DNA of 64,000 nt from Octopus vulgaris (Eukaryota): the NCBI GenBank assembly GCA_951406725.2, contig OX597815.1, positions 103,850,001 to 103,914,000 on the forward strand. The letters run 5' to 3'. Positions within the stretch are counted from its first letter, which is position 1, and every line of letters starts with the position of its first letter. Below are positions 1 to 64,000 of this stretch, one piece after another. Below the pieces are notes generated by a model. It saw only the letters and a list, made by a program, of their open reading frames with translations. It made no database searches and was not told the origin of the DNA. The position numbers were made by a program, and so were the translations under genes.

Positions 1-1280
1 CTTGACTGTTATGCCTGGGAGAGTGGCTTTTATTTCTTTGTCGGTTTGAACCGGCATATCCCAGATGATTGTGGCTTGATATGATAATTGTCTTGTATCT
101 TACTTGGCTCATGCTTATACCACCCGCTCTCAGTTTTGATGTTGTAATGTTGGCATATTGTCCAGTGGATATAACTGCTTACTTTGTCGTGTCTGTATGC
201 ATATTCTGAGTTGGAAAGGACCGTGCAGCCCGAGATGCATTTCGTGTTGAGGCCCGTTTTCATTGATTTGTTTTTATAATTGTTTGTAGTCAAGCATTGG
301 GTTTGTGCAGCGAAAATCAGTCCTTCCATTTCAGCTTTTAGTCTAGAGCTTTTGAGCCATTGTTGGTTTTTACTTAAACTCACTTCCTCTCTGTCAAGAC
401 TTTCAGGAAACTGGCCATGAAGTGATTTTTTTCTCCATTACAAAAGATACTTCTTCAGTATCTTTTGTAATTCAGTTTTCATGTTTTTTGTCTCTCTGAC
501 CATTTCTGCTTATGTTGTCATCTGAGGTCAGTGTGTCTGTGTAGTTTGCTTCTGTTTTGTATTTTGTCGCATCCTTCTGTATAGAGAAAAGCGTTTTTTT
601 TCTTTTCATGTTGCTTTGCGACATGCAGTAGTTTTCCCCTCTTTGTTTCTACGAATTTTGCTAGACCAACTGCTGTTATTTTATAGTAGTTTTATATCTG
701 TATCAGGCCACGGCTTCCTTCTGAGCGGGATAGATATATTCTGTTAACATTTGCTTTTGGGTGGTGACTTCGGTACGCTGCTAGTAGTTTTCTGGGTTTC
801 CTATCAAGGTTTCTCAATCCACTGATCTTCCAGTATATTGTGTTAAAGTTGTAATTTATGACTGGTATGACTAGCGTGTTTATCTCTATTATCTTATTTT
901 TTAGCATTACGTTCAGTGTTTAATATTAATCTAACTCTTCTGTAATGTTCTCCTTTCATTTCCGTGTGTTGTATTTTAGCTGTTTCTTCTGTTCCTAAAT
1001 ATTTGTATGGGCGGTTGTGGTCTAATTCTCTAATATCTGTGTTTTCAGTGCTAAATAATTTACCTCTTCTCAGTGTGATCCTAGCACATTTGTCCAGTTC
1101 TATGCTCATTCCGATGTCATTGCTGAAAGTCTGAACAATTTTCATAAGGTTTCTCTGTTCCATGGTGCTTTTAGCGTAAAGTTTTACATCATCCATGTAC
1201 AGGAGATTGTTTACTTTTTGTCCGTAGCACCTATAACCTATGGTGGTTTCGTTTAACAAGCTTGTTAGCGGGGTCAGATG
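1..1280 (-). mobile_element. Degenerate, 5'-truncated Dong/R4-like RLE non-LTR retrotransposon (RT C-terminal half, zinc knuckle/RLE region); runs off the window start
   Basis: Successive minus-strand frames give NNLLYMDDVKLYAK (YMDD at 1188-1199), ELDKCARI, YKYLG, HHPKANVNRIYLSRSEGSRGL, EGLIFAAQ and YRHDKV...WYKHEP. Frameshifts and stops are present. The 5' end abuts a short (TAA)n run at 1281-1292. Confidence 0.88.
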
Positions 1281-2599
1281 ATTATTATTATTTTATTCCC
1301 ATATCATGATTCATTTCAGAAAGAGAAATGCCTGGCATAAAGTTACGTACATATATGTATTTTTTTTAGTTTCAGCCGCACAACCATTTTTCTTCGCTTT
1401 GTAATCCTTCAAAGCTCGATAAACTAGTTTTTAATCTAGCGATGCTGCCCATTATATATTTTGGAAGACTGTAGTTTTGTGGCAATATAAGAAATCATTA
1501 TTATAGACACTAACACAACGACTGCTACTACAACAACCACTATTGGCAGTACCAATAATACAATTTATTTTTCTAATATATACGAAAACAACCACATTAA
1601 TCATGTGATTATTCTCAACTATATATGCACTGGTTTAACTACATATGGAACAAAATAGAAGAAAAAAGCTACTCCCTTCCCCATCTCAATGTTCAACTAT
1701 CATCTCCACTCCCACTGTTCAGATAGTCGACAACACATTATTTATTCGGAGACAATATGGTGCATTTAGGGTAGCGATTATGTCAAACTGGGGTAAATTT
1801 CTGCTCAACAGAGCAGAAAAATTAAACTGATCACAGCTGCAATATACAACTAATGGTTAAAGATTGTTGAATATCGATATTTCAACAGAAGAACATAGCA
1901 AGAGATGAATATAGTCTGGATAAATTATCTATCTACCTGTTTTGAAAGGATGAGGGAAGGTGTGCGGGTAGAGTTTGAAATCTGAACTATGTGAATTTGG
2001 CTTCTTTCCGAGAGTGAATCTTACTACAACCCTGGACATGATGATTACAAAATAAATGCCAAAGTTCTGTTAATCAATAAATAATCGATATTCTATTTTT
2101 TTCTTTTCTCCCATTCCAGAAATTTCTTTACATTTTTAAAGTATTTGAATTTACTTCTTTAAATGATTAGATATTATTTCAGTTTCTGTTATTATTATTT
2201 TCCTTTTTTGTCTAATGTTGTTCTTTCAATCAAAATCAAAATCCTCACAAAGAGGTGAATATATAGCAAAATAAAAGAAGGAACGAAGAAAAGACAGAGG
2301 ACGCAGGTGGGGTGGAGAGAACGAAGCAAATGTATGTGTACAATTGACTTTCTCAAAACAATGTATAAACAATCGACCGAGTTTGTAGAAAGATTGCATT
2401 ACTTTATTTTCTTATTCATTTCATATTTGCTTGTACTGTTTGATTTTAATTCATTTAGATTTAACTCACAATATAAGACGAAAACCGACATTTGTTTTAG
2501 TTTAGATATTTCCAGTACATTTCCATCTGGCGATCATCAGAATTACCATCTCAGATTGCGCTTCTCCGGCTGAAAGGGAATGGAAATACGCATACACAC

Positions 2600-2678
<79 letters not shown>

Positions 2679-3857
2679 TATGTGCACACATATATATATA
2701 CATATAAACACATACACCCGTTATATATTATATATACACATATGATGGGTGCATGTTTGTTTGTATATATATGTATATATAATGGGTAGGTGTGTTTGCA
2801 TGTATGTTTGTATGCATGTGTGAGTGTGTATGTGAGTGTGTTTGTGTGTGTGTGTATGTGTGTATGTATGTGTGTGTGTGTGTGTACATACTATTTAGAA
2901 ATTTTAAATTGACGTATTTAAAAAGAAAGAACCAGAATAAATAGGAAATATAACTTAACGTTATTTGGTCCTATAGTTCCTCTAATTCGTGCTCTCATCT
3001 CATAATTGTAGAAGTTTGGTTGGTTGAAGTCACAAAATGGCTAAGTAATGTTATTATTGATTGTTCTTGTTATTGTTTTCATCAGAACTCTTTAAATTAG
3101 GAACTCGTTTATCTCACTGGTATTAACATATCCTAACGAAGATATTTATTGTTGTCGCTGTTCTTGTTGCTTATATTGGTACAGATATATTTTGTGTTGT
3201 TTATTTTGTACTTACTAATGCTTCTTTATTTCTATTGTTGCTTAATCCTAGCTTGCTGCTGATGTTTTATTCCATTTATATTTGCAAATGATATTACAGT
3301 TGTTCTCGAGCTTCCGTAATTCGCTTGATGTATACTACTTTTAGCTTAATGTTGCCGTTCCTATAAGTAATTATTGCCTACAATTCATCTTGATATTCAG
3401 CCTAATCATATTGGTAATAATTTACTAACCAGATATTGCTTTCCATGCATTTTCCTTTGATAATGCTTCTGTCACTTTCGAATTATATTTTTAAAGGAAA
3501 TGTTTCTTTATGGGGAGTGCTTTTCTTGTTTCCTTTGCTCAAGTGGCCTTGTGTTTTTTGTGCTCTTTATTATATTCACAGTGGGTATTTGTTTGATATG
3601 ATAACATTTATTTAACTCGGCAACATTAAAAGTTCCATAGATGGCGTTGTTTTACTGCACAAGTTGTTTATGTTTATCGAAAACAATGCCGTTGCTGATT
3701 GTATTTCTTTTACTAACATTTTAATTTTATCTAACGAGATATATAAATTTGTAATGTTAGGGTCCTTATGCATTTAATTCCATATTGGGTCACCGCTTCA
3801 TCGGCTTTCTTCGTATAGATCAACAAAAGTTGTCATAATATTTAGCAAAATTTAACT

Positions 3858-3976
3858 TTGCCTCACTTTTTGTGGGTTCATACAAAAGTACCAATTGAAT
3901 ACCGGAATCGATGTAATAGATATACCTCTTATACCTCCTGTCTGAAATTGTTCGCCTTGTGCCAAAATTTGAAACT
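3858..3976 (+). mobile_element. 3' fragment of tRNA-type SINE family A
   Basis: Contains tttgcctc...atcgatgtaatag...gccttgtgccaaaatttgaaac, matching the tail of the copies at 8448 and 56040. Confidence 0.6.
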
Positions 3977-4108
3977 AATACTAGTCAAAATTGAATTTTA
4001 ACCACTTTATTTGTTTGTACCTATTTGTCTACAGTGAGAAATTTTTCTCACCACAGAATAGAGTGAATGGCTTTCTTACGGGTTCGAATATGCTTAAGTT
4101 TGTGTGTG

Positions 4109-4489
<381 letters not shown>

Positions 4490-4499
4490 GTATATGTAT

Positions 4500-5066
4500 A
4501 TAAACTGATGTCTATATGTCTACAATTATATAGTTTTTTTCTCTTTACTCGTCTTAAGTTTAGTTTACCCCGGCCCTCCTTGTGAAAAGAACTCCCATTT
4601 ATAAGCAATTTTGTCATACACATGCACACACATCACGTTGGTCTTACTATACTATTTGCTTTCTTTCATATTCATTTTTTGCTCTTATCACGTCGCTTAC
4701 ACGCTTTCTTACCACCAACCAACGCTTACACACACACTATCACCGCACAACCCCATTAACCTACGCCACTGCACACATCTACACGCATAAAAGCACTACA
4801 CTGAGCCACTCAGTTATGATTTCCTGATATGAATACACTCCCATAATTTCATATATACAACTGCTCTGTCCTCCTTTCTTAACTTCCCTCATAGAGCAGC
4901 ATGTCTTTCTAAATGATTATGTCTTTCTCTCTCTTACTTTTGTCTCATTCTTCTATCGACCTGAACGTTAAAGCGCTTTCTCTTTTCATCAAAGTGTTAA
5001 AATAGAGTCTTGCTTGCTCGACCTTGTTCATTACCCGTGATACGTTTTCGTCTGTATCCACCTCAT
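4500..5066 (+). mobile_element. Decayed PLE 3' region related to 5600-6322
   Basis: C/A-rich tract followed by ...gaacgttaaagcgctttctc..., which resembles gaaacgttaaagact in the HHR-bearing family. It begins at a TA-rich tract. Confidence 0.4.
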
Positions 5067-5093
5067 ATATATTATATTTGTACATATATATAT

Positions 5094-5270
5094 TGGTTTC
5101 AAAATTTGGCATATAGCCAACTTGTTTGAGGGAGGCAGTAAGTCGATTATAACAACGCCAGTGCTCCATAGATACGTATTTTATTGTTTCCGAAAGGATG
5201 AATGGCAAAAGTCCACCTCGGTGGAATTTGAGCTCAGAATATGACTAGGAAATGCCGCTAGACATGTTGC
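5094..5270 (-). mobile_element. SINE family A, degenerate
   Basis: Reverse complement of ...ctgagctcaaattccaccgaggtggacttttgccattcatcctttcgg... with the gccaaattttgaaacc tail. Confidence 0.7.
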
Positions 5271-6318
5271 CCCTACCTCTACAATACCACCATCCTCACA
5301 GACACCCATCATCGTCCTTATATCACTGACTCCTTTACCGGCACTTCTAGCAACGTCATTTATTGCATCACCTGCTATTTTTGCCCTTCTCTGTACATCG
5401 GGCAAACGGGACACCGCTTGGCTGACCGGTTCGCAGAGCACCTTTGAAATATTAGACTGGGCAATGACACCCCGGTCACGCGCCATTTCCGCTCTACCGG
5501 TCATTCATTACAACAACTGTCATATTTAGACTGTCTTTGCATAAGAGCCATCCGCACTCCCGTCTTCGCCGAGAACAGGAATTAGTCTTCCTTTGTGCTA
5601 CATGTGACTTCTCTCTCCTCTCTTTATCTGACACCTACTTCATCTTTTCACTCCTAGCCACCTTTCCTCTCCTCTCTTGTCCTGACACTTCCTCTTTTCA
5701 CTACTACTCACGCTCTCCCTTCATTGAAAACCCCTCCATCCACACCCCACACCCACTTCTCACTCCCACATACCCCACCCCTACCCCTATACCTGTAGCT
5801 CCTCCACCACATCATCACCCCACTCCACATCTTCAAACATTACCCACACCCTACCCTCTTATCACCACACCACCACACTACCGCATCACCACCCCACATC
5901 ACACCACCCCACACCACTTCACACATACTAGCACTGTCCACTTCCCAGCACCCACACCATCATCCACACACCCACACGTTACAGACGCATACACTTACGC
6001 ACATCCACACGCCTCTATCCACACTTACATACACACTCTCACGCCTACGCACGTGAATTTTCGTTTTGAGATCACCAGTGCTTTATCATCTCCCCTTCTT
6101 CCTAGCTCTCCTATCCAACTACCTTTTCCACTCCGTCGCCATTAATCCACAAGCTTTCTCTTTTTTTATTCTCTCTCTGTTTATTCCCTCGTGTTCCTTT
6201 CTGTTGAAGATCGTAGGCTCGAAATGTAAAAGACTTTCTCACCTTCCCGAGCATCAAACTAATACACCTTCTTGTTGTTTATACACCTGTCTTCGTTTTT
6301 TATTTTTCTGTAAATTTC

Positions 6319-6322
<4 letters not shown>
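5268..6322 (+). mobile_element. Penelope-like element 3' part (Neptune-like): GIY-YIG endonuclease pseudogene, C/A-rich region and HHR-bearing pseudo-LTR
   Basis: My translation from 5268: CPYLYNTT...DSFTGTSSNVIYCITCYFCPSLYIGQTGHRLADRFAEHL*NIRLGNDTPVTRHFRSTGHS, then SRLRREQELVF in another frame (VIY at about 5355, YIG at 5394). It ends at (TA)n at 6323. The ORF track misses it because there is no start codon. Confidence 0.88.
6196..6233 (+). ncRNA. Degenerate minimal type I hammerhead motif (CUGUUGA variant)
   Basis: cttt-CTGTTGA-agatcgtaggctc-GAAAT-GTA-aaag; stem II has a mismatch. Confidence 0.55.
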
Positions 6323-6363
<41 letters not shown>

Positions 6364-7311
6364 GGAAAACGTGATATATAGGCACTCTGAGTTGATCATC
6401 ATATCATGTAAACATAAAAGCAAAACCTCATTTCTGGAATTTGAAAACAACATTTTGAGTGGAAATAACATCAAGCGCCGTTAGCACATTACGAAGCCAG
6501 GAAGGAACACAAACAAATAAACCAAGCGACCAATATTTAGGATGCTATACGCGAAACCACCAGAAAAATTGAAAAGGTCACCCTAAGAAAGTATCATTTA
6601 TCAATTCATCAATAAACCGCAATAACTGATGGTTGTAGTGGCAGTAAAAGATGACCTATATCAGATGACTTCAGAATTCATTGAAGAGAACCATACCTTA
6701 AATGAGATCAAGCAAAAGAATAGACTACCCATATTTGACATCTGCTGAGTGAATAGCAAAATAAGTCCGACATCACCACACAACCATCCATCACTGTATA
6801 ACTACCATTCCTTCTTCTCTTTCCATCGCCTTCTCTTCCTTCCCAATAATACACACAGAAATACCCACCTAATCCAGTTAACCTTCATACAGGTCAGAAA
6901 GTTAAGCATCCCTCTGTTGCACACGCATTAATGTTATATCGTCTGCAGAAATGAATCCATGAAGATTATCAACCCGATGCCCACGGATACTAAGAACTAC
7001 ACTGTAATCATCCCAGGAATACGGACTGTGATGTTAAGAGACATGTGACATGTGGAAACACACGTAACGACGCATGAAATGTTTATAAATTCCATCCAAG
7101 GGTTAATGTTATTAGTCATATGATTATCCTACATTATATCGGTACAGCTCGATGCAACCCAAAAAAGGTGGCCGGCATAACGGAATAGGAGATTTATTTG
7201 CATATTCAAAACGTTTCCCGTAAACAAATTTAAAATACATATACAGTATATGTGTGCATATATATATTCTATTCTTCTATTCTCATGTATATATATATAT
7301 ATATATATATA

Positions 7312-7432
7312 TACCGGAGTAAACACATAAATGTGAAACAAGTTGGAAAAAAGAGTACTCAAATACCAGTGGTAGAGTAATATGCTTTATTTAAAGCAGT
7401 AGAAAATTCTAGCAAAAACTGTCCGATGAAAG
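7312..7432 (-). mobile_element. Short PLE-like terminal fragment inside (TA)n
   Basis: About 120 bp of non-repetitive sequence bounded by TA tracts, with aataaa on the minus strand. The family assignment is by analogy only. Confidence 0.35.
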
Positions 7433-7441
7433 ATATATATA

Positions 7442-7477
<36 letters not shown>

Positions 7478-7479
7478 TG

Positions 7480-7522
<43 letters not shown>

Positions 7523-8447
7523 TGAATGTGTAATCAGTCATCCTAGGATCAAAATTTACTAAAATTATATACAACTATTCCATATAAAGCAACTATATAT
7601 ATCACCAGGCGATTATACACTCGCACACACATATGCACACGCGCACATGCACACACACACACATACATGTGTGTGTGTGTTTATGTAAAGTGAAAGAGAG
7701 AAACAGTTGTCTGTTCGTATGTGTTTCTGTGTTGACTTTCTGAGATGTATTCGATAGCATCTATGATAATTAAATACATATGTGAATATGTGGTTTTTTT
7801 ATTAATGAGCACTATGATATTGGGTTAACTATCGTTTTAATAAAATTGAAATCAATATCAATTCCAATTGATTTTCATATCCACACTTGAAAGGAATCCA
7901 GAAAATAATGGTACTAAAAATATTTTGATAATAGAATTCAAATCCTTTATGTATTTTTGAAGGCATGTTTGATCAATATATACCTTACATAAACAATAAA
8001 GAAACAATTAGTGAATACCTTCTCATTAACTATTATAGTAATTTCGAAAGAACATTCAAATATTTCTCGGTTTCATTTTTGCATATAGAAGCATTAATTC
8101 TTTTTTTTTTATCTATAGTAGATGAATTTCTGGTTCTATTCTTAGATACAGAGATGAAATCAATTCATTCATCAACTTATAATGTCATATATCTGGTTTT
8201 ACTTGTTAAGTTATCTCATCCTCTTCATTTCTTTTGAGTTTAATTTGTATATTAGCCAAGAAGCACATGCAATTTTTGTTATTGACTGAAAATTAATTTC
8301 TCCCTAAACAGGTTTCCTAGAAAAACAGCTCTATGTTCTCCCATGTTACTTCTTTCTTCATTTGTATATTCTCATGTAAAAGATGTATATGAAAAACTGT
8401 AACGAAATACGTGAAAAATATCCGTTATGTACACTTGTTGGAATATT

Positions 8448-8654
8448 GTTTCAAATTTTGGCACAAGGCCAGAAAGTACGGAGTAGGTGGTGAGTTGATT
8501 TCATCGATCCTAGGGCTCAGCTGTTACTTATTTTACCGACTCCGAAATGATGAAAGGCAATGTCGACCGCGCCGGACTTTGAACTCAGAACGTATAGACT
8601 GATTAAATTCCGCTTAGCACAGGGTGCTAACGATTCTGCCAACACGCCATCTTA
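8448..8654 (-). mobile_element. SINE family A
   Basis: Reverse complement of the ggcgtgttggcagaatcgttagcac head, the gttctgagttcaaag B-box-like segment and the ggccttgtgccaaaatttgaaac tail. Confidence 0.8.
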
Positions 8655-11236
8655 CATTGATTAGAAAACTGAAAGTTAGTATGTAGCAGCAAACAATTTC
8701 TCGGAAATAGTGACAAAAGATAGATTATCACAACAATTGCAAACAATTTGTGGTGAAAATTATAATAAATGACAGAAAAAGGTTTGGGTTTTCAAGGAAT
8801 GTAAAAGTTCTAAGAGAAGTTGCTAGAAACAATTAGACCTTGTATGTTAATTAATTACTTTTGAACTAATTGTTCTTCGTCACGATAAGTGATAATTGTG
8901 TAATTTAGATTATGGCGATGTTTTTTTTTTTTTATTTTATGCAGATTTGCTTTATAGTAAATGTTTTAAGTGACCAATTATTGTTTCTGCCTCAATAATT
9001 TATGAGGTTATAAATTAAATACTAAGTCGAGGAAGCTATTATTCCAGGAAGATGATTAAGCCATATATAAGAGTCACGCGGTGCTAATTCGGAAATGAGA
9101 CATAAGGAAAAAGCAGATGAAATAATTTGTAAGTTTTTAGTGAGGAACTTTTTTACTTTAATGCTAAAACCAACCTTCTCATATCAATAAAGACAGCTTC
9201 GGTGATTTCTTGAAGTGAATCAAACAAGTAATGCAGGAATAGCAAAACTAGGTGTCAGCTATTGCGAAAAAGGCATTTTCTTTAAATAAACCAGCTTAAA
9301 ATCATTTGAAGTAACTTTTCGACTGGGAATGTCCACATAAAATGTCAGATACTTTTAATTTATCATCTAAATATTTGTCCAAACGAAAGTGCAGGTACTC
9401 GATCAACAATGTTTTTATATGATTAGATTTATCATCTGATTGAAACGGTATTTTCCCAGCAGAAAATATCAATTTCATACGCTTCATTATTGACTACTAA
9501 GTGATACAATTTTGGATAAAAGATCGATCGATTTGTAATATATATTTATACAAAATCTCAAATATCCCCAATAGCCTTCCTTCTGCAACGTTTCAGAAGA
9601 GTACTTCTGACGAATTACTATAGCTGAACTACTTCACGTATTGAACTTTTGTTCCAAATCTTACGGAAATGTACTCATGTTTGTAAGTAGTTCTGGATTA
9701 AGTAGAAAGGAGTGAATCAAATGTTAAACATCACAATATAAAATTCGTACAGATTGAATCAGAAATCAAGTATATCCTTCTGGGAGCTTTTCAGTCTCAC
9801 TTACTTAAGAATGAATAAAATTATTTGAGATAACTTGATATGAATCCGAAATATTCTCTTCTAGATGTAATTCAATGTATACGAAGTATTTTTGAATATA
9901 TTAAAGAAACATTCAAAACTAAAACTTCAATTTAAAATACGTCGAATTCTTTGGGCCGTCATTGAGATATATTGAGGTATGAGATTTCACAATAATTGAA
10001 GTTGCAATGATTTTTTCCTTATGTACATAGTAATAGATCTTATTTTGCAGAGAGATTCTAAATATATCGGATGTAAGTTTCAAAAGAAGACGAACAGAAT
10101 TAGTAGCGAAGAGATAACGATACAAGAGCGGGATATATGTAGGTTTGTGTATGCGTACGTTTTGAATGCCATAAGAAAAGGAATATTTTTATTGAAGCAT
10201 GGCATATTTGGTCCCTTGATAAGGATATCCTTCGCTTATATAAATGTATTAGTGTGTGTGTGTGTGTGTGTGCGCGTGCGTTTAAGTTAGCGAGCGAGTG
10301 AGTGAGTGAGTGAGTGAGTGAGTGAGTGTGTGTGTATGTGTGTGAGACACAGCAGGTTGTCTAAGGAAATGAGTTTGGTGTCATGCTTTTTAAATTTTCT
10401 AATTGAATTCATAAGGCGTTTAATACACGAAAAGCCAACGGTATGTGTTTGTGTGTGTGTGTAAATATATATATATGTATAAATTCATACATACATACAT
10501 ATATATATCTGAAGGATTAAAGTTAATCGAAAGGACTTACTAAGTATGTCTACCAGCTGGAAATAGCAGTCAAATCTCTTATTTAAATCGCCAAAATACA
10601 CTAATAATAATTCCAGAAATCAACCGTCCAAAGGCAAACGGGATAAGACAATCTCTCAGACAATCTCTCAGACAATCTCTCTGAAATGGAATAATAGCCT
10701 AACCTTCCTAAGTACGTGATACCATGACAGAGAGCCCCATCCGTATATATAGATATATATATATAAAATTAAATAAGAAGGGTAGAAATTGATGTTAATC
10801 AATTAAAATCAGTGTCTTAGCATATTTAAAAATCCGAAGATTAAAAATTGCGTTATATACAAAATGAAGAGGAATGACCACTAAAGTGGACACCCTATAT
10901 GCTAATCATAGACGTCAAATCGCTATTACCACGAAGAATGTATTCTCAAGAAAAAAAAAACTCCAAAATGTAAAAATGAGCAAGACAAATGAAAACATAC
11001 GAAATTAAAACGATTACCTACGCACCATTGGTATCACTTCTTAATATCTACGTATATAAACACGCAGATATCTGCAAGATCCTCAGAGTAGTATGTCGAT
11101 TACAAAAGACAATATCCAGAACTAGATACAGAACGCTCGACCAAAATCGAGCATGCATAAAGTTCTAGAAATTATATATGGGTGTGTTTTTTCAAATGCC
11201 TTCACTTTGGCGCGCTGATGTGAAAGTGACGTCGAC

Positions 11237-13590
11237 ATTAGTTTCGGATTACAACATAATAGAGCTGCCTATGTATGGACCAAAAGTATCCTAAAGGAAG
11301 CATCCAAATTCTCTCCGATCTGAACTTCCACAAAGCATACTGAAAATCAATCCAAAAAGAAATCCTCAAACAGGAATGGCCGAAATGTCTCCCCACATCA
11401 GGCATTAGCTTGAAACTAGAATATTTCATGTCTGATATGCAACCTATATGCTAGAAATATGTACCAGAGCACAAAAAGGAACAATATTCCAGAGGAGAGG
11501 AAGATCCTCATGAGATGACGGACGAAGGTTGCAAATTGCTTCAACCAAGATTCCAAAAGTAGTGAAAGCGCCCGCCTAAAAACAGCACTGACGGAGATTG
11601 AAAAAAAACCTGTAACACTCCTATGTGAGGGAGAGAGCAGACAAAGAAGCCAAGGTTTTAAAAAAACCATTAAGTCAAACCCAAAGGCCTTCTTTCATTA
11701 TGCCAAAGACACAGCTTCAGTACGCTGCAAAATAGGACCCCTCTTCGAGAAGGATGGCTTTCTCACAGATAGTCCAACCAGGATCAGTGAGGTACTGAAT
11801 AACCATTTCGAAAGTGTCTTTACCATACCGTTGGAACACAGACAAGTGATCGAACCAGTGGATTTTTTGCCGCCTCATCTATAACCAGGGAGGCAGTTAC
11901 GGTGGAATACATCGACATAAGCTGAAAAGATGTAATACTAGCCATAGGTGAGGTGGACGCAAACACAACTGCTGGTCCTGATGGTTTCCCAGCAATCCTC
12001 CTCAAATCGTGTAAACTTGACCTAGCGAAATCACTACAGATTCTGTTCCAGAGCTTTATTGCAAATGGCAAGCTGCCAAGCAAACTGAAGAAGGGAATAA
12101 TATGCCCAATCCATAAAGGAGGAAACAGAGCAGATGTCAAAAACAATAGGTCTATCTCTCTGATTTCATACATGAGCAAAGTCATGGAACGGATAGTCAT
12201 AGGGAAACTAATAGCATTCCTTGAAGAAAAAGACTTGCTGAGTGATACCCAGTATGGCTTTCGACCAGGTAGGTGCTGCCTGACCCAGATATTACAGCAC
12301 TATGACTGGGTGTTGAAGCAGTTACTCAACAACTCAAATGTGGAAGTAACACACCTTGACTTTGCAAAGGCTTTTGATACAGAGCATCATAGTATGATAT
12401 GCCACAAAAAGCGGGATCTCGGCATAGCTGGAAAACTAGGAGAGTGGTTACATGACTTTCTGAATGAAAGGAGTCAGGTAGTAGTGACCAATGGAGCTAC
12501 CTCAAGGAAAATACAAATAGTGAGCGGTGTTCCACAGGGCACTGTCTTGGGGCCACTGATTTTCATAGTGGCTCTCGCAGATATGCCCTCAGCTGCCCGG
12601 ATAGCCATCCTTGCTAGCTACGCAGACGATACGAAAGTCTCGCAGAAAATACAGAACCCCAGCAATGTTGCACACCTGCAGCAGCAGTTCGACTCAATTT
12701 ACAGATGGGCTAAAGTTATTAATATGCAGCTTAATGCTGAAAAATTCTAAGCCCTGCGTTACCAGCGTCCAAAACTGAATATGAAACTTACAGGGTACAC
12801 TGGTCCACGGGAGATTACAATCCCAGAGCCTAAATCAATTAGGAGCTGGGTATCGACATGAGTGATGATACTTCTTCTAAGTGCATATCACCAGGATGTC
12901 AACAAAGTGTAGACAAGTGGATGGATGGATCCTAAGAACGATCAGAGCCACAGAGAAGGAAACCATGATGGTCCTCTGGAGAGAATCTATCTTCAGCCTG
13001 CTGGATTACTGCTTCCAGCTATGGTCACCCAACAGCGTAAAATTAATAGCGGACCTTGAAGCAATCCAGCGAAGCTTCACAATGAAGATCGTCTCATTGT
13101 AACAGCTCAGCTATTGGGAATGGCTGAAACAGCTAAGACTCTATTCCTGGAGCGAAGGCAGGAGAGGTATGCAGTAATATAATCTGGAAGATTCTGGAAG
13201 GAATTGTGCCAAATTTTGGCATTGAAAGCTACAAAAATACCAGAACGGGTCGACACTGCAGAGTGACAAAGGTCCCAGCAATGCCATCGCGCTTCAGGAG
13301 CTGTTACTGCAACAGCCTCGGTTTCAAGGGCTCACAACCTTTTAATATTGTCTCAAAGAGCCTGAAGGACCTACACAAAGTGGATGTAGGTGTTTTCAAA
13401 TAAAAACTGGACGTCTTCCTGATGAGAATCCCAGATGAACCTACCTCGCGGGATGAAGTGCAAATGAGATTAGCGACATCAAACTCCCCTATTCACCAAA
13501 TGTCACATATTAGAAAAGGCTCTCAATAATAACAGTGTAGCAAAACGGCAGTGCCCCAGCATGGCCATAGATCTGAAGTGAAACTAGAAA
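11237..13590 (+). mobile_element. 5'-truncated CR1-group LINE with disrupted ORF2 (end of APE, RT, C-terminal region, 3' tail)
   Basis: Motifs SDYNIIEL, KSNPKAFFHYAK, AGPDGF, PIHKGG, QYGFRPGR, HLDFAKAFD, SGVPQGTVLGP, YADD (12619-12630) and LDYCFQLWSP. Several stops and frameshifts. Confidence 0.93.
11953..12750 (+). pseudogene. Reverse transcriptase core of the CR1-group LINE (longest open stretch, 265 aa)
   Basis: ORF track translation carries the RT motifs through YADD. Bounded by premature stops. Confidence 0.9.
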
Positions 13591-13637
13591 TATATATACG
13601 TATGTATATATATATATATATATGTGTGTGTGTATGT

Positions 13638-13710
<73 letters not shown>

Positions 13711-14124
13711 AATACTTATATATGTATATATATGAAATATTCTATAATTATATACATAATTATAATAAGGGATCGGCTATACGCTTCACCACGCACCGTA
13801 GATATAGACGTCAAAGCCCCAATTACCACCTTAAAAGCACTATATTGTAGGCGAGCAAAAGAAAAATAATGAATCAACAATTTTAGGATCCTGTTTCAAG
13901 CTTAAATTTTAAAATATTTACCTATTGCTATCATCATCATGGTATTCGATAGCGTAAATTTACGAGTATCTCAAAATATTCGTGCGCTTAATCAATATCA
14001 GTCCACACTCGTAAAAATATACTGCAAACCAGAATTCACATCCTTCTTTTATACCCACGTGTATATACTCATATATATATATCTATATACATACATGCGT
14101 ATATATCTAACAATCTATATATAT

Positions 14125-14213
<89 letters not shown>
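14125..14213. repeat. (TAGA)n microsatellite
   Basis: Read directly. Similar tracts at 27708-27791, 32886-32950 and 46938-47013. Confidence 0.95.
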
Positions 14214-14216
<3 letters not shown>

Positions 14217-15148
14217 ACTGAGTTGCGAATTAAAAGCTGCACTTGTTTTGTAAACATTATCAACCGCACATTTTCAATGATTTTAAAACGCCTGAAAGTT
14301 ATAGAGAAGCGAGACAACTCGCCCCTAGTCCCATTCAGGAGTGATAGATACCGATATTTCACCACTTTCGTGGTTTATCAACATCACGTACATGAATCGG
14401 AACGGTGACGAGCTACTGACTATATACAAATAGTGTAAGAGCCATTTGTCCGTATGCAATGCCGACGAATACGTAAAATCATATCCAATTACTAATTAAA
14501 ATCAGCGCTAGTGTTATGAACAATATCGTCAGCACAAACTCAATATATGCTTTGCAAAGTTCGTCGGTTCGCTGCAGAATAGTACTTTGGGGATGACTAC
14601 CTTACAGCAATGGGTGTTAAAACACTCAAAACGCATAGACAGGCGAGGCAAAAATGGCGACATATCGATATCCTTCACTCTTGAGTGGAAATGGAGGCGT
14701 ATTGTATGTATCATTCTTAAAATATATGCATATCTGACAATGTCCTGGCTACCTTCATTCAGTGATGTTTCAATTGCTTACAATGTATTCATTACTCAAC
14801 CCAGTCGCTATTCGAAATATCAGTGAATTTATTCACTCTTTCCTATACATCGGAGACGGCAAGTTTCACCTAGGCCTATGGCTGAGAATACGCTTTATTA
14901 AAACGACCTAAATAGGCCAAAAGTTATCCGGCGTTCTGGCTAGCTGTTCCCGTGACAAGTGAATATACGTTAAGATACATCGAACACTGTTTTCATTTAA
15001 CACTACTTGAATTGCGTACACCCGAGAGACACACCAACCCACATGCACATACACACACACACACACACCGCTGGCCTTTTTGTCTGCCAAAAGCCTTGCA
15101 CCATATAATATAATATAATATATAAATATGTGTGTGTTTGTATTCATA

Positions 15149-15191
<43 letters not shown>

Positions 15192-16189
15192 GCGTGTGTA
15201 TGTGTGTGTGCGTGCGTGCATGCGCGTATGTATGTTTATATGCATGCATGTGGCATCATTCAAAAGCTGCCAAAATGCGATAAAGTGCATTGAGATCAGC
15301 TGTGTATGAGACATCTGATAGCCTGACCAATATAGTAATGTGTGTGTGTGTGTGTGTGTGTGTGCTCGCGCGCACCTATTTCATTTAAACATTTATTTGT
15401 ATGCATATGTAATATGTTGTCAAATTTCGTCGCTCGAATCTTCGACTTGTTAACTGACAAAAAATTTCGCTGCATCTCATACATACATGCATGCATACAT
15501 ACATGCATGCATGCATACATACATACATATATACATACATACATACATACATACATACATACATACATACATACATACGTAGGTAAGCGGTTAGGTAGGT
15601 AGCTAGGTAGGTAGGTAGGTAGGTATATTTACGATTTTTCTAACAATTTTTTAAAGGCTGTAAAGTGTGTTATGTTGAGGATTTTTCTTCTGTACATAGC
15701 ACTTCAAATGATATCTTAAATGTTCAGGGTTTGTACTGATTCAGTAAAAGTTACTTAGCCTAGTAATAGACTTGGCCACTGCTTTTCATTGTTCTTTCAG
15801 TTCGGCAGCTCACTTTCTTTACTCTGAAATAGCTGTCGGGTAAAGAATGAGTGTTACAATATCCCATTTCGTCAATTTTAATATTTTAGCTTAATCACCA
15901 AAGCTACCAACTACTAGCAGTTTGTAAACAAATACCCCTACTAAATATCAATAGAGGTTTCAAATAGAATAACTAAAAATTTGGATGAGAGAACCGAGGC
16001 ACTTCATAGCGTTCACTGGAATAATAAAGGTAAAAAATGATAAGAAATAAAATTCATATTCAAATTAAAACGGAATACCGTAATATATATTGCCACACAC
16101 CTTAACGATTCACGACTCTGCCCATTCACTATTCACCTGGCTCAAATTTGCTTTGCAATCTTCCATAACCGATTAAATAAATAAAATGT

Positions 16190-16740
16190 AATTACTTGAA
16201 TTCATATAACCGATACTTTTCCAACCAAATTTATGTTTTGTTGCAAAATTTAAAAAATTTTTTCTAGAAATATCATTTCTATTGAACAGTCATTACTCAG
16301 TCAGTGCAGTTCTCTGTGTCATGGGCATTTATGGTGGTACATTTTGGTGTTATGTTGTGTATTGTAAGACCTTTCCGAAATATTTGTACAAATCTTTGCA
16401 TTAATCACAATGCACCTATTTCTATGAGTATGTTTCTGTTTTCAATCCCCACACTTTAGTTATTTCTATTTAAACATCTTTAAGCATCTCCATTTCTGTT
16501 CGAGAATATTACTGTCTATTGGGCACGGCAGTTAAGTATAATATCAATTCTTTATCAGCTGGCCATAATATTTCAACGATTTTCCTTCATTTATATGTCT
16601 CTATGAACTGGTACACTCTAGATATTAGTAAGTTTGTTTAAATATGGGAAATATAAGTGGAACATGTTTATTACTTCTCATATCTGGTGGTATTTCACAA
16701 TTTCCCATGCATAAAAGCTTCAACCCTGTCATGTCAGTAT
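16190..16740 (-). mobile_element. Possible ancient I/Nimb-type LINE C-terminal remnant (RNase H-like)
   Basis: Minus-strand fragments SVPVHRDI*MKENR*NIMA (resembling WVPxHxGIxGNExAD) and HNITPKCT...KFFKF...RLYEFK. Heavily decayed. Confidence 0.25.
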
Positions 16741-17979
16741 ATCAACATTTAAATTTGGCGGAGACTAGTCAGCTAGAAACAACGTAATATTTTATGTCTG
16801 GTGCTTTATGTATATGTTTGATAGTTCTTATTAGGAAACTTTCAAATTAGTTCTTATGAAGAAGAAATAATTTCTGCTGAGAGAGTATATATATAGTATA
16901 TCATTTTTCAAGCATATGTTAATGATATATTTGATATAGGACTCTATCGAATTACTGATATTTAACTGGGTCTTATTCCAAGTTAGAATTGAAAGTAAAG
17001 CCGTTTCTTTGTGACGTTTAAACATAAAGTTATAGCGCCATGACGAATGCGTGTTTTAAATCATTTCCTTGTAAAATCTATTTACTATTCCGTTATTGTA
17101 ATTACTTTTAATTTCAATGAGGTGTAAAGAATCTTTATTTCTTTTCATCCGAGACGGCGAACTATCTTCAATTGAGAATTGAAACCGGCACGCGAACTGG
17201 GAGTCTTATCTTCTTCAGTAACTGTTCTCAATATAAAACGAATGTAGTTATTAAAGGATATTCCCAATCAGGCGTAATAATTATTACACGATTAAAGTGA
17301 GCGGGACACGATAATCATTATCTTGATGTCTAAAGCTAACAAACAAAATGGGTAAATAACAATAAATTGAAGAGGGGAGATGACGAAAGTTGTGTTTAAA
17401 GCTCAGAGCACAAAAGAAAGACTTCAGTCGTTGGTGTTTCATATTGTTCTATATTCTATTATTTCAACATTAGCGATGTTTCCACTACTAAGACTGTCAA
17501 CAAAGCACCGTTCAAAGGATTGTTTTGTGACATGCCTACTCATGTTATCCGATGACGGACTTGATTCTAGTCAACACGCTCGAACATGTATGTATGCTCT
17601 ATATCGTTTTATTGATGTGTGCGTTAATAGAGAAATTACAAACATGTCGAATGACAAGCTGTTTTGCTCGGCCCTACCGATTTTAGCTCTTTCCGCTGTT
17701 GTTGTCAGTTTACTTTTAAAAACACGATAAAAAAAATATGAGTATTTCTTTACACACATATGCATATATATGTATTTATGCTCCATTACATGTTCCTGTG
17801 TACATGTGTGTATGCGTGTGTGTGTGTGTGTCTTTGGGAGTATATGAGTATATATATATACGTTCATGCTTATGGATATATTCAAAGATACATTTTCAGA
17901 TGTTTCATCAGCACGAAGCTGCTGGATTTTGTAGTTGCGATGCCACTAAACTGACTTATACGTTTTGTGTGTTGCCGTG

Positions 17980-18014
<35 letters not shown>

Positions 18015-18020
18015 GAGCGC

Positions 18021-18075
<55 letters not shown>

Positions 18076-18325
18076 GGTAGCGACATAACAGCCGAATTTC
18101 AATCTCAACGGTATATAAAGTTTCAGTGTCCTTGAAATTTTGCCTGTCGTTGACACTGAGATTGGGCTGTTGTGTCGCTACTACATGTCTGCTGCTGAGG
18201 AGCCTAAAACAGAGCAAACTCAAGTACTAGCCTTAAACAAAAATAAGTAATGGCGTCGATTCTTTCGACCAAAATATTTAAGTCGGTGCACTTAAGTCAG
18301 ATGACAGAAGTAAGTTAAAGAAATC

Positions 18326-18533
18326 GGAGAGCTGGCAGAAGTGTTAACAAGCCGGGCGAAATGTTTAGCGATATTTCGTCTGTCTTTACGTTCTGAGTTC
18401 AAATTCCGCCGTGGTCGACTTTGCCTTTCATCCTTTCGGGGTTGATAAATTAAGTACTAGTTGTGTACTGGGTCGATCTAATCGACTGGCCTTTCCCCTA
18501 AAATTTCGGGCCTTGTATCTCAGGTAGAAAAGT
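18326..18533 (+). mobile_element. SINE family A, full length
   Basis: gagctggcagaag...gggcgaaatg...gttctgagttcaaattccgccg...ttgcctttcatcctttcgggg, with the aaaatttcgggccttgt...agaaaag tail. Confidence 0.88.
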
Positions 18534-18602
18534 AAAGAAATAAGTTAAATATAAAAGATATGTTTATATATATATATATATATATACGTGATATATATAT
18601 AT

Positions 18603-18850
18603 AATTATTAAGTTTGAAAACGGAGAGATCTAATGGATGCAAATTAATTTATAAATTAATTAACATCTTCACCTACAAATATTTCATTTCGCATCCAATT
18701 TAAACTACAAAACATATATACATATATAATCTTGCATTTCAAAATACCTTGGGAGGAAAATCATCAGAGCATGTAAAGGGCAATACAAGAGATACATTAT
18801 GATCTGTTAGAATACTCCAATATACTAAGATTATAAAAGCATGTTTATTA
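18603..18850 (-). mobile_element. PLE-like terminal fragment with a degenerate HHR
   Basis: Starts at a TA tract. The minus strand reads CTGATGA (18761-18767)...GAAAT-attt-GTA-ggtgaag (about 18668-18685). Stem I is weak. Confidence 0.4.
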
Positions 18851-18908
18851 CATATGTGTATGGTTGTGTGCGCGTATGCGTTAAAATTATTACTTCAATT
18901 TTTAGCTC

Positions 18909-18948
<40 letters not shown>

Positions 18949-19781
18949 TTAATGTGTTACAGCATATAAGAATAAAAAACGTAATGAATAAAATAAAATA
19001 AAAAGTGAAATAGATATATCTGTGTGTGTGTGTGTGTGTTTGTGGTTAAATCTTTTGATACCTGGGAGTAAAGTTAAAATTACTAGATACTGCATCATTT
19101 AATGTTTAGTCAGTCAAGCACCTGAATACAGTAAAATATGTTGAAATATACATATATGCAGATTCGTGTTGAAATTTTAATAATAAATTTCAGTCTTCTT
19201 CGTCATCTGAATTTTTCTTTCTCATCCTTCATTCTTAATCTTTCTTAAACTTTCCTCTATCACGCATTTCTTCAAAAAACAATTATATTCAGAAAAGAAT
19301 AGGGCGAATATTTGAAACAAACAAAGAAAAAAAAAGATGATAATAATGATGTTCTAACACCAGACGCTACTTCGTGAAGTTCAAACTTAAGCGCAGATGT
19401 AGTAGTATTTATGAAGATAGCATAAATTTCCATTCTGAAAATTAATTTGAATACTTGACAACAGAAATACCAAAGCACAAGTACTTTTTTAAATATCTTT
19501 TATTCGTCTTTATTGAATGTCAACATATAACTATTCATACATTTTCTAATTAATATCCAGATATATCTGGGACTTAAAAATGTGTGTGCGAAAAGTCTAC
19601 TGTAGATGTGTGCATGCTTCTGTATGTGTGAAAGTGAATCTGCGTAACACCTGTCTGCATGCATGTATGCGCCTGTGATTGCCTTCTATGTATAACTAAT
19701 TATTTCTATGAATGCAAACAGTATACTGAGAGAAATAGAATAATGAATATCATAATTTACATATGTATATATATATTTGTG

Positions 19782-19813
<32 letters not shown>

Positions 19814-19917
19814 TGTATGTATATATCTGTGTGTGTGTATGTGTGTGTACGTATATATATATATATATATATGTGTGCATGTATGTATGTATGTATATAT
19901 ATGTATGCACATGTATG

Positions 19918-19969
<52 letters not shown>

Positions 19970-20042
19970 AATACATATATTTATATATAATACTAAGTAG
20001 CTAGTTAGGAAAATATACGAGATGAAAGGAGTATTTACACTC

Positions 20043-20396
20043 AGAAGTAGTGTTTAACGTCACCTACACATGGGTATTCCCTTGGAACTGACGATACTGC
20101 TATCTATTTTTCTAACCAGTTACCTTGCTTGTTGCAAGATCAGTGACTCAGTGTCACTTATTTCTATACTTTGCGACTTAGTGTGAACTACTGGTATGTT
20201 TAGCGGAGAAGCATGCATCACCGAGGATGACAATAAAGGGGTCGAAACCGCTCACTTTCTGGTGCTCTCGGGGCTAAAATACTAGGGAGTCCTCTTCCCG
20301 CTTGCAATGTATATCGATTGCAGAGTGCACTGGATAACCAGCTGGAAGAGGCGTCTTCCTGTGGTTAAAATAGCAGTAACGTTAAACACTACTTCT
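20043..20396. repeat. Element with terminal inverted repeats and an internal degenerate HHR
   Basis: agaagtagtgtttaacgt (20043-20060) pairs with acgttaaacactacttct (20379-20396). Internal ccgagga-tgac...gtc-GAAAC-cg-ctc at 20221-20253. Confidence 0.6.
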
Positions 20397-20458
20397 CTCT
20401 CCTCTCTTTTCCTCTCTCTCTTTCTCTCTGTCTTTCTCTTTTTCTCTCTCCCTCTTCA

Positions 20459-20552
<94 letters not shown>

Positions 20553-20562
20553 TATATAATAA

Positions 20563-20812
20563 ATAAATGCGCCTTTTAAAGCCTAGCCAGGCTCATGGGC
20601 CCGGTTTCCCGGTTTCCATGGCGTACGTGTTCCCCAGCTGGATGGAACGCCAGTCCATCGCAGCGTTACTCATTTTTGCCAGCTGAGTGGACTGGAGCAA
20701 CGGGAAATGAAGTGTTTTGCTCAAGAACACAACGCGTCGCCCGGTCCAGGAATCGTAACTACAATGTTACGATCATGATACTGTCACCCTAACCACAAAA
20801 CCACGCGCCTCC
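20563..20812 (-). mobile_element. tRNA-derived SINE family C (Nin/Deu-like central domain)
   Basis: The minus strand has a tRNA-like head (ggaggcgcgtgg...tggttagggtg...cgattcctgg), then ttcttgagcaaaacacttca...ccactcagctggcaaaaatgagtaac. Confidence 0.75.
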
Positions 20813-20893
20813 ACACACACACACATATACACACACACATACACACACGCACACACACACACGCACACACACATACACACACGCACACACACG

Positions 20894-20925
<32 letters not shown>

Positions 20926-21654
20926 AATATTATACAGTTGAATAAAATTTGGATAAAAAGTTTTGTAGTACGCTATTAAAATCTCAACAGATACTGGGTA
21001 GCAAATGTTATCATACAGTGAGAATTGCATCACTGGATATACATCTAGAGAATAAATAAGGAGTGATTCATCGAGGACCATGAAATAGAATGTTAAATCC
21101 ATGGTCACTAGGATATGAAAAAAGAGTACAAAGACAAAACAAATAATCTATAGATAAGCCTTCTACGACTAGAATAAAACTAAAGGTGTGTGTTTGTCCC
21201 ACACGAGTACACCACAATTTTATAATGTGGACGTTAACTCAAGATGAATCAAAAGTGTAAATCGAGATAAGCTAAACGACAATGCAGTCCAATTAGGAAA
21301 TAGCAGCGGCAGAAAAAGAGATATCGAGATGGAATTCCTAATATCAGAGAGAAACACTGGAAAAGAAATACGAGGAAGAGAAGAAAATGAACGAGTGAAT
21401 AACGATAAAAGAAAAGAGAGCGATAAACAAGAACGAATGAGAGTTATAGGAAAGAAAGGGAAGAAAATAAAGTATTTTTAATAAAATAACGAATAATGGC
21501 AAGAAATAGTGCTTGTGTCAGTGTCGCAAATAAATGCGGTTAAACAAGAACATGAGAATAAAAGAAATAAAAGGGAAAACAGGAATTTGACTTCCGTTAA
21601 TTCCGTAAACTGAGGCATATGCAGTTTAGGCAGTATGGATAATCCTGCCTGAAC

Positions 21655-22254
21655 TAGTTGCACAACATTCAAAACAAGTGGTGGTTTGCCTACAATCCAT
21701 ATGATGTCCCATGATGTCTCATGAAAATCAAATTCCTCCTAACTGTGATGGTCTTTGTGTGTATCTCCCGTGAGAGTGATATCGTTCCACCCAACATATT
21801 TGAACAGGGCTCAATTGAGACAGCTACGTGAAGCTGATGGAGACAGCGATCAAACCCTTGCTGGAGAGTTGCCGCTGGATGGCCATATGTGTGACAGCAA
21901 AGTTCGGCTAGTTGCCACACTCCCGGAAAGAGTCAGAATTGATTGTCAGAGAATTACTACGACATCACCAATTTCTGGCCTCCTTTCCCCCATCCCCCCA
22001 TTGTAATCCCATCTGGAAATCAGTTGAGAAAGACACAGACCGCCCTATATGCAACACCAATATGAAACTAGTGTTCAAGATCAAGGTGTTTGAAGAATTC
22101 AGTATGGAACGCTTTCAAAGCTCTCTTGAAGCCGTTATAGAAGCTGAAGGCGGCTACTTTGAATAAATTGATTTCTCCCGTTTTGTTAATACTTTTTGCT
22201 TATTTTTTCAATAATCTTACTTTTGGAATCTCTCAAATTATCCCGAAGACCCTG
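21655..22254 (+). mobile_element. Tc1/mariner-superfamily (maT/DD37D-like) transposase 3' remnant with right TIR
   Basis: Fragments QNKWWFAYNPYDVP, MKIKFLLTVMVF, WPYV*QQSSASCH, NFWPP, WKSVEKDT and LEAVIEAEGGYFE*. It ends in tctctcaaattatcccgaagaccctg next to a TA-rich tract. Confidence 0.8.
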
Positions 22255-22267
22255 CATATATAAATAA

Positions 22268-22301
<34 letters not shown>

Positions 22302-23003
22302 CTGTGTGTGTATACATACATATATACGAATAAACACATTCACATGCACACGCGGCGCATATACTACTTCTGCACACATGCATACATATATACATCAGAT
22401 AGAGAAAGAGAGAGGCGAGAAAGAGCCTTGTGTACACATACCTGACTAATTTGTCCTTTAATTTAACTCATGTTTCATTTACATTTTGTAAAATAGTCAT
22501 ATATTTTGCTATGAGGTTTTTACTTTAAATTTGTTATTTATTGATGTCTAGCTTTCAGGGGGAATGTATTCTAAATGTCAGGTAAATTTTATGGATGCTA
22601 ATAAATCAGATGTAATTTAGTCCACATTATAATCAGGTATATTTTCTAGGGCCTATTTACTTTTTTATCATATGTTTTACCTGATATTTTATTTTTCTCC
22701 CAACCATGTCTTAAATTATAGCTTGAACGAGGAAATATATCTGATGATGCAATTAGAAACTTGAGAACTTAAGACAACTTATGCAACCACAGAAGCATAC
22801 TTGTACAACTAGCAACAATCTCTCAGCTGATTGTGTATTTTTATATTAGACTAGGTTTCGTTAGTTTCTTTCTTATTAATTGTCCTCTTTCACTGATTTC
22901 AGGCATTGGATTGCAGTCATGTTAGACCTCTGGTCATGCCAGTTTTAGATTTTAGAACTTATTTCAGTCTGGTATATACTTTTTGATGGCTATGTCACGA
23001 ATA

Positions 23004-23067
<64 letters not shown>

Positions 23068-24908
23068 ATACACACATATTTATATGATTGTATCTTACAT
23101 CAAGGTGTCGTGCGGTTGACGCTAGACAAACATGCTCATCAGTAAGAACGAGAATTTTTAGTCGTTGTTGAGTACAAAAACGTCTATAAGCATTAGAGAA
23201 TAACATGATTTACTGGCACGTAATTTTATGGGATTCTACGCATATATCATGCAGTTGCGTATTGAGTATTGTTTTGCCATGGCGAGTAAGTCATTCAGAA
23301 TTATAAAGACATCGCTGGACATGATTTGATTTTATCAGACCCTTCAGAGAAGCATAGGTATCCTTAGATAGTGTTATCAATCAATATTTTTGTCCATTGA
23401 CAAAAACCCTATATACTTCTCTATTGCTTCTGAGATTTCTTCTAGTGGTTAGCTTAGATATTACTGAGAAGTTTGAATAAGGAAGAAACACAGCAGAAGT
23501 TTTAATCGCAGTTCTAAAGATCAGAGTCACGATTTTGTAACAACTCTGCCACTTTAACGTCTTTGATATAGTATACTATACAATATTAAAGTTTAGTATA
23601 GTATATCGTGTTCATGTGTAATGTATATACTGTGTGGCAAGACAGCCTCTTTAGAATATCGGAATAAATTCAAATAGATTTTAGAGCTGATGGAATCAAA
23701 TATAAATTAAACAACATTCAACGTATTGTTACAACTACATAAATAAATCTTGTTTAAACAATGTGAACATGATCATGCATTTTATTTAGTGCATATGATG
23801 TATATATGTGGTAGCATATTTGGAGTGGGTATGTATGTGGTTTGTGCTTAACAAGTTTATCTTCATGAATCCAAATGTACTTGAATGCTTACATAAGCAA
23901 AATACAAGTTATTCATTGCAGTACCCGCTATAAACATACAGACGTGAAATACATTTAAATCACCTCAACATGTTTATACATTTATTAGTGTGTCTGTGTT
24001 TGCCTTAAGTGCACTTGAATGCCTGAAATCTTTGGAATGTGTGTTTCTGTGTTTGTGCATTTGTGAACGAGTAAGGTGTGTATATGTTTGCGTGTGTTTA
24101 TGTTTAGTGCATAAGTGTATATATATTTGGGTGTTTGTAAATGTCTTGCGTAAAGTTGCGTGCGTGTTTTATGAATAAGTACATTTGTTTCAACGTACGT
24201 GATAGTTCGATTGTGTGCGTACATTGCTGTATCTGAAATTGTACGTGTATGTATATATGTATATACTTGTAAAAGCAATTGTTTTGTTGTGACATTTTTC
24301 TACAGAGATTAAATCTCTCGTACAATATCTATCGCTCATTTCTGATCTGAACACCAAGTTTTCCGTCACTTTGACTTTATTTCTTTTCATCTTTCTCCTA
24401 CTCACACTATGTTTATTTTTATCTAACTACTTCATTTTCATAAAACCCTGAAGTTTATCGTAACTAACCTTTTAGTGTTTCAAGTACTAGTTTCTGTGCA
24501 TGTGTGCAAATGCGTGCGCTCGCGCGCGCGCGCGTGTGTGTATGTGTGTGAAAAAGAGAGAAAGTAGGAGATATACAGAGAATGAATACGTAAGAGAGTG
24601 AGCCAGAAAGCAATTTAGTCAGTGATCCTGGCTCACAGAGTTCTTCGTGAAGATGTTTGGGTGCTTTCACTTCATTTTTACGTGTTTAGTTGCATAACAT
24701 CTCGCACAATATGTTGTTATCATAAACTCAGACCGTTTAAGTCATATGAAGAATTTATACAGTCGAATGTGGAAATCTTCGGAAGAATATTGACTACACT
24801 GAGACTTAATCCATCGTCCTGTTTAACACAATAAGCTGTGGGAAATATAAGTCTCCCATTCCCACCCCTAGATATTTGTGTGTGAATGTGTGTATGCGTA
24901 TTTGTGAC

Positions 24909-24976
<68 letters not shown>

Positions 24977-25090
24977 ATACACACATACACACGCGCACGC
25001 GCACACACGCACACGCACACAGGCACACATACGCACGCACACACACACATACACACGCACACACACAGATACACACACAGACACATACAG

Positions 25091-25127
<37 letters not shown>

Positions 25128-25181
25128 AACATATATATATAGGAACAATGAGGATAAACAGATTTTTTATTCTAATGACCA

Positions 25182-25223
<42 letters not shown>

Positions 25224-25800
25224 GTGTGTGTGTGTGTGATTAGAATTTGTTTGAGGGAATTAACATAAAATGAATTTTGGTATTTGTATATGTGAGCATG
25301 ATGGGATAGAGATTCGATATAAGTGTCCTAAATTTGTGATTACCTGTAGGATTTGCCTGTCAGTCGACTGCTCAATAAGCTATAAATAACTACAAGAGTG
25401 TAAAGTATGCGTAAGTTTATACCGAAGTAGGGTATTAAAGATGATCGAGGTTGGATGGTTTCTAGAGAAAGAGAAAATGAACACTAGTGTGTAAAGTGAA
25501 AAATATACGGAACAACCTGAGACGGTCATTGAATTGATTGCTATATAGATATGAAATAGAAAATATATGGGAGAGAATGTAGATTAAATAAAGTAAATTA
25601 GATAATTCAGTAAAAGTAATAGGATGAGGTTTGTAAATAAATAAAGTAGATTAGAATATTTATTGTGCTAAACCACATCTCTAGAAGATTGGCCGGAGAC
25701 TCTTGTTCTGATATTTTTTCCTTTACCTATCTCTTTATATGGTGTGTTTGTCGGCTGTCTTTCTATTCCGTATTTCGAGGTGCATATATGTATATGTGTG

Positions 25801-25835
<35 letters not shown>

Positions 25836-25899
25836 CCTTGCCAACAGTAGAGCAATGCCTCCATGATGGCCACATTTTATCCTGATTCCCTTTCCTTTA

Positions 25900-26388
25900 T
25901 TGTCTGGGGAGAGTCATTCTCTTTTAGTGCCTTATTATTTAACACACTCACCGGTAAAATTTCCACTGATTTCTTATTTTTATTTTCTACAGACGGATAG
26001 GTCCATAGGTTACAAGAACAGACGCATATGGAGACACGGATCCACACATATAAAGATGCACATCCATACATACAAACATGGTCCATAGTTACATAACACA
26101 CATACATACATATGCATACACACACATATATACATACACATGCAAACACACGCACACATACATACGTACGTGTATACATGTATAGGCACACACACACACT
26201 GACCCACAGACATGCGGACAAACAAACAAAAAGGAACGCAATGTAAATAACGGACAGAGTCAAGACTATTCAAAAGGCTGCAAGACGCAACGAAAATTTT
26301 AGAAAATAAAAATAAGAACTAAGTGGAAATTTTACCGGAGTGTGTGTTAAATAATAAGGCACTAAAAGAAAAATGACTCTCCCCAGAC
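25900..26388. repeat. About 90-bp inverted repeat pair at a TA tract (PLE-like inverted terminus)
   Basis: 25900-25989 (tgtctggggagagtcatt...ttttcta) is the reverse complement of 26300-26388 with a few mismatches. The spacer is CA-rich. Confidence 0.85.
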
Positions 26389-26554
26389 ACAACAGAATAT
26401 GCTTCAACACACGAACTCATATAAAGAATATTGCAAACCATATCCAAAAACGAAATATATATATATGTAGCTTCAGCCGTGTTTTTCTGACGTGAATTTG
26501 CTACCCAGGTATCGGTTAGCCGAATTATCCATACTAAGATAATTCATTCAACTA

Positions 26555-26622
<68 letters not shown>

Positions 26623-26846
26623 AAAAAGGAGATGTGGAACACGAGTTGTGATATATAAAAAAAAGAAATGAAGAAAATGCTGACAAAAAAATCTATCAGA
26701 GAAAAATCTATCAGAAAGGAACTCTATCTCTCTTAAAAAAAATCTTTTCATAAGCATAACAAATGCGCAACCGGTAAAAATAACTTTCACCTAATTAAAT
26801 ACACTCTCCCTTACTTAAATTATTTAGTCACCATTTTCTTCATTTC

Positions 26847-26920
<74 letters not shown>

Positions 26921-27327
26921 GTATGTATTTATGTATATATATATGTATATATATATGCATCTATGTATTTACGTATGAATAGACAGAAAGAAAGATAGAT
27001 AAAAACAGAATGAGAAAGCGAAATGGGGGAGAGTATTGTGTGGGATGAAGAATATATAGAAAGATCTGTGCAAGTAAAAAATGTGAGAATCACAAATATG
27101 GATGCAAGACAGTGAGAACGCATTACAGATGAAGTAAACAAATAAGGTAAATTGGATAAATAAATGGAAGTAATAAAGTGAGAGTATTAAAGAAATTAAG
27201 AATAAATAAAACAATGAAGCAAATTAATCGTAGTAAGTCACATCTCCAGCATTTTGGTTGCAGATTCTTGTTGTTCTGAAGAAACTGCCGTTGATGTTGC
27301 TTTTGGTTATTGTTCTTATTATTCATA

Positions 27328-27368
27328 TTGCTAAACATGTGCGTATATGTATGTGTGTGTGTGTGTGC

Positions 27369-27445
<77 letters not shown>

Positions 27446-27538
27446 CTGTACGTACGCGTGCATGAGTACTGGTGCCTTTGTTATATGGATAATCAAACGG
27501 ATAAGATAGACAGACAGACAGACAGACAGAAGACAGAC

Positions 27539-27569
<31 letters not shown>

Positions 27570-27707
27570 GAGGCAGACAGACAGACAGACAAACAGGCAG
27601 GCAGGCAGGCATGCAGGCAGGCAGGCAGGCAGACAGACAGACAGACAGGCAGGCAGGCAGATATATAGATAGACATACAGACAGACAGACAGACACCCAG
27701 ACAGACT

Positions 27708-27792
<85 letters not shown>

Positions 27793-28313
27793 GAAAAGTA
27801 ACAGTAGATAAAGTGCAACAACGGCGTCGACGAATGTTTCGTCAGAACAAGTAGAATCTACGGCCAGAGATGTTATTTAGCACGATAAATTTTCCAGCAA
27901 ATCTTCCATTGATCTCAACTTAATCGTAGAATGAAAAAAGACCAATGTTTCTTAGCTTAGTAACAGTTCCAATTTGTTAGAAACCTAGAAATTCACCAGA
28001 GAGAACGTCAGATCATTAGTTTTTAAAATAAATTAAGTTTTGCTAAAATGCACACACACACATGCACACACACACATACGCACGCAAGCACGCACTATAC
28101 AGCGTAACGTAATGCAATAATATTAATGTAATAAGTTAAAGTGAAACTACGATGATTAATTTACTTTGCAACTATATCGATTGCTGCTAAAGTAGAAAAT
28201 AAAACAAAACCTTAACACACTGACACATACAAGCAGCATATCTATCTATCTATCTCCCTCTCTCTCTATCCTCTTTCTCTCTCTCCCCCCTCTCTCTCTT
28301 TACATATATATAT

Positions 28314-28355
<42 letters not shown>

Positions 28356-28895
28356 GTTCCAAATTTAAAGGAGTAGACCAGGTAAAATGTAATTTACATA
28401 TGTTTCCTAACTAGCTGAAGCCTATTATACAATTGCTGTGCAACGGACTCTCGTCAATATAACTAGTCAATCAAGCTGAAATTACCTCAATAAAGTTTAC
28501 ATTGCGGCATGGAAATTCTCAAGTCAGCCACAACAAAATGGTAGGTCCAGATAAATAGAAAAGTCAATGACAAAGAATAAAATAATGTTTAGAAGACCAG
28601 TGAACGTTTTAACATAAGGTGAGACCCAAATGTGCATAGAGGAGGTGTGGCTTAGAGTCAAAGAGTAGGAAGAAAGGAGAAAGAGGAAGAAATAAAAGAA
28701 TAAAAAGATTGTTATCGTAATAGGGAAAGGCGAGGTATTGGGGCAATAAGAACCTTATCGAGAAATGTTGACAGATTTCAGCTAACTGGTATATTGTCGT
28801 GAGGAAATTGGTATAGGGTCGGTGTCGTTTAGTTCTATAGAACAAAGGCACTAGTACACATGCACACGTATGTACAGCTACATACACGCACCGTG

Positions 28896-28990
<95 letters not shown>

Positions 28991-29049
28991 CGCGCACACA
29001 CACACACACACATACTCACACACACACACAATACGCACATGTTTAGCAA
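27328..29049. repeat. Long-range inverted repeat with arms 27328-27489 and 28835-29049; each arm contains a (GT)n/(CA)n tract
   Basis: ttgctaaacatgtgcgtat...(gt)n...tgtagctgtac...ggtgcctttgtt is mirrored by aacaaaggcactagtac...gtacagctaca...(ca)n...atacgcacatgtttagcaa. Confidence 0.85.
28335..28600 (-). mobile_element. PLE-like terminal fragment with a degenerate HHR
   Basis: Minus strand reads gtaatt-(tcagcttga)-ttgactagtt...agctagttag-GAAAC-atat-GTA-aattac (about 28389-28486). Stems I and II pair but the core is altered. It abuts (TA)n. Confidence 0.5.
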
Positions 29050-29675
29050 CATCAGTTGCCAACGGTAAGTTGTATAGAAACTATAAGCTTATCGAAATTC
29101 TTCGTAGCTTTGATATGGAAAAAAAGTGTGTAACCCTCGATGCCAATGAATTGTTATTGCACCTTATCGTATTCTGCCCACTTCTTTCATACTAGCAACC
29201 TACTGCTTACAAACTTCCTACATATATATATGATCCCCGGATCATGTGTGTGTGTGCGCGCGCGGATGTGTGTGTGTGTATTTGTGCTTCATATCATTTG
29301 GGTAATAACCTTATTATGTGCATTTCAAAGACCCTAAACGGTCATCGGCTACCATACGCCATCATACATCAATATTACTGTTCTTACTGAATATACTTGT
29401 GAGTATGCGTTAGTGTACGTAGATGGAATGAACAGCATTTTTATCATAAATCACAACTGTTTTAGGGTACTGGTAATAGCGGTTTATTGCGCAGTTTTCC
29501 ACATCATGCTATGTCATAATTATTATATAAATAATATTTATATAATATTTATGTAATAATATGATACGGAAAATCAATTAATGTATGTATGTATGTATGT
29601 ATGTATGTATGTATGTATGTATGAATGAATGAATGTATGTATGTATGTATGCACGTACGTATGTATGCATGTATG

Positions 29676-29706
<31 letters not shown>

Positions 29707-30814
29707 GCCCAGTATGGACGCATAACAAAGTAATTCGCTTCGCAAGAAATACCGGGTTTGATCTCACTGCGTTGAATCTTGGGCGAATGAGAATTTCTCC
29801 AGTGGTGAATTGAAACACTTTTTTTTGTACAAAACTGGATAAACGGAAATTCTACTTATTTAAATGTCGTAGCTTTAGTTATACACCGTGTCACGTTCAT
29901 TGTCTGAGAATTTCGTTAAGGGTACACGAGTCTATAAAATGCTTCGCCAATTACACTTTAATTCAGAAACAGGAAATTCAGTGAATCGAACATGAAAGTT
30001 TCGTCGTCGAACACCGGACATCCACGAACGCATACATGTACACTATACACACACACACACATGCATATATACAACCATACAGGCACACACACACACGCAC
30101 ACACACATACACACACACACATATGCACGTACATAATCACAGAGCCTTCCTTCATCCACACTTTCTACCAACACACATCATGTACATACAATAGCATACA
30201 TCAATCCACTTGCCCAAATACTCATACACACATATCACACTATACACGTGCACTTCGCGTTATAGATATCATGCATATATACATACATTACTACCTACAG
30301 TAACCCACACATTCATTGTCCAAAATAACACACATATACCCACTTAAACTTACTCTTTGGCCACTTTTTCTTCTGATTGATTTTAACTTTCTCTCCTAAG
30401 AATGTTGTCCAACCGTAGCGACCCTTGTTATTCTCCTTTATTATTCTCTGACATAACCATCGTGTCTGTCCATTATAAACTAACTCTTTTCTCAAACTGA
30501 TGTAACCATTGCTATAACCTGTCACCTAAAGATACTGAAATAGGTTTTTAAAAAGTCATATTATAATTGCATATGCGCGCACAAGATAAAACAAAACAAA
30601 CAACACTGTGAACACACATATTCTCGACATATAACATCAGTTAATCAGGTACACAGATCAATACGCACCTCTTAGTCAAACATCTACGTGGGCAGTTTTC
30701 AATAAAAAAAAATGTACTATAAAAAATACATATTCTCACATATACATACACATGCACCAAGAGAGATCTCAGAGGCGAGTTCCTATATCTTGACTCACAT
30801 ACACACGCATCTAC

Positions 30815-31290
30815 CCATCATCATCAGCAGCAGTGGTAGCATCGTCGTCGTCGTCGTCGACCTCGTCGCTGTCGTCGTCATCATCTTATTGATCATCAGC
30901 AGTATTGCCACCATGTTTGCCATCACAACAAAATTAGTCGTCATCCAATTCACTGATATCCTTATAACACCATTTTCACTACTTGTTGTGATAGTCTTCT
31001 TCCTCCTCCTCCTCCTCATCATCATCATCATCATCAACAACAACATTATCATCATCATCATCATCATCGTTTTCATAATCAATATTATCAGCTTTATTAT
31101 GAAGTTCAATGACGATATTGTCATCAACAGATCACGATCATTATCAACTCTAACAACATCGTTATAATTATCATCATGACCCGACACTTCCTCTTCCTCC
31201 TCATCATTATTATAACCATCATCATCACCACAACATCATCATCATCATCATCACTACCATCCTCGTCGTCGTCGAAGACATCATCATCTG
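30815..31290. repeat. Degenerate (CAT/CGT)n trinucleotide region
   Basis: Read directly. Confidence 0.85.
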
Positions 31291-31663
31291 AAGTTGAAAG
31301 GATCATTGTATTGAGCTATAGTCAAAACGTATTTGAATTATTCCTGCACCAGAGCGAACAATGTCATCTTAACCGAGTCAAAGAAATTGTTCTTGGAACT
31401 ATCTAAGTTAATTTTAACCGAAATAGAAGCTCCATATATAATTTGTTTCGCCGCTTTTACTCGAAGCCGGTGTTTCAAAATGTTAAAGATACAATTTACC
31501 ACAAAAATAGGAAATTTTATATAGTACACATGTATGTGAATGATTGTGTCAGTGTTTGTGTGTAAGAATGATCGATATATAAATCAGCGTATGTACGTAT
31601 GATTCTCTAAGCATTTTAAACACACAAACACACACAAACAAGGACACATATGAATACATACAT

Positions 31664-31694
<31 letters not shown>

Positions 31695-31761
31695 ATATAT
31701 AATATATATATCTATATTTATATAAATACATATATAGATATAATATATATATATATATATA

Positions 31762-32350
31762 TCATTATTCAGTTTATTTCAAGATTTCTTACCAATACAG
31801 AAAGATCTGGTTTCTAACCTAGATCAAAGGCTCCTCCGTCATTGGAATTTCAAAAATATCAACAGGGTATTTTTGAATGCATGTATGTATGTATGTATGT
31901 ATGTATGTATGTATGTATGTATGTATGTATGTATGTATGTATGTATGTATGCATGTATGTATGTATGTATGTATGTATGTATGTATGTATGTATGTATAT
32001 GTGCAGATATGTATACTTTCTTTTACGTATGTATTTTCATGCATATGGTTGCGTGTCTAGACATGCTCATATATACTTAAATGATAAACCTCTGGAAAGT
32101 TTTACAGTGAAGGCTAGGATCTGTAGTCTTCGAATCAACTTTCTGATTTTGAGAAGCCTAATTTCTCGAGATTGGTATTTTAGGTAGTGTGTTACATATC
32201 CCAGTGCTCCAATAATTAGCGGTATAAACATGGACATGTAATCTGGATAGATTAAGTGCAGATTTCTCAATAGTTCAGCGTAGGTATTTTCTTTTTTGCC
32301 GATCTTTAGCTTTATCCTAACATCCGCTGGGCAGCTGATTTCCACAACTT
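31762..32350 (-). mobile_element. 3' end of a Dong/R4-like RLE element (endonuclease C-terminus, 3' UTR containing (CATA)n)
   Basis: EISCPAD...KKENTYAEL...FIPLIIGALGYV fits the C-terminal RLE pattern (D/E-x-x-x-P...K...KY...L...P-x-x-x-G-A-L-G). Confidence 0.75.
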
Positions 32351-32884
32351 TACTCAGATTTTTTTATATCTTTGATTTTTTTATATCTTTGAATAAATTA
32401 AGATATGGTAGAAAATGGAATACAAAGGGTCTCTGATATTTTCCTGTAACTTTTACCTGCTTTCCACTGTTCAACAATTAAGTTTTTCACTGAATTTGCG
32501 AGTTCTTTACTTTTCGCCATTATTACAATACTACCTTATGTTGTCTCAATGCTGAATGAAGAAGCTAGTGTTTTGACACTTTAAAATGACAACTGATAAG
32601 ATTATTGGAACAAACGAGAAAGTTCTAGTAAAAAAAAAAAATTATTTTGACAGTATTTTGTGGCATTGAAAATCATAAATTTATTCTGTACGAATATTTT
32701 TTTCATGCCTAAATATTTATAATTGTATATAAATTCATTAGTTGCTATAATTTATTAGTTTCTTTTGCATATTCTTAGTTTATGCATGTGTATGCAAATA
32801 AAGTATTGGTATATCCCATTTATGTTCATTAGAAATTAAATAAAGTGGGGGGAAATATTTATTCCCCCCCCCCTCTAGATGAAC

Positions 32885-32951
<67 letters not shown>

Positions 32952-33041
32952 ATATATGTACGTGTGTGTGTGTAATTAGTTACAAGGATTCAGTAGACTC
33001 TAGGTATATCAAAACGTAGGACGCCAGAAATGGCTAGCTAC

Positions 33042-33281
33042 GGCGAGCTGGCAGAAACATTTGCGCGCGGGCGAAATGCTTTGCAGTATTTCGTCTGCCG
33101 TTACGTTCTGAGTTCAAATTCCGCCGAGGTTGACTTTGCCTTTCATCCTTTCGGGGTCGATAAATTAAGTACCAGTTACGTACTGGGGTTGATGTAATCG
33201 ACTTAATCCCTTTGCTTGTCCTTGTTTGCCCCCTCTATGTTTAGCCCCTTGGGGGGCAATAAAGAAATAAGAAATAAAATA
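33042..33281 (+). mobile_element. SINE family A, full length, with 16-bp TSD
   Basis: TSD agaaatggctagctac at 33026-33041 and 33282-33297; A-rich tail. Confidence 0.93.
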
Positions 33282-34914
33282 AGAAATGGCTAGCTACTGT
33301 AACAAAGTTCACAGCGAGATAAACAACAATGAAACCAATCAAGTGTTGGTAGGATACCGTAGATATGTAAGTACCAAATCCAATTTAAATCGTAAATCGA
33401 AATCTTCCTCAATCCATCAATCTGAATTTCTGGATGACACACAAAGATTATAACAGGGTGATACCACGGAAATTGTCACATACACACTTAGGTCCTTTAT
33501 GAACACTAGTACACCAGAAATTTTCATTCTATGAAATTCAGATGCCACAATGTTGCCTCCTACTTTTAAGGTCTTTATCCATCTCGTTTGAACAGTTTAT
33601 AGTGTCATTTCGTTTTAGTTGTGAGTGTTAAGAGAATTCTGCTTAGAGTGACCCTTCAAGTTAAAGCAGTTTCTTTGGTCAAATAAATTGTTTTTAGCCT
33701 AGTTACAGTGCAATTCTCACCTGCCAAGTGCTCTCGTAAATATTCTAAATAAAATACGTTGTATATATTCAATTATTTCTGAATATCTATATTACATACA
33801 ATAATTAGAAAAGCACTTCTTATTGATGTCTTTATATGTTAAAGTATGTGATGTACAAATTATCTTGTGCTTACAAACTATATTTTGCAGAACATTTCTT
33901 TATATAAAATATCTGAGGAAACGACGCTCCATAATTATGCTTATTAGTGAATATTCTTTGTCCAAAATATGCTCCGGTTTCTTATACCAAACATTGTATA
34001 ATTTGCAGATATCAAGTATTTACGATAGAATATTTAGGCTTCTGTATAATATCGAACAACTTGATATAAATCGACAAAACAATACCATACGAGAAAACCT
34101 ATATATAGTCGCTCGAACTATTAGAACTTTTTTAGGAGTCTACTAAGCAAGAAAATGATGTTTTTTTTAGCTCATTGCCAGACATCTTGCCGGTCAAAGA
34201 GTCAAACCTCCATAGGCATGAACATTAACAAGCTAAAGAGATAATCTATAAATGAGTTGCTATAAAAAGACGTTAAATCTTCCTCTAAAACACAAGAGCG
34301 AACAGGGCAATACAGCCACAGCTATGCAAAAGAACGCGATGGTGACGTACTTGATTATAGGTCTACGGGATCATGTCTGATTCAAGATAAACAATAACAA
34401 TATAAATTGTTCTTGGTGTAAAGCAGAATTTCAAACGTACAAAATGGTATATACGTGATCGATTTGGCTGAGTGAAAAATTCCTAAGTATAAATAAGAAT
34501 TAATATTCTTAAATGTTGAGAGTCTTGGGTTATAATATCACACAAGTAATGGTCTATTATGATCATCATGTTATATTTAGTTTAAACTAATCCTTAATTG
34601 AGCAACCTTTTGTTCAAAAATATAGTCCAGCAGCACGATTCCATAATTCTTTCAGACATGGAGTATCAAGTGTTGCAATCCCAATATGCCTTCCAGATGG
34701 TAACATATGATCTGAAGGTATCTTGGCAGCTATTTCTAAAATTTGGGCAACCAGATACTCCCAAGTTTACTTCATCAGAATGTCGTTGTTGTTCTATATA
34801 TGTTAACTATAATCCTACACACTTTTGAGCATTCTGTCTCTTCTGCTACATATACTTTCCCCAAGACTAAATTTTCAAATATTTCTTTCCTTTAAAAATA
34901 TAGTAGGGTTTGTG

Positions 34915-35113
34915 TGAACCCTTTAACATTCAGATTATTTTGTCAAGTGAAATGCTTATTTGTTTACATTGTCTCGAATTAACGTTCGATGATGTGATTG
35001 TTTATTTTTAGAAAGACATTGTATAGTAGGTGTGAGAGGCCAGATCTGGTTGGTTTAAAAAACATGTGGTATATTTAAGCCGGATATGGCCAGTTCAAAA
35101 GCTAAGGAGTTAA
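34915..35113. mobile_element. MITE with TTAA-type ends (piggyBac-like)
   Basis: Imperfect TIRs: tgaaccctttaacatt ... aaagctaaggagttaa. Confidence 0.6.
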
Positions 35114-35522
35114 ATGAAACTCGGCTGCTATTTCTAGCAAGTGAAACCACTACACAGATGTTTCTTCTTTGGTTGAATGATAGTTTTGATCGTGCTTGAG
35201 GTACTTAAAGTATATCTTCTATTGCTACTTAAAGGCCTTATCTATTTTAACAGCTCAATGTATTAGTGTATGGCTGTGCTTTGCCGCATCAACGTTATTT
35301 ACATGTAATTCGTTATCTTTATCAACGTATTCGTTTTCTGTTCTTCCTTCTTACTTTTTTCTTACATCAGTTTCAATGAGTTTATCACGGCAATTATCTT
35401 TATCGACTTCATTGATTAACATTGTCAACGGTATCACAATTACCCAAATCATTATATCGTCGTCGTTCACCTTCACCTTATCAACGTTGTCATCATCGTC
35501 GTCGTCGTCGTCACCGTAGTCA

Positions 35523-35523
<1 letters not shown>

Positions 35524-35600
<77 letters not shown>

Positions 35601-35601
35601 G

Positions 35602-35633
<32 letters not shown>

Positions 35634-35700
35634 GTCATCGTCATCATCATCATTGTCATCATCGTCATCATCATCATCATCAACATCATCATTATTATCA
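35524..35700. repeat. (CAT)n microsatellite
   Basis: Read directly; it explains the poly-M and poly-S ORFs. Confidence 0.95.
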
Positions 35701-36027
35701 TATCATAACCTTAATGACCACTATCATCTTCCATAACAGCTCCGATACTATCATCACCGTAATCATCATAATCATCAACACAGTCACTATCATCATCGTC
35801 ATCAACATCATATTCTCGTAGTTATTACCGCATGACTATCAATCTTTCCCGAAACATGACGTTTAATGAAAACAGGGTCTTTAAATTTATGTGGTTTCGT
35901 GCTGGGCAATTTTCTCCTACAATTGTCTTGCCAACACACGTTAGTCCTTTTGTGACTTTAAAGAAGCACCCTCTGTTTCAAGTATTCAAGAAAAGTTTCT
36001 TATCCTCACCCAATCATTTTTAGAGAT

Positions 36028-36064
<37 letters not shown>

Positions 36065-36082
36065 TCACACACACACAATTAT

Positions 36083-36705
36083 ATCTTTTTCTCTTTTACT
36101 CGTTTCAACCACGCGACAGCGTTCATGCTGGAGTGCCACCGTGGTCTTTCTGTATGGAGTGTTTCGAATCACGACTCCTGTATTTGCCTTTGTCTCAGAT
36201 GTTAGCCCATTTTGTGTATATTGGATTTTGGTGTTCCGCTGCCCTCGTCTGCTCTTTATGTTGGACTGTTGGATCATCTGGTATTGTGGAGGAGAAAATG
36301 TCTAGTTGCTATTTGAAGATATCTACTTCCACTTATGCAAATTTCTTGATTTTTGTAGCAGGGCATTGAACCCTAGACTATTGCAGTACCTGATCCGGGA
36401 TTTAGATGAAGTGGGTGGTACCTTTTGTACAATACAATGGCGGCCAGTTCTGGTGTTTGTATAATATTCAATGCCGAAGTTAAGTACTAGCCCTTCTAGA
36501 GTTCTCCATATACATATTATTGCATATCCCTCACACGTTCGCACCAGGGAGTTAAATTGCAGTTTTCTCAGCCTATCCCTGTAGCTCATCCACTGCACTG
36601 CTTCAATCTTTTTTAGTGCAGTGGCGCTGGACTGCTTCAAGCTCCGCAGTTAGTTTGGCTCTATATGGTGACCTTAACTGGGAGCAGTAGTCCAGGCGGC
36701 TAACA
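36083..36705 (-). mobile_element. 3' fragment of a second, diverged CR1-group LINE
   Basis: SYRDRLRKL...IWRTLEGLVLNFGIEYYTNTRTGRHC...YCNSLGF aligns by eye with 13100-13330. The 3' UTR and tail are also homologous. Confidence 0.88.
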
Positions 36706-36769
36706 ACAAAGGTTCTCCACAGGGACAACATAATACACACATACATATGTATTCATATATATCTATATC

Positions 36770-36853
<84 letters not shown>

Positions 36854-37056
36854 CAGACACACACATACGTGCATGAGTGTGTGTGAGTGTGATTGCGAGT
36901 GTGTTGTGTGTATTTTACTTGAATATTCAAATATTAAACAAAGGCACCTCCTTCCATGAGAACCATGTGAAATTTCCATTACTCCCACATGTTTCATGCA
37001 AACACCAAGTCTCTTTCTCTCTTTGTCTTCCCCTTTGTCTCTCTCTCCCTCTTTCC

Positions 37057-37089
<33 letters not shown>

Positions 37090-37577
37090 CATCTCTCAGT
37101 TTGTTGTCTTTATAGGCATTTCACTTATTGCCTTTTCCTCAATCCCTCATGCTCCTTCTCTGTAGCTAAAATACTTATTCTGCCTTACTTTCTATCACAG
37201 CCTACGCAGTCAATAGTTCTCAGTCAAGTTCACTATTTCTCCTAATCTTTATATGTTACTGTTTACACCCAGTCACCACCGCGATTACCCCACCCTCATC
37301 ATCTCACCCTCTGCTTCTCGGTTTTTACTTCTTATCCATTTCCTTTCTCTCTCATTTTCCTCTGGGTCTCTGTCTAATTATGTTTAATCTCTTCAAATAT
37401 ACACCTTCGTTATTTTCCCCGCCTTTAAGAAACTCTCTTTTCCTACACTACTCATTATCCGTTTCTATATATTTCCATTCTTCAGCCATATTTTCATGTT
37501 TTCGTTCAAGTTATTCTATTATTCCATATTCTAATGCATCCTCACCTCTCACTCTCTCTTTCTCTCTCTATCTCCCC

Positions 37578-37612
<35 letters not shown>

Positions 37613-38265
37613 CCACGTTCGCACTATATCTCCGTCCCTTTCACGTTCACCTCGATATTATCTGTAAATGATAGTTTCTAAGCATTCTCCTGTTCTACAC
37701 ATGTCGCTGCCTCTACTAGCATATCATTCTTGCCTTCGCACCGTCTCATTCTTTTCGTCTCTTATTTTTCACACCAACTAGTTTGAGGCTATCAGTTTTT
37801 CTATCTGTCTTATTTACCGCCCTGTTTATATCCTTATAAATAAAAATCTAAATTTTCCGAGTTAAAACTCAATAAACATATTAAAATCATCAAATTGACA
37901 AAATTGTTAATTGGAAAAAATAGATTTCCTTAGAAGAAATGCGGTGACCTCATGATACAGATATATTGTACGGTGGTCCTGTAGATGTATACATGGTCGT
38001 AGATGTTTGCGTATAAATAATGGTTAACATTCTTATTTTGTCACTTTGTTACATTTTTGTTCGTATATATTGTTCATACTGTCTTATTTAGTAGAACATG
38101 TTTTGACATACAATACACGCCAGCACACGTATAGAAGTACACACACACACATATGTATGTATGTATGCATGTATGTATGTATGCAGGTATGTATGCTGTA
38201 TGTATAAGTATGTGTGCGTGTGTGTGGGGGGTGCGCGCGTGTATGTATTTCCAGATAAGAAGACA

Positions 38266-38480
38266 ATGATCAGTTACAATTGTTTCCGTATCGATTCTGC
38301 TTTCAACACCAATTCAAGTAAAAGTTCCTAATGATAATTTACGTAATATATGCACTTCTATTAAACATTACTGTAGCACTTCCTCAGATCTGCATCAAAT
38401 GTACGCACTTACAGGCACATTGTAAGGTCTGAGCTGACGTTGGAAGCAGAGTCGGTATAAAAACAATTATAACTAATCAT
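38266..38480. repeat. Hairpin element with about 50-bp imperfect inverted arms
   Basis: atgatcagttacaattgtttccgtatcgattctgctttcaac pairs with gttggaagcagagtcggtataaaaacaattataactaatcat. Confidence 0.75.
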
Positions 38481-38733
38481 GAAGGATGTGTTAAAGTAAT
38501 TCATTATCTTCTTAGTTGGGTCACTCTTCGCTAAACCCACACAAGATTTTGCAATCATGAAAACGGGATATTCTACAGATCAAGAATTTCAATACTAGTC
38601 TGGAATCCAACAGTGCAGATAGCCTAATGTTTGTGTGGAGAACCGCATTGAAAATACCCTATCTTTCTTCTCCTCCAGGGCTTTATATATATATGTATAT
38701 ATGTGTCTGTGTGTGCTATATATATATATAATT

Positions 38734-39125
38734 TTTAAAAGGGTGGTTTATTTGCAATTAGAACGTAAAGGCAAAATTAATAGAGGTCACAAACGTGACA
38801 GAGGGTATTGCTTGGTACCGCTTTTGCTAAAGATAAGAGTTAAACTAACTCAAAGCCAAAAACACAGTCATAAGTGACTGACAAAGGGAGGTATATCCCC
38901 AACGTACATACCCAGATCGTGTTTTCGAATTTTGATGTAGACCATTTTAATCTTCATCTTCATCAGCGGCTCTTAACGCCCATAGTTAAACTCAACTACT
39001 TCTGTCAGTCTTATAAGATAAACCGCTAAAAACGTGCTGATTTCGAAAACGGTAAAAGTGCAAACAACAAATTAAAAAGGGTGGCTTATTAGCAATTAGA
39101 AACTAAAAGCAAAATTAATAGAGGT
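38734..39125 (-). repeat. About 55-bp direct repeat pair (PLE-like partial tandem)
   Basis: aaaagggtggtttatttgcaattagaa...gcaaaattaatagaggt at about 38737-38787 and 39074-39125. A minus-strand CTGATGA lies at 38960-38966. Confidence 0.6.
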
Positions 39126-40064
39126 TGAAAAAGTAACCTATTACGGAAATGTATCTATCAGACGCTAACGTCTAAACCAAACCAATCCACTACCCAAGCA
39201 GTGTGTTTGTTCATGGAATTTTCTGTCAAATATAGTCATCCATATGAATATTTCAGAACTTGTATTTAATTTAATGTGTAAGTTGGTCATTTTCCGTATT
39301 TAATTGACGATGTGCGATATTGGGTAGACATATTTCTCGTTTGTCCCTCTAAGAAATCAGTCTATCATTCACACAGAACATATTCCTAAATCTCTTTTGT
39401 TCCTACGTAAATGTTTATAAATCTAAGTGCATCCATAAGTAACTTATGCGTATATCAATAAATGCATATTTTTTATGTTTATGTATGCATATATATTTAC
39501 ATAGCTCCGAATTTGCTTATTTCTGTATGTAACTCGACATCCATGTTCATGTGTGTGTGTGAGTGTGTGTGTGTATGTGTGTCTGTGTGCATGTGTGCTT
39601 GTGTGTGTGTGTGCATGTAAGTGTACATGGGTATGTGAGCAAATAGATATATAATGACAGACATATAGATATATATAGAGAGAGGTAGACGAAAAGAGAA
39701 GGGATTGTGTACATATAAATGTATATGGGCATGTGTCACATTGATGTTTACATTTGTGTGTGAGGGTGAAGAAGTGCGTTTGTTTATAAAGATTTAAATC
39801 TTTCATTGTTCCATAAATATTCAAATATTGATCCTAACCCTCGCAACACGCAGAAAGATAGACATACATTTTCAATCCGAGGGAATGTTGATATTTTTTT
39901 CGTACATTTTTGAAATTTATTCTTTTCATTCTTCCTCTGCTCCATGTTCTAATTCCTTTTATCTCTTTGTTCTATTCCCCTTGTTGCTTTCTCATAATAC
40001 GTGGCCCTCTTAACCCCACAAATCTTTTTTTCCTTCTCCCTCCCACTTTTATTTCTCTTTATCT

Positions 40065-40104
<40 letters not shown>

Positions 40105-41681
40105 CTTCCATTTTATATTTCTTTGTGACTCAAACCTCTCCTCCGCCTCTTTCTCTCATATAAACTCTCTCACTCCGTCTCCATTTCTTTCAGTCTTCCT
40201 CCTCTGTTTCTATTCTCAACCATCGGTTGCTGCCATCGCCCTCCGGAAGGAACTATCATGCGATCTTGCCTAGAGATAATGTCCAGTTATACGCCACGCG
40301 TGTTTCTGCATGAAATGAAAACACAGCTCACATGATTTGCCTCATTATTGAAGCAAGTGTTTAACGCCATGCTAGTGTTTCCAGCTTTTATTACTTCCAC
40401 TCTAGCTTCGATGACCAATTGCATTAGCTAATTTTGTATCGATCCAAGAATTTTATTCACAATTAATAACAACAAATACACGAACACCTACATACAATAC
40501 AAATGCGCTCGCACGCTCACACACAGTCATAAACGAGCGTATTACCTTCATACCTTTTGTACTTGCACACAAATTTACTGATTCACACTTGATATGGACA
40601 GGAAGACAAATATCCATGATACTAACACTGATAATGACATCTATTGACACATAGTCATATTTCTATTTATCCAACCACATACATATATACCTGTGCGTGT
40701 ATGTATCTGTGTATATATACAAGTATATGAAATCCTGGTAATATTACATCTGATGACGTAAAGTAGTAGGTACATACAATTAGTGAACAGGTTGACTTGC
40801 GACCTCAACTACAACTTGACCTACAACAGAAAATACAGGGACGTTATAGCTGCCTAATGGGGATTGGCTTAAAGAAGTGTATAATAGGAAAAAGAGTATA
40901 AATTGGCAAACAAGTAGTATCATTTGAAATTAGGACATTTATATATTTTAACTTTGACCGAACATGAGATTAGAATTCAATGTTACAAGAGTTTAGATCA
41001 CGAGAAATTGATACAAGATCAGTTGAGGAATGTTACGGTATATGCTAGTATTCTCCCGGAACAGTTATATACGAAGTCTGAATTACTGATATTAAGTAAT
41101 TAATTCTATTGGAATTTACTTCAGATACAATAACCTTGTTATTAATATTTCTAGAGGGTTGGATGGTATTAGCTAAATTAATGTTAGTATTAGTAAATGT
41201 ATTAATATTTAACAGTTTGTTATAATGAGAAGAGATAATTTGCAAGAGATTTTTTTTTTAACTACTTATGACGTTATATCATATAACGTTTTTTTAAACA
41301 ATATTAATAGCGTTCTGTCTATCGCTATACAAATCCATCATTTTTTGCTAAAATGTCTTATTGACCGGTTTCGTTTTTTTCACTTTCCTGAGGAGAAGAT
41401 TGCATTGTTTATACCATTTATTCTTTTGAATAGTATCAGTGGAAACATGTGTCGAAAGTAAAAATATTTTATTACACCTGCGTTAAACTCCATTTATTTA
41501 TTCATATATTATTAAAAATATTCAACGTAAACACGAAGTTTCTACCTTTATAAACAAGGAGTTACAACACCTTTACTTGTGAGATTTTTGCTGCCCTGGT
41601 AACTATTTTTTTTTTCCGTGTTAATTGTTAACAAGGTAAAAATACACTCATCTATATATATATATATATATGCATACATAC

Positions 41682-41714
<33 letters not shown>

Positions 41715-41946
41715 ACGGGAAGCTTTATGAAAATAGACAAAAGACGAAGGCAGGTGGAAAACAAACAAACAATTGTATTAGTATGGCGCTCAGGAAATAT
41801 AAATAAAACAAGTCTTTAACGTTTCGAGCCTACGCTCTTCAACAGAAAGATACACAGAGAAAAAAAACACAGAAAGAAGGAGAGAAAAAATGCGTGCAGT
41901 AACTAACGAATCAACATGGCGATCTGATTTCGGCCAGAAGTCAAAG
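41715..41946 (-). mobile_element. Solo PLE pseudo-LTR in (TA)n, same family as 6130-6322
   Basis: Flanked by TA tracts. It shares the HHR and downstream ctaatac...acctg.cttcgt segments with the Neptune-like copy. Confidence 0.8.
41813..41850 (-). ncRNA. Minimal type I hammerhead motif (CUGUUGA core, loopless palindromic stem III)
   Basis: Minus strand reads ucuuu-CUGUUGA-a-gagc-guag-gcuc-GAAAC-GUU-aaaga, with a 5-bp stem I and a 4-bp stem II. Confidence 0.7.
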
Positions 41947-41959
41947 ATATATATATATC

Positions 41960-42342
41960 GTAAAATAAGAATTCAAAATAGAATCAGATACTTGAAAAGA
42001 TATGCACCAGGTAGGATTGGATAAGCCTATGGTTGGTAAGTATCAAACACGATATCCCTGTTGTGTACTCAGAGTGAACCAACCCTATGAGTATTTAGCG
42101 ACAAGGGGCTGATCCAAAGCACACGTTACGTTGAATTGTACGTCGTTGGTATACTCTAGGGTGTCCAACAAGTTGTAATCCCCTTGGTGTTTTACAATCA
42201 AATTCGATGAATAATTGTCAGTTCATTACAACTGTTTCTTACGTATCTTTTTAAGAGAAGAATGAGAACATTCCTGCATTACAAAAAACCGTAATCATCA
42301 GATGAAACGTAATTTTACAGTTACGGAAGAATTTCCCGATCT
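41960..42342 (-). mobile_element. Naiad-family PLE pseudo-LTR fragment
   Basis: Starts at a TA tract. 42210-42340 is homologous, in inverted orientation, to 44715-44830 at the end of the Naiad-like body. Confidence 0.75.
42222..42306 (-). ncRNA. Type I hammerhead ribozyme with canonical core
   Basis: Minus strand reads uucau-CUGAUGA-uuacg-(46-nt loop)-cguaa-GAAAC-aguu-GUA-augaa. Predicted cut between 42227 and 42226. Confidence 0.85.
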
Positions 42343-42390
42343 AGTCTTTCTCATTCACAAAATGACCCCACTTAATTCTGCTCAGATTGC

Positions 42391-42623
42391 TTTCAATTTT
42401 GGTGTATCGATGCAACTCTGAATTTTGATTACGATCAATGAATTACTTTATCTCGTAAATGAAAGAATCTGATGTTATTTGGAATTAAAGTTGGGAAGTT
42501 TGGGTAATTTTAGCCAATCAACAGACAGCGAGGCATCAACAGCTTGCTACCATGACAACTGCACATTAAGTTGTGTTCCACCTGTATGCTGTGTTGATTC
42601 TTCACACCACAAGATTTACTCCA
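42391..42623 (+). repeat. Dispersed repeat, copy 1 (probable non-autonomous DNA transposon fragment)
   Basis: About 230 bp closely similar to 48147-48381. Confidence 0.85.
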
Positions 42624-43039
42624 CCCGCGTGAACGTACAATCAACAGTATGATGATACATGTTGATTTTATTAGGTATTTCTGTTTATTCAGAAACCTAC
42701 AATGAAGAGATCATTTCACACAATGCTAAACTATAAGTTTCACAGGGCACAACCTTAAAGTTGACACTTCTCTGCCAAACACAGAAAAATACTGTCGCAC
42801 TCTTGGTAAAAATACAGGGGTTTTTTTCAATTTTTAAACCGCTGTAACTTTTTTTCAATTTTTTTCTCCACATCATACCTTCAAAGCAATGAGACTGGAA
42901 AGCTACGTTATTATACATTACTGTCTTTTATAAAATGCATATTTTGCGAATGAAAAAACTAAATCCGAATTTTCTAATTTTTTTGCGTGTTCTTTCCAGT
43001 ATAACTTTGCTGTTATTGTGTATGACAAAGAGAGCATCG

Positions 43040-44830
43040 TCTCTGTATAGAACAACAAATAACATAGTATAACCCTCCCTTCAATTACATAATAGATAAT
43101 AATATAGGTAGAAAATTATTTAGCATACTAAAGGACAATTTCCCTCCTTCACACAAGTATTACCATTTATTCACCCGTAGAAACGTTAGGGCCTCCAACT
43201 CAACACTTCCCACTTTAGGTACAACTATAGATGGCCTGAATAAGAAACACGTATAAATGGCCCGGAGTATTAATAATACCCGTAACAGCACCGTTCCTCA
43301 TAAAAATCGCAATAAGAATAACAATAATAATAATATTAATATTCCTCCTATCACTGCTATTTCAGTCGTCACTAATACTGTATACAACAATACCATCACA
43401 GAGCAAGTCCTTTCAGTTAGTAGATATTATAATACCGGTATCAGTCAGCCTGCCACTAAAGGGGATAGCATCTGTAACAACTCTACCACAATTACTAATG
43501 GTGGCAGCAGTACGGATTCTACTAGTTTAAGTTCACACCATATCGTATACCACTCCCTACAGCCCTAACACTCTCTCCGCTATCTGTAAGGACCTGCCCA
43601 TCTACTTCCAGTCATGTTGATATGCTAATCGCACAGAAAACTAACACCAGTGCTGAAACTTTGGCCTCTAGTGTCACTATTTGAAAGTCAAACCTCTTAC
43701 GACAATGCTCAGTACCAACATTCTCAAACCCTGGGTTCGACAATTAATTATAACCGTATTGATCCTAGTAATATAAACCCCAGTAACAACCATACGAAAC
43801 CTGTAGTTCTCGCGAGCGTGAACTATTACGCCATAATAACGTTGGATCGCGTACCCGTAATAATACATTTCAAGTCTTAGAAAATATTGGGTGCAATTGT
43901 TTAGATATAATATTATATCCACTCTTTTGTCGATGTCTAGCAGTAAATGTGGTTTCTAAATGTGATGTTGTAACGGAGACCCTACTGCTGGCTTTCTCTG
44001 ATATCCGATCTGGTGTTTCCTCAAACTCCGTACAAGGTACAGTATATTATATAACCCCACTTTTTCTTTAAACGCCTTGATGATAAGTAGTACTCTACCA
44101 TTGCTACCAGGTTTTTCCTCTCCAGACAAACATGTTCTAATATTTCAAGCGATCCCCACTAACCCATATACATATTCATATCTAAAACAACACCCTACAT
44201 CTTTCTACCATACAAGATAAATCATTCGCGCTTAACACTACATTTCTTTAAAAGTTAGATCTTATTATTCGATTGCCTTTGTACCCTCCTCCAACTTTCA
44301 ACCAATATCCACAGAATACCCCTAAATTCTGTGTATCTCCGCCCTCCCCCCTTTGTCCTTTAACCTTAGCTAGCGAATCCTAAACCCCGACTCTATACCT
44401 AATTGGCATGTATGCATTTATTTTTTCTTCACCTTTACCTTTGCTTTCTTTCTTTATCCTTAATCTATCTTAGGTCCTCTCCCAACTACCCACTGCTCTA
44501 AGCCTACTATAATAAAACATCACCTACACTTCACTCCAGCCTACCTAAGATCCAGTCTATTAGATTCCTATCTCAGCCGGGTCGCTGACCTTAGATATCA
44601 TGTTACACCCTTTCACAAACTATATTCTTAACCGCAACGGTCAAGTTTGTTGGTCATTCTCCCATTTCACAGTTGGCCTCGAAATACTTCAACCGCGTCC
44701 ATGCTGTATTCTTGGGATATTCTTTTGCTTGTAAAATTACGTTACATCTGATGATTTTTGTAATGTTGTAATGTTCACATTCTTCTATTAAAAAGATGCG
44801 TAAGAAGCAGCCGTGATGAGCTGACATCGT
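43040..44830 (+). mobile_element. Naiad-like PLE 3' part: linker, CxC motif, decayed GIY-YIG, C-rich region and degenerate HHR
   Basis: From 43068: YNPPFNYIIDNNIGRKLFSILKDNFPPSHKYYHLFTRRNVRASNSTLP, matching the WFNPPF...NIG...HFP...H linker pattern. From 43892: CNCLDIILYPLFCRCLAVNVVSKCDV, and later ISKTTPY. HHR relic CTGATGA (44748)...GAAGC-agcc-GTG (44804-44815). Confidence 0.8.
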
Positions 44831-44954
44831 ATGTCATTATTCATTTGTATGCATATGTGAGTGGATTTCGGAGACGGAAATTGAAAGAAGCTTGTTGTAT
44901 ATATATATATATATATATATATAAGCGAGAAAGAAGCAACAAGAATGGATAGGT

Positions 44955-45045
44955 TTTTAGTACAATCGTTTCATACAAGGACAGGCTTTATTAAAAGTTG
45001 CAAAAATTGCAGCATATAAACGTGTCCCGTACTCATCAGCTAAAA
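44955..45045 (-). ncRNA. Mirror-image type I hammerhead ribozyme
   Basis: Exact reverse complement of 45237-45327, within the palindrome. Confidence 0.88.
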
Positions 45046-45236
45046 TACATGTGAGTTCTCTAGACATCCTAGTGGTTGAGGCTATACTCATGAAGTAATG
45101 TAGATAATTAAGTAACATAAACAGATTTCCAAAGTTCATTTAATGAACTTTGGAAATCTGTTTATGTTACTTAATTATCTACATTACTTCATGAGTATAG
45201 CCTCAACCACTAGGATGTCTAGAGAACTCACATGTA

Positions 45237-45327
45237 TTTTAGCTGATGAGTACGGGACACGTTTATATGCTGCAATTTTTGCAACTTTTAATAAAGCCTG
45301 TCCTTGTATGAAACGATTGTACTAAAA
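45237..45327 (+). ncRNA. Type I hammerhead ribozyme with canonical core
   Basis: uuuuag-CUGAUGA (45243-45249)-guacgggaca...uguccuuguau-GAAAC (45310-45314)-gauu-GUA-cuaaaa. Stem I is 6 bp and stem II about 10 bp. Predicted cut after 45321. Confidence 0.88.
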
Positions 45328-45819
45328 ACCTATCCATTCTTGTTGCTTCTTTCTCGCTTATAATCACCCCACATTACTGTATTGTTAAAACCGTATAGTT
45401 TGTTTTGGTGCATCTAAGTTAGGTACCATATTCAAGTAAATTCATTTAAATTAACTTGAATCTTTATTGCTTTTTGTATATATATATATATATGTATGAA
45501 CGTATGTGTATAAGCGTAAAACATCCTTTCTTTCCTTCCCTGAGTGTCCTCGCGTTGTTGTCTCCGCCTATCAAATGCTCGCAATACTTTAGTTAGGTAG
45601 AGCTATAGTGATTGACATTTGCCCAAAGTGTCGTGCAGTGGGAGTGCACTCGAAACCATGTGGTTGGGAAGCAAACATAAGACATGTGTCATATCTGCGT
45701 GTGTGAATGTGTGTGTATGTGGGTGTACGTGTGTGTGTATTAAATAATGTATAAATATGTATATGAGTGTGTGTGTATGCGTATATATACGTATATGTGT
45801 CTCACTGTGTATGTTTTTT

Positions 45820-46003
45820 TTCCTACAGCTTGACAACTGGTGTTGGTTTATTTACGTCCCTGCAACATAGTGCTTCGGCAAAAGACACCGTTAGAATAAG
45901 TAACAGACTTTAAAAACAAGGAACGATGTTGATTTGTTCGGGTAAAACGCTTCAAGGTGGGACACCACCATGGCCGCAGTCGAATGGCAGAAACAAGTAA
46001 AAG
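45820..46003 (+). mobile_element. SINE family B, 3' half
   Basis: cttgacaactggtgttgg...cggcaaaagacaccg...ccatggccgcagtc...gaaacaagtaaaag. Confidence 0.75.
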
Positions 46004-46039
46004 TTATATTTAGTTACATATATATATGTTTATATTTAC

Positions 46040-46253
46040 ATGTGGCTCTGTGATAAGGAGTTCGCCTGCCAAACCCATGGTTCAGGATTCAGTCACACAG
46101 CGTACTACCTTGGACGAGTGTCTTCTACTATAGCCTCAGGCCGAGCAAAACGACCCAAAACTTGTGAGTGGTTTTCGGACACGGAAATTAAAAGATCGTT
46201 GTCGTCGTGTGTGTGTGTGTGTGTGTGTGTGTGTCTGTGTGTGTGTGTGTGTA

Positions 46254-46295
<42 letters not shown>

Positions 46296-46370
46296 GCCTA
46301 CCACCACTGCTTGACAACCGGTGCCGAATTGTTTATGTTCACACGGTTCGGCAAAAGAGAACGGTAGAGT

Positions 46371-46372
<2 letters not shown>
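46040..46372 (+). mobile_element. SINE family B (tRNA-like head, internal (GT)n), 3'-truncated
   Basis: tgtggctctgtgataaggagttcg...accttggacgagtgtcttctactatagcctc...(gt)n...ttgacaaccggtg...cggcaaaagag. Confidence 0.8.
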
Positions 46373-46423
<51 letters not shown>

Positions 46424-46733
46424 AAGAGAGAGATAAAGAGAGAGAGAGAGAGAGAGAGAGATACATACACACACACACACACACACACTTATATATACAC
46501 AGACGCACACACACAGGTGAGTGTGTGTATCTATGATCGCCAATAAACTTCTATATGCGTATATACGTGTGACTTTGTGTTGTGCATCTATACTTGTGTT
46601 CTTACAAATTATTGTTCCTTCTCTTTACAAATATTAATCAATATATCTTTCTTTCTATATCTGTACATTTGAATACTTCTATAGTTTCCTTTTTTTGTTT
46701 TGCAGCACGCAACAGATGTTTTCTTTGACTCTG

Positions 46734-46812
<79 letters not shown>

Positions 46813-46937
46813 ATCTTTCTATCTATCTAGCTAGCTAGCTATCCATCTATATATCTATATATCTATCTCTCATTCTTGTCTCTCTCTGACTGTCTCCTTT
46901 TCCCCCCAACCCGTATAGTTACCAGTGTTTATTTATT

Positions 46938-47015
<78 letters not shown>

Positions 47016-47085
47016 TAGTGTTGTGGGTAAACACACGAATTCTGTGTAGGTTAAGAAACGAAGAAAATGTATATTTACGTGTGTG

Positions 47086-47123
<38 letters not shown>

Positions 47124-48146
47124 CATGTAGTAGGTAGGCATACATGTGTGTATATGTATGCTGAAAACGATTGCAATTACCGATCTTTTATTTTCACGAG
47201 GCACTCATGGAAAGAGGAGATGTACATGCTGTGGGTAACACCATGTCAGTTATATAGTTCCGTTTAAAAAACAAAAACTATACGCTCTGGATTAGGTAAC
47301 AGGTGGACATTTCCTATCTTCTTTTAGTTTTCCATCAGCTGTTAATACGCAGTTGTCTTTGTTTTGATTTTCTGCACAAGGAATTCAAATGCCATAGAGG
47401 TAAACTTCACCATCAATTAAGAAGTGAATTATAACATCATTGTTGATGTATCCTGCTGGACTGCGCACCTGTATGTTCCACCCGGTCGTGTAGGTAATAA
47501 CTCGAGTGTCGCTGTCTTCGCTCTCGCCTACATGAGCAGACAATTAGCGAAAGCGTAGTTTCTGCTTTTAATTATTTTTACTTCCGAGTGATGAGCATCG
47601 TTTATATATATATATATGTGAGTGTATGTGTGAGTATGTGAGTGAGTATATGTCTACGTGCGTGTATGTGTGTGTAGATATATTCGATCAGATTACATTA
47701 AGTTTTATCGAGGTACAGGAAAACACACACGATTCGTCAGATATTTTGAGCTAAAACTGTTCTTTCTTGTTTCCTTCTGATCTGTCTATGTAAGTCTGTA
47801 TACCTATGAACACGTAAATACGCGCATACTTACACATGTACATGACATACGATATATATCTTAGTAACGTGTATGCATAATAAATAGTCCTTTATTAAAG
47901 ATGTATCGCAACGCAAATTTTCTTTTAAATAATTGTTTATAAGCATGGTTTAAAAATCTCTTGGATGGGGTAAAAACTGGAAGTCGACGATGACACTGGA
48001 ACCACGTGGTTTCTGTAACCTAGAAGATGCTCTGCAAGTAGATTTTCATCGCTCTTCCGTTTATGTTTTATAGGCTGTTTTTTATAGCTGAGGATCTAGT
48101 TTTTTTCATTCGCAAAATGAGCCCCCTTTAATTTTGCTCAAAATGT

Positions 48147-48381
48147 TTTCAATTTTGGTATATCGATGCAACTCTGAATTTTGAATACGATCAACGAATT
48201 ACTTTATCTCGTATATTAAAGAATCTGACGTTATTTGGAATTAAAGTTGGGAAATTTGGGTAAATTTTGCCAATCAACAGACAGCGAGGCATAAACAGCT
48301 TGTTACCATGACAACCGCACATTGTGTTGTGTTCCACCCGTATGCTGTGTTGAATCTTCACACCACGATATTTACTTCACT
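48147..48381 (+). repeat. Dispersed repeat, copy 2
   Basis: Closely similar to 42391-42623. Confidence 0.85.
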
Positions 48382-50195
48382 CGAGTGTTTGGTTTTAATA
48401 AAAATTTATATTTATCAATTAGAAATTTATTATAGGTATTTTTCGCCAATTGTCTTAAAATTTTACATATTTTTCATATATAGCAAAAGTTGTTTGCGTT
48501 GTTTATACAATTTCTTGGCATTGTGAAGGTGAATGGAATATGTGAACTTAATACAGGCAATTTGACTTTATCTTTGAAATCTGCTTGAAAAAACATATAA
48601 GTTACAGGTATTCTTTTTCTTCGGACAAATTCTTTGTTGACCAGTGTTATTCTTACTGTAGTTTACAAATCCAAGCATGAAAATGCGTGTGCATGCGTGC
48701 GTGTCTGTGTGTGTGGGAGGATTTCCTTCTTTTATCTATGCATAAGCATGCGTGTATGTGTGTATGTCTGCATTTTCCCTTTAAGCTACAATCCTATGTT
48801 AAACTAGAATCCTATGAAGCCACCTATATTCCTCTCTCTGAATTCTTACACATATTTCCTATGTAAAGGAAATAACTCTTGCGCTATAGTAATATTGAAT
48901 TTGATACGTCTGGAAAGAATGCAGTATGATCGTGGCTGCAATGCCTTTGGCCATACGTCTCTTCAGCCAAGGCTGTCACTGGGCTAAACAATTCGTGAGC
49001 GGTGAAAATATCGATGTGATAACTGAGCGAACATGGCTAATATCTGCTAAGGAACATGCACTTTAATGCAATGCACTTTAATGCATAAAGATCAAATAAA
49101 GAGATGACTCTTGTATTTTACCGTGTTGTGCGGGTTTTTTTTGGTTTTGGGGGTTTTTTGTACAGTTAAATACATTCTTTCATTAGAACACACAATAAGT
49201 ACCACATTATGCAATGTGTCTTTCTCCTTTTTGTTGATATCTCTAGTAGGTCGAGAGACTCTATAGAGCCGCCTTTGTACAATAAACCATTATTTGAGCT
49301 GCTGTGGTGGTTATTGCCTTTCCCAGATCACAATTTTTCAATTATAATTTTACAATTTCTGAAAATGTTTTTAAAGTTGTTTTCGTTGTTGCTGTTACTA
49401 TTTCTCTTTCTGGCGTTTTCGTACGTTGCTGCTGTAGCACTAACATGCAATAATCAGTCCTCTCAAATTATAAGGAATTTAGCGCGCTGCTGAAATTGTA
49501 CCTTAAAATGGAACTTTAAAAATAGAATTTTAATTTTTTAATACTAAAAGTTGAATTTTACTAGCAAAATCTCAAAACGGAGTGAAAATTCCATGAATGA
49601 AGATTCCACTTAATAACATACTATTGACATTAAATGAACGGTTTGCTATCTTTAATAGGGGTTTTACCGCCGTTACCTTCATAATTTTACAAGATTTTCA
49701 ACATTTCAATCATTAGCGATGGCTTGGAATGCAATTAGGAGGTGTAATATTTGAAATCTGACAAAATGAAATAAATATTGATTAATAAGTAGTAAATCAT
49801 AAAGGAATGAAACACAATTCGAAAATCTAGAAATTATATATTCGGGACATTTAATATGGGATGCAGTTTAATGTTTCCTTATATGACATAACTGTGAAGT
49901 GCTTCAGTTTTATGTAACAAAATCTGGGTAGATGAATGTGTGTATATACATGCATATGTGTGTCAATGTATTGTACAAAGTATTGTATAGTTGGATACAC
50001 ACCTTTATGCACGATACATTGACACATATACATATTGGATCTCTGTAACAGAATGCAATAAAGTGTTCCCCTGATGGATCTATTTCAGTCAGGCACTTGA
50101 CTCATCCAATGCTGAATTCTAAATAACTGCAATGGTCAATGTACGTAGGAATTGATAATTTATACTTGTGTTTACATCAATTATCTCATATATAT

Positions 50196-50320
50196 AAAAA
50201 ATTTTCAGAACGAGATAAAAAAAAACAAGGCTATGAAAAGTTTAGAACATTTATAAATAGGTCTTACACCTGTGTCCAGGATATTTATTATATCTCTTCA
50301 TGGGAGACGGTGTGAGAAGA
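50196..50320 (-). mobile_element. PLE terminal fragment with a degenerate HHR
   Basis: Minus strand reads aTGAAGA-gatat-aataa-atatc-ctg-GACAC-aggt-GTA-agac (about 50260-50301). Confidence 0.55.
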
Positions 50321-50503
50321 TGGTAAAGCAATAGTTAGTTTAGATAAAATACCAAATATTGGACTCCTTATTCGCATAATCACCGAACCTGGAGCTTAAC
50401 TATGGTCTATCCATAGCACTTACTCAGCATTACCTGACACCTGTTGATGTTACTGACACCATTACCTCTCATAACCCATATATATATACATACATATATA
50501 TAC

Positions 50504-50545
<42 letters not shown>

Positions 50546-50647
50546 TCTAGAAGACCCAAAGTGTGACAGCTAACGTTATGGACAGATCGTAGTTAAACTC
50601 TTGGTTCGGTAGTGATACGAGTGAGGAGTCTTATGCACATATATACT

Positions 50648-50806
50648 GGACAGAATTAGATAACAAAGCCAATGCTGTGAGTAGTTTTCAGGACATTTAT
50701 AAAGAAAATGTTATAAATGTGGTCTTACAGCTGTAAGACTATATATATTTTGCCTTATAAACGTCCTACAAACTACTGACAGCATTCGCTTTGTTATCTC
50801 ATTTTG

Positions 50807-50810
<4 letters not shown>
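50648..50810. repeat. Imperfect palindrome centred on gtcttacag|ctgtaagac (50730/50731), between TA tracts
   Basis: gacagaattagataacaaagccaatgctgtgagtagttt...ggac is mirrored by gtcctacaaactactgacagcattcgctttgttatctcattttgtc. Confidence 0.85.
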
Positions 50811-50880
<70 letters not shown>

Positions 50881-50990
50881 ATACATACATATATATCTGT
50901 ATGTACATATATATATGTGTGTGTGTTTACATATATAAAATAGATCGATATATCGATATATATATATAGCTCGATCGATATATATTTACA

Positions 50991-51038
<48 letters not shown>

Positions 51039-51067
51039 CATACATATATATATATACATATACATGC

Positions 51068-51103
<36 letters not shown>

Positions 51104-51138
51104 ATACATACATACATATATATATACATATATATACA

Positions 51139-51242
<104 letters not shown>

Positions 51243-51260
51243 CATATATATACATATGGA

Positions 51261-51578
51261 CCAAATAAGAAAATGGAGAGGATACAAAAAGACATACATC
51301 ATCCGGTAGACCTTCCAGTGTGTCTATTTATTCCTAAGTATTAGAAAGTATTAGCACGAGACATACACATGCATTAATATCAAAATCAGAAAAGAGTGAA
51401 AGGGGAGGAGCTGACTTTTTTCTCTTTTCTATAATATCAATACATGTGTATGTAACACATAGTTACTGCATGTGTGTATTTTCTCCTAATACTTTCTAAT
51501 GCTTTGGAATAAATAGACACCCTGGAATGTCTACCGAATGATGCATGTCTTTTTGTATCCTCTCCATTTTCTTATTGG
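51261..51578. repeat. About 112-bp inverted repeat pair
   Basis: 51261-51373 pairs with 51467-51578, with scattered mismatches. Confidence 0.88.
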
Positions 51579-51623
51579 AATAAGCACAGAGAGAGAGAGA
51601 GAGCACACAGAATGACGAAAAGC

Positions 51624-51665
51624 TTCGCTGAGGAGGCCACAGATGTGGGACGAAAGATTTCCGGA
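51624..51665 (+). ncRNA. Minimal type I hammerhead motif, slightly decayed
   Basis: uucg-CUGAGGA-ggccacagaugugggac-GAAAG-au-UUC-cgga. A TA tract follows about 100 bp later. Confidence 0.62.
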
Positions 51666-51832
51666 TAATGCACATGAGTCATAATAAGAACAGCAATAAA
51701 CGAGTGAAGAACGAATATATAGCGTGTGTGTTTATTTGGCAAAAATGACCATCCCGAATTACAATATATATATATATATATACACAATAATCTCTGTGTG
51801 TGGGTGTGAGCGTGTGTTTGTGTGTGTGTGCG

Positions 51833-51863
<31 letters not shown>

Positions 51864-52127
51864 TTGTGTGTGTGTGTGTGTGTATGACTGCATCAGCCTT
51901 ACCTTTGCTTTTCTGTGTTGTAAACCCTGTTATACACCTTACTCCGCTCCAGCTCAATATGATGTAAACTTATTTTTTTCTCTTACAATTTTATTTCTTT
52001 TACTTCTGACAATGAAGAACTACTCCCAAAGCATTAAGGTAACCTCTAATTCCTATTCGCTGTGCTTATAGTAAAACTAACTTTTCTAGCCTTTTAGCAC
52101 TCGTACTGATATTTCCATGGTCATGCT

Positions 52128-52338
52128 GGTTTAAAATTTTGACACCAGGGTAGAAATTTTAGGGAAGGGTATAAGTGGATTGACCTCAAAGTTAAACTAG
52201 TGCTTATTATATATACTCCGAAAGAATGAAAGGCGAAGTTGACCTCTGCAAATTTTATACTCAGAACGTAAAGGGCCGGAAGAAATGCTGCAAAGCATTT
52301 TGTTCAACACGCTAACCATTCTACCAGATCAATGTCCT
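52128..52338 (-). mobile_element. SINE family A, degenerate
   Basis: Reverse complement of the tggtagaatggttagcg head, acgttctgagt and cgcctttcattctttcgg. Confidence 0.7.
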
Positions 52339-52462
52339 TATATAGAAAATAATACTGGAAGATCATTGTTGAAATGCAATCCCCAAAGAAACAAATTGCA
52401 TTGTACTTATAGATGCATACATATATGTGTGTGTATGTACATACTCACAGACACACACACAT

Positions 52463-53482
<1,020 letters not shown>

Positions 53483-53575
53483 ACCTTGGGACAGTGTCTT
53501 CTACTGTAGCCTCGGGCCGACCAAAGCTTTGTGAGTAGATTTGGTAGACGGAAACTGAAAGAATCTTGTCATATA

Positions 53576-53607
<32 letters not shown>

Positions 53608-53868
53608 TGTGTGTGCATGTGTGTGTCTGTGTGTGTGTATGTTTGTGTGTCTGTGTGTGTGTATGTTTGTGTGTCTGTGTTTGCCCCCCCCCCCCCCCAT
53701 CACCGCTTGACAACCGTTGCTTGTATGTTTGCGTACTTAGCAGTGCTGCAAAAGAGACCGATAGACTAAATACTAGGCTTACTAAGAATAAGTCCTGGGG
53801 TCAATATTTGTTCGACTTAAGGCGGTGCACCAGCATGGCTGCAGTCAACTGACTGAAACAATTAAAGG
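53483..53868 (+). mobile_element. SINE family B, headless, fused to the mariner remnant
   Basis: accttgggacagtgtcttctactgtagcctcgggccgaccaaagc...(gt)n...ggcggtgcaccagcatggctgcagtc...gaaac. Confidence 0.85.
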
Positions 53869-54766
53869 AATATATATATATGTATATGCAAACTCAGACA
53901 CGCATATGTGCGTGTGCGAATGCGATGCAGTCGCCAGGAGGTTTTTATCTACTGTGTTATGAACGGAAGATAATTGTTATACATAAAGAATTTATGTTGT
54001 CGGGTATGCAGTAACTGGTTTTTCATCTTTGATCCACATACTCATTCTATTTTACAGTTTCGTTTATTTCCCTTAACACATTTTTTTTTTTCTTCAATTA
54101 TGCATATCATCCAAATGCAGGTATTTTTCTACCCTATGTCTTTGTTGGTGTGTTACTAATACGGCGCAGTGCTGATTACGCCTATTGAGGAAGGAACACT
54201 TAGTCAGAGTTGTCCTTTTTCTATAGACAAAACAAGCAAGCTGTCTTCTTCTTGGTGATATTGTAACTCCGGAAAAATTCATGATTTCCTGGTGCATATT
54301 ACTATTTCTGATTCGGCATCCGTTGCAATTGCAATTTGAGGATAATTTCAATAAATAAAGAATTTATCGTTTGCAGTTTTTAGCCTATCTCTCTTTGATG
54401 ATTGCCGTCGAAATTCAAGTTATTGATTACTCTGAGTTAGCTCAGTTTCATTATGTGGGAATGTGTTCGCGCGCGTATATACGTGTTTTTTTTTTTTGCG
54501 TGAGGTAACATCGATTTCGTTTTCAAACTGTTCTTTCTATCGAATATCAAAATGCATACACAGAATTCAAAGTTTAAAACATATTTGTGTGTATTCACCT
54601 GATATGCAGTGAGAAGTTTCGAATGCTAAGACTGAAGAAATCAACACATATTCTCATTTTATTGATAGTCAATTATTCCAAGAATTTGTTTTCAATTCTT
54701 TACCAAAGCATACTTCACATTATAATAGAGCGTATATACGTATATATGTATATGTGTGGGGGTTTG

Positions 54767-54812
<46 letters not shown>

Positions 54813-56037
54813 TACACACACACATCTGTATTGTATTCCTGTGCTTGAACATGTCTGTCTATTTTATAGAAAATGTATATCATAAAATATAGATATGTAT
54901 ATATGGATGTGTGTATATACATACTATAATTGTATAAAGTAAAATACATATTTGGTTACACACACACACACACAGATATATAGAAGCATGCACAAATACA
55001 TACGTATACACAAATATATTTACATACGTATATCAATTATTGCCTTCATAATCTTTGGGATTAGAAGGAGTCACTCCATAATAAGACAATAAAACAGAAG
55101 TGATTTAATAAGAAGGTGCGGCTCGATTAGAAAAGAAATGGAGTTGTTCAGCAACAAATATTAGAATCTAAAGAATATATGAACCGGAGGCAGATACTGA
55201 CTTAGTGCAATATCTTCATAGCTATTGTTTTCTCAACAGTTCGTTTCTCCTGCATTTTTGTTGTTTCTTTCTATCGCACTTTCACACATCTTCTGATTAT
55301 CGGACAGACTTTGTCAGTTTCTTCCTTTATCGCAGTGTTTTTAATTGAACAATGTTTGTTTGTTTTTTTTATAATGTGCGCATTGATTTCTGTCATTAGT
55401 ACACAATAATTTAATTAGCTCTTAACACATTATAATCAACTATTTAAACACTACATTTATGGAAGGTTTGATTTTATTGTAGTTGTTTTTGATGATGATG
55501 GCGATGGTGATTGTGGTGGGGGCGGCAGCGGGGGCAGTGGCGACTGCTACAGTGGCTGGTTGAGTAGTGAAGGGGAATATAGTATAAAGTTTCTAAATCA
55601 ATTATCTGCGCGTGTATGTGTGTGTGGAAATGTGATTGAGTATGTGTTTATATGTCAGTGAAAGTGTATTTATATGAATGTGTGTATGTGTGGGTGTGTG
55701 TGTGTGATCGTGCGTATAGGTGTCTATTTCAGTGTGTTTAATTAGGTGTATATGTGTCATCCCTGTATGTGTCTGTATTCATTTATATGTGTTTGTTCGT
55801 AAGCTTATATGCGTGTCTGTGTTTGTAAGTGTGTATGTGTCTTATATATTAGAGGTGCAGGTAAAATTAATTTTGATATTGATTAAACATTAAAAATCTG
55901 AATACATAATAGAATCTTGGTTAAATCTTAGTGAAATTCAGGAAGAAAAAGTAAGAGTTCTGCAGACCAATTAGGTTTCGATATTTTCCTCGTGCTTCAA
56001 CTTATTCACTAAAACGTAGTACGAAATCATTTATCAA

Positions 56038-56255
56038 TTGGTTTCAAATTTTGGCACAAGGTCAGTAATTTCGGGAAAATGTGTAAGTCGATCACATCGA
56101 CCCCAGTACTCAACTGATACTTATTCAATCGACACCGAAAGGATGAAAGACAACGTCGATCTTGGTGCGGTTTGAGCTCAGAACGCAAAGACGGATGAAA
56201 TGCCCCCAAGCATTTTGCCTGGCGTACTATCGATTCTGCCAGCTCTCCACCTCAA
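56038..56255 (-). mobile_element. SINE family A, full length
   Basis: Reverse complement of ggtggagagctggcagaatcgatagtacgcc...ccttgtgccaaaatttgaaacc. Confidence 0.88.
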
Positions 56256-57755
56256 GTCATTCATGTATTAAGATATAACGCGCAGTCAGTTTTAGAGAGC
56301 TTTTATGTTGCAACACTACAAGGTAGAAATTGTACTGAAATATCTCTCAAACTGTACTCTTCCGTCTTGCTAAAAAAAAGACGTATTTGAAAATATAGTC
56401 CAGTTTTAACAATATCTAAACAAAAAAAAACGATAGGATAATCGTTGTTTGAATGCCTTTCCTCTTAGGCCAACATGGTCAAGACTAAACTCGGGATAAG
56501 CAAAACAGTTACAAAACAATATTATCCTTTATAGCAGATAGCATTTTGTTGTACGTAATCGGAGCAACGTTTTGTTTGTCTGCAATATTGATCTGAAGAT
56601 GTTCAGGCTTGGCATGAGTCACATCGATTTCTACAGACCGAGAGCGCTTAGAAAGATCATAGCTCTGCCTCCTCCATCCCTGATTAACTTATACAAAATA
56701 CAAAAAGAAAACCTTACGTGCAGCAACTATCTCAAGCTGTCCTTTTAATCAATTCTTGCAAATTATCTCTTATTTTCCTTCACAATAAGCCTAAATGACT
56801 AAAACATTTCTCTTTTCTTTCCACAGTTTTTAATACAGTGATACCTACCTATCTTTCTAGATTTCACAATTCACTAATTCCTACCTGTCCTTCAACAGCT
56901 TACAATTCAGTATCCCTACCCTGCTTTTCTGTTACAATTTACAGATTAATACAGCATACATTTCAGTGGTCTCTATCTTATTTTCTGTAGTGTATAATTT
57001 GATGATTTCCATCCATCTATTATTATGTTCAGTAGATTACATTTCATGAAGCCATAGTCTATGTTTCTCCGGTTTACTCATCACAGAGATATGTTCTCTG
57101 TTTCTACAACTTATATTCCACTCTCCACATTTCTATCTACCTTATAATACCTTGCTATTTATCTTATGATATTAACAAGATATATAACATTGTTATATGT
57201 CTTTATTACTTCAGAATAATAAAAACTTACGAAACGTGTATTCCTCTAATATCGATTTAGTTATACAAATCGGTGTAGAGTTGGTGCTATTGCTGTTGTT
57301 GCTATTTTTCTTGTTCTGGTTGTAGCTCGCGCTAAGGTTGTGGTGTTTCTGTTTTTTTATTTGTTTTGTTTTTTATTTCTATTTTTTTTCTGCTGTTACT
57401 GTTTTATTTTTACTGGTGCTACATTGTTTTTGCTGTCATTTTTTCTCTATAGAAGCAAATCAACATTGACTTGGTTATGTACGTCTGTATCTAAGTAGGT
57501 AGGTTGGCAGATACATGCATGTATGTATGTATGTTTTTATACACCCCACAGGTACCTGTGTCGGTCTTGTCTTAATTGTTAGAGACCCGAGGCAAAATCT
57601 TCTCCATCATGCAGTGAAATGTTGAAGGAAAATTAAAGGGTTTAGATGGGAGTAACACCGAATTGTTATTTCACGCAAAACATGTGGTCAACATCAAATA
57701 GACATGCATGTCTTACATGCATACTTATCACACATATAGACATACACACACACAC

Positions 57756-57803
<48 letters not shown>

Positions 57804-58463
57804 TAATATACCTGCTACGCAAAAGCGTAAATTTACTATTCAATGCAGACAAAGGAAAGAGTTAGTTCATCAGATAACCAGAACATTATGGTTGCACTGG
57901 TGCCTCAATTCTATGTATACAAAAAAAATTTTTCTTTTTATATATACAATGTATAGAACACTGAGCTTAAATAAAATCTGCTTGGTATGCTCAGTAAAAT
58001 ATGTTTCATATCAATTCAGGTGCTGATCAAGATCGGAGAATTAACCGTCTTTAATGTTAACAAAAAACGGGAAGGGATAAGTGGGAGCGGGAAATTAATA
58101 TAGATATTGGAAATATTAAGAAAAGTATTTAATGTAGCTGAGTTCATTAGAGGAGCTTTCTGTGAATGCTAAACGAGTCTATGAATCTACATATTACACT
58201 ACATGTGTTTGTGCGTGTGTGCGTCCGCGCGTGTGCGCGCGCGAACCAGCATGGCCGAATGGTTAAGAAGTTCGATCTGCTGCCAGGACGTTCTGGATTC
58301 AATCCTCCAGTCTGGCTTCGAGTAAATGTCATTTTCTATTGCTGCAGTCCAACTCTTGCTTTGTGAATGGAATCTGATAGACTGTTGACTGGTTTGTTCT
58401 TATATTTCCCGTAGGTACAGGCTTGGCACACACTATGTCATGCTGAACCTTTAAGAGAATTAC

Positions 58464-58765
58464 GGCACATGACTTAGTGGTTAGGGTGTAGCACTCACGA
58501 TCGCCAGATCATTATTTCTGTTCCTGCGGAGTGGAGCGACTGAGTGTTGCGTTGTATTCTTGAACAAAATACTTCAGCTGAAGTTGCTCTGCTATCACTC
58601 CGACACTTGACGCATAGCACATCATGCACCTGCTCAGGCAATGTCAATTTGGTGGAGAGGTGAGATAATGTACAGCACATACATTTGATCACTATAAGTA
58701 AACCATTTGTGAAGGTTGTTCAACAAGAAATTACAGAACCGCATTTCTTGGACTACGGGAGACTA
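58464..58765 (+). mobile_element. tRNA-derived SINE with a head related to family C
   Basis: ggcacatgacttagtggttagggtg...cacgatc...ttcttgaacaaaatacttca. Confidence 0.6.
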
Positions 58766-59849
58766 AAAACATAGCAGGTCTGTGTGGAAAGCTAAGCTAC
58801 TGATACGTTAATTCGGGAGCAGATTAATTGATTGAAGAATTGGATCTTCATCACCGAGTATGGATGGTTACATACATACAAACAAACATGAACAAGGTGG
58901 AAGTTGATCGGGTATTACTTTGCACTAAAACTGTAGCTGTAATGTCTCCTGTCATGCAATCTGTGAAGACGAAAACATACCGCCGTCCCGCTCAACCATG
59001 AATTCCTTATATCCATTTCCTGGCACCCGCAGCAATTCACAGAAAGGTGCAGCCATGATTAGATAATCGCGTTTGATAACATCTACACAAAACCTTAAAT
59101 AAACTGCCACGAAGTAGAAATATTTCATTATTGCAGGCTTATATAACAAACCAAACGGCGCAATAAAATGACCGTCATCTGTAGTTCGTAGTTTGAGGAA
59201 GCTTGAGACGCCAGCGTTTACGTAAAAAATAAATAAATACAAATAAGGTAGAGAAAATATGGACGGTAAATTTTATAGAGGTAAACTTTTGTGCGAGATT
59301 ATAGCAAATCTGTTATTGCTTAAGGTTGTTAAATTGGTAATGAGCAAAAACAGCCAAGATGGCCAGACATCACTATACGGACACCACAAATGTCAACATA
59401 AAGTATCACATACATAAAATACATACACACATACATACTTAAATACACACATGCACATATACGTATGTACGCATGTATGTATGTATGTATGTATGTATGT
59501 ATGTATGTATGTATGTATGTATGCATGCATATGATTGTATGTAGGCTTGTGTGTGTTTCTCTGTGGATGGTTGGGTTTGGCTAAATATACAGAGAAACTG
59601 ATGCATAAAAACAGAAAGTAAGAAAAAGATTTGCATGCCTTTCTCATTCTTTCTCGCTCTCTCATCTTACTTTCCTTTCTCAGTAACTCTCCCTCTCTCC
59701 CCCTTTCTCTCTCTCTCTCTCTCTCTCCCTCTCTCTCTGTGTGCACACACAAACACACATGGCCATCCACACACACACATGCATACACAATCATACTTTA
59801 AATATAAAGAGAGAGAGACATATATATGAATATATATAAATGTATATAC

Positions 59850-59888
<39 letters not shown>

Positions 59889-59889
59889 A

Positions 59890-59920
<31 letters not shown>

Positions 59921-62189
59921 CGTATATGTATATATCTTTATATATGCATTTTGGACGCACGCACACATACATATATATACTTATAAATGAGTGTTTGCGT
60001 GTGTATATGTGGGGTGCGTGTGTGTGTGTTTGTGTGTGTGTGTCTGTGTATCAGTATGTGTTTCTGTCTTTTTTTTCAAAGTATGAATCAAAATCCTTCC
60101 TCTTTCACAGTTCTACGAACCATGTTACTATTTATATGGAGATTAATATTTTTTATGGAATTCTGACATGATCAAACACATTGCGTAAATTTTTATATCA
60201 TCACTTTCTTTGTGTTAGTATTTATTCTATATACTTACACGTATGCCTTCCTTTCTCCCCGGAAATTCGTTTTCATCACAAACGTGATAATCTGCTTTGT
60301 ATGTTTAAAACTGCATTCTCACCTTAATATATAACTTGAGTAGCAATACTTATATCTACGTTTGTGTATATCTGTAAGTGAGAGTGCGTGTGCATGTGTA
60401 CGTGTATGTGTGTGTGTACGTATGTATGTGTGTGTTTGTGTATGTATGTATGTATGTATGTATGTATGTATGTATGTATGTATGTATGTATGCATGTATG
60501 CATGTATGTATGTATGTATGTATGTATGTATGTATGTATATATGTGTGCGTGTCCATGAGTGTCTATGCGCGCTCGTGTCTGTATATGTGTATGAGTGTG
60601 TTGAAATTAGTAGAGGCGTTGGAACCTGAGATGGAGTATCTTGCCTTTCAGTACATGGTCCGGCTAACCGTGCTCTGAGTTCAATGTCGCCGGATTCAGT
60701 TTCTTCGTTTCAAGTTTGATTTTTTTTTAAATACAATTTCAGATTTTTAGATTGGAATTTATCTCTCTCGCTATCCTCCAGGAGAACGCATTTTCCATTT
60801 TGTTGACTCGTATCATGAGAAATGTTTCTATAATGTGAGAGACATGATTCTCCTTTAATTCTCTACTTCCACCAATGCGTATAAGATTTATAACGAAGCA
60901 TATATGACTTGTGTATTTCCATGTGTGCAATATACATGTTCTCTTTTTAAAAGCTAGAATCATCAGTTTGACCTTGTTTTTATTTATAGCTGATGTTTTT
61001 TAGATGATTAGACAGGACTGCCCAATGGTATTATTTGTAGTTATTTGATTTCTGAGTCCAAATTAGGACTTGGCATTCAAATACCATCATAAATCATAGT
61101 ATCGCTTTGATCGCACTGGCAGAAGGTGCAAAGTCGGTCAAATACAGACTGCGAAAATGTCATTTCTCTGCAACTGAACAGTCAGTCCTACTCTCATCAT
61201 ATCAACACACTATTATTGATCACAGTAAGGGTGGAGATATACATTCAACCTTTGTACGTGTGTGCGTGCGCATGCGCCCGTACTATAACAGCATAATTAG
61301 TTTAAATTGATATTCGTAGTATTCTTTACCTTCGATAATATAGTAAATTGCAGTTAGTTTATTAAATGGTGTTTTAACGCAATGCTCTTTCTTTAGCCAT
61401 GCATTAATCCTTGACCGGCTCCACACCTATGCACGGCTTTGGACTGCCTTTAGTACTGTTCCATTGTGTATAATGCAAAAAATTTAAGCAGATCAATGGT
61501 TTCAAGAAGTGTGTTTTATTCCATGCATTATCACGTTTTCTTCCCTTTTTCACTCCTATTTTGAAAACTCCAACAATAAGATGAGGTGGGACTTAACTTT
61601 TTCTCTTCGAATAACCCATAAAAAGAGAAGATTCATATTATGCGTATTTCATAGACTTGTCATAATCTGAACATAACAGCAATGTTTTATGTACTTGCTA
61701 AAGATAGTCGTAAAAACAGAATGCAAACGTCCGCTATTAAGCAAGCAGCCCTTCTATATAGGCATACACACACACACACACACACATTATATAGGCATAC
61801 ACACACACCCACACATTATATAAGCATACACACACACATACATTATATAGGCATACACACACACACACACGCACACACACGTCAAACGCAAATTATATTC
61901 ACGAGACTGGAATTGACTAGAGGCTATAATAATATTCAACATGCCAACAAATACCATGCAGTCCGATCGAAATCTGCACTGCTTTGTTGCCTCACGAAAT
62001 CCTTACCCTTCCAGCTGAACTGGGCTTATCAGGATATATGAGTGTATGTGCGTGTGCTTATAATTCTGTTATTATGTAAGCGAGCAGATCTACATGTTTA
62101 ATGCTAATCAGTAAATCCAGTATCTTTATATCTTAAATTTGACGATAGCAATATATTTGCCAATTTAATTTAAAATATTTAAGGTCATT

Positions 62190-62844
62190 AAGGCGGCGAA
62201 CTGGTAGAAACGTTAGCACGACGGGCAAAATGCTTAGCAGTATTTCGTCTGTCTTTACGTTCTGAGTTCAAATTCAAAGCCCTACTCATAGTATCACATT
62301 TTTGTGTCGTGGTTAAAATAGGTTCCAGCAAGTTAAGTGGAATTGCTTAATAGAACTACCATAAAATGACGCTTCTTTTCTAAGATAACATCATCTTTGT
62401 GTGTACTCGGCGGATACATATCCCATATAAATGTTGGTGTATACATGGGATATGTTCTTGTATATATGTATGATTTTTAGATGATTAGACAGGACTGCCC
62501 AATGGTATTATTTGTATTTATTTGATTTCTGAGTCCAAATTAGGACTTGGCATTCAAATACCATCATAAATCATATTATCGCTTTGATCGCACTGGCAGA
62601 AGGTGCAAAGTCGGTCAAATACAGTCTGCAAAAATGTCTTTTCTCTGCAACTGAACATCTGAAATACTTAGTGGTATTTCGTCTGTCTTTACGTTCTGAG
62701 TTCAAATTCTGCCGCGGTCGACTTTGCCTTTCATCCTTTCGGGGTCGATAAATTAAGCACTGGCGTCGATGTAATCGACATAGCCCCTTTTGTCTGTCCT
62801 TGTGTGTTCTCTCTATGTTTAGACCCTGTGGGCAATAAAGAAAT
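62190..62844 (+). mobile_element. SINE family A interrupted by about 385 bp of locally copied DNA; 16-bp TSD
   Basis: TSD aaatatttaaggt(c/t)at at 62173-62188 and 62845-62860. SINE pieces at 62190-62275 and 62660-62844. Confidence 0.88.
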
Positions 62845-62924
62845 AAATATTTAAGGTTATGGAAAAAAATATCTCGATAATAATGATGCGTGTATGTTTG
62901 TTATTTAGAATATTAATCGATACA

Positions 62925-63133
62925 AAGGCAGCGAGCTAGCAGAAACGTTAGTGAAATACTTAGTGGTATTTCGTCTGTCTTTACGTTCTGAGTTCAAATT
63001 CTGCCGAGGTCGACTTTGCCTTTCATCCTTTCGGGGTCGATAAATTAAGTATCAGTTGCATACTGGGGTCGATCAAAACGACTGCCCTCCCTATCTCAAA
63101 ATTTAGGGCCTTGTACCTAGATTAGAAAAGAAT
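62925..63133 (+). mobile_element. SINE family A, full length
   Basis: aggcagcgagctagcagaaacgttag...aaaatttagggccttgtacctagattagaaaag. Confidence 0.9.
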
Positions 63134-64000
63134 ATTAATTGATACACATTCATGTATGTTGAAAGCATTAGCAAGTTTCTCATACATATAAGTACATGCA
63201 TGCATACATATATACAAACATACATACATACATATATACATATATGTAAGAACATATCCCATGTATACACCACCATTTATATGGGATATGTATTCGCCGA
63301 GTACACGCAAAGATAATGTTATCTTAGAAAGAAGCGTCATTTTATGGTAGTTCTATTAAGCAATTCCACTTAACTTGCTGGTACCTATTTTAACCACGAC
63401 ACAAAAATGTGATACTATGTTGAAAATGATATTATTCTTATAGAGATTGTTCCATATCAGTTTCGATTGTTCTTCATTTAATGAATCAGTAATAACTAGT
63501 ATGTTTGAAGAAGTGTAAAATATTTTATAATTCTTCAAATATAATATGCTGAAATATGTTGTACCTACTATCCTTCCTTTTCGCTGTATGCCGATATCGT
63601 GATATATTCACAAATATACTTAATTTAGCTTAAAATAGTATCCCTTAACTTCGATTATATACAAAATGGCAGTTCTAATGCGATGCTCTTCATCACTATA
63701 CATAAGAGCTTTTTCTTTAGTTATTTATTAATTCAGCTCCCAGCTTCACACCTCCATCTGGCCTTTAGATGGCTTTAACAGAATCCAATGCGTTGCATTG
63801 CAAACTATTTAGCCAGATCAATGGTTTCAAGACTTGTAAGTGATTCCATATAGTATGATGTATTCATCCCGTTTCCACTCCTATTTTCGGATCTCTAGCA
63901 TTAACGTTGAGTGGGGGTTACCTCCCAAAATAATCCATAAAAGGAAAATATTCCTATTCTATATATTAAATTTCATCATCAGACCATAACACCCATATAT

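Follow-up and report, generated by a model that had tools for sequence, protein, structure and literature searches.

The question raised by this locus is what a perfect palindrome with a hammerhead ribozyme (HHR) motif on each strand represents in an octopus genome: an element in its own right, an error of assembly, or the trace left by an element of a known class. The window (the whole 64-kb stretch of Octopus vulgaris DNA that was analysed) was compared with the rest of the genome, and the answer is given below from the locus outwards.

The palindrome at the locus

Among the 25 longest inverted repeats listed for the 64-kb window, the palindrome ranks first and is the only one with 100% identity. 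Its arms (44920-45140 and 45142-45362, 221 nt each) are exact reverse complements separated by a single T, just as the original prediction had described them (Table 1). The palindrome had also been placed within (TA)n, with a right arm extending for about 115 bp to a second TA tract. Tracts are indeed present on both sides, but the outermost four nucleotides of the left arm (TATA, 44920-44923) are part of the (TA)13 tract at 44898-44923, and the extension is a tail of exactly 114 nt (45363-45476).

Table 1. Features of the young palindromic insertion (positions in the window; unit positions of the parent element are prefixed u)
Feature	Position	Strand	Remark
Left (TA)13 target tract	44898-44923		Last 4 nt match the element at its short end
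Inverted arm, 3' part of the pLTR	44920-45140	-	Short end E1 (u4518-4522) inward to u4302
Type I hammerhead motif, mirror copy	44955-45045	-	Predicted cleavage between 44961 and 44960
Head-to-head junction	45139-45141		TT microhomology 45139-45140 (2 nt) and spacer 45141 (1 nt)
Direct arm, final 338 nt of the pLTR (u4299-4636)	45139-45476	+	Identical to the 5' pLTR of L079
Type I hammerhead motif	45237-45327	+	Self-complementary stem III octamer 45313-45320; predicted cleavage after 45321
PLE tail, 114 nt	45363-45476	+	Between short end E1 and long end E2
Right (TA)n target tract	45477-45494		

A decayed, older Hydra-type inverted insertion lies nearby (42216-42319 and 42967-43050 on the minus strand, 43050-43244 and 44730-44826 on the plus strand). 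Its two HHR-bearing arms are 82% alike over 104 nt and its reverse transcriptase (RT) fragments meet head-to-head at 43050. Just past its right arm comes the (TA)n in which the young palindrome lies. Fragments of LINE-type reverse transcriptase (Pfam RVT_1) were also found in the window, at 894-1292 on the minus strand and at 11519-12750 on the plus strand.

Parent element and clade

When the right arm was searched against the genome, all 40 candidates that were scored, out of 1,938, matched it over its full length at 99-100% identity. The entire element, composed of a pseudo-LTR (pLTR), an RT ORF, GIY-YIG, a 3' UTR and a pLTR, is seen at the locus L032, and pLTRs resulting from a partial tandem are present in L032, L079, L080, L084 and L086. 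The unit measures 4,636 nt. Its predicted HHR cut site follows u4481, and of its two ends the short one (E1) lies at u4518-4522 and the long one (E2), 114-118 nt further on, at u4636.

The 338 nt at 45139-45476 are letter-identical to the pLTR of L079, whose intact ORF encodes a 957-aa RT/GIY-YIG protein. This identity bears out the origin from a Penelope-like element (PLE) that had been proposed for the locus. It also supports the youth of the insertion, for which the perfect arms alone are no proof, since 30 of 65 arm pairs in the family are identical; what argues for youth is the identity to a copy with an intact ORF. Judged from these comparisons, the locus is almost certainly a young 5'-truncated insertion of a Hydra-clade PLE in (TA)n, and what had been taken for a distinct non-coding or retrozyme-like element is a truncated copy of an autonomous, ORF-bearing member of that clade.

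The single ORF of L079 carries YRDD in its RT and YIG in a C-terminal GIY-YIG endonuclease. Pfam gave no match on the whole ORF, and on the endonuclease domain alone GIY-YIG was found with an E of 0.0013, below its cut-off. An uninterrupted ORF was present in 7 of the 20 loci fetched by endonuclease match, mostly those with the longest frames. The published description of the Hydra clade gives as diagnostic RWK, DKT, CxCX5C, CxxC and CxH motifs and no CCHH, together with a (TA)n target and canonical HHRs (PMC8557442). The L079 protein has RWK at residue 37, DKT at residue 124, CKCRIKSKC (CxCX5C) at 818 and CVH (CxH) at 945; CQLC (CxxC) and a single Cys ahead of YIG are visible in the alignment, CCHH is absent, and the family shows both the sense HHR near the 3' end and the (TA)n target. 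The ORF also holds two Asn-rich inserts (about residues 515-575 and 655-815, with 30% and 35% N) that are absent from 11 homologues; similar inserts are reported in rotifer Penelope elements (PMC3846280). By motifs and by eye, the likeness to the reference elements points to a new family of the Hydra clade, within a known class. Naiad/Chlamys elements were considered on account of (TA)n and rejected because the domain order differs, the endonuclease being here C-terminal and not N-terminal; moreover, the motif is DKT and not DKA, and an HHR is present.

Two copies lying 4.6 kb apart on C9 (L031, G000:C9:18041500-18051000) looked like a full element and proved to be a tandem segmental duplication, each unit of which holds a truncated copy inside very long TA-rich tracts. 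A second young subfamily (L088 and its relatives), about 81% identical to the reference unit, comprises at least 40 copies at 98-100%.

Head-to-head layout across the family

The 22-mer at the start of the tail has 545 exact matches in the genome (control, 0). Layout was tallied for 90 of the first 100 tail matches listed, nine having been collected previously and one being unfetched. A head-to-head junction was found at 65 of these 90 loci by script and at three more by eye, 13 had no inverted arm, and nine outran the fetched stretch. An inverted 5'-truncated arm is present in 68 of the 81 resolved copies, with the 114-nt tail at one end only. The whole HHR lies in both arms in 52 of 65 cases, and the median duplicated arm is 252 nt. 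The inverted 5' copy of the original prediction is found in its family at large, and palindromic copies do exist elsewhere in the genome; the supposed rarity did not survive the survey, the palindromic layout being the family's usual one and already in print. As the insertion is a head-to-head double copy of the PLE end, an HHR on each strand is normal for this family.

The two ends are used in a regular manner. Exact junctions of TATATA with E1 number 45 (control, 0), and among 104 tabulated junctions, a few with eroded or cut-off ends, neither a long-long nor a short-short pair was seen. With a looser HHR pattern, 22 of the first 100 matches listed form head-to-head pairs (hand count). In related families, the distance between cut site and (TA)n was short (34-50 nt) on one side and long (137-232 nt) on the other in six of eight such pairs, the exceptions being L225, with two short-looking ends, and L221, which is unreadable.

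The locus itself is ordinary, a real product of a known class, and the literature already describes inverted copies of PLEs with HHRs on opposite strands, as well as their tails and the targeting of (TA)n. The family matters modestly, and its interest comes from the mechanistic pattern at the family level, not from the locus. Through its copies the genome may have gained hundreds of perfect hairpin loci, and with at least 545 tail copies and 4,895 related HHR motifs there are many potential sources of long dsRNA in the octopus genome.

The hammerhead motif and its folding

On the plus strand the motif comprises a 6-bp stem I (45237-45242/45322-45327), CUGAUGA (45243-45249), a stem II region of 60 nt (45250-45309), GAAA and the octamer ACGAUUGU (45313-45320), with cleavage predicted after A45321; this layout is mirrored on the minus strand. 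An HHR motif is thus present on both strands as announced, except that stem II opens with a G-U pair and not with G-C. The core CUGANGA/GAAA/NUH and the three helices are present, helix III having just 2 bp as a monomer.

The Rfam hammerhead models, with which the original prediction proposed to confirm the motif, gave no match at E<=1 over 10 kb nor at E<=10 over the arm. The Rfam matches obtained were hairpin-driven miRNA/sRNA models alone, below the gathering score, and a PDB sequence search returned 0 matches. In 21 loci hand-picked for diversity, 4.81 of 6 stem I positions pair within a locus versus 2.81 across loci, the first pair being G-C, U-A, A-U or C-G, and one of the 21 loci has no stem I; for stem II the values are 4.67 versus 2.45 of 6, inflated by the offset chosen for each locus. 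The looser HHR pattern has 4,895 matches in the genome versus 4 for the control. This covariation of stems across related families suggests that the hammerhead is likely genuine, as first proposed.

Of 100 genomic HHR matches listed, 91 have a self-complementary stem III octamer, a hand count giving 56 ACGATCGT, 18 ACAATTGT, 17 ACGATTGT, 8 ACAATCGT and 1 other. A self-complementary helix III is expected to lead to dimeric HHR folding (PMC4209133); since CpG decay and the search pattern both confound it, the apparent covariation of the octamer is a mere hint of dimer pairing. In the isolated 91-mer the HHR is not the minimum-energy state (forced fold -12.5 versus free fold -14.5 kcal/mol; z -0.32). 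In the whole insertion, the 221-bp duplex (-411.7 kcal/mol) wins by about 137 kcal/mol over the fold with the HHR forced (-274.9 kcal/mol), so that in any read-through RNA the HHR is predicted to lie buried in the duplex, as had been anticipated, and to remain uncleaved.

HHR cleavage was also considered as the source of 5' truncation and found to be without support: seven insertions end in u4474-4490, versus 0-8 per 21-nt bin elsewhere, and among 65 junctions no arm ends exactly at the cleavage site. Full-length copies pass through the cut site twice. The lack of any sign that cleavage sets the 5' truncation agrees with what is described for the anole PLE PAc, whose HHR is protein-assisted and dispensable for insertion (PMC11167929).

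Formation of the palindrome

The two arms of an insertion were compared in 65 pairs, the subset of 103 junctions for which 60 or more sites could be compared. Arms diverge by 0.33% within an insertion versus 2.00% between insertions. Alleles common to both arms comprise 146 minor and 28 private ones, and two polymorphic sites are discordant. The inner ends are at most 25 nt apart in 32 of the 65 sampled insertions, compared to a permutation mean of 4.2 and a maximum of 13 in 5000. The arm that reaches further is the short-end arm in 30 insertions and the long-end arm in 27, the two being equal in 8; that either arm may reach further is an outcome which a single fold-back primed at E2 is unable to produce. 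Microhomology, scored against a single reference copy, marks 29 junctions, filler 31, and 5 are blunt. Forty-nine junctions are near-symmetric, and seven of the 44 that could be anchored have no spacer, six of these coinciding with self-complementary words no longer than 4 nt, which are too short to make a hairpin loop. As a few junctions recur at separate loci, pause sites do exist. A zero-spacer centre at u4070 recurs at the separate loci L114 and L068, and L134, L136 and L155 share centres that are mirror images of each other, at the boundary between HHR stems I and III.

How PLEs build tandem and inverted structures is described as an open question (PMC8557442). In vitro, PAc nicks and extends both target strands with no HHR needed, and synthesis starts at two sites inside the RNA which mark the limits of the tail (PMC11167929). 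No paper linking the two start sites of a PLE to inverted insertions was found in the open-access literature.

The many copies of the family suggest that such insertions are likely to form by copying one RNA twice. On balance, and from sequence comparison, we lean towards a palindrome made of two cDNAs that started at two sites of one RNA and were then linked head-to-head, because the arms share donor alleles, the inner stops coincide and either arm may be the longer. This proposal starts from what is observed here: the identity of the family, its two fixed ends, with an inverted insertion having one of either kind, and the donor alleles common to both arms. Both nicked target strands would prime cDNA on the same element RNA, at its two fixed start sites. 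The short-end (E1) cDNA would be made first, and the 114-nt tail, still single-stranded, would then offer the second strand a priming site at E2 from which the first cDNA would be displaced, strand displacement by the PLE RT being assumed. Both cDNAs would end close to a common 5' point of the RNA, and short microhomology or filler would join them head-to-head ahead of fill-in. The HHR would simply be carried along twice by the insertion; in the parent element it is likely to serve not insertion itself but the processing of tandem RNA, slowly and with the help of dimerisation or protein.

More generally, the chances seem to us even that PLE inverted repeats and one-sided tails are the outcome of one event, in which a single RNA is primed by both target strands at two fixed sites and the second priming displaces the first. 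If true, this would be a duplicating form of twin priming, a mechanism known from L1. In one copy, L055 (G000:C3:18911773-18914798), the long arm stops at the short-end site (u4523, with a 4-nt microhomology); such a stop would be expected had displacement of the first cDNA by the second failed. That just this one copy shows it counts against the proposed mechanism. In L084/L085 (G000:C2:37614500-37630000) both arms exceed one full unit, which implies a tandem or circular template.

Alternatively, the centre could arise by fold-back, the first cDNA snapping back and copying itself, with a second priming or an endonuclease cut supplying the other end. Self-priming has been proposed for palindromic PLE junctions (PMC3846280). 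Fold-back would account for the shared alleles and for short spacers of 4-25 nt, and the fillers of L128 and some other copies resemble snap-back synthesis, a point that counts against two primings. Nevertheless, the short-end arm is the further-reaching one in 30 of 65 insertions, and a cDNA primed at the short end would be without the tail; spacers of 0-2 nt are found at 14 of the 44 near-symmetric junctions, L090 shows kilobase asymmetry on a 2-nt microhomology, and a second priming or cut is likewise required for the other end. On the other side, later deletions at the centre of palindromes could yield asymmetry in both directions, again a point against two primings. Overall, fold-back appears possible but rather doubtful. 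A further scheme, in which two RNAs of one donor are bridged by a dimeric protein or by HHR stem III and each primes one strand, would suit the self-complementary octamers (91 of the 100 matches listed, by hand count), the existence of pause sites and the predicted dimerisation of the PLE protein (PMC11167929). This scheme is made improbable by inner ends that coincide far more often than in a permutation that keeps the hot spots, by the absence of long-long pairs, and by the presence of just two discordant polymorphic sites despite several coexisting subfamilies.

The centre junction of the window recurs, with other flanks, at G000:C14:51971494. An identical junction at a second locus would be in line with a self-propagating non-coding palindromic element of the retrozyme type, in which the double HHR or the hairpin is functional. 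However, both arms of the C14 copy carry three alleles unlike those of the window, and its outer junction is a different one. Its identity is 97.6% with the window but 99.4-99.7% with other insertions, whereas the window matches the ORF-bearing copy L079 at 100%. Since their closest relatives differ, the two palindromes arose separately from different donors, which argues against self-propagation. Tandem monomers are also absent and the centre positions spread across 0.6 kb, so that this reading is largely refuted and very improbable. The perfection of the palindrome could equally suggest a fold-back read or an assembly artefact, yet finding the same junction with other alleles at an independent locus argues against it; furthermore, the outer end falls on the family's fixed E1 base and not at random, the arms differ from each other in 35 of 65 pairs, and fillers are frequent at junctions. 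An artefact is hence the least credible of these explanations and very unlikely.

Taken together, the one short and one long end, the same-donor arms and the coincident stops narrow the models of PLE inverted insertion. With hundreds of copies and intact ORFs, this young family lends itself, both through its natural copies as data and as an experimental system, to testing the priming of two cDNAs on one RNA.

Comparison with known systems

Non-LTR retrozymes also carry a type I HHR and are described as derived from PLE pLTRs (bioRxiv 10.64898/2026.07.22.740005); their defining trait is a direct tandem of HHR-bearing units, which is absent from this locus. The PLEs of Schistosoma likewise have dual HHRs on opposite strands, about 100-700 bp apart, as well as a palindromic helix III that points to dimers (Cervera and De la Pena 2014, PMC4209133). 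Unlike theirs, the HHR studied here is not minimal, because helix III and loop 3 are present. PAc, a Poseidon element, resembles the family in its two internal start sites, the extension of both strands and an AT-rich target, and belongs to another clade than Hydra (Frangieh et al. 2024, PMC11167929).

Within the Hydra clade, Hydra-1_Obim from Octopus bimaculoides shares the (TA)n target and a protein alignable by eye. It represents a different family, with a length of 2507 bp, another HHR sequence and no reported pLTR (PMC8557442). The family described here differs from other Hydra-clade PLEs by its 957-aa ORF with two Asn-rich inserts and by its 60-nt stem II region; its unit is 4.6 kb versus generally <3 kb in that clade (PMC8557442), a descriptive and not a diagnostic difference, and its tail is 114 nt versus the 30-40 bp quoted for PLEs. 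It is alike to Penelope-13_HM and other Hydra-clade PLEs in RWK, DKT, the CxCX5C linker and CxxC/CxH around E and N, as well as in the sense HHR near the 3' end, the short palindromic stem III and the (TA)n target (Craig et al. 2021, PMC8557442). According to the supplement of that paper, Penelope-13_HM itself has a 5'-truncated inverted copy with an HHR on both strands.
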